64,000 bases of DNA, taken from contig CAYSYU010000020.1 in assembly GCA_964435245.1 (NCBI GenBank), positions 14,071 to 78,070 on the forward strand, written 5' to 3'. A model generated the notes under the pieces. It saw only the letters and a list, made by a program, of their open reading frames with translations. It searched no databases and was not told where the DNA came from. The stretch comes from an uncultured Methylomagnum sp. (lineage in GTDB: Bacteria; Pseudomonadota; Gammaproteobacteria; Methylococcales; Methylomonadaceae). Below, one piece after another: positions 1 through 64,000 of this stretch. Numbering within the stretch: position 1 is the stretch's first letter; every line of letters begins with the position of its first letter. The translations under genes and the position numbers were made by a program.

Positions 1-537
1 AATCAATTCCTGGGTGACGATCAATTCGTTCGTGGTTGCCCTATCAAGTGTCAACAACAGCCAACGGCACAGTTGTTGTTCTATTGAATGATGCCGGTTG
101 CAGACCGCAGTTTGGGATATCTGGGTCATTAATGCTTGGATATAACACAGCACCAAACGCATCATCGATCCGGCGCGGTTGAACTCTTCCATCACCAACC
201 GCCCTTTGATCCGGTAACCATAGCCAGCAGTCATTACGGTGGTTAAGTAGGGAGTGGTATTGCCGCCCAGGAAAAGGGCAATTCCGAGTACGCCTTCATT
301 GCCCACTCCCGCGATTTCGGCAGATGCGCCATTCTCCAAGACATAATGCAGGGATACGATGGCAGTCGTTGGGAAATAGACGTATTGTAATGAGTCGCCG
401 GATTCGTAGAGGACATCGCCGAGGGGCAACGAAATAAGTTCCAGATGGGGGGCGATGCGCTCGAATATTTCCGTGGGCAGGGCGGCGAGAAGGTGGTTTT
501 GGTTAGGGTTTTGCTTTGCGGATTGAACGGCAACCAT
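1..537 (-). CDS. Crp/Fnr-family transcriptional regulator (cNMP-binding domain), 3' end cut by window edge
   Basis: Not in the ORF track because it runs off the window. My reverse-complement translation from ATG at 537 reads MVAVQSAKQNPNQNHLLAALPTEIFERIAPHLELISLPLGDVLYESGDSLQYVYFPTTAIVSLHYVLENGASAEIAGVGNEGVLGIALFLGG... and stays open to base 1 (179 codons). The pattern matches the Crp/Fnr effector domain and the start of the HTH region. Confidence 0.8.
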   Translation of the reverse strand, partial: MVAVQSAKQNPNQNHLLAALPTEIFERIAPHLELISLPLGDVLYESGDSLQYVYFPTTAIVSLHYVLENGASAEIAGVGNEGVLGIALFLGGNTTPYLTTVMTAGYGYRIKGRLVMEEFNRAGSMMRLVLCYIQALMTQISQTAVCNRHHSIEQQLCRWLLLTLDRATTNELIVTQELI

Positions 538-1041
538 TTTTTTATTTTTAAACCCTTCACGATAACGTGAAAATTGAAAAAACGACCTGGCAATTAAAAA
601 TGAGACTTTAATACCTAAGTTAAGTTTCTCTTTATAACACCTACTGCCAAGGTAGGGAGGTAATATCGCTTGCTTGGGGCTAAAGCTGAACCCGCATAAT
701 GGGTGAGTTGTAAGGTTTTGTTGGTAAATGAATAACAACATCTTAAGGTCAATGCGTTGAGTGTAACCAAATGAAAACGCTAAGTAAAGCGGGCAGGGTT
801 TATAGTTACAGGGTCAACAAGCTATAATCTGGCCATTTAGTATTTTGTTGATGGGTTTAGTAATCGTTTTGAATTGAGTTCTCGCTAAGTCGATTGTTGC
901 ATTCCAGTAAATTAGTCAATCTGGCTCAGATAAATCCTATTTAACCTGTGAATGCGTTTGCTTAATTTGCCGTTCCGCCGCATTAAGGACTGTGATATCA
1001 AAGTGGGAATCCAGACGCAATCTTCCTAAGCCCCTAAGGCA

Positions 1042-1587
1042 TCAACAAAGCACTACAAGTAATATCAGGCCAGGGATAATGCCAAGAATCAGGCCGACCA
1101 CGATGGCGATAACTTCACCTGTTGAGTAATTGCAGCTCCCGCCACCGGCGCTCACCCGGGCGGCGCTGTGATTATCAAGCCCTGCTAGCATCATGCCGTC
1201 GAATTCATCGGCGACTTGGGCCTGGGAAGATGCAACTAAAATGCGTGTGCGGGCATCACTTAGGCGCGTTTCGGCCGAACGCAGGTCATCACTGAATGGC
1301 ATTATGCTTCGCGCCTTCTTTAAGGCACCTATGGCTCCGTCAGTTGGCGCAAGCGCCATTTTACGGGCTTGGCCGAGTGTTTCAGCAGCGATAATTTCTT
1401 TCTTTAATCGGTTAAGTTCTTGGTATTGCCCAGGGCCAGCCGGACAGGAAGAATTAATCAATCCTCTAGTACTTGCCGAAGGCCAAATGTTGGCATTTGC
1501 TGTTTGCGGTACTGAAACAACCAAAATCGACGCGAATGCCGAAAAAATCAACATTCTTAAGTCATATTTACATTTTTTGGTAGGCAT
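1042..1587 (-). CDS. hypothetical exported protein with N-terminal signal peptide and C-terminal hydrophobic anchor
   Basis: 181-aa ORF. The signal-like segment LIFSAFASILVVSVPQTANA precedes an Ala/Arg-rich helical middle and a C-terminal TM (VIAIVVGLILGIIPGLILLVVLC). No family recognised. Confidence 0.5.
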   Translation of the reverse strand: MPTKKCKYDLRMLIFSAFASILVVSVPQTANANIWPSASTRGLINSSCPAGPGQYQELNRLKKEIIAAETLGQARKMALAPTDGAIGALKKARSIMPFSDDLRSAETRLSDARTRILVASSQAQVADEFDGMMLAGLDNHSAARVSAGGGSCNYSTGEVIAIVVGLILGIIPGLILLVVLC

Positions 1588-1753
1588 ACCCGCCTCCTAA
1601 TTAGCAAATTTAGGTTAACAATTCGTTATAACAAGGTTCATAAAACCCTTCACAACTTGTTATAAATTCAGCATTGAAAATAACAAAATCTTTCAGAAAC
1701 TACTGTTCGCTAACGCACAATACGTGGCATTTTTTTTCTGCGCCCTGAAACGG

Positions 1754-1780
1754 CAAAAAAAGGCGGGTTATTCACCCGCC
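1754..1780 (-). terminator. Rho-independent terminator downstream of the SmbP-like gene
   Basis: On the minus strand the sequence is GGCGGGTgaataACCCGCC followed by TTTTTTT. It lies about 30 nt after the stop of 1809..2126. Confidence 0.7.
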
Positions 1781-1808
1781 GTTCTCTGAAATCCCTAAAC
1801 CAATGGTT

Positions 1809-2126
1809 TTATTGCGCTGCTTTCAGGTGGGTAACGGCTTCTTCGGCAGCCTTTTTCGCCAAGTCGGCGTGTTTCATCTTGCCGTGATCGATAGCATCAT
1901 TCAGGCTTGCGATGCCTGCATCCAGATGTTCATCGGCAGTTTTAGCATGGGTCTTCGCGACTTCCGCATGTTCGGCGATGGTTTTTCCGTCGTCGGCTTT
2001 AACCGCGGCTTCAGCATGTTTTAGTGCTTCCGCCATGTGGCTTTCCCCGGCATAAGCGCCGAGCGAGGCAAAGGCCAAAATAATGCCTGCTGACAAGCCG
2101 ATATGTTTCGTGTTGGTGAGTTTCAT
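1809..2126 (-). CDS. small periplasmic metal-binding protein, SmbP-like
   Basis: 105 aa with signal peptide ...FASLGAYA. The mature part is built of His-containing helical repeats (KHAEAAVK, EHAEVAKTHAKTADEHL, HGKMKHADLAKKAAEEAVTHLKAA), as in Nitrosomonas SmbP. Confidence 0.65.
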   Translation of the reverse strand: MKLTNTKHIGLSAGIILAFASLGAYAGESHMAEALKHAEAAVKADDGKTIAEHAEVAKTHAKTADEHLDAGIASLNDAIDHGKMKHADLAKKAAEEAVTHLKAAQ

Positions 2127-2220
2127 ATTTATTTCCTCTGAAAATGTGTGAGAAAGGTTATTTCTACCGTGCAGCTGACCAACCTATCGTGGCTGGATAC
2201 TAAACTCGCCTACACTGGGT

Positions 2221-2499
2221 TTAGTCGTTTTCCTTAATGTCTTCCTTGATATCGCCAATGCCTTTTTGCACCTTACCGACATTCTTTTGGATCTTCCCTT
2301 CTGTCTCCATTTGTTTGTCGTCCAGTATCTCACCGGTGACTTCCTTGACTTTACCTTTGGCTTCTTTTACCCGACCGTTGACTTGGTCTTTATTCATATA
2401 GGGTTCGTCCTGCTTTTCTTCGGCATAAGCGCACAACGAGCTGACGGCCAAAACAACGGCTGCCGACAGTCCGGCAAGTTTCATAGTATTGGATTTCAT
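2221..2499 (-). CDS. CsbD-family stress protein with a signal peptide
   Basis: Preferred start is the internal ATG at 2499 (MKSNTMKLAGLSAAVVLAVSSLCAYA), preceded by AGAGGA. The mature part (KDQVNGRVKEAKGKVKEVTGEILDDKQMETEGKIQKNVGKVQKGIGDIKEDI) is the CsbD repeat pattern. Confidence 0.8.
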   Translation of the reverse strand: MKSNTMKLAGLSAAVVLAVSSLCAYAEEKQDEPYMNKDQVNGRVKEAKGKVKEVTGEILDDKQMETEGKIQKNVGKVQKGIGDIKEDIKEND

Positions 2500-2591
2500 G
2501 TTTAAGTCCTCTAAAAAAACAGTATTTGAAGGTAACACGCTATCGGCAGCAGGCGAGCCGATCCAGACTGCCTGCACAACCCGGCAATGCC

Positions 2592-2765
2592 TTAGTTGCC
2601 TTTAATATCTTCCTTGATATCGCCGACTCCTTTTTGTATCTTGCCGACGTTTTTCTGGACATTTCCTTCTACTTCCATACCCTTGTCATCCAATACTACG
2701 CCGACGGCTTCCTTAACTTTACCTTTAACTTCTTCGACTTTGCCTTTAACTTGATCTTTGTTCAT
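2592..2765 (-). CDS. CsbD-family stress protein (57 aa, cytoplasmic form)
   Basis: Too short for the ORF track. My translation is MNKDQVKGKVEEVKGKVKEAVGVVLDDKGMEVEGNVQKNVGKIQKGVGDIKEDIKGN*. It is a clear paralogue of the neighbouring CsbD gene. Confidence 0.75.
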   Translation of the reverse strand: MNKDQVKGKVEEVKGKVKEAVGVVLDDKGMEVEGNVQKNVGKIQKGVGDIKEDIKGN

Positions 2766-3370
2766 GAGTGTCTCCCAATGGTGTGTTAGTCATAACCTGA
2801 TAGTCATGATCAGGGCGTAGGATGATATTTTTCCAGCGCTTGGTAAAAGAATACCTTCAAAACCGAATCTAGTCGGTGCGGTAACGAACAGAAAAGGATG
2901 AAGACTAAACGCAAGATGAAATCTATTTTTGATTACTTCCTGTTAAGCCAATTAAAGGCTTAATCGTATTCTTTAATGTGGCAGGAAGGGAGGTTTCTTT
3001 GCCTAAATACCTAATCAGCATCGAATTATTGTAATTTACTTGGAAACAGTGGGGATTAAGGAAGGAAAGGAATCCTTAGCAATGGATGATGAATGGGCTT
3101 TTTCCCAACAAATACTTAGTAACGGTGTTCAGCACTGCCCGCTTTAAAAAGATATGCGGATCGAAATATAAATCCGCATTAGGGGGAGGAAGTTACTGGC
3201 CTGCATTTTGAACGTTTACAAATGTATGGTTTAACCCGATAGATTTTATCAGACCCGTTGATATGACAAATTGTCATAGGTAACAGATTAGCTGATAATA
3301 ATCAGTAATATATAGTCTAATCAAGGCTGGGAAAGCTATCTTTACCAAAGCCAAGTTTCTAAACCCGCTT

Positions 3371-3781
3371 TTACTTAGGCCAAATGAACGATAAGGAAGT
3401 TCTCTTATTGCCTACAATAGTTGCCGTTTTACGGATCGCTTGACCGTCTTGCTCAACCGTAACCCTATATCGGCCAGGTTTGAGCTTAGCGAATAGCATA
3501 GGGCCATCCGACTTGGCCTCCAGGAAGGCGTTGCCCTTTAAATCTGTGACAGTAACATTCAGGTCGCTGAGATATTCCCCTGAACCCTGTACCGAAAATA
3601 GCAGGCTCAAGTTGTATTCACCCCGAATTGCTTGCATCGCACTTCGTTCATCTCCGCCTACACCTCCGCTAACGAAGGTAACCTCACCTTGAGTTTGAGG
3701 TTGTAGCACAGACTGCTCAGCAACTGCAGGTAAGCTAAATAGAATACAGGGAAGAATCATTGCCAAGTGTAATATTTTCAT
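3371..3781 (-). CDS. secreted hypothetical protein (possibly a beta-sandwich, carboxypeptidase-regulatory-like fold)
   Basis: 136 aa with signal peptide MKILHLAMILPCILFSLPAVA. The motif LKPGRYRVTVEQDG is typical of CarboxypepD_reg-like domains. The family call is tentative. Confidence 0.5.
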   Translation of the reverse strand: MKILHLAMILPCILFSLPAVAEQSVLQPQTQGEVTFVSGGVGGDERSAMQAIRGEYNLSLLFSVQGSGEYLSDLNVTVTDLKGNAFLEAKSDGPMLFAKLKPGRYRVTVEQDGQAIRKTATIVGNKRTSLSFIWPK

Positions 3782-4135
3782 AAATTGCGCTCCTTTTAGT
3801 CATACCAAATAATGATTTAGCATTTATCTTAAAGGTAAATGCCATCCTTGTCTGTACGCTAGCGTACAAAAAGGATGGCAGATGCGGTTAGCGGGCAAAA
3901 AAGCGGGGAATTTGACGCAAACAAAAGATCGGGCAATGCTGATTGATACTTCTTTAGCATTGATTTCTTGTCCATATTTCAAAAGCGAAGACATTGATCA
4001 GGGAAAAAACTTTTTGGCAGGCCAATGCCGAAGATATTTCATCAACTGAAGAAGCATCGGTTAACGCTTACCCGAATGCGTTTTATCGGCTGATTTTACT
4101 CAGGCGATCATTTAATGTAATCGCTTTTGTATAAG

Positions 4136-4176
4136 TAAAAAAGCCGAATCAGGACTTTTAATCCGCTGATTGGGCT
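4136..4176 (-). terminator. Rho-independent terminator after the 4200..4448 gene
   Basis: The minus strand reads AGCCCAATCAG-loop-CTGATTCGGCT (11-bp stem, one mismatch) followed by TTTTTT. Confidence 0.6.
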
Positions 4177-4199
4177 TTTACCTATGTCCTGGGGATATT

Positions 4200-4448
4200 T
4201 CAGGAACGTCGAGTCCTGGTTCTTTCGCCCATCAATAATAATACGCCGCTAAGTAATGCAATCGTGCTGGTTCCCGAAGCAACAGATATTTCAGGGGCTC
4301 TAGTAGGACGGTCAGGTCTTTCATGTCTCTCTGACCATCCATTCCTATCATGCCTTTCTAGTTTCATATGCTTAGGCTCAGCCACTGCGACATTCGTAGC
4401 AATCAAAAAACTCGCTGCAATAAGCACTAATCTTGGTGTTATTTTCAT
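4200..4448 (-). CDS. small secreted protein with PEP-CTERM-like C-terminal sorting signal (variant APEIS motif)
   Basis: Start moved to ATG 4448 (MKITPRLVLIAASFLIATNVAVA), with GAGG upstream. The charged His/Arg/Glu-rich middle is followed by APEIS, a TM segment (TIALLSGVLLLM) and the basic tail GERTRTRRS. Confidence 0.55.
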   Translation of the reverse strand: MKITPRLVLIAASFLIATNVAVAEPKHMKLERHDRNGWSERHERPDRPTRAPEISVASGTSTIALLSGVLLLMGERTRTRRS

Positions 4449-4690
4449 ATTAAAATACCTCAAGGTTTTTCCTGGGAAATAGGGCTGGTCAACATTTGTA
4501 TGAAAATTTATAACCAGCGTGTCGATAATTGTTCGTGAATATTGTTTTTTAAATCACTGATTATCATTATGAACGCAAAAATGTAGGCATTCTGTTCGGT
4601 AACACACATATATTGAAGGGGGTTTTTTTCATAGAAAATGAATTTTTTGTATGAGTGCAGAAAGCTTAACCGGAGCCTATTCATTTTGCC

Positions 4691-4822
4691 TATTGATTCG
4701 GCCTTGTGAAGTTTCACTTACGTTCGCCCTTGTGCCCTTTGGGTATTGAACCTGTCGAAAGGCTTATGTGCTTCGACTCGCTCAGCACGAACGGTTCAAA
4801 CATTAAAGGGCCGAATCAATAA
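4691..4822. repeat. MITE-like element, copy A (~130 bp, terminal inverted repeats TTGATTCGGCC / GGCCGAATCAA)
   Basis: Near-identical to the copies at 8093..8227 and 55692..55825. It has an internal long imperfect hairpin and is flanked by TA on both sides. Confidence 0.8.
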
Positions 4823-4865
4823 ATTGTCGGTTTAGGGTTAGTGGATGTTAAAATACGGTTCTACG

Positions 4866-6833
4866 TTATGCCGCGGCACTAGTTTGTTCGTTACGGTAAC
4901 GAGATAGCGCCCAGAGTGGGAAAAACTTATCGTAACCATGGTATTTCAGGTAAAAGACCTTTGGGAAACCGGGCGCATTAAAATGTTTATCTTTCCAGAA
5001 GCCGTCTGCCTGCTGGTTTTTCAATAGATAATTCACCCCAGCTCTAACTTCAGGGCAACTTGCTTCTCCTGCCGACAGCAAAGCCAGGAGCGCGAGCGCG
5101 GTATGGAATGCCGTACTGGTATGGAATAAACCACGGATCTTTGTCTTGTGATAGCTGACATTGTCCTCTCCCCAACCGCCGTCGGCACGTTGTTTGGATT
5201 TCAGCCAAGTAACGGCTTTACGGATACTGGGGTCGTTCTTGGCTACGCCTGCGGATTCAAAGCCGCTCAGTACAGACCAAGTGCCGTAAATGTAATTCGT
5301 CCCCCAGCGACCAAACCAGGAGCCATCATTTTCTTGCCCGTTGCGCAAGAAAGCTATGCAGTTGTAGATGACTGCCCGATATTCCGGGTGTTGGTTAACA
5401 AGCTTACCCAGAAACATGATGCAGCGGCCGCTGACATCGGCGGTAGGCGGGTCGAGTAAAGCGCCGTGGTCGGCAAATGGAATATGGTTTAGGTAATGAT
5501 GTGTATTGTCGGCATCAAAAGCGCCATAGCCGCCATTACTGGACTGCATACCAGCAATCCAGGCAGCCGCACGCCCGATATTCTCGGCAAACTTTTGGTC
5601 ATCAGCCTGAACCAACGCAAGGGCGACCACCGCCGTATCGTCTACGTCCGGGTAATAGCTGTTACCGAACTGGAAAGCCCAACCGCCCCCCGGCAGGTTG
5701 GGACGTTGTATCTGCCAGTCGCCGGGTTCATCTTTCAACTGTTTAGCAGCCAACCAGCGTAAGGCTGATTTAAGAGCCCGTTGTGTTTTAGGATTGTGTC
5801 CGTAGCGGTCAGCTTCTTGTAGGGCTAAAGATGCCAACCCTGTATCCCATATCGGAGAAACACAGGGTTGGCAATACGCCATGTCGCCTTTGACGACCAG
5901 TAAGCGATCAATGGCCGACCTGGCGACCTGCCTTTGTTCATTGTCGGCGGGGATGCCCAGGTAATCCATGGCTTCATACGCGTTGACCATCGCCGTAAAT
6001 ATCGCCCCTAAACCATCATAACCGTTTAACCGTTCCATAAACCAGTGTTGGGCCTTGGCGGTAGCTTTCCGGCGTATGGGGCCGGGAATCAGCGGATCCA
6101 TCAGACGACCCATGCGTTCGACTGCCAGGATAACCTTGCCTAACGGCGTTTTGACGTGGGCGAAGTAATTTCTTTCCTTATCCGGCGGAGTTACAAAAAG
6201 TTCAGCAATACCGATTTTGTAAGGGTTGCGGGCTTTGACCTTGTAGGTGCAGAGGATGAACAGCGGAACCATTACGGTGCGCGACCAATAAGATACTTTG
6301 TCCAGGTGGAACGAGAACCATTTGGGTAGCAGCATGATTTCCACGGGCATATAGGGTACGCCGCGCCAAGGGATCTGTCCAAACATCGCCAGCATGATAC
6401 GGGTGAAGACATTGCCTTTGGCGGCGCCGCCCTTGGCCAGTATCCACTTCCGGGCTTTCGCCATATGTGTTGCATGGATAGCGTCACCGGCCATTTTCAT
6501 GGCGTAATAGGCCTTGATGGTGCAACTAATGTCCCCTGTGCCGCCTTTATAAAGTGGATAACTGCCGTCCTCGCTTTGTTGCGAGCGAAGAAAATTTGCT
6601 ATTTTGGCCTGAAGCGGTTCGTCGATTTCATCCATGAAGTGCATCATCAGGATGTATTCGGAAGGTATGGTGCAATCCGCTTCGAGTTCGAACACCCAAT
6701 ACCCTGCTTCGTTTTGCAGGCTGAGAAGTTGTATCTTGGCTTTATCAATCGCAGTATCCAAGCGTGACGGGGAATTGGGGAAACCAATAAAGGCAGTATC
6801 GAGGCTGTAAGGTGAAGTGGTATCTATAAGCAT
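4866..6833 (-). CDS. shc: squalene-hopene cyclase
   Basis: 655 aa with multiple QW-type repeats (QNEAGYW, QSEDGSY, QSSNGGYG, QENDGSWFGRWG, QRADGGWGE, QQADGFW) and the catalytic DVDDTA (DxDD) motif. Confidence 0.97.
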   Translation of the reverse strand: MLIDTTSPYSLDTAFIGFPNSPSRLDTAIDKAKIQLLSLQNEAGYWVFELEADCTIPSEYILMMHFMDEIDEPLQAKIANFLRSQQSEDGSYPLYKGGTGDISCTIKAYYAMKMAGDAIHATHMAKARKWILAKGGAAKGNVFTRIMLAMFGQIPWRGVPYMPVEIMLLPKWFSFHLDKVSYWSRTVMVPLFILCTYKVKARNPYKIGIAELFVTPPDKERNYFAHVKTPLGKVILAVERMGRLMDPLIPGPIRRKATAKAQHWFMERLNGYDGLGAIFTAMVNAYEAMDYLGIPADNEQRQVARSAIDRLLVVKGDMAYCQPCVSPIWDTGLASLALQEADRYGHNPKTQRALKSALRWLAAKQLKDEPGDWQIQRPNLPGGGWAFQFGNSYYPDVDDTAVVALALVQADDQKFAENIGRAAAWIAGMQSSNGGYGAFDADNTHHYLNHIPFADHGALLDPPTADVSGRCIMFLGKLVNQHPEYRAVIYNCIAFLRNGQENDGSWFGRWGTNYIYGTWSVLSGFESAGVAKNDPSIRKAVTWLKSKQRADGGWGEDNVSYHKTKIRGLFHTSTAFHTALALLALLSAGEASCPEVRAGVNYLLKNQQADGFWKDKHFNAPGFPKVFYLKYHGYDKFFPLWALSRYRNEQTSAAA

Positions 6834-7189
6834 GGTTTGGACTTGTTTAATGGATATCTGATGGAGGCAACTTATTCATAGCGTTGGGGTTGATCCCTAA
6901 AAATCTTGTCGGGGAACGGGGAAATTTATTTCGGACAGTCGAAAACAATATATTGCCAATCCTACCATCAGGATAGGGACATTTTAGGATAAATTATTCC
7001 CCCTCTATTATCAGCTTAACCGCAACATTGGCTAATGTCTGTACGGTAACGCACATAATGCTGCTTTCAGCGAAAGGCCGTCTCCTTTTAACTATTTGCT
7101 TGACTCTGGCGTATCGGTGTCCAGAATTCCTTTGGATGTGCTTGCCGAATTTGACCGCTGCGATTTTCAGCCCGCCGTTAAAGCGCAGG

Positions 7190-8608
7190 TTGTCAGTCAG
7201 CTTTTTTCAAGCCTTAACCGAGGTACTGGCTGTTAATGATGTCAAGATTGCGGCACCCGCCCATGAGTTGGCGTATTACAAGCGCATCCGCTTCGACCAG
7301 AAAACCGAAGCCTTGGCCGACCTTCAGCGCGACCTGTTGCGGGAAGAGGTGGGGACCGATCTTGCGGCGGTCGAAGCGGAACTACGCGCTCAAGGCGCTC
7401 ACCGACATATCAGGCCGCAATATGCCTGCCGCCATTGCGAAACCATGACGGCGGCGGTTGTGCCGCCTGCCATTATTGATGGGGGGGTGGCTGCTGCTGT
7501 TGGATTGCTAGTATGGGTGGTGATTGGTAAATACCTGGACCACAGCCCTTTATACCGGCTGGAGCAGATTGCTGGCCGCAGTGGTGTCAACCTGTCTCGG
7601 TCAACACTGGCCGATTGGGTGGGGCAAGTCGGGGTGATGTTACAACTTTTAGTAGACCGGCTAAGTTGGCATCTCTTACAAGGCAACACGCTGCACGCCG
7701 ATGAAACGCCGATGCCGCAATTGGATCCGGGAAAAGGCAAAACCAAGAAAGCCTACCTTTGGGTGTACCGTAGCAATGACCTGCACCCCGGGCATCGGAT
7801 GATTGTCTTCGATTGCCAAGGCAACCGCAGCGGCCAACATGCCCGGAATTTCCTGGACGGCTGGCGGGGGCCACCTCATGGTCGACGACTATAATGGCTA
7901 CAAGACGCTGTTTGCCGGTGACGGGAATAAAACAGGTTGCACCGAACTGGTGTGCCTGGCCCATGTCCGCCGGAAATTCTTCGACCTCTACCAAGCCAAC
8001 CAATATCCTCAAGGGCACAAAGGCCAGATGGCGAAAGCGGCATTGGAAAATATTGCCTACCTGTATTTCATCGAGACGCAAGCGAAAGACCTTATAGATT
8101 CGGCCTTGTGAAGTATTAAGTTTCCGTTCGCCCTTGTGCCCATTGGGTATTGAGCCTGTCGAAAGTCGGCATGTGCTTCGACAAGCTCAGCACGAACGGT
8201 TCAAACATTAAAAGGCCGAATCAATAATAGTATGGAACAGCGTCAATTATTGCGGCAGGACAAGACCAAGCCATTGCTTGAAGACCTGCACACCTGGCTT
8301 CAGGACGCCCTGGCCAAGATCGCGCCGGGCGGCGTTAATCCGCTACGTCGGCACCGATCACCTGCCGATCGACAACAACGCAACCGAGAACTGCATAAGG
8401 CCGATTGCTTTGGGCTGGAAAAATTATCTCTTCGTCGGCACCGAACGGGTCGGCAAACGCGCTGCCGCCATCCAAAGCCCTTTGGGTACCGGGTACCGCC
8501 AAACTCAATGGCCTTGATCCAGCTGCCTGGCTGAAAGACACCCTAGAAAAACTCCCCAGATGGCAGGACAGCAAAATCGACGGGCTGTTACCATTCGGTC
8601 ATAACTAA
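7190..8608 (+). pseudogene. IS66-family transposase (TnpC-like) pseudogene
   Basis: Fragments seen: CRHCETM...GKYLDHSPLYRLEQIAGRSGVNLSRSTLADWVGQ...LHADETPMPQLDPGKGKTKKAYLWVY (frame 1), then GHLMVDDYNGYKTLF...LAHVRRKFFDL (frame 2), then the MITE. After it come MEQRQLLRQDKTKPLLEDLHTWL, LPIDNNATENCIRPIALGWKNYLF and AKLNGLDPAAWLKDTLEKLP in different frames. Confidence 0.85.
8093..8227. repeat. MITE-like element, copy B, inserted inside the IS66 transposase pseudogene
   Basis: Same ~135-bp element as 4691..4822 and 55692..55825. It splits the transposase reading frame between ...IETQAKDL and MEQRQLLRQ.... Confidence 0.8.
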
Positions 8609-8951
8609 GTCGCTGACACATACACGGTCTGTAGTGTTGTACACGTGATCTAAAACACCGCTTACTTTATAGCCAACAACTTCCGCCGTGCCCTTTCAAT
8701 GAAAACCCAGAGCAATAAAAGCAGATTCTTATGCAGTCACATTGCATTTTTTAATGTGATTTTAATGAATTGTTAACGTAACGATAAGGTAAGGTTTGCT
8801 ATGATACAGGTGAATGTAATAAACAAACCGTTATTTTTATTACATTTGTTCTTTGGTTAATTATGTAAATTTGGGGGCAAGTTTAAGGGCATGCCCAAAT
8901 AGACATAATCATTCAGTTAATTTTCTTTAAAGGCTTAAATAAGGATTTTTT

Positions 8952-9341
8952 ATGAAAAAACAATATTATTTTCTAGCCGCATTGATGCTGGGGCTTTTTT
9001 CTTCAGTCGGCTTTGCATCTACTGTTGGTACGGACAGTGCCAATCATGAACATCATAAAGAAATGTTTTCGAATAATACTTTTATAGATGGGGATTGGAT
9101 CGGCAATCCCGGCAAAAAATGGTTAAAAGACAAACATGACCATAACGGTAGTGGTGGCGGAAACCATTGGGGCTGGGGAAATGGAGCATGGGAAAACTGG
9201 AATGGGCATCATAGCCAAAATTGGCATGATGAACATCACGGACATCATGACCATGGGCCGTCAACAGTCCCGTTACCTGCGGCGGTATGGTTATTTGGTT
9301 CAGTCTTGTTAGGTTTGGCTGGCTTAAAGCGTAAATCCTAA
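8952..9341 (+). CDS. His/Trp/Gly/Asn-rich secreted protein with VPLPA-CTERM sorting domain
   Basis: 129 aa with a signal peptide. The low-complexity core is HEHHKE...HDHNGSGGGNHWGWGNGAWENWNGHHSQNWHDEHHGHHDHG. The C-terminus VPLPAAVWLFGSVLLGLAGLKRKS matches the VPLPA variant of PEP-CTERM (motif, TM, basic tail). Confidence 0.75.
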   Translation: MKKQYYFLAALMLGLFSSVGFASTVGTDSANHEHHKEMFSNNTFIDGDWIGNPGKKWLKDKHDHNGSGGGNHWGWGNGAWENWNGHHSQNWHDEHHGHHDHGPSTVPLPAAVWLFGSVLLGLAGLKRKS

Positions 9342-9399
9342 GAAACTGACAACAGCAAATTAAGCGCAAGCTTTATTTGCTTAATGAGTTTCAAATTAG

Positions 9400-9434
9400 C
9401 CCGATTTGGCTTTTAAGTTAAATCGGGTTTTTTT
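9400..9434 (+). terminator. Rho-independent terminator after the VPLPA-CTERM gene
   Basis: CCCGATTT-loop-AAATCGGG followed by TTTTTTT. Confidence 0.7.
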
Positions 9435-9486
9435 ATTTTTGTTGCGTCCGTTGTACTGTCAAAAAATTTGGCAACGGGACGGATAT

Positions 9487-10932
9487 TCAATGGACTAAGA
9501 ACATCTTTGCCAAAGCCAGTACAATAAAGAAACCCATCGAATCGGTGATCGCCGTCAGCATGATACTGGTGCCCACAGCCGGGTCTTTGCCGAGTTTGTA
9601 ACGTCCCAAAGGGATGCTGAGACCCACCATTACAGCAACCAGGAGGTTAATCAACATTGCCGAACCTATGACTACTGATAGGGCCAGATTGTAATAAAGC
9701 ACCCAACTCAACAACCCGATAATAACGCCGATAAAAAAGCCATTCAGCAGCGCCAGTGTCAATTCTTTTTTGATCAAACGGCGCACGTTGACTGGATTGA
9801 TCTGCCCCAAAGCCAGGGACCGTATGATAAGGATACTGGTCTGGTTTCCGGTGTTGCCTCCCATTGCCGCAACAATGGGCATTAACGAGGCCAATGCGAC
9901 CAATTGCAGGATAGTGCCTTCAAATACGTCGATAATCCGGGTTGAAGCGAACGCCGTGGCGACATTGATCAGCAGCCAGCCCCAGCGGTTTTTTGCCGAT
10001 TTCCATACGCCGGAAAACAAATCTTCGTCTTCTTCGACGCCGGCATGGATTAGCATTTCCTCATCGGTTTTCTCGCGGATGAAATCCATCACACTGTCGA
10101 CACAAAGCCTTCCTTGCAGTTGGCCTTGCCCGTCCACCACAGGGGCGGAAATTAAGTCATAGCGTTCAAATGCTCTCGCCGCATCCGCCGTGTCCTCGTC
10201 GATTTGGAACTGGACAAAGTCCGTGACCATAGCCTCGGCAACATGTTGTGTGGGGGAGTGTGTAAGTAACCGCTGCAAAGGCAACACACCTTTGACGATA
10301 TTATGCTGGTCAACGACAAACAATTTATCGGTGTGGCTGGGTAATTTTCCCAACTTGCGGATATAGGTCGTGATAGCCCTAAGGTTTAGGTCGTCCCTGA
10401 CAGTTATCATGCCGAAATCCATAAACGCCCCGACCTGATCATCCTGGTACGAAAGGATTGTATCGAGGTCCTTACGCTCCTTACTGTTCAATGACCGCAA
10501 AATCTTGAGCATTGCCCTTCTGGGGATGTCAGCCGCAAGGTCTGCAATTTCATCGGTATCTAAACTGCTCGCAAAGGTCGCCAACTCCTCCTCTTCCATC
10601 CCTGAAATCAAGGTTTGCCTTACGGCATCGGACACCTCCAACAAGATTTGGCCCTCATGCTCACCCTTGATTGCATCCCAAACTACCTGACGTTCGTCTA
10701 GCGGCAAGGATTCTAGGATGAAAGCAATGTCAGCCGGATGTAAATCAGACAGCCGTTCCTGCAGCCTGACTTGATGCTGCTTGTTGACGAGGGCTTCTTC
10801 AAGGTCATGATGGCTGGAAGCGCTTTTGTGCACCAATGATTTTTCTAATTCCTGCTTTTCCAACAGCTCGACGATTGCCTGTAATTGCTGCTGTAGGAAT
10901 TGGGTGGAATCAAGCGGGTTTGGGGTATCCAT
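9487..10932 (-). CDS. mgtE: magnesium transporter MgtE
   Basis: 481 aa with an acidic N-domain, tandem CBS region and C-terminal 5-TM domain. The TM domain includes the MgtE-type motif ASLMPIVAAMGGNTGNQT. Confidence 0.95.
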   Translation of the reverse strand: MDTPNPLDSTQFLQQQLQAIVELLEKQELEKSLVHKSASSHHDLEEALVNKQHQVRLQERLSDLHPADIAFILESLPLDERQVVWDAIKGEHEGQILLEVSDAVRQTLISGMEEEELATFASSLDTDEIADLAADIPRRAMLKILRSLNSKERKDLDTILSYQDDQVGAFMDFGMITVRDDLNLRAITTYIRKLGKLPSHTDKLFVVDQHNIVKGVLPLQRLLTHSPTQHVAEAMVTDFVQFQIDEDTADAARAFERYDLISAPVVDGQGQLQGRLCVDSVMDFIREKTDEEMLIHAGVEEDEDLFSGVWKSAKNRWGWLLINVATAFASTRIIDVFEGTILQLVALASLMPIVAAMGGNTGNQTSILIIRSLALGQINPVNVRRLIKKELTLALLNGFFIGVIIGLLSWVLYYNLALSVVIGSAMLINLLVAVMVGLSIPLGRYKLGKDPAVGTSIMLTAITDSMGFFIVLALAKMFLVH

Positions 10933-11187
10933 AATACATTTATTAAATTTTTTAATTACTTAAGGTTCGGGCAAACCATCAGGGTGCTAGTACTAAACGC
11001 CAGGAATGGTTAGTCCAAAGTTAATAACTGTATGTTACGGTTATCCTCAGGAATGGATTTTACAGGACAAAAATAGGGATTTTTGCGCAAGTCCCTGCCT
11101 AAAAGCCATCCTTGGACAGATACACTGTGTTGGTTGAAGGGCTGCGCTGCTTTAATCCACCTTGGGTGGGGAAACAGTTAACGGATT

Positions 11188-11934
11188 TTACGGTAAAGTC
11201 CTGGCCAATAGTTCTTTCCAAAGCTCATGGTAAGCTTTAGCGGAACGGCTTTTACCGCTGAAAGCAGCCAGCGGCTTTCGCTCCAAACCCATACGTTCAA
11301 TATCGCTTGCGTAGGGTATGGCGGTCATTAACAGGTCGGGACAATCGGCATAAACTTCCCGCATTATATCCTTATGCATTTTTTTTCGGCTATCGACCAT
11401 GGAAAAAAAAGGCACTACTCGCGTATTTGTCAAATCATGCTCTTCAACAAATGCCTTTAATTGGGCTAAAGTCCTTAAAGACAGTGTAGTAGGAATTATA
11501 GGCGATAATAACAAATCGGCCGCTTCAAAAACGGCTTCTGACAACAAGGAAATGCTGGGCGGACAATCTAAGAAAATATAGTCGTAGTCATTTGTTAAGG
11601 GTTGGAGGCGTTTTTTTAATTGGCGGGTTGGCTTTTTCTTGTCGTCCAAGAGCAAATCCAGGTTCCTGAACGAAAAATCCGCGGGGATTAAGTCCAAATT
11701 TTCAAAATCAGTGCCTTTGATCAATTCGTCCAAATCCCGCTTGTTGCCCATCAGGCTTTTACCGCCGCCTTTGATCTTAGGCTTTATACGAAAATAATAA
11801 CTGCTGGCGCCTTGGGGATCCAGGTCCCAAACCAGTGTGCGATAACCGTCTTGGGCAGCGTTGAATGCGAGGTTGACTGCGCTTGAGGTTTTCCCCACAC
11901 CGCCTTTAATACTGTATAAAGCCAATATTTTCAT
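11188..11934 (-). CDS. ParA/MinD-family ATPase (orphan, no adjacent ParB)
   Basis: 248 aa with deviant Walker A SIKGGVGKTS, Walker A' (VWDLDPQG) and Walker B (YIFLDCPP). Confidence 0.9.
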   Translation of the reverse strand: MKILALYSIKGGVGKTSSAVNLAFNAAQDGYRTLVWDLDPQGASSYYFRIKPKIKGGGKSLMGNKRDLDELIKGTDFENLDLIPADFSFRNLDLLLDDKKKPTRQLKKRLQPLTNDYDYIFLDCPPSISLLSEAVFEAADLLLSPIIPTTLSLRTLAQLKAFVEEHDLTNTRVVPFFSMVDSRKKMHKDIMREVYADCPDLLMTAIPYASDIERMGLERKPLAAFSGKSRSAKAYHELWKELLARTLP

Positions 11935-12166
11935 TGTACGCCTAGGGTTTGATAACCAAAAATATTACTCAATGATAGCGCCAGGGCTATCCCATGTGCC
12001 CGCCAAGACAAATTCACTGGCAGCCCTATTTTTCCCAGCTTTGTGTTTTGATTTATTGAAGTTGCGCATATTGTTAATCCCTAAGAAAAACATTCCCTAA
12101 AAATTAGTTAACTGGTTTTTAAGGGACTTAAAAAAATCCATGGGAATTCGGAACGCTTATAAGGGC

Positions 12167-13690
12167 CTAAGATTTTTTGGGTGCAAACAAGTCATGAAAA
12201 ACCGTATGGGTTTCCGGCTTCCTAAACGATTCAAATTGCAATGAAAAGTTGTCCCGGGCTTTGCATTTGCGGTTTTCAAAGTCTTGGATCAATACGCCCA
12301 TGGCCATAAAGGTTTTGTTAGGGGTATTGATTGCCTGCATTTCTTCGCTATATTGTTGTAGGCGTTCTTGCTGGACAGCATAATCTTGATGGTCGCCCAA
12401 CACTTCTTGCAAATTTTTCAAACGCTTAATTAACTTATCCATGCTCTTGTCTGGGTAAAGATGTTGGAAAAATTCCATTAAATAACGGAGTTTTTTGCAA
12501 GTCTTCCTGAGTTTATGCAAGGCTTCTGGCGGCGAATGCCGGTCGATTGCTCGACCGTCTTTAATGGCTTGTTTATAGGTTTTCCAAATCCTTTTGTCAG
12601 CCAATTCCTTGATGGTTAGCTTGGCATTCGCTTCAGTTGGATAATCCGATGGCGGCGAACAAAGATATCCTTCCCACTCCGCCAGCATCGTTAAATATTT
12701 GCTTGAACGCAATTTTTTGGCCAGTTGCCGGTGAGATTTATCTTTTTTTATCGTCAAAAAATGTTCCAAAGGACTGATGCCTTGCCTGATAACAGCAGGC
12801 ATTTTCTTTTTGTATTGCCCAAAATTCAACAAGTAGACATCCAAATCGCGTGTTTCTCCAGTAATCTGGCCTAACCAGGAGAAAAATTCCTTATATCGCG
12901 AAATTGCGTCTTCCGGTAAAACGCCTTTTACTTGGCTTAAACCGACGCGTGTCCTTCTGACCGCGACCCTAAAGTCATGCAAAAACTCACTATCGGTATC
13001 TGCTATGGTGCCCTGTTCGTTCAATTTGATCGTGCGCAACAGAGTGCTAAAAATAGTTTTGCAGGCAATGTCCGCGCGCATATCAGGGGTTAGCCGGATG
13101 TCCAACTTTGACGAATAATCTTTGGGATGCCTGCCTTGCAACCTTAATGCATCCAATAAAATGGGCTTGTTTGCAAAGTTTAACCGCATGTCTTCGCTGA
13201 GTAATCCGGCTATGTGTTTGGCAGCCTTGTCATAACCCTTTACAGGAAATAGGGTAAGGCGATTGTTTAGCAACTCAAACTCTTCGATTAATACCCGTAG
13301 CACGACTTTTTCGTCCTTATTGAGGATATCTAAGTGATGTACCTCGCATTCTAATGTACAAACCGCCAATAATGCCCGTACTCCCAGCAGCGGCTCTAGC
13401 GTCTGCCTGACCTTTCCGGGGTTGAATTGCTTACTGAATGACGGCATGTCGAAAAGGATGGTGCTCGCAATCAGCTCGCCAGTCCGATTGGTAAGCATTA
13501 GGGATGAGGATTGTTTTGAGCGGTTGAATTCGCAGATTACGCCATCCCTGTATAAGCGCCAATCAAAACTGTCGTAGTAGGTTTTTAATAGGTATTGCCT
13601 GGAAGCAAGGTGCGTTTCCACCTTATCGCCCAGTGCCGAGATCAGCTTTGCGGCTGTTAAATTAGCGGGTAACTCAAAATGGGTGTCCAT
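12167..13690 (-). CDS. CHAD domain-containing protein with an N-terminal CYTH-like region
   Basis: 507 aa. The C-terminal half shows the two CHAD signature helices (FLHDFRVAVRRTRVGLSQ and ALHKLRKTCKKLRYLMEFFQHLYP). The N-terminal ~200 aa has CYTH-like length and position, but I do not see the canonical ExExK motif. Confidence 0.75.
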   Translation of the reverse strand: MDTHFELPANLTAAKLISALGDKVETHLASRQYLLKTYYDSFDWRLYRDGVICEFNRSKQSSSLMLTNRTGELIASTILFDMPSFSKQFNPGKVRQTLEPLLGVRALLAVCTLECEVHHLDILNKDEKVVLRVLIEEFELLNNRLTLFPVKGYDKAAKHIAGLLSEDMRLNFANKPILLDALRLQGRHPKDYSSKLDIRLTPDMRADIACKTIFSTLLRTIKLNEQGTIADTDSEFLHDFRVAVRRTRVGLSQVKGVLPEDAISRYKEFFSWLGQITGETRDLDVYLLNFGQYKKKMPAVIRQGISPLEHFLTIKKDKSHRQLAKKLRSSKYLTMLAEWEGYLCSPPSDYPTEANAKLTIKELADKRIWKTYKQAIKDGRAIDRHSPPEALHKLRKTCKKLRYLMEFFQHLYPDKSMDKLIKRLKNLQEVLGDHQDYAVQQERLQQYSEEMQAINTPNKTFMAMGVLIQDFENRKCKARDNFSLQFESFRKPETHTVFHDLFAPKKS

Positions 13691-13903
13691 CTTCTAAAGG
13701 GTGCCTTTAAGGAATCGTCTATACACAGTACTGTAATAATTAAGTATTATCATTTGATGACAGGCATCATATAACACATCGGTACTATATGATTATACAA
13801 GGCCATAATACGGCGCATACCTTAAACTATGCCATAACTAATAGTTTTTCAAAATAAAACTGACTTTGATATTATTGGGTCAAACGATTAATCAGGCATA
13901 AAA

Positions 13904-14434
13904 ATGACCAGAGAATTATTGCTAATGCGCCATGGTAAAGCAGAGCGCTATGATGGTTACGAAGATTATGACCGGCGTTTAAAGAAACGCGGGAAACGGG
14001 ATGCTGCCCGCATGGGCGGGTGGCTAAAAAAACAAGGCCTTGTACCTGATTTGGTCATTAGCTCGCCAGCGGCGCGGGCAATCATGACGGCAAAATTAGT
14101 GTGCGATGCCTTAGATATCGAACGGAAGCATATCCAAATGGAAAAACGCCTTTATGATGAAGGATTGGCACGGGTGCGGGCCGTGTTGGCGGATTGCCCG
14201 CTTACTTTCAACCGAGTGCTTCTGGTTGGCCATAATCCCGAGCTTGAGGATTTGCTGACTTATTTGGCCAATGCCGTAGATATCCCCGATGTCGACAAAT
14301 TGCTCCCAACATCGGCTTTGGCAAGGCTGGTTTTACCGGATGACTGGTCGCAACTGGAAAAAGATTGTGCGAAATTGTCATCTATCACTTACCCGAAATC
14401 CTTGGCCGATGAACCTGAAGATTCGTTTGATTAA
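13904..14434 (+). CDS. sixA: phosphohistidine phosphatase SixA-like (histidine phosphatase superfamily)
   Basis: 176 aa with the LLLMRHGKA (RHG) catalytic motif, ISSPAARA and LLVGHNPELEDL. Confidence 0.8.
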   Translation: MTRELLLMRHGKAERYDGYEDYDRRLKKRGKRDAARMGGWLKKQGLVPDLVISSPAARAIMTAKLVCDALDIERKHIQMEKRLYDEGLARVRAVLADCPLTFNRVLLVGHNPELEDLLTYLANAVDIPDVDKLLPTSALARLVLPDDWSQLEKDCAKLSSITYPKSLADEPEDSFD

Positions 14435-14442
14435 ATAGTCCG

Positions 14443-14460
14443 TTGTCATATTTCTGTCAT
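14443..14460 (+). promoter_or_regulatory. Pho box (PhoB binding site) upstream of pstS
   Basis: TTGTCATATTTCTGTCAT is two direct TGTCAT repeats at 11-bp periodicity, 66 nt upstream of the pstS ATG. The E. coli-type consensus is CTGTCAT-A(A/T)A(T/A)-CTGTCA(C/T). Confidence 0.65.
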
Positions 14461-14525
14461 ATTAGGCATTTAAGCTTTGTACGTTCACGAGATATTATTT
14501 TATACCCGATAAGAGAGTCAGCTAA

Positions 14526-15509
14526 ATGAAATCAATTTTTAAAATAAAAACACTTGCCGCTACGGTTGGCTTTGTATATGCAGGGTTGGCTGGCACAACA
14601 GCCTATGCCGTGCAAACCGTCGATGCGGACGTCCCCGCCTATCAAGCCGCCAGCGGCATTTCCGGCAACCTTTCAAGCGTGGGTTCCGACACCTTGGCTA
14701 ACTTGATGACCCTCTGGGCAGAAGACTTTAATCGCGCTTACCCAAACGTCAACATCCAAATCCAGGCTGCGGGTTCTTCGACAGCGCCGCCAGCGCTTAC
14801 CGAAGGCACATCTAACCTAGGCCCGATGAGCCGAGAAATGAAAGACGACGAAATAGAGGCTTTCGAAGGCAAATACGGCTACAAGCCTACGGCAATTCCT
14901 GTGGCAGTTGACGCCCTCGCCATTTTGGTTAACAAAGATAACCCAATAAAAGGTTTGACGATGGAACAGGTTGACGGTATTTTTTCCTCAACCAACAAGT
15001 GCGGCGGCTCAGCCAGCATCGAGACTTGGGGCGATGCCGGCGTCGCTGCATGGGGTGCAAAGACCATCCAATTATACGGACGTAACTCGGTATCCGGCAC
15101 TTACGGCTATTTTAAGGAACATGCCTTATGTAAGGGCGATTTTAAGAGCAACGTCAACGAACAACCCGGATCCGCTTCGGTTGTGCAATCGGTTACCGAA
15201 TCTGTAAATGGCATTGGTTATTCCGGTATGGGTTATTCCACTTCAGGCGTAAGGATGGTGCCTTTGGCAAAAAAAGGCAGCACGACCTTTGTTGAAGCGA
15301 CTCCAGCAAATGCGTTGAGCGGTACTTATCCATTGACGCGCTACTTATACATATATGTCAACAAAAAACCTAACCAGCCATTGGCGCCATTGGAAAACGA
15401 GTTCATCAAAATGGTCTTGTCCCAAACCGGGCAACAATCTGTGATTAAAGACGGTTATATTCCCTTACCTGCAAAGGTGGTGTCGAAGGCATTGGCGGTA
15501 CTCAAATAA
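14526..15509 (+). CDS. pstS: phosphate ABC transporter substrate-binding protein PstS
   Basis: 327 aa with a signal peptide and PstS-family motifs ([36 protein letters not shown]). Confidence 0.95.
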
Positions 15510-15616
15510 TTAAGTTACAAACAATCGTCATGTTTCAGGGCTAATGCAGCAAGGATGACAAGCCTGAAGTAACCACACACTCCCTCCTCAAAAAGTGTAT
15601 GGTGGGGTAACCTGCA

Positions 15617-15653
15617 ATGGCTGAAATCTTCCCGCAGATTTCGGCCATTTTTA
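15617..15653 (+). terminator. intrinsic terminator/attenuator between pstS and pstC
   Basis: 13-bp stem ATGGCTGAAATCT/AGATTTCGGCCAT (one G-U pair) followed by TTTTTAT. This fits the usual excess of pstS transcript over pstCAB. Confidence 0.7.
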
Positions 15654-15796
15654 TCCGTTAATACCGAAATAACGCACATTATGCCCGCTTTAACCCTTAT
15701 CAAACCGTTATTGAGTTAAAAATGAAGCCGCTGGATTTATATCTTTAAGCCTAAAGAATACATGAAGTTGTCATTTATTGACCTTACAATATCACG

Positions 15797-18079
15797 ATGC
15801 CTGAAAACCTAGCCTACGACCAAACTTCAAAAGCAGTCCCTCTCGCTGCTAGCCATGCCTACCAAAAATGGCGCTTGCTGAAAGATGCATTGGCGCGTAA
15901 TTTCGTCATCGTCGGCGGCCTTAGCATCATTGTTGCTATCGTTTTGATTTTCTTCTACCTGTTGTATGTGGTTGTGCCTTTGTTCGCGTCGGCGAAAATT
16001 AACCCAATCGCTGAATACGAAGTTCCAGAGCTTTCCTTGGGGAAAACGGTTTTGCTGGAAACGGAAGAACAGAATGAAGTGGCGGCGCGATTTACCGACA
16101 GCGGAAACATTATTTTTTTTGAAGTGGCTACGGGCAAAAATTTATTTACCCAAGCGATAAAAATTCCTGAAGGCACGCATATTATCAGCTTTGCCCAAAG
16201 TAGCCTGATTAGCGGCGGCGGGGTGGCATACGGGTTATCAGACGGCAGGGTGGTTGTTGTAAAGCTCCAATACCAGGAAACTTTCCTCAGTAATAAACGC
16301 CAAATTAAGCCATCGATTGAATACCCGCAAGGTGAACAACCGCTAGTCATCGACGAGGCTGGAGCTCCTTTGGAACAGCTGGCGGTCAAAATGGAATCCG
16401 ACAAAACCATCATAGCCGCAAAAACCGCAGATAAAGTCCATTTGGTCAGTTTTGTCAAAGAGCAAGCTTTGTTTGCCGATGAAGCCGTAACCACCAGGAC
16501 GGCTGCAACTTTGGATGGCATATCTAACAAAGTTGTTGTTAACCTGTTGATCGATAAAGAAGACAGCCAACTTTATTTAATGGATAATGAAGGCCTGCTA
16601 AGCGCCTATGACATCAGCGACAAAACCGCCCCTAAACTGAAACATCAACAAAATGTCATCGAAGCAGGGCAAACCGTCACCAGTTTGGCCTTCTTGAATG
16701 GCGACCTTTCCCTGCTAGTGGGCGATTCCTCAGGTAAGGTGTCGCAATGGACGCAAGTCAAAAACGAACTTAAACAGTTGGCCTTTAAAAAAATCCGGGC
16801 ATTCCAAGTCTCGGATAAAGCGGTCGTCGCCATTGAAGCGGAGCAACGGCGGAAAGGGTTTATGACGGTTGATGAGGACGGCTATGTAGGCTTGTTTAAT
16901 TCAACCGCGGAACGGGAATTAATAAAAGAACGCGTCAGTCAGTCTTCGCCTCTGGCTGCGCTATTGTCGCCCAGGTCAAACCGGTTATTGCTGGAAACCA
17001 AAGACGGTAAGATACACGTTTGGGATATCCGCAATGAACATCCCGAAGTATCCATAAAATCCCTTTGGCAGAAAGTGTGGTACGAAAGCTATACGAAGCC
17101 CGACTTTATTTGGCAATCGTCGTCCGCCAGCAATGATTTTGAGCCGAAATACAGTTTGGTGCCGCTAGTTTTCGGTACCTTAAAGGCTGCTTTTTATGCC
17201 ATGCTGGTCGCCATGCCGCTGGCTTTGTTGGGCGCTATTTACACCGCCTATTTCATGGCGCCGCAAATGCGCCAATTGGTAAAACCGGCAATTGAGTTGA
17301 TGGGCGCTTTACCGACTGTCATCTTAGGTTTTTTGGCCGGCCTTTGGTTGGCGCCGTTTATTGAAAAACATTTGGCTGGATTGTTTTTGTCAATGGTTTC
17401 GCTACCGGTAGCCGTCATGCTATTTGCCCTTTGTTGGCAATTTTTGCCAAAATCCCAGCGCCAAAAAATACCTGAAGGCTGGGAGGCGGCTATCTTAATC
17501 CCGGTTATTGTCCTGATTGGGTGGCTTGCTTTTACGGTTAGCGTCCCCCTAGAAACCTTAATATTCCATGGCTCATTACGGGACTGGTTTAATCACGAAT
17601 TTGGTATTGGCTACGATCAACGAAACGCCCTGATAGTGGGGATCGCGATGGGCTTTGCGGTAATCCCGACGATTTTTTCCATTGCCGAGGACGCCATATT
17701 CAGCGTCCCCAAACATTTGACAGTTGGTTCGTTAGCCCTTGGTGCAACGACATGGCAGACGATGACCAAAGTGGTTTTATTGACGGCCAGCCCGGGCATT
17801 TTTTCCGCCGTCATGATAGGCCTGGGGCGTGCAGTTGGTGAAACCATGATTGTCTTAATGGCTACTGGAAATACACCCGTCATGGATTTTAGTATTTTCC
17901 AAGGCTTACGGACATTGGCGGCCAATGTCGCCGTGGAAATGCCGGAATCGGAAGTTGACAGTACCCATTACCGCGTTTTGTTTTTGACCGCCTTGGTGTT
18001 GTTCTTGTTTACTTTCGTTTTTAACACGCTGGCAGAAATTATCCGTCAACGTTTACGTGAAAAATACAGTTCTTTATGA
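15797..18079 (+). CDS. pstC: phosphate ABC transporter permease PstC, long form with ~400-aa extracytoplasmic insertion
   Basis: 760 aa. One N-terminal TM is followed by a long soluble region with WD-like motifs (GDSSGKVSQW, DGKIHVWD). The PstC permease core is in the last ~300 aa. The stop overlaps the pstA start (ATGA). Confidence 0.9.
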   Translation: MPENLAYDQTSKAVPLAASHAYQKWRLLKDALARNFVIVGGLSIIVAIVLIFFYLLYVVVPLFASAKINPIAEYEVPELSLGKTVLLETEEQNEVAARFTDSGNIIFFEVATGKNLFTQAIKIPEGTHIISFAQSSLISGGGVAYGLSDGRVVVVKLQYQETFLSNKRQIKPSIEYPQGEQPLVIDEAGAPLEQLAVKMESDKTIIAAKTADKVHLVSFVKEQALFADEAVTTRTAATLDGISNKVVVNLLIDKEDSQLYLMDNEGLLSAYDISDKTAPKLKHQQNVIEAGQTVTSLAFLNGDLSLLVGDSSGKVSQWTQVKNELKQLAFKKIRAFQVSDKAVVAIEAEQRRKGFMTVDEDGYVGLFNSTAERELIKERVSQSSPLAALLSPRSNRLLLETKDGKIHVWDIRNEHPEVSIKSLWQKVWYESYTKPDFIWQSSSASNDFEPKYSLVPLVFGTLKAAFYAMLVAMPLALLGAIYTAYFMAPQMRQLVKPAIELMGALPTVILGFLAGLWLAPFIEKHLAGLFLSMVSLPVAVMLFALCWQFLPKSQRQKIPEGWEAAILIPVIVLIGWLAFTVSVPLETLIFHGSLRDWFNHEFGIGYDQRNALIVGIAMGFAVIPTIFSIAEDAIFSVPKHLTVGSLALGATTWQTMTKVVLLTASPGIFSAVMIGLGRAVGETMIVLMATGNTPVMDFSIFQGLRTLAANVAVEMPESEVDSTHYRVLFLTALVLFLFTFVFNTLAEIIRQRLREKYSSL

Positions 18080-19731
18080 TAGCTTCTTGGTTCAAAAGCG
18101 GTTCTCCCTGGATATGGCTAAATGCCGCAGCCGTCAGCGCGTGCCTTATCATGATCTTGGGTGTCTTAGGCCTTATCGTCGTAAGGGGTATCGGTAACTT
18201 CTGGCCGGCCCAAGTAACGCGGATGAGTTACGAGGAGGATGACGGCCTCGTGAAAACCATTTTTGCCGAAATCATCGACACCAGTATTACCCCATCGGAG
18301 ATAGCTAAAGTTTCCGGTTTTAAAATGGCTCCAGACGAGGACGTATTGGTGCAATACCAGGTCAAAACAGGAAATCGCGATATTACCGGCGCTGATTTTA
18401 GGTGGCTACAGGAACGTAAGGTCAAAAACAAAGACCTCCCAGAAGACATAATGGTAATTGAACGCCGTGAATGGGGTAATTTTTACGGCCAGCTTGTCGC
18501 AGTCAAAGAAAATGGCAACAAGATAAGTAGCGACGACCAAACTTGGTCTGTGGCGCAGGCAAAAATTGCCGAAGCCTTGGATACCCATGAAAAAATAGCT
18601 CACCTGGAAAAAAAGGAAATTGGCGCCATTAATTACGGCTTAGAGCAGCTAAGGTTGAAAAAGCGGAAGCTGGAATTAAAAAACCAACTGGATGATGCCG
18701 CCAAAATTGACTTGGAAACCCAAAAATCCGAGCTTGAAAAAGAATATCAGCAACTACAATCGCAACTAAAAACCTTATATCAAAAAGTCAGAAGCGGTAG
18801 TTTAGTGGCGAAAACGGATAGCGGTACGGAAGTTAGTATCCCTTTAGCTAAAGTCGTGAGGATTTATCAGCCGAATAAAATGAACCTGTTCGATAAGGTA
18901 GGGCATTATTTCAGCAAACTCGGCGAATTCTTAGCTGACGACCCGCGTGAAGCAAACACCGAAGGCGGCATTTTTCCCGCTATCTTCGGGACGATCATGA
19001 TGGTTTTGATTATGTCGGTTATCGTCACTCCTTTTGGCGTTATCGCCGCGGTTTACCTGCGAGAATATGCCAAACAAGGGTTTACGACAAGGCTAATCAG
19101 GATTGCGGTAAACAACTTGGCAGGAGTTCCCTCTGTAGTATATGGCGTATTCGGCTTAGGTTTTTTTGTTTATATCCTGGGCGGCAGCATTGACCGTTTA
19201 TTTTATCCGGAAGCCTCGCCTGCTCCTGTATTTGGGACTCCGGGCATACTTTGGGCGTCCATCACGCTGTCACTATTGACCTTGCCTGTCGTCATCGTTG
19301 CAACCGAAGAAGGTTTGGCGCGTATCCCTAAGTCAATCCGGGAAGGCAGCCTGGCATTGGGGGCCACTAAAATTGAGACGATATGGGGTATCATTTTACC
19401 TATGGCAAGTCCCGCCATACTGACTGGGCTCATCCTGGCAGTTGCGAGGGCGGCCGGCGAGGTAGCGCCGCTAATGCTGGTTGGCGTCGTCAAGCTGGCG
19501 CCGACCTTGCCTTTGGACGGGAATTACCCTTTTGTCCATTTGGACAGGAAATTTATGCACCTGGGCTTCCATATTTACGATGTCGGCTTCCAAAGCCCCA
19601 ATGTCGAAGCGGCACGGCCTTTGGTTTATGCAACGGCGTTATTGCTGGTCTTAGTGATTATTGGGTTAAACCTATCTGCAATAATTATCAGGAATAATCT
19701 GCGGGAAAAATATCGGGCATTGGAAGGTTAA
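18076..19731 (+). CDS. pstA: phosphate ABC transporter permease PstA, long form with ~260-aa insertion including a coiled coil
   Basis: 551 aa. An N-terminal TM is followed by a soluble insert with heptad-like LEQLRLKKRKLELKNQLDDAAKIDLETQKSELEKEYQQLQSQLKTL. The PstA core includes EGSLALGATK. Confidence 0.9.
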   Translation: MIASWFKSGSPWIWLNAAAVSACLIMILGVLGLIVVRGIGNFWPAQVTRMSYEEDDGLVKTIFAEIIDTSITPSEIAKVSGFKMAPDEDVLVQYQVKTGNRDITGADFRWLQERKVKNKDLPEDIMVIERREWGNFYGQLVAVKENGNKISSDDQTWSVAQAKIAEALDTHEKIAHLEKKEIGAINYGLEQLRLKKRKLELKNQLDDAAKIDLETQKSELEKEYQQLQSQLKTLYQKVRSGSLVAKTDSGTEVSIPLAKVVRIYQPNKMNLFDKVGHYFSKLGEFLADDPREANTEGGIFPAIFGTIMMVLIMSVIVTPFGVIAAVYLREYAKQGFTTRLIRIAVNNLAGVPSVVYGVFGLGFFVYILGGSIDRLFYPEASPAPVFGTPGILWASITLSLLTLPVVIVATEEGLARIPKSIREGSLALGATKIETIWGIILPMASPAILTGLILAVARAAGEVAPLMLVGVVKLAPTLPLDGNYPFVHLDRKFMHLGFHIYDVGFQSPNVEAARPLVYATALLLVLVIIGLNLSAIIIRNNLREKYRALEG

Positions 19732-19734
19732 AAA

Positions 19735-20568
19735 ATGGCAACAGAAGAAGTACGCACCCACGCAATTGACATGAACTCAATACTCCGTGGCCGAGATGAG
19801 AAAACAGGGCAGCACGAAATTACCATCAAGGTGGAAAACCTAAATCTGTATTATGGGCACAAGCAGGCCTTGCATAATATCAACATGGAAATACCCAAAC
19901 GGAAAGTAACCGCTTATATTGGCCCTAGCGGTTGCGGAAAATCGACATTGTTGCGCTGCATTAACCGTATGAACGATTTGGTTGACAGCGCGAGGATCGA
20001 AGGCAAGATCCTGCTGGACAATGAAAATATCTACGACAAATCGGTGAATGTGGCGGACTTACGCAGGCGTGTGGGGATGGTGTTCCAGAAGCCCAACCCG
20101 TTCCCCAAGTCCATTGCCGAAAATGTCGCCTACGGTTTACGGATACAAGGTATCAACGATAAGCGAACCTTGGATGAAACCATTGAAAATGCCTTACGGG
20201 GTGCGGCGCTATGGGATGAAGTGAAAGATCGCCTTAATGATAACGCCTTGGGTTTGTCCGGCGGCCAACAACAGCGCTTGGTCATTGCCAGGGCGATTGC
20301 CATTGAACCCGAAGTGCTGTTATTGGATGAACCGGCATCGGCATTAGACCCTATTTCGACACTGAAAATTGAAGAACTTATTAACGAGCTTAAAGAAAAG
20401 TACACGATAGTCATCGTCACGCACAATATGCAGCAGGCAGCCCGTGTTTCCGACTATACTGCATTCATGTATATGGGTGATTTAATTGAGATAGGCAGTA
20501 CCAGCCAGTTATTCACCAACCCCAAAAAGAAGCAGACTGAAGATTACATCACAGGCCGATACGGTTAA
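19735..20568 (+). CDS. pstB: phosphate ABC transporter ATP-binding protein PstB
   Basis: 277 aa with Walker [10 protein letters not shown], signature LSGGQQQRL and Walker [12 protein letters not shown]. Confidence 0.97.
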
Positions 20569-20582
20569 CCGGGAGAAAGCGA

Positions 20583-21311
20583 ATGGAAAACACCAGCATT
20601 GGGCATCATATATCTGGACAGTTCAATAAGGAACTGGAGGATATCCGTAACAATGTGCTAACCATGGGCGGGATGGTTGAAGAACAAATAGAACTTGCAA
20701 TCAAGGCCTTTACGACTGCTGACCTTGAACTGGCGGAACATGTTATCAAGCAGGATAACCAGATAGATGCCTTGGAAATTGCGCTGGACCGCGAATGTAC
20801 CCAAATTATGGCGCTGCGCCAGCCTACTGCGTTCGATTTAAGGTTATTGTTGACCGTCTTAAAAATTATCAATGAGCTAGAGCGGGTGGGCGATTTAGCC
20901 GAACATATCGCTAAAATGGCAATTTATATTTCCGACATTGAGGGCAATAAAAACGACCCTTACTACGAAATCAAACATATGGCCGAACTCGTCAGGAACA
21001 TGCTCCATGATGCCTTGGACGCATTTGCCCGCATGACTGTCGAACCAGTGCCGGCCATTACCGGTAATGATGAAAACGTAGACCGGGAATACGCCAGTAT
21101 CTTACGGCAACAAATTACCTACATGATGGAAGACACCAGGAACATCACCCGAACGCTCAATGTGTTATGGGCGGTGCGTTCGCTGGAGAGGATTGGGGAC
21201 CATGCCTGCAATATCTGCGAACACTTGGTTTACATGATCAAAGGCGAAGATGTCCGTCATCTTAGCCATGCGGAGCTGGAAAAGAAATTAAAAGGGGAAA
21301 AAACCGCTTAA
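20583..21311 (+). CDS. phoU: phosphate signalling complex protein PhoU
   Basis: 242 aa with two PhoU repeats, each carrying the E(R/L)xGD motif (ELERVGDLAEHI, SLERIGDHACNI). Confidence 0.95.
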   Translation: MENTSIGHHISGQFNKELEDIRNNVLTMGGMVEEQIELAIKAFTTADLELAEHVIKQDNQIDALEIALDRECTQIMALRQPTAFDLRLLLTVLKIINELERVGDLAEHIAKMAIYISDIEGNKNDPYYEIKHMAELVRNMLHDALDAFARMTVEPVPAITGNDENVDREYASILRQQITYMMEDTRNITRTLNVLWAVRSLERIGDHACNICEHLVYMIKGEDVRHLSHAELEKKLKGEKTA

Positions 21312-21327
21312 TTTATGTTTTTTCCCT

Positions 21328-21354
21328 AGTTGTTCAGGTGCGGCCTGAACAACT
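21328..21354. terminator. hairpin between convergent phoU and the DUF748-like gene (possible bidirectional terminator)
   Basis: AGTTGTTCAGG-tgcgg-CCTGAACAACT is an 11-bp perfect stem. The U-tract is weak on both strands. Confidence 0.45.
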
Positions 21355-21383
21355 ACTTTGGATAAGCAGTGGGGTTCTGGTCA

Positions 21384-24300
21384 TCAATTAGTTTTCAAGG
21401 ATAGGGCGCTGTCTATGCTCTTACCATCCCGTTTAGGGTCGACCGCTGAATCCAGGATAAAGATGCGTTCGTTCGGAATACCCCCCTTTTGCGCCATATA
21501 TTTGGCTATGGCTTGCGAGCGATTGGATGCCAGGTCTTTAAGGCGTTTTGGTTCGGGCTTGATAAGCTCCGCCATTTTTTGCCTTGCAACCTGGTAAAAA
21601 TCGCCGGTAAGCGGGCTAAGCAGTTTCGGTGTACCGAGTAGGGATTTCTCAGCCATTGTCGGAAACCTTTTGATAAAGGCATCGGCAAGCAAATCATTGT
21701 AGTCGTCTTCTGACAGCTTAAATTGTTCAAGACCCACTTTCCTGCCTTCTTCTTTACTCATTTCTTCGGCTTTCAAAGCCTTGAGTTGTTCCAACAAGGC
21801 ATCTTCACGCAGTACCGGCCAGTCTTGCTCTTCAAAGGCGGCCCCCTTGATTTCAAGGTTCAGCACAGGCTTCTCTTTCAATGCCTTGGCGACATCATCC
21901 AGTTTTTTCATTTCCTTTTCGTCGAGTTCATACTTACCTGGGCCGAAACCGACAACACTTAAATTTTCTTCACTACCCACCAAAGACGCTATGGCGTTGA
22001 AAGGCGAAGTGACTATTTTGGTCAGCACATTGACCAATGCATCGACGATAATTCCGCTTATGCTGAATTTAGGATCTTCCAGGCTGCCAGTCAATGGCAC
22101 ATCCAGCTTTATTTTACCGCTCGAATCCTTCAATAACGCGATCGCCAATTCAAGCGGCAGGGAAACCGCATTAGGGTTATCCACTTTTTCACCCAGTTCA
22201 AGCTGGTCGATCAAGATGCTATTAGACGCATTTAGCTTACCTTTTTCTACTTGGTACCTCAAGCCTAAGGTCAATTTGCCTTTCTCAATCTTATAACCGG
22301 CAAACTGCACCATGTAAGGGGTTACCAAAGGCATCGGCAAGCCGTCGAATTTGATGCTTATATCGTAATTGCCCAGGTAAGGGCTGATCTCTCCGGCAAT
22401 GTCTACTGGGGCGAGATCGTAAGCGCTGCCCTTCAAATCGACTTTAACGGTGGATTTCTGGTCTGAAGAAATCCCTTTCGCCCCGCCATCGAGGCTTTCG
22501 ATTTGAGCGGCGAACGGCAATATCAATGAAAGGTCGGCAAAATCCGAAGAGCCTTCAACAATTTTGACCTGATCCAATTTGAAGATCGGTTTAGCGCTTT
22601 GCGTAGCCTTACCTTTTTCCGTTTTGGCCGGTTTGCTAGGCTTAACGGGTTTCGCCGATTTATCAGGCACGCCCTTGTCGGCAACCATGATGTCGGAGAA
22701 ATTGACTGTCTTATCCTTCCTAATGGTGACCTTGGCAAAAGGTTTCTCGATTAACAAAGTCGCTGCACTATAACGGTTAGCCAACAGGTCGACATCGACA
22801 TTTTTAAAGGTCAGGTTTTTCCACTTGACGAAGTCCTTATTTAGGATTTTGTCCCGAGTCAAGAGGCTGGCAATCCCTGTGTTCCCTTTAAACTTGACAT
22901 CTAATGGCTTGTCTGGCGGCTGCTTGATTGCAAGATTGCCGTCGACATTGAATTTTCCATCCAGCAGGTAGAGGCGGGCAAATTTTTCGACATAGGGCTG
23001 AAAATCCCTTAAGGCTATATTTTTGACATCGAGGTCGATTTTAGCTGAAAGCGGCGAGATGACGGTGTCCCCCTTCAATTTAATCGAACCCGTTTTATTA
23101 AAGCCGATATCGAGTTGAAAAGGAAGTTTGGCTTCGGGTTTATTGGTGATGTTGTTAACTTTAAGGTTAATCGGTTTGGCGATCATAGTCGTCTTCTTTT
23201 TAAGGGACCTGTCCTCAAAATTTACCATGTAATTGTTCAATTCCAAGGTAGCGACATTTAGCAGCCAATCTTTTTCGGGTAAAACCGGTTGCGCAGCCGC
23301 TGTTGCTACGTTGGCTGCGGTTTCCACATCTTCCTTGAAGTCTACTGTTTTAGCGGTAGCGTAGTCAGGGTTAGTCACTTCTACTTTTTTGCCTTCCTGT
23401 GTTGGAACCAGTTTTTGATAATTGAGCGAGCCGTCGGGATTTAGCCAGGCCTGAAATTCGGCATCTTTCGATGTTATCGATGCTATTTTGACTTCCCTGT
23501 TTTTTAGGTCGACGTCCATATCGCTAAGGCCAAAGGCCGGAATTTTGACCAGGGTTGCGTTATCTCCTTTTTCTGCCAGATGCAAATCGTGAAATTCAAA
23601 CTTGCCGCGGCTGACATGGATGTCTTTGGCGTTTTGCGTCAACCCCAATTGATAGCTTGTTTCTAAGGCCAAGTCAGGAATTTTGACTTCCACCTTTTGT
23701 TGGTTAAGGCCGTTTAACAGTAGGTTCTTGATAGCTAGAGTGGCTTTATTCGCCGCTACTTTAAGTTCATCTTTAGTTTGGGTAACTGTCACATCTGTTT
23801 CATGGCTGAATTCAGGGATGGAAACAGATATCGGTTCGGGTGCCTGATTGGAAAACTGTAGGTCGCGGCTGGACAGCTTTGCCTTTTTGATGACAACATC
23901 AATATTATTGTTGGCCAGGGTGGCAATGCAATCGGTTTCAATGCCAATGCTGGGGGATTTAAGCAAATTTTTATCGGTGGTTTTGTCGGCAAACTGAAAA
24001 TCGCGCAGTTCTAATTTGCTTTTCTTGATGTCAAATTTCAAGTTTTTTTTATCTAATTCGACTTTGTAATCGATATTGAGCAGCCCATTACCCTGTAGAT
24101 CAAATGCATCGTTATCGGATAAGGCCAATGCCAACAGTTTCCGCAATTGAAGCTTATCCAGCTTGATTCCACCTTCGGAAAAGACTGGATTAATGCCGGC
24201 ACTTGTGGTCCATTCCAATTTTCCGCCGGATTTAAGGGCCAAATTGAAGTCCAGTTTACCTTTTGAACCTTGTTCAGTACTCAAATCGCTAACATCCAAG

Positions 24301-25148
24301 TTAATCGGGAATATTTCTTCCGATACAGGCTTATTGAAATGTTTATCATCCCAGGATAGCTTTCCTTCTTTTATAGAGAGCTTGACGAGATGCAGCGGGA
24401 ACAATTCGCCATCATCCTTCTTTGGCTCTTCTTTATTTTTAGGCTTCGCCATATCCTCAAAATTGAATTTACCGTCTTTCCCTTTGGCAAGATGAACTGC
24501 CGGTTTAATGAGCGCAATTTCATCAACGACTAATGCCAATTGTCCAAGAGACTGGAAGCCGTTGATGTCCAGCATAAAATTTTCAAAGCCGACAAAGGGT
24601 TCGCCATTTTTTTCTTCTATCTTGAACCCTTGGATGGAGGCTATGAATTTAAATGGATTAAATTCTATGTTCGCTACCGACGCTTCCCTGCCAGTCTGTT
24701 CATGGATTATGTCCGGTATTTTAGATTTCAAAACCGCGGGTAACAAATAAAAGCCTAATACGGCATAACCTGAGATTATGCCGACAGTGATGACAAATGG
24801 CCTTAGAAAGGAGGCGAATGGTTCTGGGATTTTAAGGTACTTCTCATTCAGCCGTTCGATAACACCGTCAGGACGGACGGTTTCATGTTGCTCCTGGCCT
24901 TTGTCCGGCTTGGGCTTCCCAAAGTGGATTGGGATGGCCTTTGTTAATTTACTAAAGGGTTCTTTGCAAGCTACCCAAAGCTTCCTTAAAGACGTTTCCC
25001 CGGTTTCAGTTTGGCCCGTTTGATTTGGGATGCCGCCACCGGACGGCATCCCAATGTTAAATTTTGACCGAAACCGCCCGCTGGCCTTAGAGATCCAGGT
25101 AACCAGTTTCTTCATGTAAGACTTGATCAAGCCCTTGTACCTCTTCAT
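21384..25148 (-). CDS. very large DUF748/AsmA-like envelope protein with OmpA-like C-terminal region
   Basis: 1254-aa ORF with one N-terminal TM (FVITVGIISGYAVLGFYLLPAV). Long repetitive beta-rich modules lead to a C-terminal segment (LEIKGAAF...NRSQAIAKYMAQKGGIPNERIF) resembling OmpA-like domains. The start is uncertain: 25148, 25115 or 25049, and only 25049 avoids overlap with amtB. Confidence 0.6.
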   Translation of the reverse strand: MKRYKGLIKSYMKKLVTWISKASGRFRSKFNIGMPSGGGIPNQTGQTETGETSLRKLWVACKEPFSKLTKAIPIHFGKPKPDKGQEQHETVRPDGVIERLNEKYLKIPEPFASFLRPFVITVGIISGYAVLGFYLLPAVLKSKIPDIIHEQTGREASVANIEFNPFKFIASIQGFKIEEKNGEPFVGFENFMLDINGFQSLGQLALVVDEIALIKPAVHLAKGKDGKFNFEDMAKPKNKEEPKKDDGELFPLHLVKLSIKEGKLSWDDKHFNKPVSEEIFPINLDVSDLSTEQGSKGKLDFNLALKSGGKLEWTTSAGINPVFSEGGIKLDKLQLRKLLALALSDNDAFDLQGNGLLNIDYKVELDKKNLKFDIKKSKLELRDFQFADKTTDKNLLKSPSIGIETDCIATLANNNIDVVIKKAKLSSRDLQFSNQAPEPISVSIPEFSHETDVTVTQTKDELKVAANKATLAIKNLLLNGLNQQKVEVKIPDLALETSYQLGLTQNAKDIHVSRGKFEFHDLHLAEKGDNATLVKIPAFGLSDMDVDLKNREVKIASITSKDAEFQAWLNPDGSLNYQKLVPTQEGKKVEVTNPDYATAKTVDFKEDVETAANVATAAAQPVLPEKDWLLNVATLELNNYMVNFEDRSLKKKTTMIAKPINLKVNNITNKPEAKLPFQLDIGFNKTGSIKLKGDTVISPLSAKIDLDVKNIALRDFQPYVEKFARLYLLDGKFNVDGNLAIKQPPDKPLDVKFKGNTGIASLLTRDKILNKDFVKWKNLTFKNVDVDLLANRYSAATLLIEKPFAKVTIRKDKTVNFSDIMVADKGVPDKSAKPVKPSKPAKTEKGKATQSAKPIFKLDQVKIVEGSSDFADLSLILPFAAQIESLDGGAKGISSDQKSTVKVDLKGSAYDLAPVDIAGEISPYLGNYDISIKFDGLPMPLVTPYMVQFAGYKIEKGKLTLGLRYQVEKGKLNASNSILIDQLELGEKVDNPNAVSLPLELAIALLKDSSGKIKLDVPLTGSLEDPKFSISGIIVDALVNVLTKIVTSPFNAIASLVGSEENLSVVGFGPGKYELDEKEMKKLDDVAKALKEKPVLNLEIKGAAFEEQDWPVLREDALLEQLKALKAEEMSKEEGRKVGLEQFKLSEDDYNDLLADAFIKRFPTMAEKSLLGTPKLLSPLTGDFYQVARQKMAELIKPEPKRLKDLASNRSQAIAKYMAQKGGIPNERIFILDSAVDPKRDGKSIDSALSLKTN

Positions 25149-26394
25149 CCGAGGTGACGCGCAATCCTATGCACTTATCCAAGCCTTTAAGGATCAGATA
25201 ACTGAACAATGCGCTCCACGAGATTGTTGCCAAGATCGCCAGTGCCTGGACACCGACTTGACCCGCGATGGTTACTCCTTGCGCAAGCCCTAGGCCGCCC
25301 AAGCTGCTTTCAGCAAAAACCCCGGTCAATAACGAGCCGGTGATCCCGCCGATCCCATGCACAGGAAAGACATCAAGCGAATCGTCGATAATCAGTTTGC
25401 GCTTGATAATCTGGGTAGCAAAAAAACAGACGGCCCCTGCGGTCACGCCGATAACCAAGGCGCCCATCGGGCCGACAAAACCGGATGCGGGGGTAATCGT
25501 GCCCAAGCCTGCCACCATACCCGTTACAATACCCAACACGCTGGGTTTACCAAAGCGTACCCATTCGATTGTCATCCAGGTCAATGAACCAGCCGCAGCG
25601 CCGATATGGGTAACCAGCATCGCCATACCTGCACGGCCATCGGAGGTCAGTGCGCTACCCGCATTGAAACCGAACCAGCCTACCCACAGCATCCCTGCGC
25701 CAGTCACCACCATCGTCATGTTATGGGGCGGCATGGCGGTAGTCGGGAATCCCTTGCGCTTGCCGATAACCAAAGCCGATACCAATGCGGCGACACCTGC
25801 ATTGATGTGGATAACGATGCCCCCGGCAAAATCCATCACGCCCAAATCAGCCAGCCAACCGCTGCCCCAAATCCAATGGCAAATCGGTATATAGACCAGG
25901 CACAACCATAAGGCGCTAAACCACAACATGGCCGAAAATTTCATCCGCTCGGCAAACGCGCCTACAATCAGGGCGGGTGTGATAATCGCAAAAGTCATCT
26001 GGAACATGAAGTAGACAGTTTCCGGGATATCGCCTGTCAATGATCCCGTATTGATATCGGGTAAAAACGCTTTCGACATTCCCCCCAAATATTTTTGCAG
26101 GTCGCCGCCGTCGGAAAAAATAAGGCTGTATGCCCCGGCCAGCCAAAGGATCGACACCAAGCAGGTAATTGCGAAACACTGCATCAGTACAGACAACACG
26201 TTCTTGCTTCTGACTAATCCTGCATAGAACAGCGACAGGCCGGGAATGGTCATGAATAGTACTAACGCGGTTGAAGTGAGTATCCAGGCCGTGTTTGCCT
26301 GGTTTAATTCGGCCGCTGCAGCCAACCCTGGAAACAAAAGCAATACAAAAAACAGCTTCTTATAATTATTGTTATGGTTCATTTTGAATTCCAA
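25087..26394 (-). CDS. amtB: ammonium transporter AmtB
   Basis: 435 aa, signal-like N-terminus and 11 TM. Amt-family motifs are present (DFAGGIVIHINAGVAALV, GWFGFNAGS, VHGIGGITGSLLTG). Confidence 0.95.
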   Translation of the reverse strand: MEFKMNHNNNYKKLFFVLLLFPGLAAAAELNQANTAWILTSTALVLFMTIPGLSLFYAGLVRSKNVLSVLMQCFAITCLVSILWLAGAYSLIFSDGGDLQKYLGGMSKAFLPDINTGSLTGDIPETVYFMFQMTFAIITPALIVGAFAERMKFSAMLWFSALWLCLVYIPICHWIWGSGWLADLGVMDFAGGIVIHINAGVAALVSALVIGKRKGFPTTAMPPHNMTMVVTGAGMLWVGWFGFNAGSALTSDGRAGMAMLVTHIGAAAGSLTWMTIEWVRFGKPSVLGIVTGMVAGLGTITPASGFVGPMGALVIGVTAGAVCFFATQIIKRKLIIDDSLDVFPVHGIGGITGSLLTGVFAESSLGGLGLAQGVTIAGQVGVQALAILATISWSALFSYLILKGLDKCIGLRVTSDEEVQGLDQVLHEETGYLDL

Positions 26395-26401
26395 ACGCCA
26401 T

Positions 26402-26791
<390 letters not shown>

Positions 26792-26922
26792 TCATACACA
26801 ATTTATCGGCATTCAACGAGTAAACGCCGCCAAAATAACAAAAAAATACGCCCAAGCGCGTTGTCGATTAAATTTTGCGGGACATTGTACGCGGGTGATA
26901 GGATTAGCAGGCTTGCCCTTCC

Positions 26923-29499
26923 CTATATATTTTGGATACTTACCGATCTTAATCCAGGCACTAGCGGCTTTGGGACTGCCAAACAGTGGCCTTGCGCGTA
27001 ATTCACGCCAATGGTTTTAAGCAGCCCGAAAATGGCCTCGCTCTCGACGAATTCGGCGATGGTTTCAATGCCCATCACATGGCCAATCCGGTGGATCGCT
27101 TCGACCATGGCAAAGTCGATGGGGTCGTTGGCCATATCTTTGACGAAACTGCCGTCGATTTTCAGGAAATCGACGGGCAGGGTCTTGAGGTAGGCGAATG
27201 AGGACAGGCCGCTACCGAAATCGTCCAGGGCAAAGCGACAACCGCGCGGTTTGAGCGCCGAGAAAAAGCGCTGGGCATGGATAAGGTTGCCGATTGCGGC
27301 AGTTTCCGTAATTTCGAAGCAGATTCGTTCCATTTGGATCGTTTTGCTGACAATTTGTTGTTCGACGAATTCTAAAAAACGCGGGTCGCTCAACGATTGT
27401 CCCGAAAGGTTGATTGCGAGGCCAATGGTTGCCGGCACAATGGCCGGATCACCCAATGCCTCGAACGCATGTTGGACAACCCAGCGGTCAATGGCCTGCA
27501 TCTGGTTATAACGTTCGGCTACTGGAATGAATACCGAAGGCAACATCAAGTCGCCATTCCGGTTGAGCATGCGCAGCAGGACTTCGTAATGCACACCATC
27601 CTTGCTATCCATCGGAATGATAGGCTGAAAGTACAGGGTGAAATTGTTCTCAGCCAAAGCTTCCTGGATTCTCGGTATCCATTGCATCTCGCCATGGCGC
27701 TGGGCGAGCTCAAGGTCACCTGTCTGATAGACATGGACCCGGTTGCGGCCTAACTCCTTCGCTGCGTAACAAGCGCTATCTGCAGTCTGGAATACGCTGG
27801 CAAGCGTATCGATCCCTGGTTTTATGGGCACTAGGCCGATACTGACACCTATCCGAAAGCTCCGGTCTTCCCAAAAGAAACAAAAATTTTGAATGGCTAA
27901 ACGCATTTGATGGGCAATGCCCAATGCCTGATCGCGCGGACACTGCTCTAGCAGGACCCCAAACTCATCTCCGCCGAGACGGGCGAGTGTATCCCGTTTT
28001 CGGACTTCTCGGGCGAGTATCGAACTGACTTGGCGCAGTAATTCGTCCCCGGCCACATGCCCGCAAGTGTCATTGACGATTTTGAATTGATCCAGGTCGA
28101 GGTACAGTAATGCGTGGGATTCTTCCATCTTGGCAGTGCTAAGCACACGTTCCAACCGACGTTCGAATTCCCTTCGGTTGATCAGCCCGGTCATGGAATC
28201 GTGGGAAGCCTGATAGCTTAATTGGAGTGTGATCCGGTGGATTTCGGTAACGTCCCGGCAAATCAATACAACACCTATCACTGTCCCGTCACGGTCATGG
28301 ATTGGCGCCGCTGAAATATCCAAGGAGCGTTCCTGCTCGTGGTCGTCGACCAATATGATGTTGCTGCCTAACTTGACAAGTTGCCTCTCCATGAGGCATT
28401 GCTGTACAGGGTCGCGTGCCGGTTGGCGCGAATTATCTTCGTACAGATGGAAGATTTCAGGCAAGGTACGGCCGATTACCAAATTTTGAGGTTTGCCGAT
28501 GAGGCTTTCAGCGACCGGGTTCAGGTAATCGATGCGTCCGCTAACATCAGTGGTAATCACTGCGTCGCCTATGGATGCCAAAGTAACCTGAATACGTTCT
28601 TTTTCATTAAAAAGCGCACGTTCAACCCGACTCCGCCCCGCAATTTCGTTTTGCAGCTCGGAGACAGTTCGGGCCAATATCGCAGTCCTGTCCCGCACCC
28701 GGAATTCCAAGTCCTTGTGCGTTTCCGAAACCTGGGTGGCCATGTGGTCAAAGGCGTATCCGAGTTTGGCAACTTCATCGTTGCCGTGAAGGTTAGCCCG
28801 TACCTCGAAATCCCCGTTGGCGAACCTATCAGTGGCATTTACCAATTGGCCAAGACGCCGGGTAAGGAAGAAGTGGACAAAAATCCCAATGATAATAGCC
28901 AGAAGGATAAGCAGGCTGACCATCTCCACAGTGTTCTCCCCGACAGTCCGGCGGGCACGGGCCAAATCACGGTACAGGTCCTTTTGGACGATTAACACGC
29001 CGATTCGGTCGGTTTCAACCTTCCTGTCAGGATCGGCCAGCGTTACAGGGTATACACCCAACAAGTATCGGCCTTCTCCCATCAGGAGCACTTCCCCGCC
29101 CCGTTGTTCCCGAACCCGTTCTACAATAATTTGCATAGGTTCGCTTAACCAAGGCTTCCAATCCGACCCTGCCGTTTGGTATAGCCCTTGACCGATCCAT
29201 TCCTTGTTGGTGGCATTCATGACCTTTGCAGAATCATCCGCAAGGGCTGCAAATTGGCGATTTGTTTCCCCGCCAAGAAAGGCCAGTTCCTCCTCGACGC
29301 GTTTGCTATTGCCTTGGCCCAAAGTCTGGTTGAACGAATTTTGCAGTTCAACCATGCGGTTCATCATATGGGCGGTTGCTTCGCCCCGCACTACCGCCTC
29401 TGCGGAATCCCAATCCCGATGTACCGTATAGGCCGCCAGTCCGGCTGTGAACAGGACGATAAGTAGTGGAATCCCATAACGGATGGATATGACAGGCAT
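26923..29499 (-). CDS. membrane sensor diguanylate cyclase/phosphodiesterase (periplasmic domain-HAMP-PAS-GGDEF-EAL)
   Basis: 858 aa with two TMs flanking a ~170-aa periplasmic domain, then HAMP and PAS. The GGDEF motif is intact and has an RxxD I-site 5 residues upstream (RKRDTLARLGGDEF). The EAL domain shows EVLLR, EITE, DDFGSG and QG. Confidence 0.93.
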   Translation of the reverse strand: MPVISIRYGIPLLIVLFTAGLAAYTVHRDWDSAEAVVRGEATAHMMNRMVELQNSFNQTLGQGNSKRVEEELAFLGGETNRQFAALADDSAKVMNATNKEWIGQGLYQTAGSDWKPWLSEPMQIIVERVREQRGGEVLLMGEGRYLLGVYPVTLADPDRKVETDRIGVLIVQKDLYRDLARARRTVGENTVEMVSLLILLAIIIGIFVHFFLTRRLGQLVNATDRFANGDFEVRANLHGNDEVAKLGYAFDHMATQVSETHKDLEFRVRDRTAILARTVSELQNEIAGRSRVERALFNEKERIQVTLASIGDAVITTDVSGRIDYLNPVAESLIGKPQNLVIGRTLPEIFHLYEDNSRQPARDPVQQCLMERQLVKLGSNIILVDDHEQERSLDISAAPIHDRDGTVIGVVLICRDVTEIHRITLQLSYQASHDSMTGLINRREFERRLERVLSTAKMEESHALLYLDLDQFKIVNDTCGHVAGDELLRQVSSILAREVRKRDTLARLGGDEFGVLLEQCPRDQALGIAHQMRLAIQNFCFFWEDRSFRIGVSIGLVPIKPGIDTLASVFQTADSACYAAKELGRNRVHVYQTGDLELAQRHGEMQWIPRIQEALAENNFTLYFQPIIPMDSKDGVHYEVLLRMLNRNGDLMLPSVFIPVAERYNQMQAIDRWVVQHAFEALGDPAIVPATIGLAINLSGQSLSDPRFLEFVEQQIVSKTIQMERICFEITETAAIGNLIHAQRFFSALKPRGCRFALDDFGSGLSSFAYLKTLPVDFLKIDGSFVKDMANDPIDFAMVEAIHRIGHVMGIETIAEFVESEAIFGLLKTIGVNYAQGHCLAVPKPLVPGLRSVSIQNI

Positions 29500-29535
29500 G
29501 GAAATTACAGCAATAATCCCTTGGTATAGAGAATT

Positions 29536-30339
29536 TTATTTTTTATAGCATTTTCTGGTGCCATTAAGAACCAAACAGTAGTAAGAGTCCCGGTTTCTAC
29601 CAAGTTGAACCTCCATTGGAAGAAATAAAAGAGTCCCGTCCACATCCGGGTTTTCGGGTGTGGGTGCTTTTGTACAAGCACCAGGCGTACCAGGTGGTAT
29701 GTTAGGGTCGCATTCAGTAAACTGTTCTTGGCCTGGCTGCGGGGCGCAGGCGCAAGTTTTTACTTGCCAATTTGACTCGTCATTCGGTTCATCGAAGGTA
29801 GTAATAATCCTCGCTTGTACCCCAGAAGGTAAGGAACATTCAGAAACTTCACATGAAGGTAATTTGGCCGAAAGAGGTTGGGATAGCCCGTAACAGAAGG
29901 AAACCCCTACGATGCTGGCTTGAGTGGTTACACCTATATCTTGGTATTCCCCAGGCTCGACATAATAAGCAGCATTGCCGCCATTATTTCCTGCCAGCTT
30001 GAGAATAATGAAATTCGCCCGTTTTGCAGTGGTAGGAGTATTGTTGGGGTCGGGGCTTACGACTTTCCATTCGATCCGATTATTAGTTATATTATTGATG
30101 CTGGTAAGTTTGTATTTAAATATTTGCCCATCTGAACTACCTGTCGCTTGATCAAACCCGTCGCCCCCTACCGAGTATGACGTATCCCTAGCCTCAAGGA
30201 TTGAATTGGTGGAAAGCGAATTGCAACGAGTATTGCTTTCTACTTTTATCTGGATGACGCTGGTCGTGGCGTGGCATAAACCCGCTGTGATTAGCAGCAG
30301 AGTGGCGATTGTTAATCCCATAGGATAATGGATCTTCAT
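29536..30339 (-). CDS. Cys-rich secreted hypothetical protein
   Basis: Start set at the internal ATG 30339 (MKIHYPMGLTIATLLLITAGLCHA). The mature protein has about 10 Cys, a Pro-rich C-terminal part (CAPQPGQEQFTECDPNIPPGTPGACTKAPTPENP) and ends in CYKK. No family recognised. The stop of the upstream gene is only 12 nt from the 30378 ORF start. Confidence 0.55.
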   Translation of the reverse strand: MKIHYPMGLTIATLLLITAGLCHATTSVIQIKVESNTRCNSLSTNSILEARDTSYSVGGDGFDQATGSSDGQIFKYKLTSINNITNNRIEWKVVSPDPNNTPTTAKRANFIILKLAGNNGGNAAYYVEPGEYQDIGVTTQASIVGVSFCYGLSQPLSAKLPSCEVSECSLPSGVQARIITTFDEPNDESNWQVKTCACAPQPGQEQFTECDPNIPPGTPGACTKAPTPENPDVDGTLLFLPMEVQLGRNRDSYYCLVLNGTRKCYKK

Positions 30340-30390
30340 ATCAATACCTCTTAATTGTAGTAAGTTGAAAAACTTCATTATTGGGTTGCC

Positions 30391-33300
30391 CTAGAAGTTT
30401 AGTACCACTCTTCCCATAATGATACGGTCTGGGAAATAGGGGCCTGTAGAGGGTTCGTCCCTGAATTCTCGGTAACTGTCGTCTTGGTATCTAAAGTGGG
30501 TGTTAAACAGATTTTTAATCCCGACGCTGGCAAGCCCCCAACGCTTCGGAAACCGATATCCAATATCCGCATCCGTCAGAAAAAAATTGTCATTTCCTTG
30601 GCTTTGTATAGCTGTCGCGGCAAGGCGCAGCCTTTGATGGACGAAGGTGCCACCCAAGCGGCCAAACCACCCGCTGGGATCAAAATAACTGACCGATAAG
30701 GGTGTGGAAAACGTTTCAACAGCGATGGGTACGCTTCCATTTTCGGTTGCGGTACCCAATTGGCTCCGGTAAAGGTCGTAAGAAAACTCCGCTTTAAACG
30801 CCAGACGATCCATGGGTGTCCAGTATAAATAGATATTGTGAAGCGTTTCATTACGCTCTTCAAATTTGGCAAATTCAGGCAAATTTGGCTCGAAAACGGG
30901 TTGGGGCTCTTTAAGTTGACGCCAACTGATTTCGCCACCCAAGAAAAGGTCGCGAGTTAGATGCCAATCAAAACCACCGCCGTAACGGGTTGATATAGTG
31001 CCATTGATATCGTCAAACAATTGGTTAAAACCGGCAACTTGCGTGGGCTCGATAGTCCTGTTGTTGACCAAAACGGGTTTAAGTGTACGCAACCAAGCTG
31101 CCCGCAACCGTAAATTCCGTGTCGCCTCCCATTGCATACCGAATTTTGGATTGAAATTGGATTCTGATATTAAGTGTGCCGTGTAATTGTCGTAACTAAA
31201 CCCCAGCGTCCAGGTGACTGGCGACGGAAATTTGATTCTCGAATACAGGTAACCACGCGTACTTATGATTTCATCCTCAGCCGGATCTAAAACCACGCGT
31301 GGTGACGGCAAAGTGCTGTCGTTAAAGGTTATTTTGACATTATCGTTTTGCGCTACTTTACTATGGGCGAAACCTGCGACAGCATTAAGATATTTTCCTT
31401 CATAGAGGTATTGTCCCTCGAATTGGTCACTATTGCTTTGGCTTAGGCTAGTAGATGTAACCATTGTTGTTGAATCTAGCTGGGAGGTTCCGTTATCTCC
31501 TCGTTGGGTAAGGTCGCTGTGTATATAGGAAAAGAGGAAGTTGGAATCGATGGTGGGCGAATAGCGAAGCCCCAAGCGCATCATATCTTGGTTTCGGAGC
31601 ATTGACTTGTCAGCTACAAATGCAGCTGGATCGAAATTGAAAGCTAAATCGCCTTCTTTCGATTCTCGGTGGCGGAATTCGGCTTGGATATTGAATTCGG
31701 GGGTTATCGCCGCTTGGGCAAAAATATCATAGAGATGCTGGTTCAACCCATTGTTGTCCCGCCATCCGTCCGATTGATAATGCAGCCCACCAATGCCGAA
31801 TGAGAAACGGTTGTATAAAGCAGTCACGGAGCCTTCTCCGCCAAAGGTGTTTTTGTTGCCTCCGAAACCGTTAACGTCTAATTTCGCCGTATTACGTTCA
31901 TACAGTGGTGTAAATTCATTGAAACCAGGTGTCGCTGCCCCACCTTGTGTAAAGATATTGAGGTTGGTTTCGGCAAGGCTGGGCTGGATGGGGTTGACAT
32001 TCACCTCCTGGAGAAGTTGAGCCTGAAAGAGTTCGCTGACCCGTGCAATTTCTCGGCGGCGCATGCCTTGATAGGAATCGGAAAGGAATCGGTGAGCGGA
32101 TGCATTCGTTGGGTCGTCTTCCAGCGATGCACTAGCCTCGCGTTGTCCCAACAAAGAAAAGCCAAGATCCTTATAAACGCGGGCCAAACTGGTTCCCCTT
32201 GATGCGCGGTCTTGGTCAAGCAATAATCGGCTTCGGTAAACTGCCCGGTTGTCATTAAGCGCTTTCGATTTTTGCAAATCTCGTAATGCTTCAATTGGGC
32301 GGTTCTCAGACTGCTTGCGGATGCCATCGTACAGGTAAACGGTTGGGTCAAGCGGATCCAGCAACTTGGCAATGCCGTATTGGGCGGCATCGAGCGGCGC
32401 CCGTTTCTCGGTAAAATAGGCCTTGCCAAGGTAATTTCTCAGCAATGCGCTGTTGGAATCAAGGCCGACAGCAGCTTCAATTTCCCGGCGGCCTTCTGCG
32501 AGGCCGCCGCCGCTTATTTTCGCAAGGCCTAAACCTAAATGGGCCATCGGGTCGGCGGAAGCCAGCCTGATTGCCAAACCGAACGCAGAAGCCGCTTCTT
32601 CAGTGCGAAATTCGGCAAGGGCACAGAACCCCAGTACTATCTGCGCCCGCGCCGAACCTGGGGACAGGTTGGTTGCATGTTTGGCCGAGTCCAACGCTTT
32701 TCTTCTATCCCCCAGCATCAGTTGAAGTTCGCCCAGTCGCGCCCAGGCGAGCGGATCGCCTGGATATTCCGAAGTGGCCGCAAGCATTGTGCTTCGGGCG
32801 GCTTCGAGCTTGAAGTTAGCTTGTTGGGCGTATGATAAGGCGATTTTGACAGGAGATGTCGGGCTAAGGGTATCGGCATACACCGCATCTGCAAGTGCTT
32901 GTTCCCGCATGTTTTGTGTTGTTTCGATAATCGCCAGGAGGGCATAGGCGAGGCCAGTATACGGGTTTTGGCGTAGTGCTTGGGCAACATCGATCCTGGA
33001 TTCGTTGACACGTCCCACAGAGAGCAGCAGCGCGGCACGGTAGAGGAAAAAGTCGGCATCCCGGCCTGCTTGCGGCAATTGATCCAACATATTAAGGGCT
33101 TGTGTAACCTGGCCTTTCCCGGCCAGTTCCAAAGCCTTTTGCAATGGGTAAGGCGCTTCGTCTGGCAAGTTGTTGGTGCGGCCATCTAAAACCGCCAGGA
33201 CAGGTGGATAGTAAAGCGCCCACTGCACGGCATCCCTTGGCCGTACGACCGTTTGCAAGCGTAGTGTTGCACCAGCTTGTGATATAGCCTCCTTACCTGG

Positions 33301-33873
33301 ATCAACTGTGGCACTCCCATATTCATTCTCTACCTTAATGCGCCCTTCAAGCACAACGAGTCGGGATTGGTTCGGCTCAGCCTGGGCATAGAACTCGGTG
33401 CCTTCGATTAAGCCCTTGAGGAATGGCGCTTTTATCTTAACCCGCCAAGGCGCACGGCTGAAGGATTGGATCGTGCCCCTGCCTAAATCGAGCCAAGTCC
33501 ACTGCTCGCTGTCGTCGGAAACGTCGATAAATTGTAGTGTAGTGCTTTGGTCTAACCTCAGGACGGCATGGCTCACAAGTTGTATGGCGGCACGGCTGTG
33601 TTCCCCCACCCTAACCGTATCGGCTTCACAGAGAGGGTAGTCCAGGGTTACGGTATGCCAACCGCCGCCGCTTTCAGGCCGAACTTCGACTTTACCTTCG
33701 ATACTTGTAAACCGGCCTACAATATTTGGGCAGCGGTTGTCTGCATAGGCATTGGTAATCAGCAACAATACTAAGAAGAGTATTGAAGCACAATTAACCA
33801 AGGGAGATTTTCTCATCTTTGTGTACCAGCATGTATTTAGCGTATTGCTTTGACTGGAGTGTATCGAGGCCAC
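30391..33873 (-). CDS. large outer-membrane protein: FecR-like domain + TPR array + C-terminal beta-barrel
   Basis: 1160-aa ORF. GTG 33873 has AAGGGG 5 nt upstream; the alternative ATG 33816 starts directly at the signal peptide MRKSPLVNCASILFLVLLLITNAYA. The FecR-like segment is GKVEVRPESGGGWHTVTLDYPLCEADTVRVGEHSRAAIQL. Ala/Leu-rich TPR-like repeats span about aa 230-600. Alternating beta-strand sequence ends in an aromatic residue (...GRVVLNF), as is typical of OMP barrels. Confidence 0.6.
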   Translation of the reverse strand: MASIHSSQSNTLNTCWYTKMRKSPLVNCASILFLVLLLITNAYADNRCPNIVGRFTSIEGKVEVRPESGGGWHTVTLDYPLCEADTVRVGEHSRAAIQLVSHAVLRLDQSTTLQFIDVSDDSEQWTWLDLGRGTIQSFSRAPWRVKIKAPFLKGLIEGTEFYAQAEPNQSRLVVLEGRIKVENEYGSATVDPGKEAISQAGATLRLQTVVRPRDAVQWALYYPPVLAVLDGRTNNLPDEAPYPLQKALELAGKGQVTQALNMLDQLPQAGRDADFFLYRAALLLSVGRVNESRIDVAQALRQNPYTGLAYALLAIIETTQNMREQALADAVYADTLSPTSPVKIALSYAQQANFKLEAARSTMLAATSEYPGDPLAWARLGELQLMLGDRRKALDSAKHATNLSPGSARAQIVLGFCALAEFRTEEAASAFGLAIRLASADPMAHLGLGLAKISGGGLAEGRREIEAAVGLDSNSALLRNYLGKAYFTEKRAPLDAAQYGIAKLLDPLDPTVYLYDGIRKQSENRPIEALRDLQKSKALNDNRAVYRSRLLLDQDRASRGTSLARVYKDLGFSLLGQREASASLEDDPTNASAHRFLSDSYQGMRRREIARVSELFQAQLLQEVNVNPIQPSLAETNLNIFTQGGAATPGFNEFTPLYERNTAKLDVNGFGGNKNTFGGEGSVTALYNRFSFGIGGLHYQSDGWRDNNGLNQHLYDIFAQAAITPEFNIQAEFRHRESKEGDLAFNFDPAAFVADKSMLRNQDMMRLGLRYSPTIDSNFLFSYIHSDLTQRGDNGTSQLDSTTMVTSTSLSQSNSDQFEGQYLYEGKYLNAVAGFAHSKVAQNDNVKITFNDSTLPSPRVVLDPAEDEIISTRGYLYSRIKFPSPVTWTLGFSYDNYTAHLISESNFNPKFGMQWEATRNLRLRAAWLRTLKPVLVNNRTIEPTQVAGFNQLFDDINGTISTRYGGGFDWHLTRDLFLGGEISWRQLKEPQPVFEPNLPEFAKFEERNETLHNIYLYWTPMDRLAFKAEFSYDLYRSQLGTATENGSVPIAVETFSTPLSVSYFDPSGWFGRLGGTFVHQRLRLAATAIQSQGNDNFFLTDADIGYRFPKRWGLASVGIKNLFNTHFRYQDDSYREFRDEPSTGPYFPDRIIMGRVVLNF

Positions 33874-34769
33874 AATTGCCCCTTGTTTTATTTGTTAATA
33901 TTCGGAATATCTATTCTAGATAACAGGGATAGTTGCCCAGTATGTTTCTTTTTTCCATATGTACACTAGGGAGCGTAACTTAACAATTCATGTTTTCCAC
34001 TGCGGCTCATGCATCTGCATTGCGTGGAGCTGGCATTTTCAACTGGGTCGAAGGTAAATTTTGGCGTACGCAATGGCCGAGGCCACTTCCTTTGCCTTGG
34101 CAGGGAGAACCAAGCTGAAGTTATATGGGCATACATAATCCATGATGCCGAATAAAGGGGAAGTACTTGTTTTGAAACGGCTGTAAGTTGATTATCTCTA
34201 TGTTTATAATCATAAAAAATTAATTTTGATTTGCGTCATCATATAAGGCTACCTAAAATAGCCCCAGGACAATTCAATACTGTAATTCGTAGATTGCTAT
34301 AGGCTGATTATTGCCAACCCTAAAGCGGCTTGACATAATGGATATCGGACAAAAAATAATAGCCTGCCCAACCATCAGTAGCTATTACGACACTAGGCTC
34401 AGCTTTTCCTACTATAGTAGCTTAGCTTATAATCGGTTTAGTGCAACTTCCACATGCTTTTCCGCGCCGTTTCTAACCACTTAATTTAATCACCTTACCG
34501 GGATGGCCCGATGCCATATTTGACCCAGACAAAGTGTTTAAAATAGCTACGGCGTATTAATTTTATTAGAGCCTATAAAACCCGAACATTTCTCGCATCG
34601 CAACCACAAATTCAGATGAATTATTGGGTAATTTCAGGATGAACCGAACTCCAAGGTAACCCGAGTTATCCATATCCGTAGAGGGAAACCGAAGTTCAAA
34701 TAATGGGTAATTTGAAAAAATTTGACCGTTAATTTTATTAAGTCAACGGTAATGTGTGAAGTGGTAGGG

Positions 34770-35639
34770 TTATCGAATAATTACCGGCATCTCTGCTTTT
34801 CCCGAATAGTCGTATGGGATTGACCGGTAATAACTGCCTTCAACATAATCTAACCCGTATTGTCGGGCGAGCGAGTCGGCTTTTTTATCGTCGACCATTT
34901 GCAAGGTGATTTTGCTCTTGGCCGAAACAGCCACAGGAATGAAACCGTTTAAAATATCCTCGACGTCTTCGTCAAGATATTGGTTCAATGTCCTTGCGGA
35001 TATGAAAACAAAATTGGGCTGGGAAAGCCCGATCAAACTCAATAAATTTTTGTTACGCGGAATTTGATCGAATTTTAGGGCGATTTGGTAACCTTTCCGT
35101 CGATAATTTTCTAGCCCTGCGAGTAATTCCTGATAGTAGCGCGCATATTGGCTGTAGACTGTCAAAACGATAACCACCTTCTTCGTTTCAAGTCCGGCTT
35201 TCGCAATGAAGTCCTGAAAATAAACGCCATGGTCTTGTTTAATGCCTAGGATGTGGCGAGGATCCACTTCCAAAAACAAAAGTTGGTCAACGGACAGCAA
35301 AGCCAAATAATTCAAGACATGTACCGTTCGGGATAAGCGGTCAAAGGTGATGATGGATTCCAGGTTGGTATGGTATGTCGCCTGACCCGTCAATAAATCC
35401 GATATCTCGTTTTCATGCAAATAATGGTTGTTATTGGCGACGATTTCTATATTGGCTGTTTGGCCGACAATCTTGGTAGGCTTTGTGGTTTTCCGTATGG
35501 GAGAAAATGTGCTCCCTATGCTGATTGGCCCAAAAAGCCCGTTGACGCGGCCGTTTTTTAAAATAAACGGCCGAAAACTAAACTTATGTTCATGTTCAAA
35601 CGCATCGTTAAACACATCTACAAGATAGCCTAGCGACAT
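34770..35639 (-). CDS. degenerate EAL-like domain protein (probably non-catalytic)
   Basis: 289 aa. The order of EAL-domain landmarks is kept but the catalytic residues are replaced: LFLEVDP for the ExTE region, KGYQIALKFDQ for the DDFG region, FVFISARTL for the KxD region, and LDYVEGSYY for the QG region. Confidence 0.5.
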   Translation of the reverse strand: MSLGYLVDVFNDAFEHEHKFSFRPFILKNGRVNGLFGPISIGSTFSPIRKTTKPTKIVGQTANIEIVANNNHYLHENEISDLLTGQATYHTNLESIITFDRLSRTVHVLNYLALLSVDQLLFLEVDPRHILGIKQDHGVYFQDFIAKAGLETKKVVIVLTVYSQYARYYQELLAGLENYRRKGYQIALKFDQIPRNKNLLSLIGLSQPNFVFISARTLNQYLDEDVEDILNGFIPVAVSAKSKITLQMVDDKKADSLARQYGLDYVEGSYYRSIPYDYSGKAEMPVIIR

Positions 35640-35682
35640 AGCTTTACTCCTAATTCGTTGTTTGGTTGGGCAATGGCTAAAT

Positions 35683-35711
35683 AAAAAAACGGGCGGGTTA
35701 TAAACCCGCCC
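35683..35711 (-). terminator. strong Rho-independent terminator 44 nt upstream of the EAL-like gene and about 360 nt downstream of the desulfurase gene
   Basis: The minus strand reads GGGCGGGTTtatAACCCGCCC followed by GTTTTTTT. Confidence 0.75.
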
Positions 35712-36068
35712 AAAGTCATCCCTGGAGAGGTGGAAACTTTCAAGATCCTTGTTTGAAAGCGCGATGAGCCATTAACTTAACTGGGTTCCTTTGAGCAAAA
35801 TTGTAATGCGGTTCGTATTATTGATAAAACGATATAATTAGATGTATATATGACTTATAAAGATATAACTGAAACGGAAGCCATCAGCCAGGTTTGTAAC
35901 CCGTAAACTTTTAACGGACCGATAAGCGCAAGGGTGATGTCCTGAATGATTGCGCACTAGCCATCCGCAATCTATTTGCGTAGCCGGTAAGTGAAAGGAA
36001 GGCGGGTGACTATCGGTATAGTACGCGGCGTTTAACCCATTGCCATAGATGGATAAACGCCGGTTTAT

Positions 36069-37673
36069 TCAAGTTAAATGCCGAAATCCGAGATGCTTGC
36101 AACTGAGCTTACGGACGACTTGCGCCAGGCGGTCGATTTCATCGTAGGTGTTGTAAAAAGCGATTGACGGACGGACCGTCGCTTCCAAACCAAAGCGCCG
36201 TAAAATGGGTTGAGCGCAATGATGACCGGCGCGGACGGCGACTCCCGCTTTATTTAAAGCCGAGCCAACGTCGCTGGTGCTTATTCCAGGCAGTACAAAG
36301 GAAAGTACGCTGGTTTTTTCCTTAGCCGTCCCTATTAAACGGAGTCCCGGAATGCTTTGTAATTTTTCGGTGGCATATGCCAACAGTTCATGTTCATAAT
36401 ACGCTACGTTAGCGATGCCGATCCGACCTAAATACTCCAACGCCGCGGCTAACCCGACCGCATCGGCGATGTTCCCGGTGCCTGCCTCGAATTTGGCCGG
36501 TGCGGGTTGATAAGTGGTGTTTTCAAAGGTAACGTCCTCAATCATGTTGCCGCCGCCCTGCCAAGGCGGGCTTGCCTCCAATAATTCCGCCTTGCCGTAA
36601 AGCGCGCCAATACCGGTCGGCCCGTAGATTTTATGGCCGGAAAAAACAAACCAGTCGCAGTCCAAGGCTTGGACGTCGACAGCTAGGTGCGAGATGGATT
36701 GCGCGCCGTCCAGTAAAACCCTGGCGCCAACCCGATGCGCCAAAGCGATCATTTCCTGTGCAGGCGTAATCGTCCCTAACGCGTTAGAAACGTGGGTAAA
36801 TGAAACCAACTTGGTTTTGCTGTTCAACAGTTGCTGGTATTCGTGCAGTAAAATTTGGCCGCTTTCGTCAACTGGAATTACCCGTAAAACCGCCCCTATT
36901 TCTTTGCACAACTGCTGCCAAGGGACAATGTTGGCATGATGTTCCAGCCAACTGACGATGATTTCATCGCCCGAACCGATATTCTGTTTACCCCAACTTT
37001 GCGCCACCAAATTGATAGCTTCCGTTGAGCCGCGTACGAAAACAACTTCGGCACTGGAACTGGCGTTGATAAAACTGGCCACGGTGTCCCGTGCTTTTTC
37101 ATAAGCGTCGGTAGCGCGCGCCGCCAACTCATGCGCAGCGCGATGGATATTGGAGTTCTCGCGCCGGTAAAATTCGGACAATCGGTCGATAACGGCTTGT
37201 GGTTTTTGCGTTGTCGCGGCATTGTCCAGCCAAGCTAAGGGATAACCGTTTACCTGCTCCTGGAAAATCGGGAAATCCCTGCGGACTGCCTGGACATCGA
37301 AAGGGCGACGCGCCGATACAAAACTTAACGGGGTAAGATCGGTTGTTTGTGAAGGCAAATGGCTGGCGAAATAATAAGTCGGCGCACTTTCTAAAACCGG
37401 GCTTGAAACAGGATTTCGGCTAAATTTTTCAGCGAATGTTGCTAAATCGACATTGACGTGGAGGCCTTCATTTTGAAAGCTATGTTTTATTGCTTTATCC
37501 TGTCCCCAACCATCCAATGAACCGGCAGAGACGGCCTGAACCGGTATCGCTTCTACGTCACCGGGTGGCGTAGAAAAAAATTGGTTCGCCAGCCGATTAA
37601 GCTCGGCTAGGTCGGGCAGGCCAGGGATATCGGGGATAATATTTTTATATCCGTTCAGGTCACTTGTAGTCAT
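36069..37673 (-). CDS. cysteine desulfurase (SufS/group II type) with ~125-aa N-terminal disordered extension = encapsulin cargo-loading domain
   Basis: 534 aa. The class-V aminotransferase core starts near RRDFPIF. The PLP lysine lies in FSGHKIYGPTG and the catalytic Cys in RAGHHCAQP. The Pro/Ser-rich N-terminus contains LNRLANQFF, resembling the conserved LARLANEFF-type motif of family 2A encapsulin desulfurase cargo. The start overlaps the shell-gene stop by 14 nt. Confidence 0.9.
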   Translation of the reverse strand: MTTSDLNGYKNIIPDIPGLPDLAELNRLANQFFSTPPGDVEAIPVQAVSAGSLDGWGQDKAIKHSFQNEGLHVNVDLATFAEKFSRNPVSSPVLESAPTYYFASHLPSQTTDLTPLSFVSARRPFDVQAVRRDFPIFQEQVNGYPLAWLDNAATTQKPQAVIDRLSEFYRRENSNIHRAAHELAARATDAYEKARDTVASFINASSSAEVVFVRGSTEAINLVAQSWGKQNIGSGDEIIVSWLEHHANIVPWQQLCKEIGAVLRVIPVDESGQILLHEYQQLLNSKTKLVSFTHVSNALGTITPAQEMIALAHRVGARVLLDGAQSISHLAVDVQALDCDWFVFSGHKIYGPTGIGALYGKAELLEASPPWQGGGNMIEDVTFENTTYQPAPAKFEAGTGNIADAVGLAAALEYLGRIGIANVAYYEHELLAYATEKLQSIPGLRLIGTAKEKTSVLSFVLPGISTSDVGSALNKAGVAVRAGHHCAQPILRRFGLEATVRPSIAFYNTYDEIDRLAQVVRKLSCKHLGFRHLT

Positions 37674-38577
37674 GGTACTTGCCTATATCGACATTTTCCA
37701 GCACACCCAGGGCATCCTCGGTTAACACGGCCAAAGAGCAATAGAGGGAGACAAGGTAGGATGCAATTGCCTTATGGTTAATCCCCATGAACCGCACCGA
37801 CAGTCCCATGCTTAATTCATCGGTGAGATTAGGCTGAAATAATCCGACTACGCCTTGGCGGCTTTCACCGGTGCGCAACAACAGGATATTGGTTTTATTG
37901 TCGGTAATTTTAAGCTTATCAGTTGGAACCAGCGGGATTCCGCGCCAAGTCAGGAATTGTGAACCAAACAGGGAAACCGTAGGAGGCGGGGTACCGCGGC
38001 GTGTTGCTTCGCGTCCGAAAGCAGCAATCGCGCGGGGATGCGCCAGGAAAAACGCCGGTTCCTTCCAAACCCGGGCGATCAATTCATCCAGGTCGTCCGG
38101 CGTTGGCGCGCCAGCGCGTGTCTGCACTTTTTGCCCTGGCGCCACGTTGTTCAATAAGCCGTATTCAACGTTGTTGATTAATTCGCTTTCCTGCCTTTCT
38201 TTCACGGTTTCAATCGTCAACCGCAACTGTTCATGAATTTGGTTATGCGGGCTGCTGTATAAATCGGCCACGCGGGTATGGACGTCCAGTACCGTATTGA
38301 CAGCATTCAAGCGGTATTCACGCCCCCATTCTTCATAGTCGACATAGGTTTGCGGCAATACCTTTTCATCCAGGCTGGAACAGTCCACCGCTATACTGGT
38401 TTCGCTTTTGACTTTGTTAACCCGGTAAATACCCGCTTCTACAGGCACCCATTGCAACAAGTGAACCAACCACCGTGGTGTGATGGTCCCCATCATCGGC
38501 ACAGTCTTGGTTGCGTTGGATAAGGTACGGGCGGCGACGTCGCCTAGCGCCGTATGCGCTTCATGTATATCAGCCAT
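37660..38577 (-). CDS. family 2A encapsulin nanocompartment shell protein (SrpI-like, no cNMP domain)
   Basis: 305 aa. The N-terminus ...TITPRWLVHLLQWVPVEAGIYRVNKVK and the later DDLDELIARVWKEPAFFLAHPRAIAAFGREATRRG and GIPLVPTDKL match my memory of SrpI-type family 2 shells. The synteny with SAT upstream and extended desulfurase downstream is the published family 2A arrangement. Confidence 0.85.
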   Translation of the reverse strand: MADIHEAHTALGDVAARTLSNATKTVPMMGTITPRWLVHLLQWVPVEAGIYRVNKVKSETSIAVDCSSLDEKVLPQTYVDYEEWGREYRLNAVNTVLDVHTRVADLYSSPHNQIHEQLRLTIETVKERQESELINNVEYGLLNNVAPGQKVQTRAGAPTPDDLDELIARVWKEPAFFLAHPRAIAAFGREATRRGTPPPTVSLFGSQFLTWRGIPLVPTDKLKITDNKTNILLLRTGESRQGVVGLFQPNLTDELSMGLSVRFMGINHKAIASYLVSLYCSLAVLTEDALGVLENVDIGKYHDYK

Positions 38578-38605
38578 TTAAGGTCTCCTAAAGTAAGTTA
38601 AGTAA

Positions 38606-39580
38606 TTAATTCAATTCCGGCCGTTGTAGGTCGGCCGGTTTGCTCGATTGCATCGGGGCAGCCCCGCGCTGTTCCTGATGGGCTTGCGCCTGGGTTATAT
38701 AACTGCCCAGCGGCACACTATGGGTTAGCCAAACATTGCCGCCGATGACCGAACCGGCGCCAATCGTGATCCGGCCTAATAATGTCGCACCAGCATAAAT
38801 CACCACGTTATCTTCAATTACGGGATGACGCGGATAGCCTTTTACCAGCATGCCGTTTTCATCCTCGGTAAACCGCTTTGCCCCCAGGGTCACAGCCTGG
38901 TATAACCGGACATGATTACCAAGGATGGCGGTTTCACCGATCACGACGCCGGTGCCATGGTCTATAAAAAAGCTATTGCCGATTTGTGCGCCCGGATGGA
39001 TATCGATGCCGGTCGCGGAATGGGCGATTTCGGAAATAATGCGGGCAACCAACGGCACGCCAAGCCCGTGTAATACATGCGCCAAACGATAATGCACGAC
39101 AGCGGTAAGCCCTGGGTAACAAACCAGGACTTCATCGATATTGTGGGCGGATGGATCGCCTTCGTATGCCGCTTGTAAATCCGTATCCAACAAGGCCCGT
39201 ATCTCGGGTAATTTGGATGTGAACTGGTGGATAACGGCCTCAGCCTGAATTTCACAATCGGTTTCCAAGCCTTGTTGTTCCGCCGTAAAGACCAGCTCTA
39301 AACGGACTTGCCGATACAGGTCGTTCAAGGCGCCGCTTAAGGTATGGCCGACGAAATAATCGACCGCTTCTGGGCTCAAATCGGGCTTGCCGAGGCGATG
39401 CGGATAAAGCGCGGCGCCCAATTGGTCGACAATGACCGCCAGGATTTTGCGCGATGGTAAACGCGGCGGATGTTCGAGGCGTTTGCGGCTTTCCAGGGAC
39501 TCAAGGCGGAGTTGCCTTAATTCTCCGACACACTGCCCAACACCCCATCGGCTGTCGGTTTTAGAAGTAATTTGGCTCAT
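38606..39580 (-). CDS. cysE: serine O-acetyltransferase (long CysE/SrpH-like form)
   Basis: 324 aa with an SAT N-domain followed by hexapeptide-repeat left-handed beta-helix motifs (GIDIHPGAQIGNSFFIDHGTGVVIGETAILGNHVRLYQAVTLG). Confidence 0.9.
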   Translation of the reverse strand: MSQITSKTDSRWGVGQCVGELRQLRLESLESRKRLEHPPRLPSRKILAVIVDQLGAALYPHRLGKPDLSPEAVDYFVGHTLSGALNDLYRQVRLELVFTAEQQGLETDCEIQAEAVIHQFTSKLPEIRALLDTDLQAAYEGDPSAHNIDEVLVCYPGLTAVVHYRLAHVLHGLGVPLVARIISEIAHSATGIDIHPGAQIGNSFFIDHGTGVVIGETAILGNHVRLYQAVTLGAKRFTEDENGMLVKGYPRHPVIEDNVVIYAGATLLGRITIGAGSVIGGNVWLTHSVPLGSYITQAQAHQEQRGAAPMQSSKPADLQRPELN

Positions 39581-39661
39581 AATTGTGTATACGATTGTAA
39601 GTTATTGGCAAATCAACCTGTAATGGCTTCCCAGTCCTGTTTATAGCAGCAAAATTTTGGG

Positions 39662-39699
39662 CAAAAAAAAGCCAGTGGCCTAGGGCAGGCTCACTGGCT
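39662..39699 (-). terminator. Rho-independent terminator after the hydroxylase::DUF2934 (pseudo)gene, insulating it from the encapsulin operon
   Basis: The minus strand reads AGCCAGTG-loop-CACTGGCT followed by TTTTTTTT. Confidence 0.75.
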
Positions 39700-39759
39700 T
39701 CCGGTTGTCCGGTCAGCAATTTTAGCTTTTCTTTAGTTTCTGCTATTCGATGTCCCCTG

Positions 39760-40803
39760 TCAAGAAAGACTTAATCGGATATCCTGTTTGGTTACGGTCA
39801 ACAACAAATTTGTTGCTTCGTATAGGCGGTTGCCCACCGGTTTATTGCCATAAAGCTGTTTAATGATCTCTTGCTTAGCTTCCAGCCAATCCCGAATCTC
39901 ATGCCCTGGCGAAAAATTACGCTTTTCAGCCCGGTAATAAGCGGCTTCGGCAATCATAGCTTCCAAGGAAGGCATATTTGCTTCTTGCGGCAAAACCGGC
40001 GTTCCGAAAATGAAACCGGCTTTTATCAATCCCCACATATCTTGCGGGAGTGTTTCTTTTATACCGAGTTTTTCGGGTTCTGTTTCGGCAAAGGTATTGA
40101 ATAGGCGATCCCAGATGGAAAGTATTGCACCGTAATTCTTGTCATGCTCTTGCCGTTGCATGGAATGATGCAAACGGTGAAGGTAAGGAACGATAATCAA
40201 GTTTCCCAGCCGCTTTTCTCCCCTAAAAGCCAGGTTGCTGTGATGGAATATCAGGAATACCGTATTGACTGTTTCGTTCAGGAAAACGGTTTCTTCGCTA
40301 AAACCGAACAGGACGATATAGGCCGCTTTGGTCAACGTCATGGTTAAATGGTCCAGTGCATACACCCTAAAAGCGGTCGAAATATTCATCGTCAAATCGC
40401 TATGATGAATGCGGTGGAATTGCCAAAGTCATGGAAACCGGTGACTTGCCCAATGCCAAACGTAAAGCGACAGGTCGAACAACAAGAAAGAGAAAACAGC
40501 TTGCCCCAATGGTGAAAAATACGTGTGCAGAATATGGCTGGAATGATGCTCGGCTAACGCCAACAAGCTCGACAAAGAAACCAGTGATAAGGCGAGATTA
40601 TTGAAAACAAACAAGCCTAAATTTGCCCTATAGGATTGCTGCAAGGTGTTTTTCGGCCATTGCCAAAAAGAAAAGCGACGTTCCGTTATGAAAAAGAAAG
40701 TAAAAACAGCAATCGGCAGAAAAGTCGGCAAGACATTTTCTGCTGAGTTTGAAGCCATAGCGCCAAGCCCTAAAGATGTAGTTACAAAATTTGAATTTAA
40801 CAT
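39760..40803 (-). pseudogene. fatty-acid hydroxylase/sterol-desaturase-family protein fused to C-terminal DUF2934, interrupted by a single in-frame TGA (40429..40431)
   Basis: Track ORFs 40429..40803 and 39760..40395 are in the same frame (both starts are 0 mod 3). Reading through gives ...VWHWASHRFP*LWQFHRIHHSD...HHSNLAF...LHRLHHS..., which are the His boxes. The whole is colinear with the intact paralogue 51844..52917. The DUF2934-like tail is AEAAYYRAEKRNFSPGHEIRDWLEAKQEI. Confidence 0.8.
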
Positions 40804-41109
40804 GACTGCCCCTCAATCCTACCTAAATGGTTACACAGGAATAATGCTTTTAAGCAATGTCATGGAACTTAACCGGGACTATCGAAAAATAGGCGGCATC
40901 GTTCCTTTGTTGGGATCTTATCCAACCTGAAACAGTTAAATAAAACGATAGTTTTTGATTTCGTTATCTGATTGCCGAATAAGTAAAACGTCTTGATTTA
41001 AAACCGCCGGTTATCCCCAAACTCCGGCAAGCTGAGTATTTCAAGTCCTTCAAAAAGCCAGGGATTCACACAGGCTTAATGACAGAAGCCCGGCGGGTGA
41101 GGCAATGCT

Positions 41110-41126
41110 TATCTGAATATCAGATA
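41110..41126. promoter_or_regulatory. 17-bp dyad TATCTGA-ATA-TCAGATA containing a LysR-type T-N11-A box, upstream of yezD
   Basis: Perfect 7-bp arms about 90 nt upstream of the yezD ATG. This is a candidate site for the nearby CysB-like regulator. The assignment is inference only. Confidence 0.3.
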
Positions 41127-41216
41127 TAAATATCGAATAATATCGTTTAGTTTTAAATAAGGGTTGCCTTAAGATTGCTTCCGAACACATGCTATCCCCC
41201 GGTTTTGGAGCAGTAA

Positions 41217-41408
41217 ATGACCTTTGAAAAAAATTATTTCGGAAAAGACCATCGCATAAACGATATCAGCGAACAGATTGCCTTGGCGGTAAATGGGATA
41301 CGCTTCGGTTCGGTCGAAATTATTATCCACGACGGTAAGGTCGTGCAAATCGAACGGAAAGAAAAGCTGCGCTTCGAAAACAGGGCGGCACTGAATACAA
41401 AATCTTAG
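41217..41408 (+). CDS. yezD: YezD-family small protein (DUF2292), typical of sulfur-assimilation operons
   Basis: 63 aa with GGAG 8 nt upstream. The core IRFGSVEIIIHDGKVVQIERKEKLRF matches the YezD/DUF2292 pattern as I remember it. Confidence 0.7.
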   Translation: MTFEKNYFGKDHRINDISEQIALAVNGIRFGSVEIIIHDGKVVQIERKEKLRFENRAALNTKS

Positions 41409-41531
41409 TTCTACCGTACCTACGGTGAATAACCTCAACAATTTTAACCTTGGGCTGACCGGATCGCTGGAAGTCATCACGGAAAATAAACTTTAATAAA
41501 CGGAACGATCCATTCAGTTCAAGGGGAAGAG

Positions 41532-43028
41532 ATGAAGCAAACAATAAATAAGACATGGGCATCGAGCCTATTCGGGGTTTTCCTGGTATTGCCGGGACTC
41601 ACGAATGCCGAGGATTATTATCGTCCAACGCTGGGTTACCGGGTTGATCCGCAAAGGGATCCGCCGCCCTACGTGCGAAATTTAAGCACCACCCAATTTG
41701 AGCAGTTCCGGGATATCGATTGGCTGGACGTTGGGTTAGAGCACCGTACCCGTTTCGAATATCGGGAAAACGATTACCGGCCCACACCTACTGGTTCGAC
41801 TAGCAGCACCGATTACCGAGCTGATCCGGACAGCCTTTGGCTATTACGCACCCGGGCTTACTTGGGGGTGCATGATATTCTTGATCCTTTACGCTTTGCC
41901 GTCGAATTTCAGGATTCGCGCAGCTACAACGGGCTCTATGAAAGAAATACCAATGACGTCAATGAATTCGAATTGATACAAGGTTATGCCGAACTTTATT
42001 TCAAGGATTTGTTAGGCCAAAACCGTCCGTTAAGCATCCGTGCCGGACGTCAACACCTGGAATTACTCGACCGCCGGTTAATGGCAAATAACGAATTTCG
42101 TAATACCACCAATAACTTCGAAGGCTTTCGTGTACGTTTCGGTAAGAAACAAAACGACTGGGATCTGGATACATTTGCCTTACAACCCATCGAGCGTTTG
42201 AAATATGAATTCGACCGCGCGGATGAACGCACATGGATATACGGTGGCGTCTTAAGCATTCGGAAATGGTCGGATTTTATCACTATCCAGCCCTATTTCC
42301 TGGGGCGTAAAGTCAATGGGGATCCGTTTAATAAGGCGAATAGCACGCCGGTTACAGAGCAAGATATTTATGCGCCAGGTGTAAGGGTTTATGGCCTTAT
42401 CGGAGATAGCGGATTCGATTTCGATGCCGACATCAATAAGCAGTTTGGCCGGGTAGGTACCGTCAAAGATGGTAAACAAATCATGCAACAACATGATGCT
42501 TTGGCCTATGACATTGAACTGGGATATACCTTGGATCATGAATGGAAGCCGCGTTTCAGTGTGTTTTACGGTTACGGAACCGGCGACAAAAACAGCAAGG
42601 ATAACATCAACAACCGTTTCGATTCCTTCTACGGCTTTAATCAGCCCTGGTCGCGTAATGATTATTTTTCCTGGGACAATATCCATGCACCTAAGGCAAG
42701 GGTTGAATTCCAGCCTTACAAAGATGTCCGCGTTGATACGGGTTATAACGCCTATTGGCTGCAAAGCGAGACCGACGGTTTCAGGCGGGCGAATTTACGT
42801 GACAAGGACGGCAAAAGCGGCAGTTTCATCGGCCATGAATTCGACATCCGGATGCGGCACCACCTGAACCCCTATGTGGATTGGAGCTTAAGTTATGCGC
42901 GTTTTGAACCCGGCAATTTCACCCGCTCGTTCAATAATGATGTAGGTGGCCCGTTCACCAGTCAAGCCAGCAACTTCTTCTATTTTGAAGTTTCGTTGAA
43001 CGCGTTCGGCGACGGCAAGATTAACTAA
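41532..43028 (+). CDS. outer-membrane beta-barrel porin, alginate-export (AlgE-like) family; probable anion/sulfate porin
   Basis: 498 aa with signal peptide ...LPGLTNA. Alternating aromatic-rich strands run throughout. The N-terminal LEHRTRFEYREN and other Alginate_exp-like features support the call, as does its position directly upstream of sbp-cysTWA. Confidence 0.6.
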   Translation: MKQTINKTWASSLFGVFLVLPGLTNAEDYYRPTLGYRVDPQRDPPPYVRNLSTTQFEQFRDIDWLDVGLEHRTRFEYRENDYRPTPTGSTSSTDYRADPDSLWLLRTRAYLGVHDILDPLRFAVEFQDSRSYNGLYERNTNDVNEFELIQGYAELYFKDLLGQNRPLSIRAGRQHLELLDRRLMANNEFRNTTNNFEGFRVRFGKKQNDWDLDTFALQPIERLKYEFDRADERTWIYGGVLSIRKWSDFITIQPYFLGRKVNGDPFNKANSTPVTEQDIYAPGVRVYGLIGDSGFDFDADINKQFGRVGTVKDGKQIMQQHDALAYDIELGYTLDHEWKPRFSVFYGYGTGDKNSKDNINNRFDSFYGFNQPWSRNDYFSWDNIHAPKARVEFQPYKDVRVDTGYNAYWLQSETDGFRRANLRDKDGKSGSFIGHEFDIRMRHHLNPYVDWSLSYARFEPGNFTRSFNNDVGGPFTSQASNFFYFEVSLNAFGDGKIN

Positions 43029-43117
43029 TTGTTAATTATCGACAGGAATATAAGTTCCATTACTAAATCTATGGCTGTTATGGATATAAGCAAACTAACC
43101 ACTTACAAGGTAAGACA

Positions 43118-44125
43118 ATGATCAAATCAAAGTTAATTCAAATTTTAGTAAGCAGTATTGCCCTTTTGTTGAGTACGGAAGTTCTCGCTGAAAGGACGAT
43201 ACTCAATGTATCTTACGATCCGACCCGCGAACTGTACAAGGAATATAACGGGCTATTCAAGAAACATTGGAAAGAGCAACACAACGAAGACATCGACATC
43301 CAACAGTCGCACGGTGGCGGGGGCAAACAAGCCCGCGCTGTTATAGACGGCCTGGAGGCCGATGTGGTGACGTTGGCTGTCGCATTCGATATCGACCAAC
43401 TCTATAGCAAAGTCCGTTTGATTCCCGAAAACTGGCAAAGTTTGCTGCCAAACAACAGCTCGCCTTATACCTCGACGATCGTCTATGTTGTCCGTAAAGG
43501 GAACCCAAAGCAAATCAAGGATTGGGTCGACTTGACCAAAGAAGGCGTGAGCGTGGTGACGCCCAACCCTAAAACCTCGGGTGGCGCCCGCTGGAACTAT
43601 TTGGCTGCCTGGGCTTATGCCTTAAAGCACAACAATAACAGCGAAGATGCGGCAAAAGCCTTTGTCGGTAAGCTTTTTAAGAACGCCGCCGTCCTGGATA
43701 CCGGCGCACGCGGTTCGACTACCAGTTTTATCGAGCGCGGTATCGGCGATGTCTTGATAACCTGGGAAAACGAAGCGTATTTAATTTTGAACGAATTCGG
43801 CGCGAATAAGTATGAAGTCATTACCCCTTCATTCAGCATCCTTACCGAACCTCCGGTAGCTGTGGTTGAAAAAGTCGCCAAGAAAAACGGCAACCTCGAT
43901 CTCGCCCAGGAATATCTAAAATATCTCTACAGTCGCGAAGCGCAAGAAATCATCGCCCTTAACCATTACCGCCCGACCGATAAAGAAGTCGTCGCCAAAT
44001 ACGCCAAGCAATTTCCCGAATTGGAATTGACAACGGTTGCCCAGTTGGGCGGATGGAACGAAGTGCAAAAAAAGCATTTCGCCGATGACGGCATATTCGA
44101 CCAGATATACGACCAAGGTAAATAA
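43118..44125 (+). CDS. sbp: sulfate/thiosulfate ABC transporter substrate-binding protein
   Basis: 335 aa. [21 protein letters not shown]...[33 protein letters not shown] is closely colinear with E. coli Sbp/CysP. Confidence 0.95.
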
Positions 44126-44257
44126 CCCTAGATTGGCCAAGCCTTCGTGAAGTTTTCTTGGAAACCGGCGCGAAGGCATGGACGGAAAGTCTTTTAGGTG
44201 TGCATACCATACCAATCAATTTTATAAAGTGGACAACCACAGGCGGAAAACTTAACC

Positions 44258-45082
44258 ATGTCACAAAGTCAAATCATGCCGGGATTCAAGCCAGCACTGG
44301 GTTACACCCTGGTTTATCTAAGCCTGGTCGTTCTCATCCCCTTGAGTACCCTGATATTTAAAAGTTTCCAGCTCAGTTGGGAGGATTATGTCGCCATCAT
44401 TACCCATAAGCGCATTATTGCATCATTCCAGGTCAGTTTCGGCAGCGCGCTAATCGCAGCGGGGGTCGCCAGTTTTTTTGGCCTCGTTATTGCTTGGGTG
44501 TTAGTCCGTTATTCATTTGCCGGTCAGAAGTTTTTCGATGCGTTGATCGACCTGCCGTTCGCCTTGCCGACAGCGGTTGCCGGGATCGTGCTTGCCACTA
44601 TTTTTCAACCGGACGGCTTTTTGGGGAATTTATTGCTTGAGGGCTTTGGTATTCAAGTGGCGTTTAAACCGCTGGGGATCGTGGTGGCGCTGATTTTTAT
44701 CAGTATCCCTTTTGTGGTTCGTACTGTTGAGCCGGTGTTGCAGGAATTCGATACTTCCATGGAAGAGGCCGCCGCCAGCATGGGTGCGTCCCGTTTGCAA
44801 ATTTTCAGACAAATCATTTTCCCTAATATTTTTCCTGCCTTGTTGACTGGATTCGCCCTGTCGTTTGCCCGGGGCGTGGGCGAATACGGATCGGTCATTT
44901 TTATTGCCGGCAATTTGCCTTATGTCTCTGAAATCGTGCCATTGTTGATCGTCACCAAGCTGGAACAATACGACATGGAAGGAGCTACGGCGATTGCCTT
45001 AACCATGTTAGTGATTTCATTTGCCTTGTTGCTGGTCATCAACCTGTTGCAGCAATGGGTACGTAAACGTTCAGGACAATGA
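44258..45082 (+). CDS. cysT: sulfate ABC transporter permease CysT (CysU)
   Basis: 274 aa with 6 TM and an EAA loop (EEAAASMGASRLQIFRQIIFP). It is the first permease after sbp. Confidence 0.92.
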   Translation: MSQSQIMPGFKPALGYTLVYLSLVVLIPLSTLIFKSFQLSWEDYVAIITHKRIIASFQVSFGSALIAAGVASFFGLVIAWVLVRYSFAGQKFFDALIDLPFALPTAVAGIVLATIFQPDGFLGNLLLEGFGIQVAFKPLGIVVALIFISIPFVVRTVEPVLQEFDTSMEEAAASMGASRLQIFRQIIFPNIFPALLTGFALSFARGVGEYGSVIFIAGNLPYVSEIVPLLIVTKLEQYDMEGATAIALTMLVISFALLLVINLLQQWVRKRSGQ

Positions 45083-45094
45083 TAGGAGACCCGT

Positions 45095-45958
45095 ATGACA
45101 GCCATAACGCAAGAAATCGGCAATGAGAAAACGTCGGTTACAACCTCAGCTTTACGTGACCCTGATTGGCTAAAGTACGGCCTGATTGCCGTTGGCTTAA
45201 GTTTTATCTTTCTGTTCTTATGCCTGCCCTTAGGGTTGGTAATAGTTCAGGCTTTTTCCAAAGGCGCTGGCGCTTATTGGTCGGGACTGACACAACCGGA
45301 TACCGTGGCGGCTATCAAGTTAACTTTGCTGACCGCTTTGGTGACTGTACCGTTAAATACCGTTTTCGGGATTGCCGCGGCCTGGGCTATAACGCGGTTT
45401 GAGTTCAAGGGGAAAAGCTTCTTAACGACTTTAATCGATTTACCGTTTTCTGTATCACCCGTGATTTCCGGCGTGATTTTCGTTTTGTTGTTCGGTTTGC
45501 AAGGCTTTTTTGGGGAATGGCTAAGCGACCACGATATTAAAGTTATCTTCGCCGTCCCCGGGATTATCCTGGCGACTTTATTCGTCACCTTTCCATTCGT
45601 CGCAAGGCAGCTTATTCCGTTGATGCAGGAAATGGGTGGCGAGGAAGAAGAGGCGGCGTTATCCTTGGGCGCCAGCAGTTGGCGGATGTTGTTCCAGGTC
45701 ACGCTGCCCAACATCAAATGGGCCCTTCTGTACGGCGTATTGCTTTGCAACGCACGGGCAATGGGCGAATTCGGCGCGGTTTCGGTTGTGTCGGGCCATA
45801 TCCGCGGTTTGACCAATACCTTACCGCTACATGTGGAAGTCAGTTACAACGACTACGATGTTGTCGGCGCATTCGCCAGCGCATCGATACTGGCCAGCTT
45901 GGCGATTATCACCCTGGTCTTGAAATCCTTGCTCGAATGGAAACAGGGCATACAGTAA
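45095..45958 (+). CDS. cysW: sulfate ABC transporter permease CysW
   Basis: 287 aa with an EAA loop ([22 protein letters not shown]). It is the second permease. Confidence 0.92.
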
Positions 45959-45987
45959 GCGCATAAATCAAATTTGAGGCAATCCCC

Positions 45988-47070
45988 ATGAGTATCATCC
46001 TATCTACTATCAGTAAAAATTTCGGCAAATTTTCTGCATTGGACAACATTAGCCTGGAAATCCCGGAAGGCGAACTGGTTGCCTTGCTCGGTCCCTCAGG
46101 TTGCGGCAAAACGACTTTACTGCGGATTATCGCCGGGCTCGAACATCCCGACGCAGGCAAAGTCCTTTTAAGCGGAGAAGACAAAACCTATCAAGACGTA
46201 CGCAAACGCGGGATTGGTTTTGTATTCCAACATTACGCCTTGTTCAGGCATATGACCGTATTCGATAATGTCGCATTCGGCTTACGGGTAAAACCTAAAC
46301 CGTTCCGTCCCAAAGAAGCCGAGATCAAAGAAAAAGTCCATGCCTTATTGAATTTGGTGCAACTGGACTGGTTGCATTACCGGTTTCCCGACCAACTTTC
46401 CGGCGGCCAACGCCAGCGGATTGCTTTGGCGCGCGCGTTAGCGGTGGAACCTAAAGTGCTGCTGCTGGACGAACCTTTCGGTGCGTTGGATGCCAGTGTC
46501 CGTAAAGAATTACGCTTATGGTTGCGGCATTTGCATCAAGAAATAAACGTGACCACGATTTTCGTGACGCACGACCAAGAAGAGGCGATGGAAGTCGCCA
46601 GCCAGATTGTCGTGCTTAACCATGGCAAGATTGAGCAAAAAGGCACGCCCAGTGAAATTTACGACGAACCCAAAAATGATTTCGTCTCCCGTTTTATTGG
46701 CCATACGAATGTTTTTCACCTCGAAAACGATGATAGCGCATGGCTTAAGGATTCGGGCATCGTCCTCGACAAGACCGATGGCATTACCGCGCACATTAGG
46801 CCGCACCACATCGGTGTTGAAAAGCTTGACGGCAGTTCTTCATCGTCTATTACCTTAAAGGATTGGCAACACCTGGGCGCAACCATACGCCTGGAATTAG
46901 TTAATGACGGGCTGAACGGTTCAGCCAAAGTCATTTACGCCGAGATGCCAAGCGATAACTTCAAACAGTCCAATTTAAAAAAAGGGGATAAGGTTTCCCT
47001 TTTCATCAGGCAAGCGCATTGGTTTAACCTGGGCAAACCGCATCCGCCTGAAACAGCAGCCAATTTTTAG
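45988..47070 (+). CDS. cysA: sulfate/thiosulfate ABC transporter ATP-binding protein CysA
   Basis: 360 aa with Walker [10 protein letters not shown], signature [15 protein letters not shown], Walker [12 protein letters not shown] and a C-terminal regulatory (TOBE-like) domain. Confidence 0.95.
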
Positions 47071-47084
47071 GGTTAACAACCGGG

Positions 47085-48062
47085 ATGAACTTAAACCAAC
47101 TCGAGATTTTCCATATGCTTCAGGAGACGGGCTATAACCTGACCAAAGTTGCCGAAAAGCTTAATGTCGTCCAATCCGCCGTCAGCCGCCAATTGTTGAT
47201 GCTGGAAGATGAAATCGGTAACCCTTTGCTTGAACGCCACGGTAAACGCATACTCGGGCCGACCCCTTTGGGTGAATTGGTGCTGGCAGAGGCGGGGTCA
47301 GTCAAACAAGCCAAAAAGAATATCCGGTCTATCGCCGATGATTTTCTCGAAAATCGTGTCGGCACGTTACATATAGCAACCACCCATACCCAAGCCAAAT
47401 ATTTTTTGCCTAAACCTATCAGCCAATTCAGGGAAAAATACCCCCAGGTCAAGATTTACATTGAACAATCCTCTCCCGGTAATTTGACCAAGTTTTTGTA
47501 TCAACATAAGGCGGATATTGTTATTTGCACGGAAACATTGGAAGAAAACGATAAGCTAACCGTTAAGTCTTGCTACCAATGGCATCACATGGCTATCGTA
47601 CCCAAAGGCCATGTGCTTGCGGATAGCCAAATAACCTTGGAGAGTTTGGCTGCTTTTCCAATCCTGACTTATACCCGCGGCTTTACCGGGCGCAGCAATA
47701 TCGAAAAAGCCTTTAACAATGCCGGTATCGTGCTCGATATCACGCTGGCGGCGGCTGATTCAGACGTCATCAAAACCTATGTCCGCCTCGGATATGGGGT
47801 TGGTATTATTGCTGGAATTGCGTATGAACCGACGTTCGATTCGGATCTGGTCGCTATCAGTTTAAAAGATTTAATACCGGCTTCTATCACCAAATTCGCT
47901 TACCTTAAACAAAGCTACTTGCCGAAGTTTACGCGTTACTATATCGATCAGCTCCTAAGTTCGACGCCCGAAATCAATGAAAACCCTAAGCCGCGAGCAA
48001 CCACTGCCAAGGTGTCCGACGAAAGCATCAACGACACGACCAGCCCCCTAAGGGGACATTAG
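47085..48062 (+). CDS. cysB: CysB/Cbl-family LysR-type transcriptional regulator
   Basis: 325 aa, colinear with E. coli CysB (LHIATTHTQAKYFLP, TYTRGFTGRSNIEKAFNNAG, DSDVIKTYVRLGYGVGIIA). Confidence 0.85.
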   Translation: MNLNQLEIFHMLQETGYNLTKVAEKLNVVQSAVSRQLLMLEDEIGNPLLERHGKRILGPTPLGELVLAEAGSVKQAKKNIRSIADDFLENRVGTLHIATTHTQAKYFLPKPISQFREKYPQVKIYIEQSSPGNLTKFLYQHKADIVICTETLEENDKLTVKSCYQWHHMAIVPKGHVLADSQITLESLAAFPILTYTRGFTGRSNIEKAFNNAGIVLDITLAAADSDVIKTYVRLGYGVGIIAGIAYEPTFDSDLVAISLKDLIPASITKFAYLKQSYLPKFTRYYIDQLLSSTPEINENPKPRATTAKVSDESINDTTSPLRGH

Positions 48063-48917
48063 TATCGCTAACTTTTCTATCAATTCTTTCCGGGCGCTTG
48101 TTTTGCGCCAAACCAAAGCAATAGCCCGTTTGGGGGCAGGTTTTTCAAAAGGGATATAACGGATGCCCTCATCAGGTTCTCGTATAGCTATTTCGGGCAT
48201 TAATGTAATCCCCGTTCCTGCCTTTACCATTTGCCTTAAAGTTTCAAGGCCTGTCGCCCTGACATCCGGTTGTTCTTCGGCGTTGTTTAACTGGCAAAAT
48301 TGTAAAGCTTGGCCGCGTAGGCAATGGCCTTCATCGAGCAAGAGTAATTGTTGATGAAATAAGTCTTGTTGGGCGATCAACTTGTTTTTGGCAAGTGGAT
48401 TATCGCTTGCAACTGCCAGAAAGAACTCATCTTCAAACAATTTTTGAGTTACCAGATATTCATCGTTTATCGGCAGCGCCAGTAACGCGGCATCGAGTTG
48501 GCCCAACCTAAGCTGTGCAATCAGCTCATCGGTTTTTTCTTCAATTAAGATCAGCCTAAGATTCGGGAAAGCCAGCATGATTTTAGGGACCAATCCAGGA
48601 AAAATATACGTGGATAGCGTCGGGAACGCCCCCAGCCTAAAGTTACCTGCCAACGGATCTTGTGCATTGTCCGCAATACTTTCAATAGTATCCACTTCAA
48701 GCAAAATTCGCCGGGCCGAAGCAATAATCTTGTTGCCCAATTCAGTTGGAATCACCTTTTTATTGGTGCGTTCAAAAATCTGCACACCAAGGGTTTCTTC
48801 CATTTTTTTAATTTGCGTACTCAAGGTGGGTTGGCTGATGTAGCATTGGTCAGCGGCTTGAATAAAACTGCGCAGGTCGGCAACGGCAACTAGGTAACGT
48901 AAATCTCTCAGGTTCAT
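48048..48917 (-). CDS. oxyR: OxyR-like LysR-type peroxide-sensing regulator
   Basis: 289 aa, colinear with E. coli OxyR. This includes the redox Cys pair context LLLLDEGHCLRGQALQFC and ATGLETLRQMVKAGTGITLMP. The 3' end overlaps cysB by 15 nt (convergent). Confidence 0.85.
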   Translation of the reverse strand: MNLRDLRYLVAVADLRSFIQAADQCYISQPTLSTQIKKMEETLGVQIFERTNKKVIPTELGNKIIASARRILLEVDTIESIADNAQDPLAGNFRLGAFPTLSTYIFPGLVPKIMLAFPNLRLILIEEKTDELIAQLRLGQLDAALLALPINDEYLVTQKLFEDEFFLAVASDNPLAKNKLIAQQDLFHQQLLLLDEGHCLRGQALQFCQLNNAEEQPDVRATGLETLRQMVKAGTGITLMPEIAIREPDEGIRYIPFEKPAPKRAIALVWRKTSARKELIEKLAILMSP

Positions 48918-49126
48918 GTTCGGAAATAATTGGCTCTATCGATTGATTTTTCGCAATCAATAAATATATATGAAAATCACTTGCAGATGGGGATAAATAT
49001 CTGCTGGTTAATAAATCCTGTCATAGTAAAATAGGATACGACACCCCATCCCGCCCTTTATGGATAGGCTACTTTGCCATTCAAAATCCATGTGATTTTG
49101 TTCAATTAATGGGGTATTCGATAAGA

Positions 49127-49475
49127 TGAATCGCCCCGGATTTGCCGGAGACTCCATTATTTGAGGGGATGGAGTGATGAAAACGACAAACAAGTATTCA
49201 CCGGAAATACGGGAAAGAGGGAGCCGGATGGCCTATGACATCAGTATGGATACGAGTCCCAATTGGCAGAGATATGTTCCATTGCAAGCAAGGGTGTAGC
49301 GCAGAAACATTGCGTATATGGGTTAGACAATCAGAATTTGGGTACGGCAAGCCAGACGGATTAAATAGTCCAGAACAAGCGCGCCTCAAGGAATTGGAAC
49401 GGGAGAACCGCGAGCTAAAGCGTGCGAACGAAATATTGCGCAAGGCCGCCGCTGCAAGGTGGGAAGCCGAGTAGT
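49127..49475 (+). mobile_element. IS3-family remnant (left inverted repeat plus frameshifted OrfA)
   Basis: An IS3-type end, TGAATCGCCCCGGATTTGCCGGAGA, is followed by MKTTNKYSPEIRERGSRMAYD.... After a frameshift comes GCSAETLRIWVRQSE...EQARLKELERENRELKRANEILRKAAA. The OrfB part is absent. Confidence 0.75.
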
Positions 49476-49589
49476 CCCCAGAAGCGATAGGTCTGGGCGA
49501 TTTCACGGATGTGCGTTAGCGCTAGAGGGAAATTGCAAAGCAATCCGGCATCGCGTCGAGTCATTTGCGCAACGACGTCATTGGCCGCT

Positions 49590-50205
49590 GTACTCGCGCC
49601 TTCCGAAAGGTACTATTTGGTCGACAGCATGTCGCTGGAAATCTGCAAATTTGGTCGAACCATGCGCCTCCGCATTTGCCAGTAAGCCGATGAGGTGTGG
49701 CCGGATTACGGCTATTGTGCTGCCCATCACACGCATTATTTGGGCTACAAGGTTCACGCGGCCTATATCCCTGACGGGATTATCAAAACCTTCGGCCTTT
49801 CAAGGGCATCGACACACGATATCCACTATCTCAGCGACTTGAAAACGCAACTGCACGGCTGCGTCCTGGTCGGCGATTTATGCCCCAGAGGGTACAAAGG
49901 CTACCTGAGCGCCAGTACCAGCAAGACTTGTTCGATATCGCCGCCATTCGCTTAGAAACGCCTATGCGCCGCAGCCAACTTGACTTTACGCCATTAACCC
50001 AATGCCGAGAAAAGCCCGAAAACGCATTGAAACCCTTATTCTCGCAAATGTGCGACCAGTTTATGATCCGCCGCAATTACGCCAAGTCATTCCAAGGACT
50101 AGCCACCCGTATTCTCGCCAAAGTGACTGCGGATGACCTTGATCCAGTGGTTTAACCACCGACACAGCAACCACCTCAACAATTTGAAAATCGTTGTCGC
50201 CTAAA
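49590..50205 (+). pseudogene. IS982-family transposase pseudogene fragment (C-terminal half, stops and frameshifts)
   Basis: Fragments YYLVDSMSLEICKFGRTMRLRICQ*, GYCAAHHTHYLGYKVHAAYIPDGIIKTFGLSRASTHDIHYLSDLK and LFSQMCDQFMIRRNYAKSFQGLATRILAKVTA lie in different frames. Confidence 0.75.
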
Positions 50206-50341
50206 TGCACCGCGGTTTTTGGATTATTTTGGGTGCTTCCCCCAACCGTTTTAGCTGCTCTTTTATAGGAATTACAATGGCTTTTTTGCGTCATTTTAGG
50301 TAGCTTTATTGGCTGATATACGCACTCAGACTTTTGGCGCT

Positions 50342-50578
50342 TCAAAGCCTCTTATGGCTGCCGTCACAGTAAGGCGGCGTCTTGGTTTGCTTGCATTGGC
50401 AAATGGCTACCGTTTTGGTTTCTGCCATTTCAAATTTTAGCGGGGTAAATGCTGTAGTTTTATGCGAACCGTCGCAAAAACTGCCGTTTGCACTATGGCC
50501 GCACGCGCACCAGTAATGTATTCCGGCCTCTAGTTCGCAAACATTGGGATGGTCGGCAGCAACTTTGGGCTTGTCCAT
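50342..50578 (-). CDS. CDGSH iron-sulfur domain-containing protein (two CDGSH motifs)
   Basis: 78 aa containing CACGHSANGSFCDGSHK and CQCKQTKTPPYCDGSHK. Confidence 0.9.
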   Translation of the reverse strand: MDKPKVAADHPNVCELEAGIHYWCACGHSANGSFCDGSHKTTAFTPLKFEMAETKTVAICQCKQTKTPPYCDGSHKRL

Positions 50579-50724
50579 AAATCGTCCTCCGAAAACAGAT
50601 ACCTAAAAGGCCGTGAGCGCCCTTCATATCGGAAAATACAAAGAAAACAGTTGGTTCCGTTCTCGATACGCTATTATTATGGCAGAGGGCAGAAGAATGA
50701 ATGGAACCAACCAACAAAGATTGT

Positions 50725-51171
50725 TTAAGCAGTTTTATTGCCAAGCAAGCCTGTGAGCGCTGCCAATCCCGCTTCCAACAATTTGTTATCGCCTGGAACC
50801 TGACCTTCCGGAGTCAGCTTATCGACAACTTCGGGCAGTAAGTTAGCCAAACTTCCCGCTACCTCGGTGGTATTGATGCCCATTTTTGCGGCAAGGCCTT
50901 GCACGAAGGAAGAACCCAGCACCTGCTGGACTTGCTCCGCAGTAATGGGAAGGTTTTGCCCGGTGCTTACCCATGACGCCACTTGATCCGCCAAGCCGCC
51001 TGCGGCAATTTTTTCTACTAGCCCGGACAATCCACCCGTTTGTGGATCGGTCACCAAGCCGATAACGGATTCCAACAAACCTTGATCGCCGCCTGCTACG
51101 CCTGGAGCCGGAGCCGCGTTATTTGCGACTTGACCTTTTATTGCCCCTAAAACTGTATCTAATATACCCAT
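50725..51171 (-). CDS. yidB: YidB-family protein (DUF937)
   Basis: 148 aa. MGILDTVLGAI...GGLSGLVEKIAAGGLADQVASWVSTGQNLPITAEQVQQVLG...LANLLPEVVDKLTPEGQVP is colinear with E. coli YidB. Confidence 0.8.
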   Translation of the reverse strand: MGILDTVLGAIKGQVANNAAPAPGVAGGDQGLLESVIGLVTDPQTGGLSGLVEKIAAGGLADQVASWVSTGQNLPITAEQVQQVLGSSFVQGLAAKMGINTTEVAGSLANLLPEVVDKLTPEGQVPGDNKLLEAGLAALTGLLGNKTA

Positions 51172-51325
51172 GTTATTTTCCCGTTATGTGTTTGATGGAC
51201 GTGTAAATGGTTGTTATTTTTTTGTGTTTTTAAGCCAAAGCATCATACTGCTTTCGGCTTTTAGGGTCAAAATTTCGGCGTTTCCAGACGGAAATAGACC
51301 GTAGAAATCCTTTAAAAGGCAGCGC

Positions 51326-51664
51326 TCAGTCCCATTCGAGTATTTTCCACATATTAACCCGGCTGCCTTTGTCCAGGTCATTCCCCCGGACATCCATTTT
51401 ACCGTCCCCGTCCGAATCAATAAAATAATAAGGCGGGCCGATATCAGGGATAACCTTAACCATATAGAGCTTACCGCCCAGGCGATATTCCTGGATAGTT
51501 TTTTTCCCTTTACGGATGATGGTGATGTCCGGTTCCATATCCTCACCACTCTGGACGGGCAAAGGCGGATCCGGCACTTCTGGGACTGGGTCAAGTGTAG
51601 GCGGCCTTTCGTCCACTGCGAACGCAGAAAAAGCGAGTAGGCTTAACAATAAAAAAATACGCAT
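51326..51664 (-). CDS. DUF2782-like secreted protein
   Basis: Start moved to ATG 51664 (MRIFLLLSLLAFSAFA). The core PDITIIRKGKKTIQEYRLGGKLYMVKVIPDIGPPYYFIDSDGDG matches DUF2782 as I recall it. Confidence 0.7.
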   Translation of the reverse strand: MRIFLLLSLLAFSAFAVDERPPTLDPVPEVPDPPLPVQSGEDMEPDITIIRKGKKTIQEYRLGGKLYMVKVIPDIGPPYYFIDSDGDGKMDVRGNDLDKGSRVNMWKILEWD

Positions 51665-51843
51665 GGCAGGCTCATATGAAATTAATACCGCGCCTATCTT
51701 ATTACATTCTTCCCGGTTTGCTCGACTAAAAACTGATACGACGATTTTCAGGAGCCGTCCTTGGCTGAAATGGGGCAAGAATTATGGTGTTAAAATCAAA
51801 GGCTATCCCAATAGGGAATATACCGGCCGATCAACCTATCCAA

Positions 51844-52917
51844 TTAATGCCACTGAAGGTTGAATTCCTTAAAGCCTTTGTGGGGTAATTGCCTTAGGGC
51901 GTGGTTGAAATTGGCCAATATCAATTTGAAATTTTCCATTAAACCCAGCTTGGTGTTTTTTCCGCAAACTTCATCCATGATTTGCTTTTTAGCTTCCAGC
52001 CAATCACGCAACTCGCAGCCCGGATAAAAATTTCGTTTCTCAGCCTCATAGTAAGCCGCCTCTGCAATCATGTCATCCAAGTTGTTTGGTAACTCACGGG
52101 CGGCAGTTTCCAAGCCCAAACCAAATTTTAACAAGTTGAATAAATCCTGCGGAGAATTGCCGTCGATTCCTATTTTACGAGGCTCAAACGCCGCAAATGT
52201 CCCAAACAGCCTATCCCAAACCGAAAGTACTGCGCCATAGTTGCGGTCGTGCTCCCTGCGCTCAGTTGAATGGTGGACCCTGTGCAGAAAAGGGACAATC
52301 ATCAGGAGCCCTAGTGCACGTTCGTACTTAAAGCTGATATTGGCATGATGGAACATGATACATATCGTAATTATGCTTTCAATGACCAACACTAACATCT
52401 TGTCTACGCCCAAGGCCACAATCAATAACATCTTTAGGATATTCGTGATGATAACTTCCACAAAATGCAGCCGGAATGCAGTCGATACATTCAGGTAAGG
52501 ATCGTTATGGTGGACACGGTGGAACCGCCAAAAAGCGTCCACACGGTGGCATGCCTGGTGCCAAACGTAAAGCAACATGTCAAAGGCCAAAAATGACAAC
52601 AGCGCCTTTAAGGTTGGGCTAGCCACATGGTTCAGCAGCCCATAGGATGAGTAGTTATCAGCTATCAAATACAATGTTGAAATTGAGCATGCCGACATCA
52701 ACAAATTGTTAAACACAAACAGGCTGATGTTGGTGCGATAAGACTGAATTATTTGCCTTGTCGGACGATGGATCTTGGGGAAGCGGTTCTCCAGGTTCGA
52801 CAACCCGGCAAAACACAAGAGCAGGGCGAAGGCAACTAATTCGCCCGTCAACTCAACTGGCCAAGTGGCAAACCAAGCCATGCCCGATAAGATCAAATTA
52901 TTTATTTCGTTTAACAT
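51844..52917 (-). CDS. fatty-acid hydroxylase/sterol-desaturase-family membrane protein fused to C-terminal DUF2934 (intact paralogue of 39760..40803)
   Basis: 357 aa with His boxes HQACHR, HRVHHND and HRVHHS plus 4-5 TM segments. The C-terminal segment is AEAAYYEAEKRNFYPGCELRDWLEAKKQI (DUF2934 pattern). Confidence 0.85.
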   Translation of the reverse strand: MLNEINNLILSGMAWFATWPVELTGELVAFALLLCFAGLSNLENRFPKIHRPTRQIIQSYRTNISLFVFNNLLMSACSISTLYLIADNYSSYGLLNHVASPTLKALLSFLAFDMLLYVWHQACHRVDAFWRFHRVHHNDPYLNVSTAFRLHFVEVIITNILKMLLIVALGVDKMLVLVIESIITICIMFHHANISFKYERALGLLMIVPFLHRVHHSTERREHDRNYGAVLSVWDRLFGTFAAFEPRKIGIDGNSPQDLFNLLKFGLGLETAARELPNNLDDMIAEAAYYEAEKRNFYPGCELRDWLEAKKQIMDEVCGKNTKLGLMENFKLILANFNHALRQLPHKGFKEFNLQWH

Positions 52918-53439
52918 TTTCTAATCCTCCTATTCCGATACCGGTTATAGATGATTACGAAACCAATTTACACAAGCTAAATGACAAAACGATAACGGAA
53001 ATGTTACCAAGCAATGAAGCTTTTCTATGGATGGGGAGCTTATGAATTACCTCAACCCTAACGGCTTCACATCGCCGGTTTTTTATAGTCTCGTGACAGC
53101 CATTAAAACCCAGCATTCTTAATAAACCATTAAGCATTTAACATGCCAAAAGCATAAATATTGCATGGAATAACCATAAAAGATATTGCTTAACAAAAGG
53201 TTAAATAAACAGCAATAAGACATGGGAAGGAGGCTTAAATAAGGAACAATAGGCACCAATGACTGGCCTCCTGCGTCAAGCTTGTGCAGTACAAACCATT
53301 CTTGCACCTTTTTGTTAGGGATTTATTGGCCCAATGGATATGCTTTATTAAAAAGTGCCGATGCTTGTTAAAGGCACCAATACGGCCATCCTGCTTTAAT
53401 ATACACAGGCGATTGTTGGGGCATTCAAGGGGCTGCGGA

Positions 53440-53471
53440 CTTATAGGCAAAAATCAATTTTTGCCTATAAG
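53440..53471. repeat. 32-bp perfect palindrome (15-bp arms, 2-nt spacer)
   Basis: CTTATAGGCAAAAAT-ca-ATTTTTGCCTATAAG lies in an AT-rich 0.8-kb intergenic region about 260 nt upstream of the ECF sigma gene. Confidence 0.6.
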
Positions 53472-53683
53472 GCTGAAACAACGCAAATGAATGGATAAGG
53501 ACAAGCCATATGATGCCCGCTGTTAACAAAATGGGGTCTGCGTAAAAATGTGTGGCAATAGGGTGACTACATTGCTTAAATAATATTGGCCTGTGCGGCA
53601 AAATAGCTGCCCAAAAACATTTTCCTGGTTATTAATCTATTTTATAAAGCATCTCATCGTTAAAAAATAGCACCCGCTAAGTT

Positions 53684-53698
53684 TTCATAAGATAATGC
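53684..53698 (+). promoter_or_regulatory. conserved 15-nt motif TTCATAAGATAATGC exactly 36 nt upstream of the sigma-1 ATG (candidate -10/operator)
   Basis: An identical 15-mer sits at the identical distance upstream of the paralogous sigma gene (60361..60375, minus strand). It contains a GATAAT -10-like hexamer. Confidence 0.35.
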
Positions 53699-53734
53699 GC
53701 TTTAATTTCAAGGTTAATTCTCGCTGCATTGAAC

Positions 53735-54259
53735 ATGACAAACGCCTCACATCCTGATGTTGCCTTATACTGGAACGAGGCTTTAGCCGAAGATTTGTTA
53801 CAGTTTTTTGCAAGGCGGCTCAAATGTCAGGATGCAGCCGCCGACTTGACCCATGAGACCTACCTTCGTTTTCATCAATGGTTGAAAGATAGCCCGCCGG
53901 ACAATGCCCGCGCCCTGGCTTTCAGTATTGCAGTCAACTTGGCCACCGATTACCAGCGGAAGGCCAAGGTCAGAAGCAATTATACAGTCGAAATCGAGTC
54001 GAATTTACTGGCCGACACCCATGCCAGCACTGCGCCCGGACCCGAGCAGGTCGCCATTTCCAGGGAACGTCTTCAGCAATTTCATGACGCACTGGATGAA
54101 CTCCCCGCCCATTACCGTTCGGCTTTTTTGCTTCATAACGTCGATGGGTTGACTTATCCGCAAATCGCCGCCTGCCTGGGCATCTCTGAATCGACAGTTT
54201 ATAAATATTTAGCTAAGACAATCAACCACTGCCTCAACCGGCTGGGCGATTCGGATTGA
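53735..54259 (+). CDS. ECF (FecI-type) RNA polymerase sigma factor, copy 1
   Basis: Track ORF starts at TTG 53729; ATG 53735 is preferred. Region 2 reads DLTHETYLRFHQW and region 4 reads LTYPQIAACLGISESTVYKYL. A FecR gene follows. Confidence 0.9.
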   Translation: MTNASHPDVALYWNEALAEDLLQFFARRLKCQDAAADLTHETYLRFHQWLKDSPPDNARALAFSIAVNLATDYQRKAKVRSNYTVEIESNLLADTHASTAPGPEQVAISRERLQQFHDALDELPAHYRSAFLLHNVDGLTYPQIAACLGISESTVYKYLAKTINHCLNRLGDSD

Positions 54260-54345
54260 TTGCCAAAACGGTTTTTATGGCAGCCATAAGGGATTCAAGC
54301 CTTCAATCGTCTTATTGGGTATAGCCCTGTTGAATCGGAAGTTTA

Positions 54346-55380
54346 ATGCCACAACCTGAAATAAATGCGCAACAACCTGATCTCATGGAGCAAGCCGTCG
54401 ATTGGCTGGTCAGGATGCGGAGCGGTAACCTGAGCGATTTGGAAACTCATGACTTTGCGGACTGGCTATCGCAAGATCCCGAACATGCCGCCGCTTTCGC
54501 CAAGGCCGAAGATTTTTTAAGTGAGATGGTCGCCGCCGTAAAGCTCCCGCGCCCGGTTGAAAATGCACCTAAACCGAATGATGGAATACCAAACGAACAA
54601 CCTTTAACTAACTCACCAAGAAAAACCGTCAAACCTTGGTTGGCAATCCCGTTGGCAATGGCGGCGGCTTGGCTGGTTGCAGTGGGTTTGGTGCTTCCTA
54701 AACAGTCGAGCTTGCTGGACAACCTGTTGAGCGACTACCACACCCAACCCGGTGAAATCCGCGAGATCAAACTGGCTGACGGCAGCCACCTCCTGCTCAA
54801 CACCAACACGGCGGTGTCGGTAGATTATGAGGCTACACAGCGGTTGGTTGCGCTCCATCACGGCCAAGTGCGATTTACCGTAGTTAAAGACTTGAACCGT
54901 CCTTTTGAAGTCAAAACCGGTTCCCTCATCGTGCGGGCGCTGGGTACAGTGTTTGAGGTTTACCGGAAAACACCGAAGTCCATCATAGTCACTGTCCAGG
55001 AACATGCCGTTGCCGCCAAAATCCAAGAAAAAAATTCAACGCAGCAAAACCATTCCAACCAGGTTACGGTACAAACGGGGCAACAACTGATATACCAGGG
55101 TGACAATACCTTACACCAGCCGACCGCAGCCAATCTCACCCAGTCATCGGCTTGGCAGCAACGACGGCTTTTCATCAATGACCGACCCTTGGGCGAATTG
55201 CTCGAAGAACTCGACCGTTACCGGATAGGACGGATATACCTGTCCGATGCCCGGCTGAAAAAACTCCGCGTCACCGGCGTATTTCCGCTAAACAATCCCG
55301 ATGAAGTCATCGTCAGCGTCCGCAAAGTGCTAGGCTTGCAGGAAACCCGGCTTGGGCCGTGGCTGGTCTTGCATCGTTAA
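54346..55380 (+). CDS. FecR-family anti-sigma/sigma regulator, copy 1
   Basis: 344 aa with an N-terminal anti-sigma domain (AVDWLVRMRSG...FADWL), a single TM (WLAIPLAMAAAWLVAVGLVL) and a periplasmic FecR domain (LGTVFEVY). Confidence 0.9.
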   Translation: MPQPEINAQQPDLMEQAVDWLVRMRSGNLSDLETHDFADWLSQDPEHAAAFAKAEDFLSEMVAAVKLPRPVENAPKPNDGIPNEQPLTNSPRKTVKPWLAIPLAMAAAWLVAVGLVLPKQSSLLDNLLSDYHTQPGEIREIKLADGSHLLLNTNTAVSVDYEATQRLVALHHGQVRFTVVKDLNRPFEVKTGSLIVRALGTVFEVYRKTPKSIIVTVQEHAVAAKIQEKNSTQQNHSNQVTVQTGQQLIYQGDNTLHQPTAANLTQSSAWQQRRLFINDRPLGELLEELDRYRIGRIYLSDARLKKLRVTGVFPLNNPDEVIVSVRKVLGLQETRLGPWLVLHR

Positions 55381-55691
55381 CAGCACCTTCACAACCCCAT
55401 CCCCTCCCGGAAAATCCCAAAATACATCAACTGAAGGGCAATCATTGCCTTCACTTGCAAAAAAATGGGTATTCGCATATTGTGTGGAAACTCTAAAATA
55501 ATCAATTTTCAGGCTCGTGTGGAATTATGGCACCATAATTCAAAAATTCTTCATTATTTGGTAAGCCATAGCCGATAGTATCCCCATGGACTCCAGCCTT
55601 AAACGATTTCCTTTTTACCTTATGTTTCGCGTTGGTGAACAATGTTGTTGCTCTCAGTATAGTAGATGGGTTAACAGCTTTATCGTTAACC

Positions 55692-55825
55692 TATAGTTCG
55701 GCCCTGTGAAGTATTAAGTTTCCGTTCGCCCTTGTGCCCATTGGGTATTGAGCCTGTCGAAAGACAGTGTGTGCTTCGACAAGCTCAGCACGAACGGTTC
55801 AGACATTAAAAGGCCGAATCAATAA
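55692..55825. repeat. MITE-like element, copy C
   Basis: Same element as copies A and B. It lies between the convergent FecR-1 and TonB-dependent receptor-1 genes. Confidence 0.8.
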
Positions 55826-55876
55826 CAAATCGGTGCATAAAATGTTGGGTTGCGAAAAGATGCAACCCAAACCCGG

Positions 55877-58453
55877 CTAAAACTCCAAACGTATCGACCC
55901 CATTGCCGTCAGTGGCGCACCGGGGTAAATGCCGACACGCGGCGGTGCATTTTGAAAAGGATCGGTGGACTCGTAATAGGTTTTATCCAACAGGTTGCGG
56001 ATATTGAATTGGGTGATTAAACGCGAATCGCCGAGTTGATAAGCGTAACTGGCAAAGGCATCCAATCGGGCATAACCCGGTAAGACAAAAGTATTATCGT
56101 TATCGCCTTGCCGTTGCCCAGCGGCGAAAACACCCAAGCCAAAACTCAAGCCATTCAGCGGTTCATAGTGATGAAAATCGTATTTGAGCCACAAACTTCC
56201 AGAGTGTTCAGGGACATTGCTCAGGCGATTGCCCTGAATTCCGGAACCATCTTTGGTAATGCGTGCGTCAGTGAAGGCATAGTTGCCGATAACGCTGATT
56301 TCGTCGGTTATCTGCCCTGACATATCCAATTCAATGCCTTGGCTGCGCGCTTTGCCAATGGCCGCAAAATCGTTAAGGTTTGGGGTCCTAAAGTCGGGGG
56401 TCATGATATTTTCTTTGGTCAAATGGTAATAAGCCAAGGTTGTTGTCAACCGTTTATCGAAGAATTCCGTTTTCAGGCCTGCCTCAAATTGTTCACCAAT
56501 TTCAGGGTCGATAGTTGCACCACTTTCGGTGACACCATTGTTGGCATTGAACGAAGTCGTCCAGTTGCCATAGATGCTGGCCCACGTCCAAGGTTGGTAA
56601 AGAATTCCCACTCGCGGACTAAATCCTTCATCTTTTCGTGATGGCAAGGCGGCTTCGGCAGCACTGGATGAATTGCCTATGCCCAAACCGGTTGTCGCCC
56701 AATCATAGCGGCCGCCTGCCAGTATATGGACTTTATCCCAGAGCGTGATGTGATCCTGGAAATACATGCCATACCAATTATCCCTAAAAAGGTAATGGTT
56801 AGCGTCGCCATCGGAAGGAGTTGCCAGCGCCTTGGCGTAAAATGAAGGGTCAATGCCGTAAACAGGCTTGTAAATATCGATTTCCAAGCCTGGCACTGGA
56901 TCTTGATAGTTCCCATAGAATTCATAGGTGCCGACTGCCCGTAAATAATCGAAACCCACCAAGGTTTGATGGTTGATACCCCATAAATCAAATTTTCCGG
57001 CCAAATCCAGGTTGGTCGTATACGTTTCATTGTTGGATGTTTGGGAAAATATATTCCGCGAATAAGTGCGATTACGCTTACTCGGATCGAAAAACTGTTC
57101 GACAGTAAACGCATTGGCGGGTTTGACCGACGTGTTTTTATCATAAACATACGAATACAGGAAGCGGTTTCGCAATGTCCAATTTTCATTGAAGGCATGG
57201 GTTAAGTTGAAGCCTAAATTCACCTTGGCGTTGGTATCAACTGGATCGTTAGGGTCGATGAATGATCGGGTAACGGGAATTGGAGCCGGAAGATTGCCGA
57301 TAGCAAACAACCCCCTGTCAACTTGGTAATCCTCATGCAATGCCTCTACCTCCAAGGACATTTCGGTGGCAGCGCTGGGTCGCCACGTCAAAGATGGATT
57401 TACCAAAACCCGATCATTAAAATTGAAATCACGAAACGATCTGTTGTTTTGATAAGCGCCAGAAAAACGATAGCTTACCGACTTGTCTTGAGTAATGGCA
57501 TCGGTCGCATCCCATTCTGTCCGGTAGAAATCGTAAGAACCAAACCGCTGTTCCACAGAATAATAGGGTTCATTCCGAGGCTTTTTGGTGACTAAGTTCA
57601 CTAGGCCACCAGGCTCTATGCGTCCAAACAAGACCGCAGCCGGACCTTTAAGCACCTCGACCCGTTCCAGGTTGGCGGAATCGAATTGGGCTCCTTCCCC
57701 AATCCCCAAGCCATTAGAAACGAGACCATTACGAAAAACCCGACCATTCCTAAAACCTCGGGTAATAAAAGCATTACTTAGACCCAAAGACGATTGCGGA
57801 CGCACACTGCTGACATTCTCGAGCGCATCTTTGATGGTTGTTGTTTTTTGGTCGCTCATCACGGCTTTGGGCACCACCTGAATCGATACAGGCGTGTCAA
57901 AAATGGGGGTGTCGGTTTTGGTGGCGGTGGATGAATTCGCTACCGAATACGATTGGTTATATGGATCGCTGGTATTGTAGGGGTCATTAGAGTCATAATC
58001 CGCCTCCACTGTCACTTTCGGCAAGGTCGTATCGCTATTCGATTGTGGTTCGGACGTTACTTCGACATTGGTCGTCTTTCTAAAATTGGCATCCGGTTGC
58101 TCCACCGTCACGGTTTTGGCATCGACAAAGCGGTAGGTCACCCCACTGCCTTGCAGCAATCGTGATAAGGCTTGCGCCGAAGTCATACTCCCGTCCAGGC
58201 CGTTGCCGGTCAAGCCGCGTACCTGGTCGGCCGTGAACAGGATTTCCAGGCCGGAATCGGCGGCCAGCCGTAACAAGCCGCTGTCGAGCGCTTGCGCCGG
58301 GATGCGGTAATGACGGACACCCTCGTCCGCATTGGCGGTTCCGACCAGGGCGATCAAGCCGACTTGCAATCCGGTACAGAGCACCCTTAGTATTTTTGGG
58401 CTAATACTTAGCCATAAATGACTTTGATGCACCGGATTTTGCTTATCGCACAT
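55877..58453 (-). CDS. TonB-dependent transducer (siderophore/metallophore receptor with N-terminal STN signalling domain), copy 1
   Basis: Start moved to ATG 58453, with AAGGAGAG 6 nt upstream. The upstream 41 codons of the track ORF are a translated REP-like hairpin. The STN domain reads RIPAQALDSGLLRLAADSGLEILF...GSMTSAQALSRLLQGSGVTYRF. A plug, a 22-strand barrel and a terminal F follow. Confidence 0.93.
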   Translation of the reverse strand: MCDKQNPVHQSHLWLSISPKILRVLCTGLQVGLIALVGTANADEGVRHYRIPAQALDSGLLRLAADSGLEILFTADQVRGLTGNGLDGSMTSAQALSRLLQGSGVTYRFVDAKTVTVEQPDANFRKTTNVEVTSEPQSNSDTTLPKVTVEADYDSNDPYNTSDPYNQSYSVANSSTATKTDTPIFDTPVSIQVVPKAVMSDQKTTTIKDALENVSSVRPQSSLGLSNAFITRGFRNGRVFRNGLVSNGLGIGEGAQFDSANLERVEVLKGPAAVLFGRIEPGGLVNLVTKKPRNEPYYSVEQRFGSYDFYRTEWDATDAITQDKSVSYRFSGAYQNNRSFRDFNFNDRVLVNPSLTWRPSAATEMSLEVEALHEDYQVDRGLFAIGNLPAPIPVTRSFIDPNDPVDTNAKVNLGFNLTHAFNENWTLRNRFLYSYVYDKNTSVKPANAFTVEQFFDPSKRNRTYSRNIFSQTSNNETYTTNLDLAGKFDLWGINHQTLVGFDYLRAVGTYEFYGNYQDPVPGLEIDIYKPVYGIDPSFYAKALATPSDGDANHYLFRDNWYGMYFQDHITLWDKVHILAGGRYDWATTGLGIGNSSSAAEAALPSRKDEGFSPRVGILYQPWTWASIYGNWTTSFNANNGVTESGATIDPEIGEQFEAGLKTEFFDKRLTTTLAYYHLTKENIMTPDFRTPNLNDFAAIGKARSQGIELDMSGQITDEISVIGNYAFTDARITKDGSGIQGNRLSNVPEHSGSLWLKYDFHHYEPLNGLSFGLGVFAAGQRQGDNDNTFVLPGYARLDAFASYAYQLGDSRLITQFNIRNLLDKTYYESTDPFQNAPPRVGIYPGAPLTAMGSIRLEF

Positions 58454-58502
58454 ACGTTCTCTCCTTATTAATATTGTCATTAAGGAATCTATGAACAAGT
58501 CC

Positions 58503-58560
58503 TTCGACAAGCAGGACGAACGGCAGGGTGTTGATTCCGTTCGCGGTGAGCTTTGTCGAA
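58503..58560. repeat. REP-like extended hairpin in the fecR-receptor intergenic region
   Basis: TTCGACAAGCAGGACGAACGG-13 nt-CCGTTCGCGGTGAGCTTTGTCGAA. The arms are related to the internal arms of the MITE (CTTCGACAAGCTCAGCACGAACGG). Confidence 0.6.
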
Positions 58561-58673
58561 CCATAAATGGAATCAACTTGTTCAGAGCTTCGTTAACTAA
58601 GACGAACGAGGGTGCTATTTTATACAGTGCTTACGCAATTAATTACCGGTTGCCGGAATGGATAGTTTTGCCC

Positions 58674-59711
58674 TTAACGGTGCAACAGTACCCACAACGG
58701 CCCCAAGCGGGTTTCTTTTAGGCCCAATATTTTCCGCACTTTGGCAAGTGATGCCTCGGGGTCAGCCAGGGAAAACAAGCCGGTCACGCGCAGGTTGTTA
58801 AGGTTGGCGTCGCCCAGGAAGATACGGCCTGGACGGTAACGTTCAATTTCGGCGACTAATTCGGCGAGCGGACGATCCTTGACGATGACCCGGCGTTGCC
58901 GCCAGGCACCGGTGAGTTCATCGTCGGCTGTTTCTGGGGAGGCCAGTGTGCCGCTGCCGCTGGCGTAGTGCAATTGCTGGCCTTGCTGGATGTGCATTAG
59001 CGGTTTTTGCAGGACGTTGCCGCCATCGGACAGGCTGGCGGCAACGGCATGTTCCTGGACGGCGACGTCGATATCGCCGGATGTTTTCCGGTAGACTTCA
59101 AACACCGTACCCAGGGCGTGTACTTGGAGTTCGCCCACGCTGACCGTAAACGGGCGGGCTTTATCCCCGGCTACGGTAAACTGGGCTTGGCCGTGGTGGA
59201 GGATGATTTGCCGATTGTCGTCTTGGTAATCCACAGAGACTGCTGTATCGGTGTTCAAGAGCAAGCGGCTGCCGTCGGCAAGCGGGATGGTACGTTGTAC
59301 TCCTGTTCCGGTATGGAAGTCGCTGAGGTAAGCGTCCCACAGGCTGGCTTGTTGTGGCAGCACCAAGGTGACCACAAACAACCAAACGGCGGCCAAAGCT
59401 AAAGGGATTGCCAGCCAGCGTGCAGGACGGCGCTTAAACGACAGTGGGTAGGCGACGGTGACGGCATATTCCCTCACACCATCTGGGATAGGTTTTGCGA
59501 CCGCTGATTTTATTTGCACGGCTTGGGTCATGGCGTCGAACAGGTCTTCGGCGTTGGCGAAGGCGTGGGCATGGCTCAGGTCGTACGAGAGCCAATCGGC
59601 AAATTCCTGGGTTTCAGTCTCGGTCAATTCGTGGGTACGCAGCCTGATAAGCCATTCGATGGCCTGTTGTTGCAATTGAGGCAAGTTGGCATCGTCGCTA
59701 TCGGTGGGCAT
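58674..59711 (-). CDS. FecR-family anti-sigma/sigma regulator, copy 2
   Basis: 345 aa, a paralogue of 54346..55380. Shared blocks include HHGQ.QFTV, RPF.V..G.L.V.ALGTVFEVYRKT and VQEHAVAA. Confidence 0.9.
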   Translation of the reverse strand: MPTDSDDANLPQLQQQAIEWLIRLRTHELTETETQEFADWLSYDLSHAHAFANAEDLFDAMTQAVQIKSAVAKPIPDGVREYAVTVAYPLSFKRRPARWLAIPLALAAVWLFVVTLVLPQQASLWDAYLSDFHTGTGVQRTIPLADGSRLLLNTDTAVSVDYQDDNRQIILHHGQAQFTVAGDKARPFTVSVGELQVHALGTVFEVYRKTSGDIDVAVQEHAVAASLSDGGNVLQKPLMHIQQGQQLHYASGSGTLASPETADDELTGAWRQRRVIVKDRPLAELVAEIERYRPGRIFLGDANLNNLRVTGLFSLADPEASLAKVRKILGLKETRLGPLWVLLHR

Positions 59712-59781
59712 TAAGGCGTTCAGAGGAAATCCGGGGCGTTACTGAGTAAGACGTTTGACAGGCTCAAAATATTCGCCTTGT

Positions 59782-60324
59782 TCAAGATTTGGGTTCATTC
59801 TGGGCATTCAGCGTGAGCTGGCAATGACTCATGGCCTTAATCAGCAGACGGTAAACTTTGACCTGGGAAACGCCTAAGCGGGCGGCGATTTGGGCTTGCG
59901 TCAGGCCTTCGAGGCTTTGCATGATAAAAGCGTTGCGGCAGTCCACGGGGAGTTCTTCTAGCGCGGCATACACCAGTTGCAACTGTTGGCGGGCCATGGC
60001 AATCCGTTCCGGCCCGGTGTCTGCCAAGGTTTGTGCATTGGGAAGTCGGCAGGATTCATGTTCCTCATCGACCATGACTTTTTGCTGGACTTTCATTTTT
60101 CGCTGGTAATCGGTCGCCAAATTAACGGCAATGCTAAATGCCAAGGCTCGGGCGTTATTGGGCGGTGTCGATTGGATGAATTGGTGGAAACGCAGGAAGG
60201 TTTCATGCGTCAAGTCAGCGGCGGCTTCCTGGCATTTGATCCGCCCCGCAAAAAAGCTCAACAAATCCTCTGCCAGGGCTTCGTTCCAGTATAAAGCCAT
60301 ATCGGGAGGCGGTGATGTTGTCAT
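59782..60324 (-). CDS. ECF (FecI-type) RNA polymerase sigma factor, copy 2
   Basis: Track start is TTG 60330; ATG 60324 is preferred. The N-terminal half is nearly identical to copy 1 (ALYWNEALAEDLL.FFA.R.KCQ.AAADLTHET.LRFHQ; NARALAFSIAVNLATDYQRK). Confidence 0.9.
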   Translation of the reverse strand: MTTSPPPDMALYWNEALAEDLLSFFAGRIKCQEAAADLTHETFLRFHQFIQSTPPNNARALAFSIAVNLATDYQRKMKVQQKVMVDEEHESCRLPNAQTLADTGPERIAMARQQLQLVYAALEELPVDCRNAFIMQSLEGLTQAQIAARLGVSQVKVYRLLIKAMSHCQLTLNAQNEPKS

Positions 60325-60360
60325 AATCAATGCGGTAGATTGGTTAAGCTTAATTTTCGG

Positions 60361-60375
60361 GCATTATCTTATGAA
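60361..60375 (-). promoter_or_regulatory. second copy of the TTCATAAGATAATGC motif, 36 nt upstream of the sigma-2 ATG
   Basis: The plus strand reads GCATTATCTTATGAA. The spacing to the start codon is the same as in copy 1. Confidence 0.35.
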
Positions 60376-60745
60376 TCGTTTACCAGCGCTAATAATTTGA
60401 TTTTTAATCAGCGAGGTAACCGCGTTTCCGATTTTTGTAAGAAAACTGGGTGTTTGAAATAGACAGCGATTTTTTATGATTTTGGTTTATTCGCTTTTCC
60501 ACGCAGTATTGCGATATTGACATTGTATTTCTGTATGGGCTTTTTGGCATTTTCCACACGATTTTGAAATACTAAAAAACAGTAGCACAAAGTTACCACA
60601 TCATCTTATTGATATTAATAACTTATTTTAATATTCAGCAGCATTTCAACAATCCCTAACAATTTTATTTCAAATTACCGTGAGAGATTGGGCTGGTAAA
60701 ACGTGTTAGTAAAGTAAGAAGCCATTTTTTACGCAAGGAGAACAC

Positions 60746-63250
60746 ATGCCCCCAACCTTTTTTCAACCAATAGTCGAGCAAACGAGCAAGCTTTTTTCCT
60801 GCTCATTATTCGCCGCGCTAATGCTGCTTAATAGCGCAACTGCCTTAGCCGACGGCAACGTCCGCCCATACGATATCCCGGCACAATCGCTCAACAACGC
60901 CCTGATGCAGTTTGCCGCCGACTCCGACCTCAAACTCTTGTTTACCGCTGATAAGGTGCGCGGGCTTGATACCAATGGGCTAAACGGCAGTATGACTCCA
61001 GCGCAAGCCTTATCCCAACTGCTGCAAGGCAGCGGGATGACTTACCGCTTTGTCGACGCCAAGACCGTGACCATCGACCCACCGCCAAACAATTTGATAA
61101 AAACCGCCAACACGGTACAAAACCACGAGCCGCAATCCAGCGGCGATGGCCAGACGATGCCGAAAGTCACGGTTGAGGCGGATGAAGAAGTTGATCCTTA
61201 CGATCCGGCCAATACCGCTGATCCATACAATAAATCTTACACATCTAGCAGTACGCGAACAGCCACTAAAACCGATACGCCGATCATGGAAACCCCGTTT
61301 TCCGTGAAGACGGTAACCCAACAAGTCTTAAAGGATCAACAAGCTGTCCGTATCGAAAAGGCAATGCAAAACGCCAGCGGTGTCGTGCGTACATCTGGCA
61401 TAGGGAATGGTACTGATTCTTTTAATATTCGGGGGTTTAATAACACGACTGTCTATCGTAATGGGGTGCTTTTCCCATCGTCTTTCAATTCCAGCGGGAT
61501 CGGTTTGAAGCGCGATCTTGCCAACATTCAAAGCATAGATGTATTGAAAGGCCCTGCATCGATACTTTTCGGACGGACGCAACCCGGCGGCATTGTCAAC
61601 ATTACCACCAAGCAGCCTTTAGCAAAACCTTACTATTCCTTGGGACAACAATTCGGCTCCTTTGATTTCTACCGCACGACATTAGATGCCACGGGCCCAA
61701 TTACCGAGGACGGGAATTTACTTTATCGCTTCAACTTAGGTTACGAAAACTCGGATTCGTTTGAGGACTTTGTCTATAACGATAGAGTGCTGGTGGCACC
61801 AGTGCTGAAATGGAATGTCAGTCCACAAACGCAAATCACGTTTGAATTGGAATATCTGCATTCCGACGACTCACTACAAAACGGTATCCCTCCAATTGTT
61901 GGAACAAATCGCCCTGCGCCGGTTAGCCGCGGTTTGAGCTTAGGAGAGCCCTGGTCTGGGGAATTCACTAACGATCTGTTGGTAGGCATGAACTGGTCGC
62001 ATGCGTTTAATGACAGTTGGACATTGCGTCACCGATTTTTGGTCGATTTTCTCGACCAGGGCGGAAAAGCCGGGTCATTTGCTTTAACAGACGCTCAGCC
62101 GGACGGGACTGTGAATCGCGCTGCCGCCCAGATTATTGGCGGCCCCAAAGCCGATAGGTACTTTAACACGGTTGACCTAACCGGAAAGTTTGATACGGGT
62201 TCCGTCAAGCATACTTTAATGATTGGCGGCGATTATTACCGGACGGATGAGTCATTGGTTAACCAATATTGCTGTCCAGAGATCACCCAAACACCGTCTT
62301 TTAATATTTTTAGACCAATACATACCAATGCTCCACCGCCCAATTTATTAACCCCTGCAAATGCTTTCGGCCCGCTTAATTGGACAACCGAATGGTACGG
62401 CATTTACCTGCAAGATCAACTAGAACTACCCTTCGACCTATATGCATTGGGAGGTCTGCGTTATGACAACGCTGTCACGCATGATAATATAGCAGGCAAG
62501 GTCAGCAATGACGACGACAAAATAAGCCCGAGGGGTGGTCTATTATGGCAGCCACTGAAGTGGTTATCCGTTTATGGCAGCTATTCTGAGAATTTCGGAA
62601 CCTCGAATGGCTTTAAATCAGGCAAACCCTTGCCCTTCGAAAAAGCCCAACAATGGGAAACCGGATTAAAAACTTCATTTTGGGATGACCGCTTGACGGC
62701 TACCTTTTCGTATTTCGAACTGACGAAACAAAACACCAGCATCCAGGATCCCAATGATCGGCCATTCGGGACTATCGCGGCAGGAGAGCAGGAAAGCCAC
62801 GGAGTTGAATTCGATGTAGCCGGCGAAATATTGCCGGGTTCGCAAATCATCGCAAATTACGCTTATACCCCATTCGCCGAGATTACTAAAAGCAATCCGA
62901 TCTCTTTCCCACCCGTGGGTAGCCGATTCGCCAATGTGCCTCTTCATAACGGCAATTTTTGGAGTACTTATGAATTTACGGAAGGTCAATTGAAAGGCTT
63001 TAAGTTTGGCGCGGGCGTCAACACCGTCAGCCAACGGCAAGGCAATCCAGGAAACTCCTGGCAAATTCCTGGGTACACCATTGTCAACTTAATGGCAAGT
63101 TATAGCTTTAACATAGGCAAAGCTGTAACCCATTTCCAGTTGAATGTCGATAATCTCCTCGACCACACTTATTTTTCTGGAACTGACGACAATACGGCTT
63201 ATTACGGCACACCACGTTCATTTATGGGATCGGTGCGGGTTGAATATTGA
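60746..63250 (+). CDS. TonB-dependent transducer with STN signalling domain, copy 2
   Basis: 834 aa with a signal peptide. The STN domain reads DIPAQSLNNALMQFAADSDLKLLF...GSMTPAQALSQLLQGSGMTYRF. A plug and barrel follow, with a terminal aromatic residue (RVEY). It is divergent from sigma-2. Confidence 0.93.
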   Translation: MPPTFFQPIVEQTSKLFSCSLFAALMLLNSATALADGNVRPYDIPAQSLNNALMQFAADSDLKLLFTADKVRGLDTNGLNGSMTPAQALSQLLQGSGMTYRFVDAKTVTIDPPPNNLIKTANTVQNHEPQSSGDGQTMPKVTVEADEEVDPYDPANTADPYNKSYTSSSTRTATKTDTPIMETPFSVKTVTQQVLKDQQAVRIEKAMQNASGVVRTSGIGNGTDSFNIRGFNNTTVYRNGVLFPSSFNSSGIGLKRDLANIQSIDVLKGPASILFGRTQPGGIVNITTKQPLAKPYYSLGQQFGSFDFYRTTLDATGPITEDGNLLYRFNLGYENSDSFEDFVYNDRVLVAPVLKWNVSPQTQITFELEYLHSDDSLQNGIPPIVGTNRPAPVSRGLSLGEPWSGEFTNDLLVGMNWSHAFNDSWTLRHRFLVDFLDQGGKAGSFALTDAQPDGTVNRAAAQIIGGPKADRYFNTVDLTGKFDTGSVKHTLMIGGDYYRTDESLVNQYCCPEITQTPSFNIFRPIHTNAPPPNLLTPANAFGPLNWTTEWYGIYLQDQLELPFDLYALGGLRYDNAVTHDNIAGKVSNDDDKISPRGGLLWQPLKWLSVYGSYSENFGTSNGFKSGKPLPFEKAQQWETGLKTSFWDDRLTATFSYFELTKQNTSIQDPNDRPFGTIAAGEQESHGVEFDVAGEILPGSQIIANYAYTPFAEITKSNPISFPPVGSRFANVPLHNGNFWSTYEFTEGQLKGFKFGAGVNTVSQRQGNPGNSWQIPGYTIVNLMASYSFNIGKAVTHFQLNVDNLLDHTYFSGTDDNTAYYGTPRSFMGSVRVEY

Positions 63251-63332
63251 CACTAAACTATAACAAGAAGTGACCGTATAAACGGACAAATGAACTTCCT
63301 GTAGATTTGAAGTGATTCATTTATTGCCTTTT

Positions 63333-64000
63333 ATGAGCGCAGGCAAGAAATTTACAAAATATCGCAAACTATGGCTGCAAGTCCATATTTACATCGGCCT
63401 GACTTTTGGGGGCATGTTTGCTGTTATTGGACTGACTGGCAGCCTGATTGTTTTCTGGCAACCCATTGATGCGGCGCTAAATCCAGTGTTGTTTGAAAAA
63501 ACTTCTGGTTGCGCCGAGGCGGCTTACCGCCCGTTGGATGAGTTGATTGAAGCCATCAATAGCCATGCACCCGCCAAGGGGCAACTGCGGTCACTCTTCT
63601 TCCCTGACCCTGAGCGAGGATTGTTCACAGCCACTTTCCATGTGCCTGCACCCGGCGCGGATTGGGACGACCGCTATTCCGTATTTGTCGATCCCTGTAG
63701 CGGGGTGGTGAGAGGCCCGCGGTTTCTGGATAGCCAATTGAAGGCCTGGGGTGGCTCGTTGATAAAAGTTATTAACCGGATACATGTTTCTTTGCTCCTC
63801 AATTTTCCGGGCTTATGGCTGGGCAATCATCTGCTCAGCTTTGGCAGTGTTTTACTTATGGTTTCGATTTTAATCGGCGGTTACTTATGGTGGCCGCGCA
63901 ATGGCCGGTGGTTGAAGGCTTTAACATTCAAACGCAATGCCAGCGCGGAAAGGTTAAACTACGATTTGCATAAAACTTTCGGAATTCTTACAGGATTATT
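63333..64000 (+). CDS. PepSY-associated TM protein (PiuB/FoxB-like), 3' end cut by window edge
   Basis: Not in the ORF track. My translation from ATG 63333 reads MSAGKKFTKYRKLWLQVHIYIGLTFGGMFAVIGLTGSLIVFWQPIDAALNP...RIHVSLLLNFPGLWLGNHLLSFGSVLLMVSILIGGYLWWPRNG...YDLHKTFGIL and is open to the end of the window. The pattern is typical of PepSY-TM proteins. Confidence 0.8.
   Translation, partial: MSAGKKFTKYRKLWLQVHIYIGLTFGGMFAVIGLTGSLIVFWQPIDAALNPVLFEKTSGCAEAAYRPLDELIEAINSHAPAKGQLRSLFFPDPERGLFTATFHVPAPGADWDDRYSVFVDPCSGVVRGPRFLDSQLKAWGGSLIKVINRIHVSLLLNFPGLWLGNHLLSFGSVLLMVSILIGGYLWWPRNGRWLKALTFKRNASAERLNYDLHKTFGILTGL

Follow-up and report, generated by a model that had tools for sequence, protein, structure and literature searches.

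The window, that is, the whole stretch of 64,000 nucleotides that was analysed, belongs to a Methylococcales methanotroph near Methyloglobulus and carries a family 2A encapsulin operon. The operon encodes a serine O-acetyltransferase (SAT), the encapsulin shell and a cysteine-desulfurase cargo in this order, and it probably lies behind an antiterminating leader RNA; we put the probability of this whole account at about 85%. Curated models, structures, motifs and the conservation of SAT agree on a family 2A encapsulin, its desulfurase cargo and SAT within one operon, as the preliminary description of this DNA had proposed. The leader is a conserved, apparently undescribed element and a candidate RNA switch of the sulfur regulon. 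The features are listed in Table 1.

Table 1. Coordinates of the genes and regulatory features of the encapsulin locus in the window.
Feature	Position	Strand	Basis or remark
Strong intrinsic terminator, 10-bp GC-rich stem and T7	35680..35712	-	About 360 nt past the desulfurase stop
Encapsulin cargo cysteine desulfurase, 534 aa	36069..37673	-	NF041166, 8KG1 match, loading motifs
Family 2A encapsulin shell protein (SrpI-like), 305 aa	37660..38577	-	NF041162, PF19307, 6X8M/8T6R identity
SAT, long type, 324 aa, first gene of the operon	38606..39580	-	Hexapep domain
Intrinsic-terminator hairpin and T8, 5' arm AAGCCAGUG	39663..39700	-	Proposed expression platform (attenuator)
Invariant 22-nt leader core GCUGACCGG-ACAA-CCGGAAGCC	39696..39717	-	18/80 related loci
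-35-like hexamer TTGACA, putative promoter of leader and operon	39758..39763	-	Sequence; conservation
Fatty-acid-hydroxylase gene with in-frame TGA	39760..40803	-	Separates encapsulin and transporter operons
Second, divergent leader core GCUGACCGG-AUCG-CUGGAAGUC	41454..41475	+	Between yezD and porin-sbp-cysTWA

Identity of the shell and organization of the operon

The three open reading frames claimed earlier were all present, with the expected lengths and coordinates. The family 2 encapsulin check that had been proposed was positive, and both proteins passed the curated family 2A models of NCBI: the shell scored 527.8 bits with NF041162 (cutoff 380, E = 5.9e-159) and the cargo 867.5 bits with NF041166 (cutoff 800, E = 8.1e-261), which is far beyond chance. 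Furthermore, the shell matched the SrpI-like family PF19307 with 355 bits (1.8e-106). It was 74% identical, gapless over 298 residues, to the solved SrpI of Synechococcus elongatus PCC 7942 (6X8M/6X8T; PMC8049743) and 72% identical, also gapless, to the cryo-EM structure from Acinetobacter baumannii 118362 (8T6R; Benisch et al. 2024, PMC10836720), and it aligned to the mycobacterial Mmp1 with 439 bits. The HK97 fold is common to encapsulins and phage capsids, and the 305-aa protein might accordingly be the capsid of a remnant prophage beside a housekeeping SufS, the two being chance neighbours. However, both proteins passed family-specific models, the cargo carries encapsulin loading motifs, phage genes were absent nearby, and the shell-desulfurase pair with overlapping genes was conserved in 76 loci across phyla. 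The curated models, the identity to SrpI and the conservation of the locus effectively refute this reading, which keeps a negligible probability.

The statement that the family is published and the system not new in kind was borne out: the encapsulin adds one more ordinary member to a known kind, because its operon layout is published and it has sulfur-storing homologues. The remark that it is easily mis-annotated is out of date, since NF041162 and NF041166 name the shell and the cargo.

SAT scored 157.1 with NF041874 (cutoff 150) and 161.8 with the cysE model TIGR01172, under the cutoff of 210.65, and matched the solved SAT 3F1X with 274.6 bits across residues 39-301. In 56 of the 76 related loci, SAT immediately preceded the shell gene. 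The gap between SAT and the shell gene was 28 nt, with an AGGAG Shine-Dalgarno sequence 8 nt upstream of the latter. The claimed 14-nt overlap of the shell and desulfurase genes was found in the sequence; the junction reads ...CATGACTACAAGTGA, so the C-terminal H-D-Y-K-stop of the shell doubles as M-T-T-S of the cargo. The start codon of the desulfurase thus falls within conserved C-terminal codons of the shell, and the overlap would couple translation of the two genes. The suggested coupling was backed by conservation: 42/76 loci have an in-frame ATG that precedes the end of the shell stop codon by 14 nt.

The strong terminator downstream of the desulfurase is the probable 3' end of the operon transcript, and its hairpin with the preceding sequence was 81% conserved in the Methyloglobulus locus L003. 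This terminator also falls within the leader of the next gene. In the neighbourhood, DUF2292/YezD (41217..41408), an Alginate_exp porin, sbp, cysT, cysW and cysA were found, together with a CysB-family-like LysR gene at 47085..48062. The genes named in the preliminary description were therefore present, but not "directly beside" the operon: the transporter operon is divergent from it, and the hydroxylase gene sits between them.

Loading and catalytic domains of the cargo

The N-terminal extension of about 125 aa was real, as the alignment with E. coli SufS/CsdB started at about residue 125 of the query and at SufS residue 3-5. Its description as Pro/Ser-rich holds only moderately, with 9.6% P and 10.4% S in residues 1-125 compared with 3.7% and 6.4% in the catalytic domain. 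The position given for LNRLANQFF was exact (residues 25-33, nt 37601..37575). The published loading motifs are LARLANEFFS and AASPYYFLDG (Nichols 2021, PMC8049743), and the cargo contained LNRLANQFFS (aa 25-34, nt 37601..37572) and SAPTYYFASH (aa 96-105, nt 37388..37359). Judged by these two motifs, residues 1 to about 125 are the loading domain. For the SufS-type catalytic domain, the PLP-lysine was located in SGHK (aa 345-348) and the catalytic cysteine in GHHCAQP (aa 483-489); its best solved match was the mycobacterial encapsulin desulfurase 8KG1 (610.8 bits, residues 118-524).

A conserved, probable leader RNA in front of SAT

A hairpin with a T-run at 39662..39699 had been regarded as a terminator-bounded upstream border of the operon. 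The hairpin was real, with 13 bp over 39700..39669 followed by T8, but the idea of a passive border did not hold; it appears to be the expression platform of a conserved operon leader. Its 5' arm begins within the 22-nt core, whose general form is GCUGACCGG-N4-CCGGAAGCC. The core was detected at <=2 mismatches in 18 of the 80 related genome loci, and the loop alone varied. In the P1 stem, 39712..39709 pairs with 39704..39701, and the flanking GCU and AGC are able to extend the hairpin; the isolated core folded as an extended hairpin of -8.9 kcal/mol. The hexamer TTGACA shares bases with the stop codon of the hydroxylase gene upstream and is followed by a weak -10-like GAAACT at 39740..39735. 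CTTGACA kept a constant distance from the core across the Methylococcales loci (alignment A1), which is consistent with a putative promoter.

The terminator helix showed covariation: among 39 aligned copies, 95.3% of the cells were paired and 7 pairs were changed on both sides, values reached in 0/500 shuffles. For P1, compensatory A-U and U.G pairs occurred in two Methylophilus copies and CCAG/CUGG variants elsewhere; this support comes from few variant copies, because the core is invariant in most copies and the search pattern itself imposed invariance on the metagenome copies. The predicted minimum-energy structure of the leader in the window contained P1 together with the complete terminator. 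The antiterminator amounts to a 3-bp extension only, so an outside factor would be needed.

About 70 genome and metagenome loci contained the core, in every case on the coding strand and just 5' of sulfur operons (cysK-SAT-shell-desulfurase, cysJI, sbp-cysT, porin-sbp or related); it was combined with either a terminator or a helix sequestering the ribosome-binding site, the latter upstream of sbp-cysT and porin-sbp. The DNA identity of core and hairpin was 80-93% across Methylococcales/Methylophilaceae, compared with about 60-70% for the flanking proteins. An unbiased pattern scan of metagenomes yielded about 47 copies with hairpin and T-run. For the 63 metagenome and genome copies with a readable downstream gene, this gene had the same orientation without exception and lay at a distance of 60-230 nt. 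Most of these genes were cysK (29 copies, in cysK-SAT-Enc-CD operons) or SAT (23 copies); the shell gene and cysJ each followed 3 copies, a sigma-54 activator 2 and metQ 1, and the remaining 2 had short unannotated ORFs followed by cysJ or SAT. One metagenome contig carried two copies, before cysJI and before cysK-SAT-Enc.

The second core copy of the window has no terminator, and its 5' half can pair with sequence abutting the Shine-Dalgarno site of the porin gene. It was first found independently by model R1, built without this copy (16.8 bits, E = 0.24), and scored 30.6 bits (E = 4e-4) with model R2, which was built partly from this same copy. It was conserved in L003, with a fold z-score of -3.7. 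A search of 39581..39661 for the suggested CysB-type DNA site was negative; a shared operator-like motif was located instead upstream of yezD and of an EAL-like gene.

Alternative explanations of the leader

The hairpin at 39700..39663 might be a plain terminator of the hydroxylase gene, with the operon promoter in the following 81 nt. In favour of this, the hydroxylase ORF has the same orientation and its end at 39760 precedes the hairpin by 60 nt, the putative -10 hexamer of the leader is weak, and there might be space for a promoter in the 81 nt from the T-run to the SAT start codon, where a weak match, TTGCCA-18-CACAAT, was seen at 39611..39582. However, this match would give a leaderless mRNA because it ends 1 nt before the ATG, and promoter-like sites occurred at the level of shuffled sequence (9 found vs 8.9 expected). 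Core and hairpin also stand behind other upstream genes (LysR, an unannotated 468-aa ORF) or a divergent sbp, and the element follows the downstream operon rather than the upstream gene. In Methylophilaceae, a separate promoter would have no room, because the gene upstream is divergently transcribed and about 25 nt separate the T-run from the SAT start codon. A terminator of the hydroxylase gene is therefore quite improbable. It is still harder to credit that the core acts as DNA and not as RNA, its CCGG-N4-CCGG palindrome being an operator to which a transcription factor binds just past the promoter. Palindromic arms with a variable spacer are found in many operators and the putative promoter is close, but the variants keep RNA pairing instead of DNA symmetry (CUAG/CUGG and CCGG/CUGG use G.U wobbles), the conserved flanks GCUGA and AAGCC are asymmetric, and the core invariably contributes its 3' end to an RNA-level platform, either the terminator arm or the Shine-Dalgarno sequestering helix.

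Promoter, short conserved 5' region, terminator hairpin and U-tail also make up the typical architecture of an Hfq-type sRNA, and the element could be an independent trans-acting sRNA gene of about 70-90 nt, with the core as seed or protein-binding site. The leader had no match in Rfam or in a literature search for the RNA element, and its weak Rfam resemblances were only to the sRNAs CyaR (22 bits) and RybB. In contrast, every copy has the orientation of the sulfur operon that follows and stands 60-230 nt before its first gene, whichever gene that is; some copies lack a terminator and pair instead with the downstream Shine-Dalgarno region; and several lineages have no room for a second promoter. 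A separate sRNA gene is unlikely, and an sRNA role and a role as cis-acting leader are mutually compatible.

Proposed mechanism of the leader

In the preferred reading, that of an antiterminating leader, transcription would start upstream rather than downstream of the hairpin at 39700..39663, which would serve as the terminator arm, with the core at 39717..39696 overlapping its 5' arm. A putative protein or small ligand reporting sulfur limitation would stabilise the extended core hairpin and block the base of the terminator, and RNA polymerase would then read through into SAT-shell-desulfurase. We infer this mechanism and its ON polarity from the layout of the leader: since the conserved hairpin overlaps the 5' arm of the terminator, a stabilised hairpin may prevent termination. 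The same overlap with an intrinsic terminator is known in RAT/terminator leaders (BglG/SacY/LicT type) and in the S-box (SAM-I), and the S-box likewise marks a multi-operon regulon of sulfur, cysteine and methionine. However, these leaders have no sequence or structural similarity to that of the window, whose 22-nt sensor is far smaller than the SAM aptamer and whose hosts are Proteobacteria; its predicted polarity is ON under sulfur limitation, while the S-box is OFF with SAM. The sul1 RNA motif, presumably included in Rfam 15, gave no match with the window leader in the Rfam 15 scan, even at E <= 10. It is an orphan cis-regulatory RNA before sul1 sulfate transporters and serine acetyltransferase (Weinberg et al. 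2017, PMC5737381). Both are short conserved 5'-leader elements at sulfur-metabolism genes including SAT, but they differ in sequence and structure.

Comparison with known encapsulins and proposed function

The SrpI/CyD system also has a SufS-type cargo whose disordered N-terminal domain bears motifs like those of the window cargo, and its locus is linked to sulfate-starvation genes (PMC8049743). Compared with it, the window operon is SAT-first, chromosomal and near sbp-cysTWA, and has a regulatory leader that was not reported for SrpI. The loading domain is about 125 aa in the window cargo vs about 225 aa in the SrpI system (PMC8049743), so loading efficiency could differ from that of the studied systems. 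The Acinetobacter operon shares the AT-Enc-CD order, one of four published layouts (1462 operons known), and the desulfurase cargo; it has a rhodanese, which the window operon lacks, and its cargo has an N-terminal domain of about 225 aa with five partly conserved motifs, two of which were compared in the window cargo (PMC10836720). Mycobacterial Mmp1/Enc-CD (PMC11659603; 8WOL, 9KSL, 8KG1) resembles the window system in both proteins, but its host is actinobacterial, and its operon context and regulation are unlike those of the window.

The earlier view that the physiological role is open is partly out of date, because a homologous desulfurase encapsulin stores elemental sulfur, and desulfurase is the sole cargo in homologues (Benisch et al. 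2024, PMC10836720). By analogy with them, 60 copies of the 305-aa HK97-fold protein would form a T=1 shell of about 24 nm and be loaded with desulfurase through its short disordered N-terminal domain bearing both motifs. The desulfurase would convert cysteine to alanine, and the sulfur would accumulate inside the shell in a protected, elemental form; SAT, made from the same transcript, would provide O-acetylserine for cysteine synthesis. All genes of the four-gene Acinetobacter operon, AT included, were induced about 10-fold under sulfur limitation (PMC10836720), and the window operon may respond likewise. The encapsulin itself is of an already known kind; what is newly proposed is that transcription of such an operon would be controlled by its leader RNA.

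The encapsulin operon and its relatives

The 305-aa shell protein matched NCBIfam NF041162 ("family 2A encapsulin nanocompartment shell protein") with 527.8 bits over model positions 1-295 of 295, the curated cutoff being 380, and the SrpI-like Pfam family PF19307 with 355.3 bits (1.8e-106). Gapless alignments of 298-299 residues gave 74% identity to the cryo-EM structure of S. elongatus SrpI (6X8M) and 72% to that of the Acinetobacter shell (8T6R). The family 2A identity proposed in the preliminary description was borne out by this profile search, in which NF041162 and the cargo model NF041166 were both above their curated cutoffs, and the proposed similarity to SrpI-type shells was borne out by the identity to 6X8M. 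By homology to the solved structures, the protein is expected to be an HK97-fold capsomer, and its 72-74% identity to shells shown to assemble suggests a T=1 60-mer of ~24 nm. The cNMP-binding insertion domain of family 2B was absent; of the 2B model and of two 2B structures (9BJE and 9BHU), only the C-terminal halves aligned to the shell (model 208-449; chain ~229-474).

The 324-aa protein was a long-type serine O-acetyltransferase (SAT) with a Hexapep domain. It scored 157.1 bits with NF041874 (EpsC-type SAT, cutoff 150) and 274.6 bits with the structure 3F1X across residues 39-301, and by these matches it is a left-handed beta-helix SAT homologous to the characterised enzymes. The housekeeping CysE equivalog TIGR01172 gave 161.8 bits, below its cutoff of 210.65; the enzyme is of the long, encapsulin-associated or EpsC-like type. 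Canonical CysE binds CysK through its C-terminal Ile, a residue missing from the SAT of the window, which ends in ...PELN.

The coordinates, lengths (324, 305 and 534 aa) and overlap given earlier for the three reading frames were all correct, and the frames are tightly packed on the minus strand (Table). The SAT and shell genes are 28 nt apart, with AGGAG 8 nt ahead of the shell ATG. The shell and desulfurase genes overlap by 14 nt, where CATGACTACAAGTGA codes for both the shell end H-D-Y-K-stop and the cargo start M-T-T-S. Relatives were collected in a scan taking one genome per species, which yielded 80 loci, the closest being Methylococcales (Methylomonas, Methylobacter and Methyloglobulus). 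Of 76 loci, 42 had an in-frame ATG whose distance to the end of the shell stop codon is 14 nt; it is encoded by the conserved shell C-terminus [HYD][EDT]YK-stop. The overlap thus characterises the family and fits with translational coupling. The shell gene directly followed SAT in 56 of 76 loci, and 32 of 80 had sulfate-transporter genes within 8 kb. Methyloglobulus morosus KoM1 (locus L003) had the whole neighbourhood in common with the window at 67-95% amino-acid identity, in the order cysT-sbp-porin-yezD, hydroxylase, SAT-shell-desulfurase, EAL-like gene. Given this synteny and 84-95% amino-acid identity to M. morosus KoM1, the window was assigned to a related methanotroph.

Positions of the features discussed
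Feature	Position	Strand	Remark
EAL-like gene	34770..35639	−	289 aa
Terminator hairpin before EAL-like gene	35712..35690	−	strong
Putative promoter of EAL-like gene	35827..35800	−	
GATATnnATATCnnATnATATCG site	35830..35852	−	before EAL-like gene
Cysteine desulfurase gene	36069..37673	−	534 aa
Loading motif 1	aa 25-34; LNRLANQFF at 37601..37575	−	LNRLANQFFS
Loading motif 2	aa 96-105	−	SAPTYYFASH
PLP-lysine motif	aa 345-348	−	SGHK
Catalytic cysteine motif	aa 483-489	−	GHHCAQP, persulfide-forming
Shell gene	37660..38577	−	305 aa
SAT gene	38606..39580	−	324 aa
Termination point (predicted)	39663	−	
Leader hairpin	39700..39669	−	followed by T8
Leader core	39717..39696	−	22 nt
Leader promoter (putative)	about 39763..39735	−	
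Fatty-acid-hydroxylase-family gene	39760..40803	−	between two sulfur operons
In-frame TGA of hydroxylase gene	40429..40431	−	
GATATnnATATCnnATnATATCG site	41123..41145	+	before yezD
Second core copy	41454..41475	+	GCTGACCGGATCGCTGGAAGTC
CysB-like LysR gene	47085..48062	+	after cysA
OxyR-like LysR gene	48048..48917	−	

In Methylobacter-like genomes (loci L002, L004, L006, L008, L009, L013 and L046) and many metagenome loci, the layout was cysK-SAT-shell-desulfurase. The cysK of this layout was a cysteine synthase A (TIGR01139, 460 vs cutoff 351), and it is absent from the window operon. The cysK-first layout is not among the four operon types of Benisch et al. (2024), where only rhodanese and SAT were considered (PMC10836720).

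According to Andreas and Giessen, no accessory genes are more enriched in family 2A desulfurase systems than those for SAT and rhodanese. Benisch et al. (2024) reported 1462 desulfurase encapsulin operons from 11 phyla in four types, including AT-Enc-CD (SAT, shell and cysteine desulfurase); the desulfurase was the sole cargo, loaded shells accumulated crystalline elemental sulfur, and the operon was up ~10-fold under sulfur limitation (PMC10836720). The remark that the family is published and not new in kind agrees with this catalogue, which already holds AT-Enc-CD (PMC10836720). The physiological role, formerly called open, is no longer so as stated, since sulfur storage and induction have been published (PMC10836720), and the warning of easy mis-annotation has been overtaken by NCBI annotation models that now name both shell and desulfurase. 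The window encapsulin is a correctly identified, ordinary member of a known system. As one more operon of a kind with >1400 catalogued examples it adds little, being notable only for its methanotroph host and its short loading domain.

The desulfurase cargo and its loading domain

The 534-aa desulfurase passed the cargo-specific model NF041166 (867.5 bits vs cutoff 800) and the SufS models too, and its closest solved relative was the mycobacterial encapsulin desulfurase 8KG1. Housekeeping SufS alignments started at residue ~125, and the PLP-lysine and catalytic cysteine motifs both aligned with SufS structures. The Pro/Ser-rich N-terminal extension described earlier was present, but its enrichment was moderate only (P 9.6% and S 10.4% in aa 1-125 vs 3.7% and 6.4% in the catalytic domain); LNRLANQFF lay exactly where it had been placed. 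The published forms of the two loading motifs, LARLANEFFS and AASPYYFLDG, respectively, occur in most SrpI-associated desulfurases (Nichols et al., PMC8049743). That the N-terminal domain is both necessary and sufficient for encapsulation, and that elemental sulfur is deposited in the shell, has been shown for the Synechococcus and Acinetobacter homologues (PMC8049743, PMC10836720). By analogy, the window desulfurase would be loaded through its presumably disordered N-terminal domain and would convert cysteine to alanine and stored elemental sulfur.

The catalytic DNAAT motif was at residue 150, compared with a median of ~238 (range 132-481) in 42 homologues. This makes the loading domain the third shortest, and that of the closest relative, M. 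morosus, was 200 aa longer. The loading domain of ~125 aa is among the shortest retaining both conserved motifs, and therefore it may serve as a natural minimal targeting tag for engineering. Among close relatives (desulfurase genes of L001-L080), loading-domain length spread ~3.5-fold, and within Methylococcales alone it differed by 200-330 aa. The first motif (L-x-R/K-L-A-N-x-F/L-F) stayed close to the N-terminus despite this variation.

A conserved leader upstream of SAT

The sequence upstream of SAT had been taken for a terminator bounding the operon. The hairpin and its T-run were found, but the reading as a mere operon border probably does not hold, because the hairpin appears to belong to a conserved leader. 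The leader was recognised by comparing the intergenic regions of the window with the 80 loci. The hairpin stretch had a DNA identity of 80-93% in Methylococcales as well as in Methylophilaceae (Betaproteobacteria), while the flanking proteins were only about 55-70% identical. A 22-nt core, GCUGACCGG-N4-CCGGAAGCC, forms the conserved unit, and its last five bases open the 5' arm of the terminator; in 18 genome loci, variation of the core was limited to the four loop bases. Upstream of the Methylococcales cores stood CTTGACA with a TAnTTT-like hexamer 17 nt on, and the Methylophilaceae copies had TAGTTAGC directly before the core. Judged by their sequences, these elements may be promoters from which transcription begins at the core or slightly ahead of it.

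Metagenome contigs were scanned by pattern only, blind to gene content, and 120 stretches were obtained. The hairpin and T-run were present in ~47 of them; the remainder fell inside GC-rich coding regions and seem to be matches by chance. A search of the 80 genome loci with a core-only covariance model (R2) returned no copies beyond the known ones and four weak hits. Furthermore, the window holds a second core copy, divergent and located between yezD and the porin-sbp-cysTWA genes, which has no terminator and is conserved in M. morosus.

Genes downstream of the leader

In all 63 copies with a readable downstream gene, genome loci included, the leader lay 60-230 nt upstream of the first gene and was co-oriented with it, and sulfur-related genes followed in every case. 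The first gene was cysK in 29 copies (cysK-SAT-shell-desulfurase operons), SAT in 23 (SAT-shell-desulfurase operons), the shell gene in three (shell-desulfurase operons), cysJ in three (cysJ-cysI sulfite reductase), a sigma-54 activator without receiver domain in two, and the gene of a MetQ-type binding protein with an ABC transporter in one. One copy was followed by short unannotated ORFs, with cysJ as the third downstream ORF, and another by unclear ORFs and then SAT. On a single 423-kb metagenome contig, one leader copy stood ahead of cysJI and another ahead of cysK-SAT-shell. The carriers were methanotrophs of the Methylococcales, methylotrophs of the Methylophilaceae and further Proteobacteria from freshwater or soil.

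The sigma-54-dependent activator behind the leader in the metagenome loci L134 and L198 has AAA+ and HTH_8 domains. An activator of this kind, lacking a receiver domain, presumably resembles the SfnR-type sulfur-starvation regulators, and its position behind the leader suggests a regulatory cascade.

Probable action of the leader as a cis-acting RNA

Alignment of 39 distinct copies showed the terminator helix to be 94% paired, with changes on both sides at seven positions. Each of the measures exceeded all, or all but a few, of 500 shuffles, and register-shift controls were exceeded without exception. P1, the 4-bp core stem, was invariant in most copies. The variants of P1 were CUAG/CUGG (Methylophilus), CCAG/CUGG (before OprO/P-type porin-sbp operons) and CCGG/CUGG (the second copy in the window); these are compensatory A-U and G.U changes, by which the RNA helix is kept and a DNA palindrome is broken. 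In the Methylophilaceae, sbp lies upstream and runs divergently on the other strand, and ~25 nt separate the T-run from the SAT start codon, so the operon can be transcribed only through the terminator.

The core was combined with three expression platforms. In the first, an intrinsic terminator, the 5' arm takes in AAGCC of the core. In the second, upstream of sbp-cysT (L136 and L144), the GAGGA Shine-Dalgarno region is engaged in a helix with the 3' half of the core. In the third, at the porin-sbp-cysTWA genes of the window, it is the 5' half that pairs, with sequence directly adjoining the porin Shine-Dalgarno site, a predicted fold (z = -3.7) that is conserved in M. morosus. For the isolated core, the predicted fold was a hairpin (-8.9 kcal/mol) in which GCU/AGC extends the CCGG/CCGG stem. 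This hairpin takes up bases that the lower part of the terminator requires, so that a stabilised core should turn expression on, and according to the modelled folds the same should apply in all three arrangements. A conserved co-oriented element, related genes and alternative expression platforms are the features of a riboswitch-like leader in the generic sense, and the sequences compared here present them all.

Under this scheme, transcription of the window operon would start at the putative leader promoter and, when sulfur is replete, would terminate after the leader hairpin. Under sulfur limitation, for which induction is extrapolated from homologues, a factor would stabilise antitermination, and the transcript would end at the strong terminator hairpin before the EAL-like gene. 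The ON polarity predicted for all platform types points to a sensor for sulfur limitation, which could be a riboswitch for a small molecule or an antiterminator that depends on a protein. Because the leader core is small, the protein-dependent antiterminator is at least as likely as the metabolite riboswitch.

Attenuation by a leader peptide was rejected, as some copies have stops in the frames across the core (TAG before the core, GGA-UAA loop variants), and the alignments showed neither a conserved start nor runs of Cys or Met codons in these frames. The defining features of T-box, ANTAR (dual hexaloops), K-turn and CsrA-type (GGA-in-loop) elements were absent from the leader by inspection. 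Rfam 15, which we take to include the sul1 motif, gave no match at gathering thresholds over the whole window. At E <= 10, the leader yielded only spurious, terminator-driven matches to CyaR, RybB and Tombus_3_IV, and no sul1 or SAM riboswitch class. We know of no riboswitch or RNA attenuator reporting sulfur limitation in Proteobacteria, in which sulfur control is attributed to CysB-type proteins, and full-text literature searches found no description of a sulfur-responsive leader of this kind or of an encapsulin-linked riboswitch. The nearest concept is the sul1 motif, an orphan RNA that precedes the genes for sul1 transporters and SAT in other bacteria (PMC5737381), yet it is a different RNA. 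Having neither an Rfam match nor a literature description, the leader probably represents a new class of cis-regulatory RNA in the sulfur regulon.

It is quite likely that the leader acts as a cis-acting RNA, and the chances are about even that it is both cis-acting and undescribed. Our most far-reaching reading, with a probability of roughly 0.5, is that a widely conserved, undescribed RNA element, consisting of a core fused to a terminator or to a helix sequestering the ribosome-binding site, marks a sulfur regulon. In that reading, the sulfur-assimilation regulon would take in cysK-SAT-encapsulin-desulfurase, cysJI, porin-sbp-cysT, the sigma-54 activator and metQ.

The wider sulfur locus

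The sulfur-gene neighbourhood of the preliminary description was confirmed, with the sbp, CysT, CysW and CysA proteins all above curated cutoffs. The LysR protein encoded after cysA had the CysB family as its best match, under the cutoff of that family. Its gene is convergent with that of an OxyR-like LysR protein (288 bits vs cutoff 329), and the 3' ends of the two genes overlap by 15 nt.

An operator-like motif of 23 nt, GATATnnATATCnnATnATATCG, combined with a promoter of the TTATCA-16-TACAAT type, occurred at exactly two window sites, compared with ~0.05 expected by chance. A CysB-like site had been proposed for 39581..39661; the operator-like motif shared by the clade was not there, and its only window sites are those before yezD and the EAL-like gene. 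In L019 and L007, relatives without the RNA element, the motif stands before SAT, and in L002 and L004 it stands before EAL-like genes. GATATnnATATCnnATnATATCG may be the binding site of the CysB-like regulator. Since it precedes SAT where the RNA element is absent, DNA operator and RNA leader appear to be interchangeable or combined in the clade.

The EAL-like protein had a sub-threshold EAL-domain match (24.3 bits vs cutoff 31.3), and no relatives with solved structures were found for it by sequence. Its gene, which has the sulfur-type promoter motif, adjoins the encapsulin operon in at least seven Methylococcales loci, with varying position and orientation; its co-occurrence with the RNA element showed no correlation across loci. 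The strong terminator hairpin lies ~90 nt on from its putative promoter, before the ATG at 35639 (−), and this hairpin and the preceding CCUCUCCAGGGAUG are conserved in M. morosus. The hairpin may be a second attenuator or a terminator in common with the encapsulin operon. In addition, the in-frame TGA of the fatty-acid-hydroxylase-family gene replaces a conserved Trp of Methyloglobulus (HWASHRFP*LWQFHRIHH vs HWASHKFPWFWQFHRIHH), and the TGG-to-TGA nonsense change implies either a pseudogene or a sequencing error.

Significance

The added value of the present analysis is that a "terminator" was re-read as part of a conserved leader, and the leader could matter more than the encapsulin. If this reading is true, RNA-based sulfur sensing in Proteobacteria and the switching-on of the desulfurase encapsulin would both be directly testable. 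Moreover, a 22-nt RNA core would be common to sulfate uptake, sulfite reduction, cysteine synthesis and a sulfur-storage compartment, and the encapsulin would be tied firmly into the assimilatory sulfur regulon.
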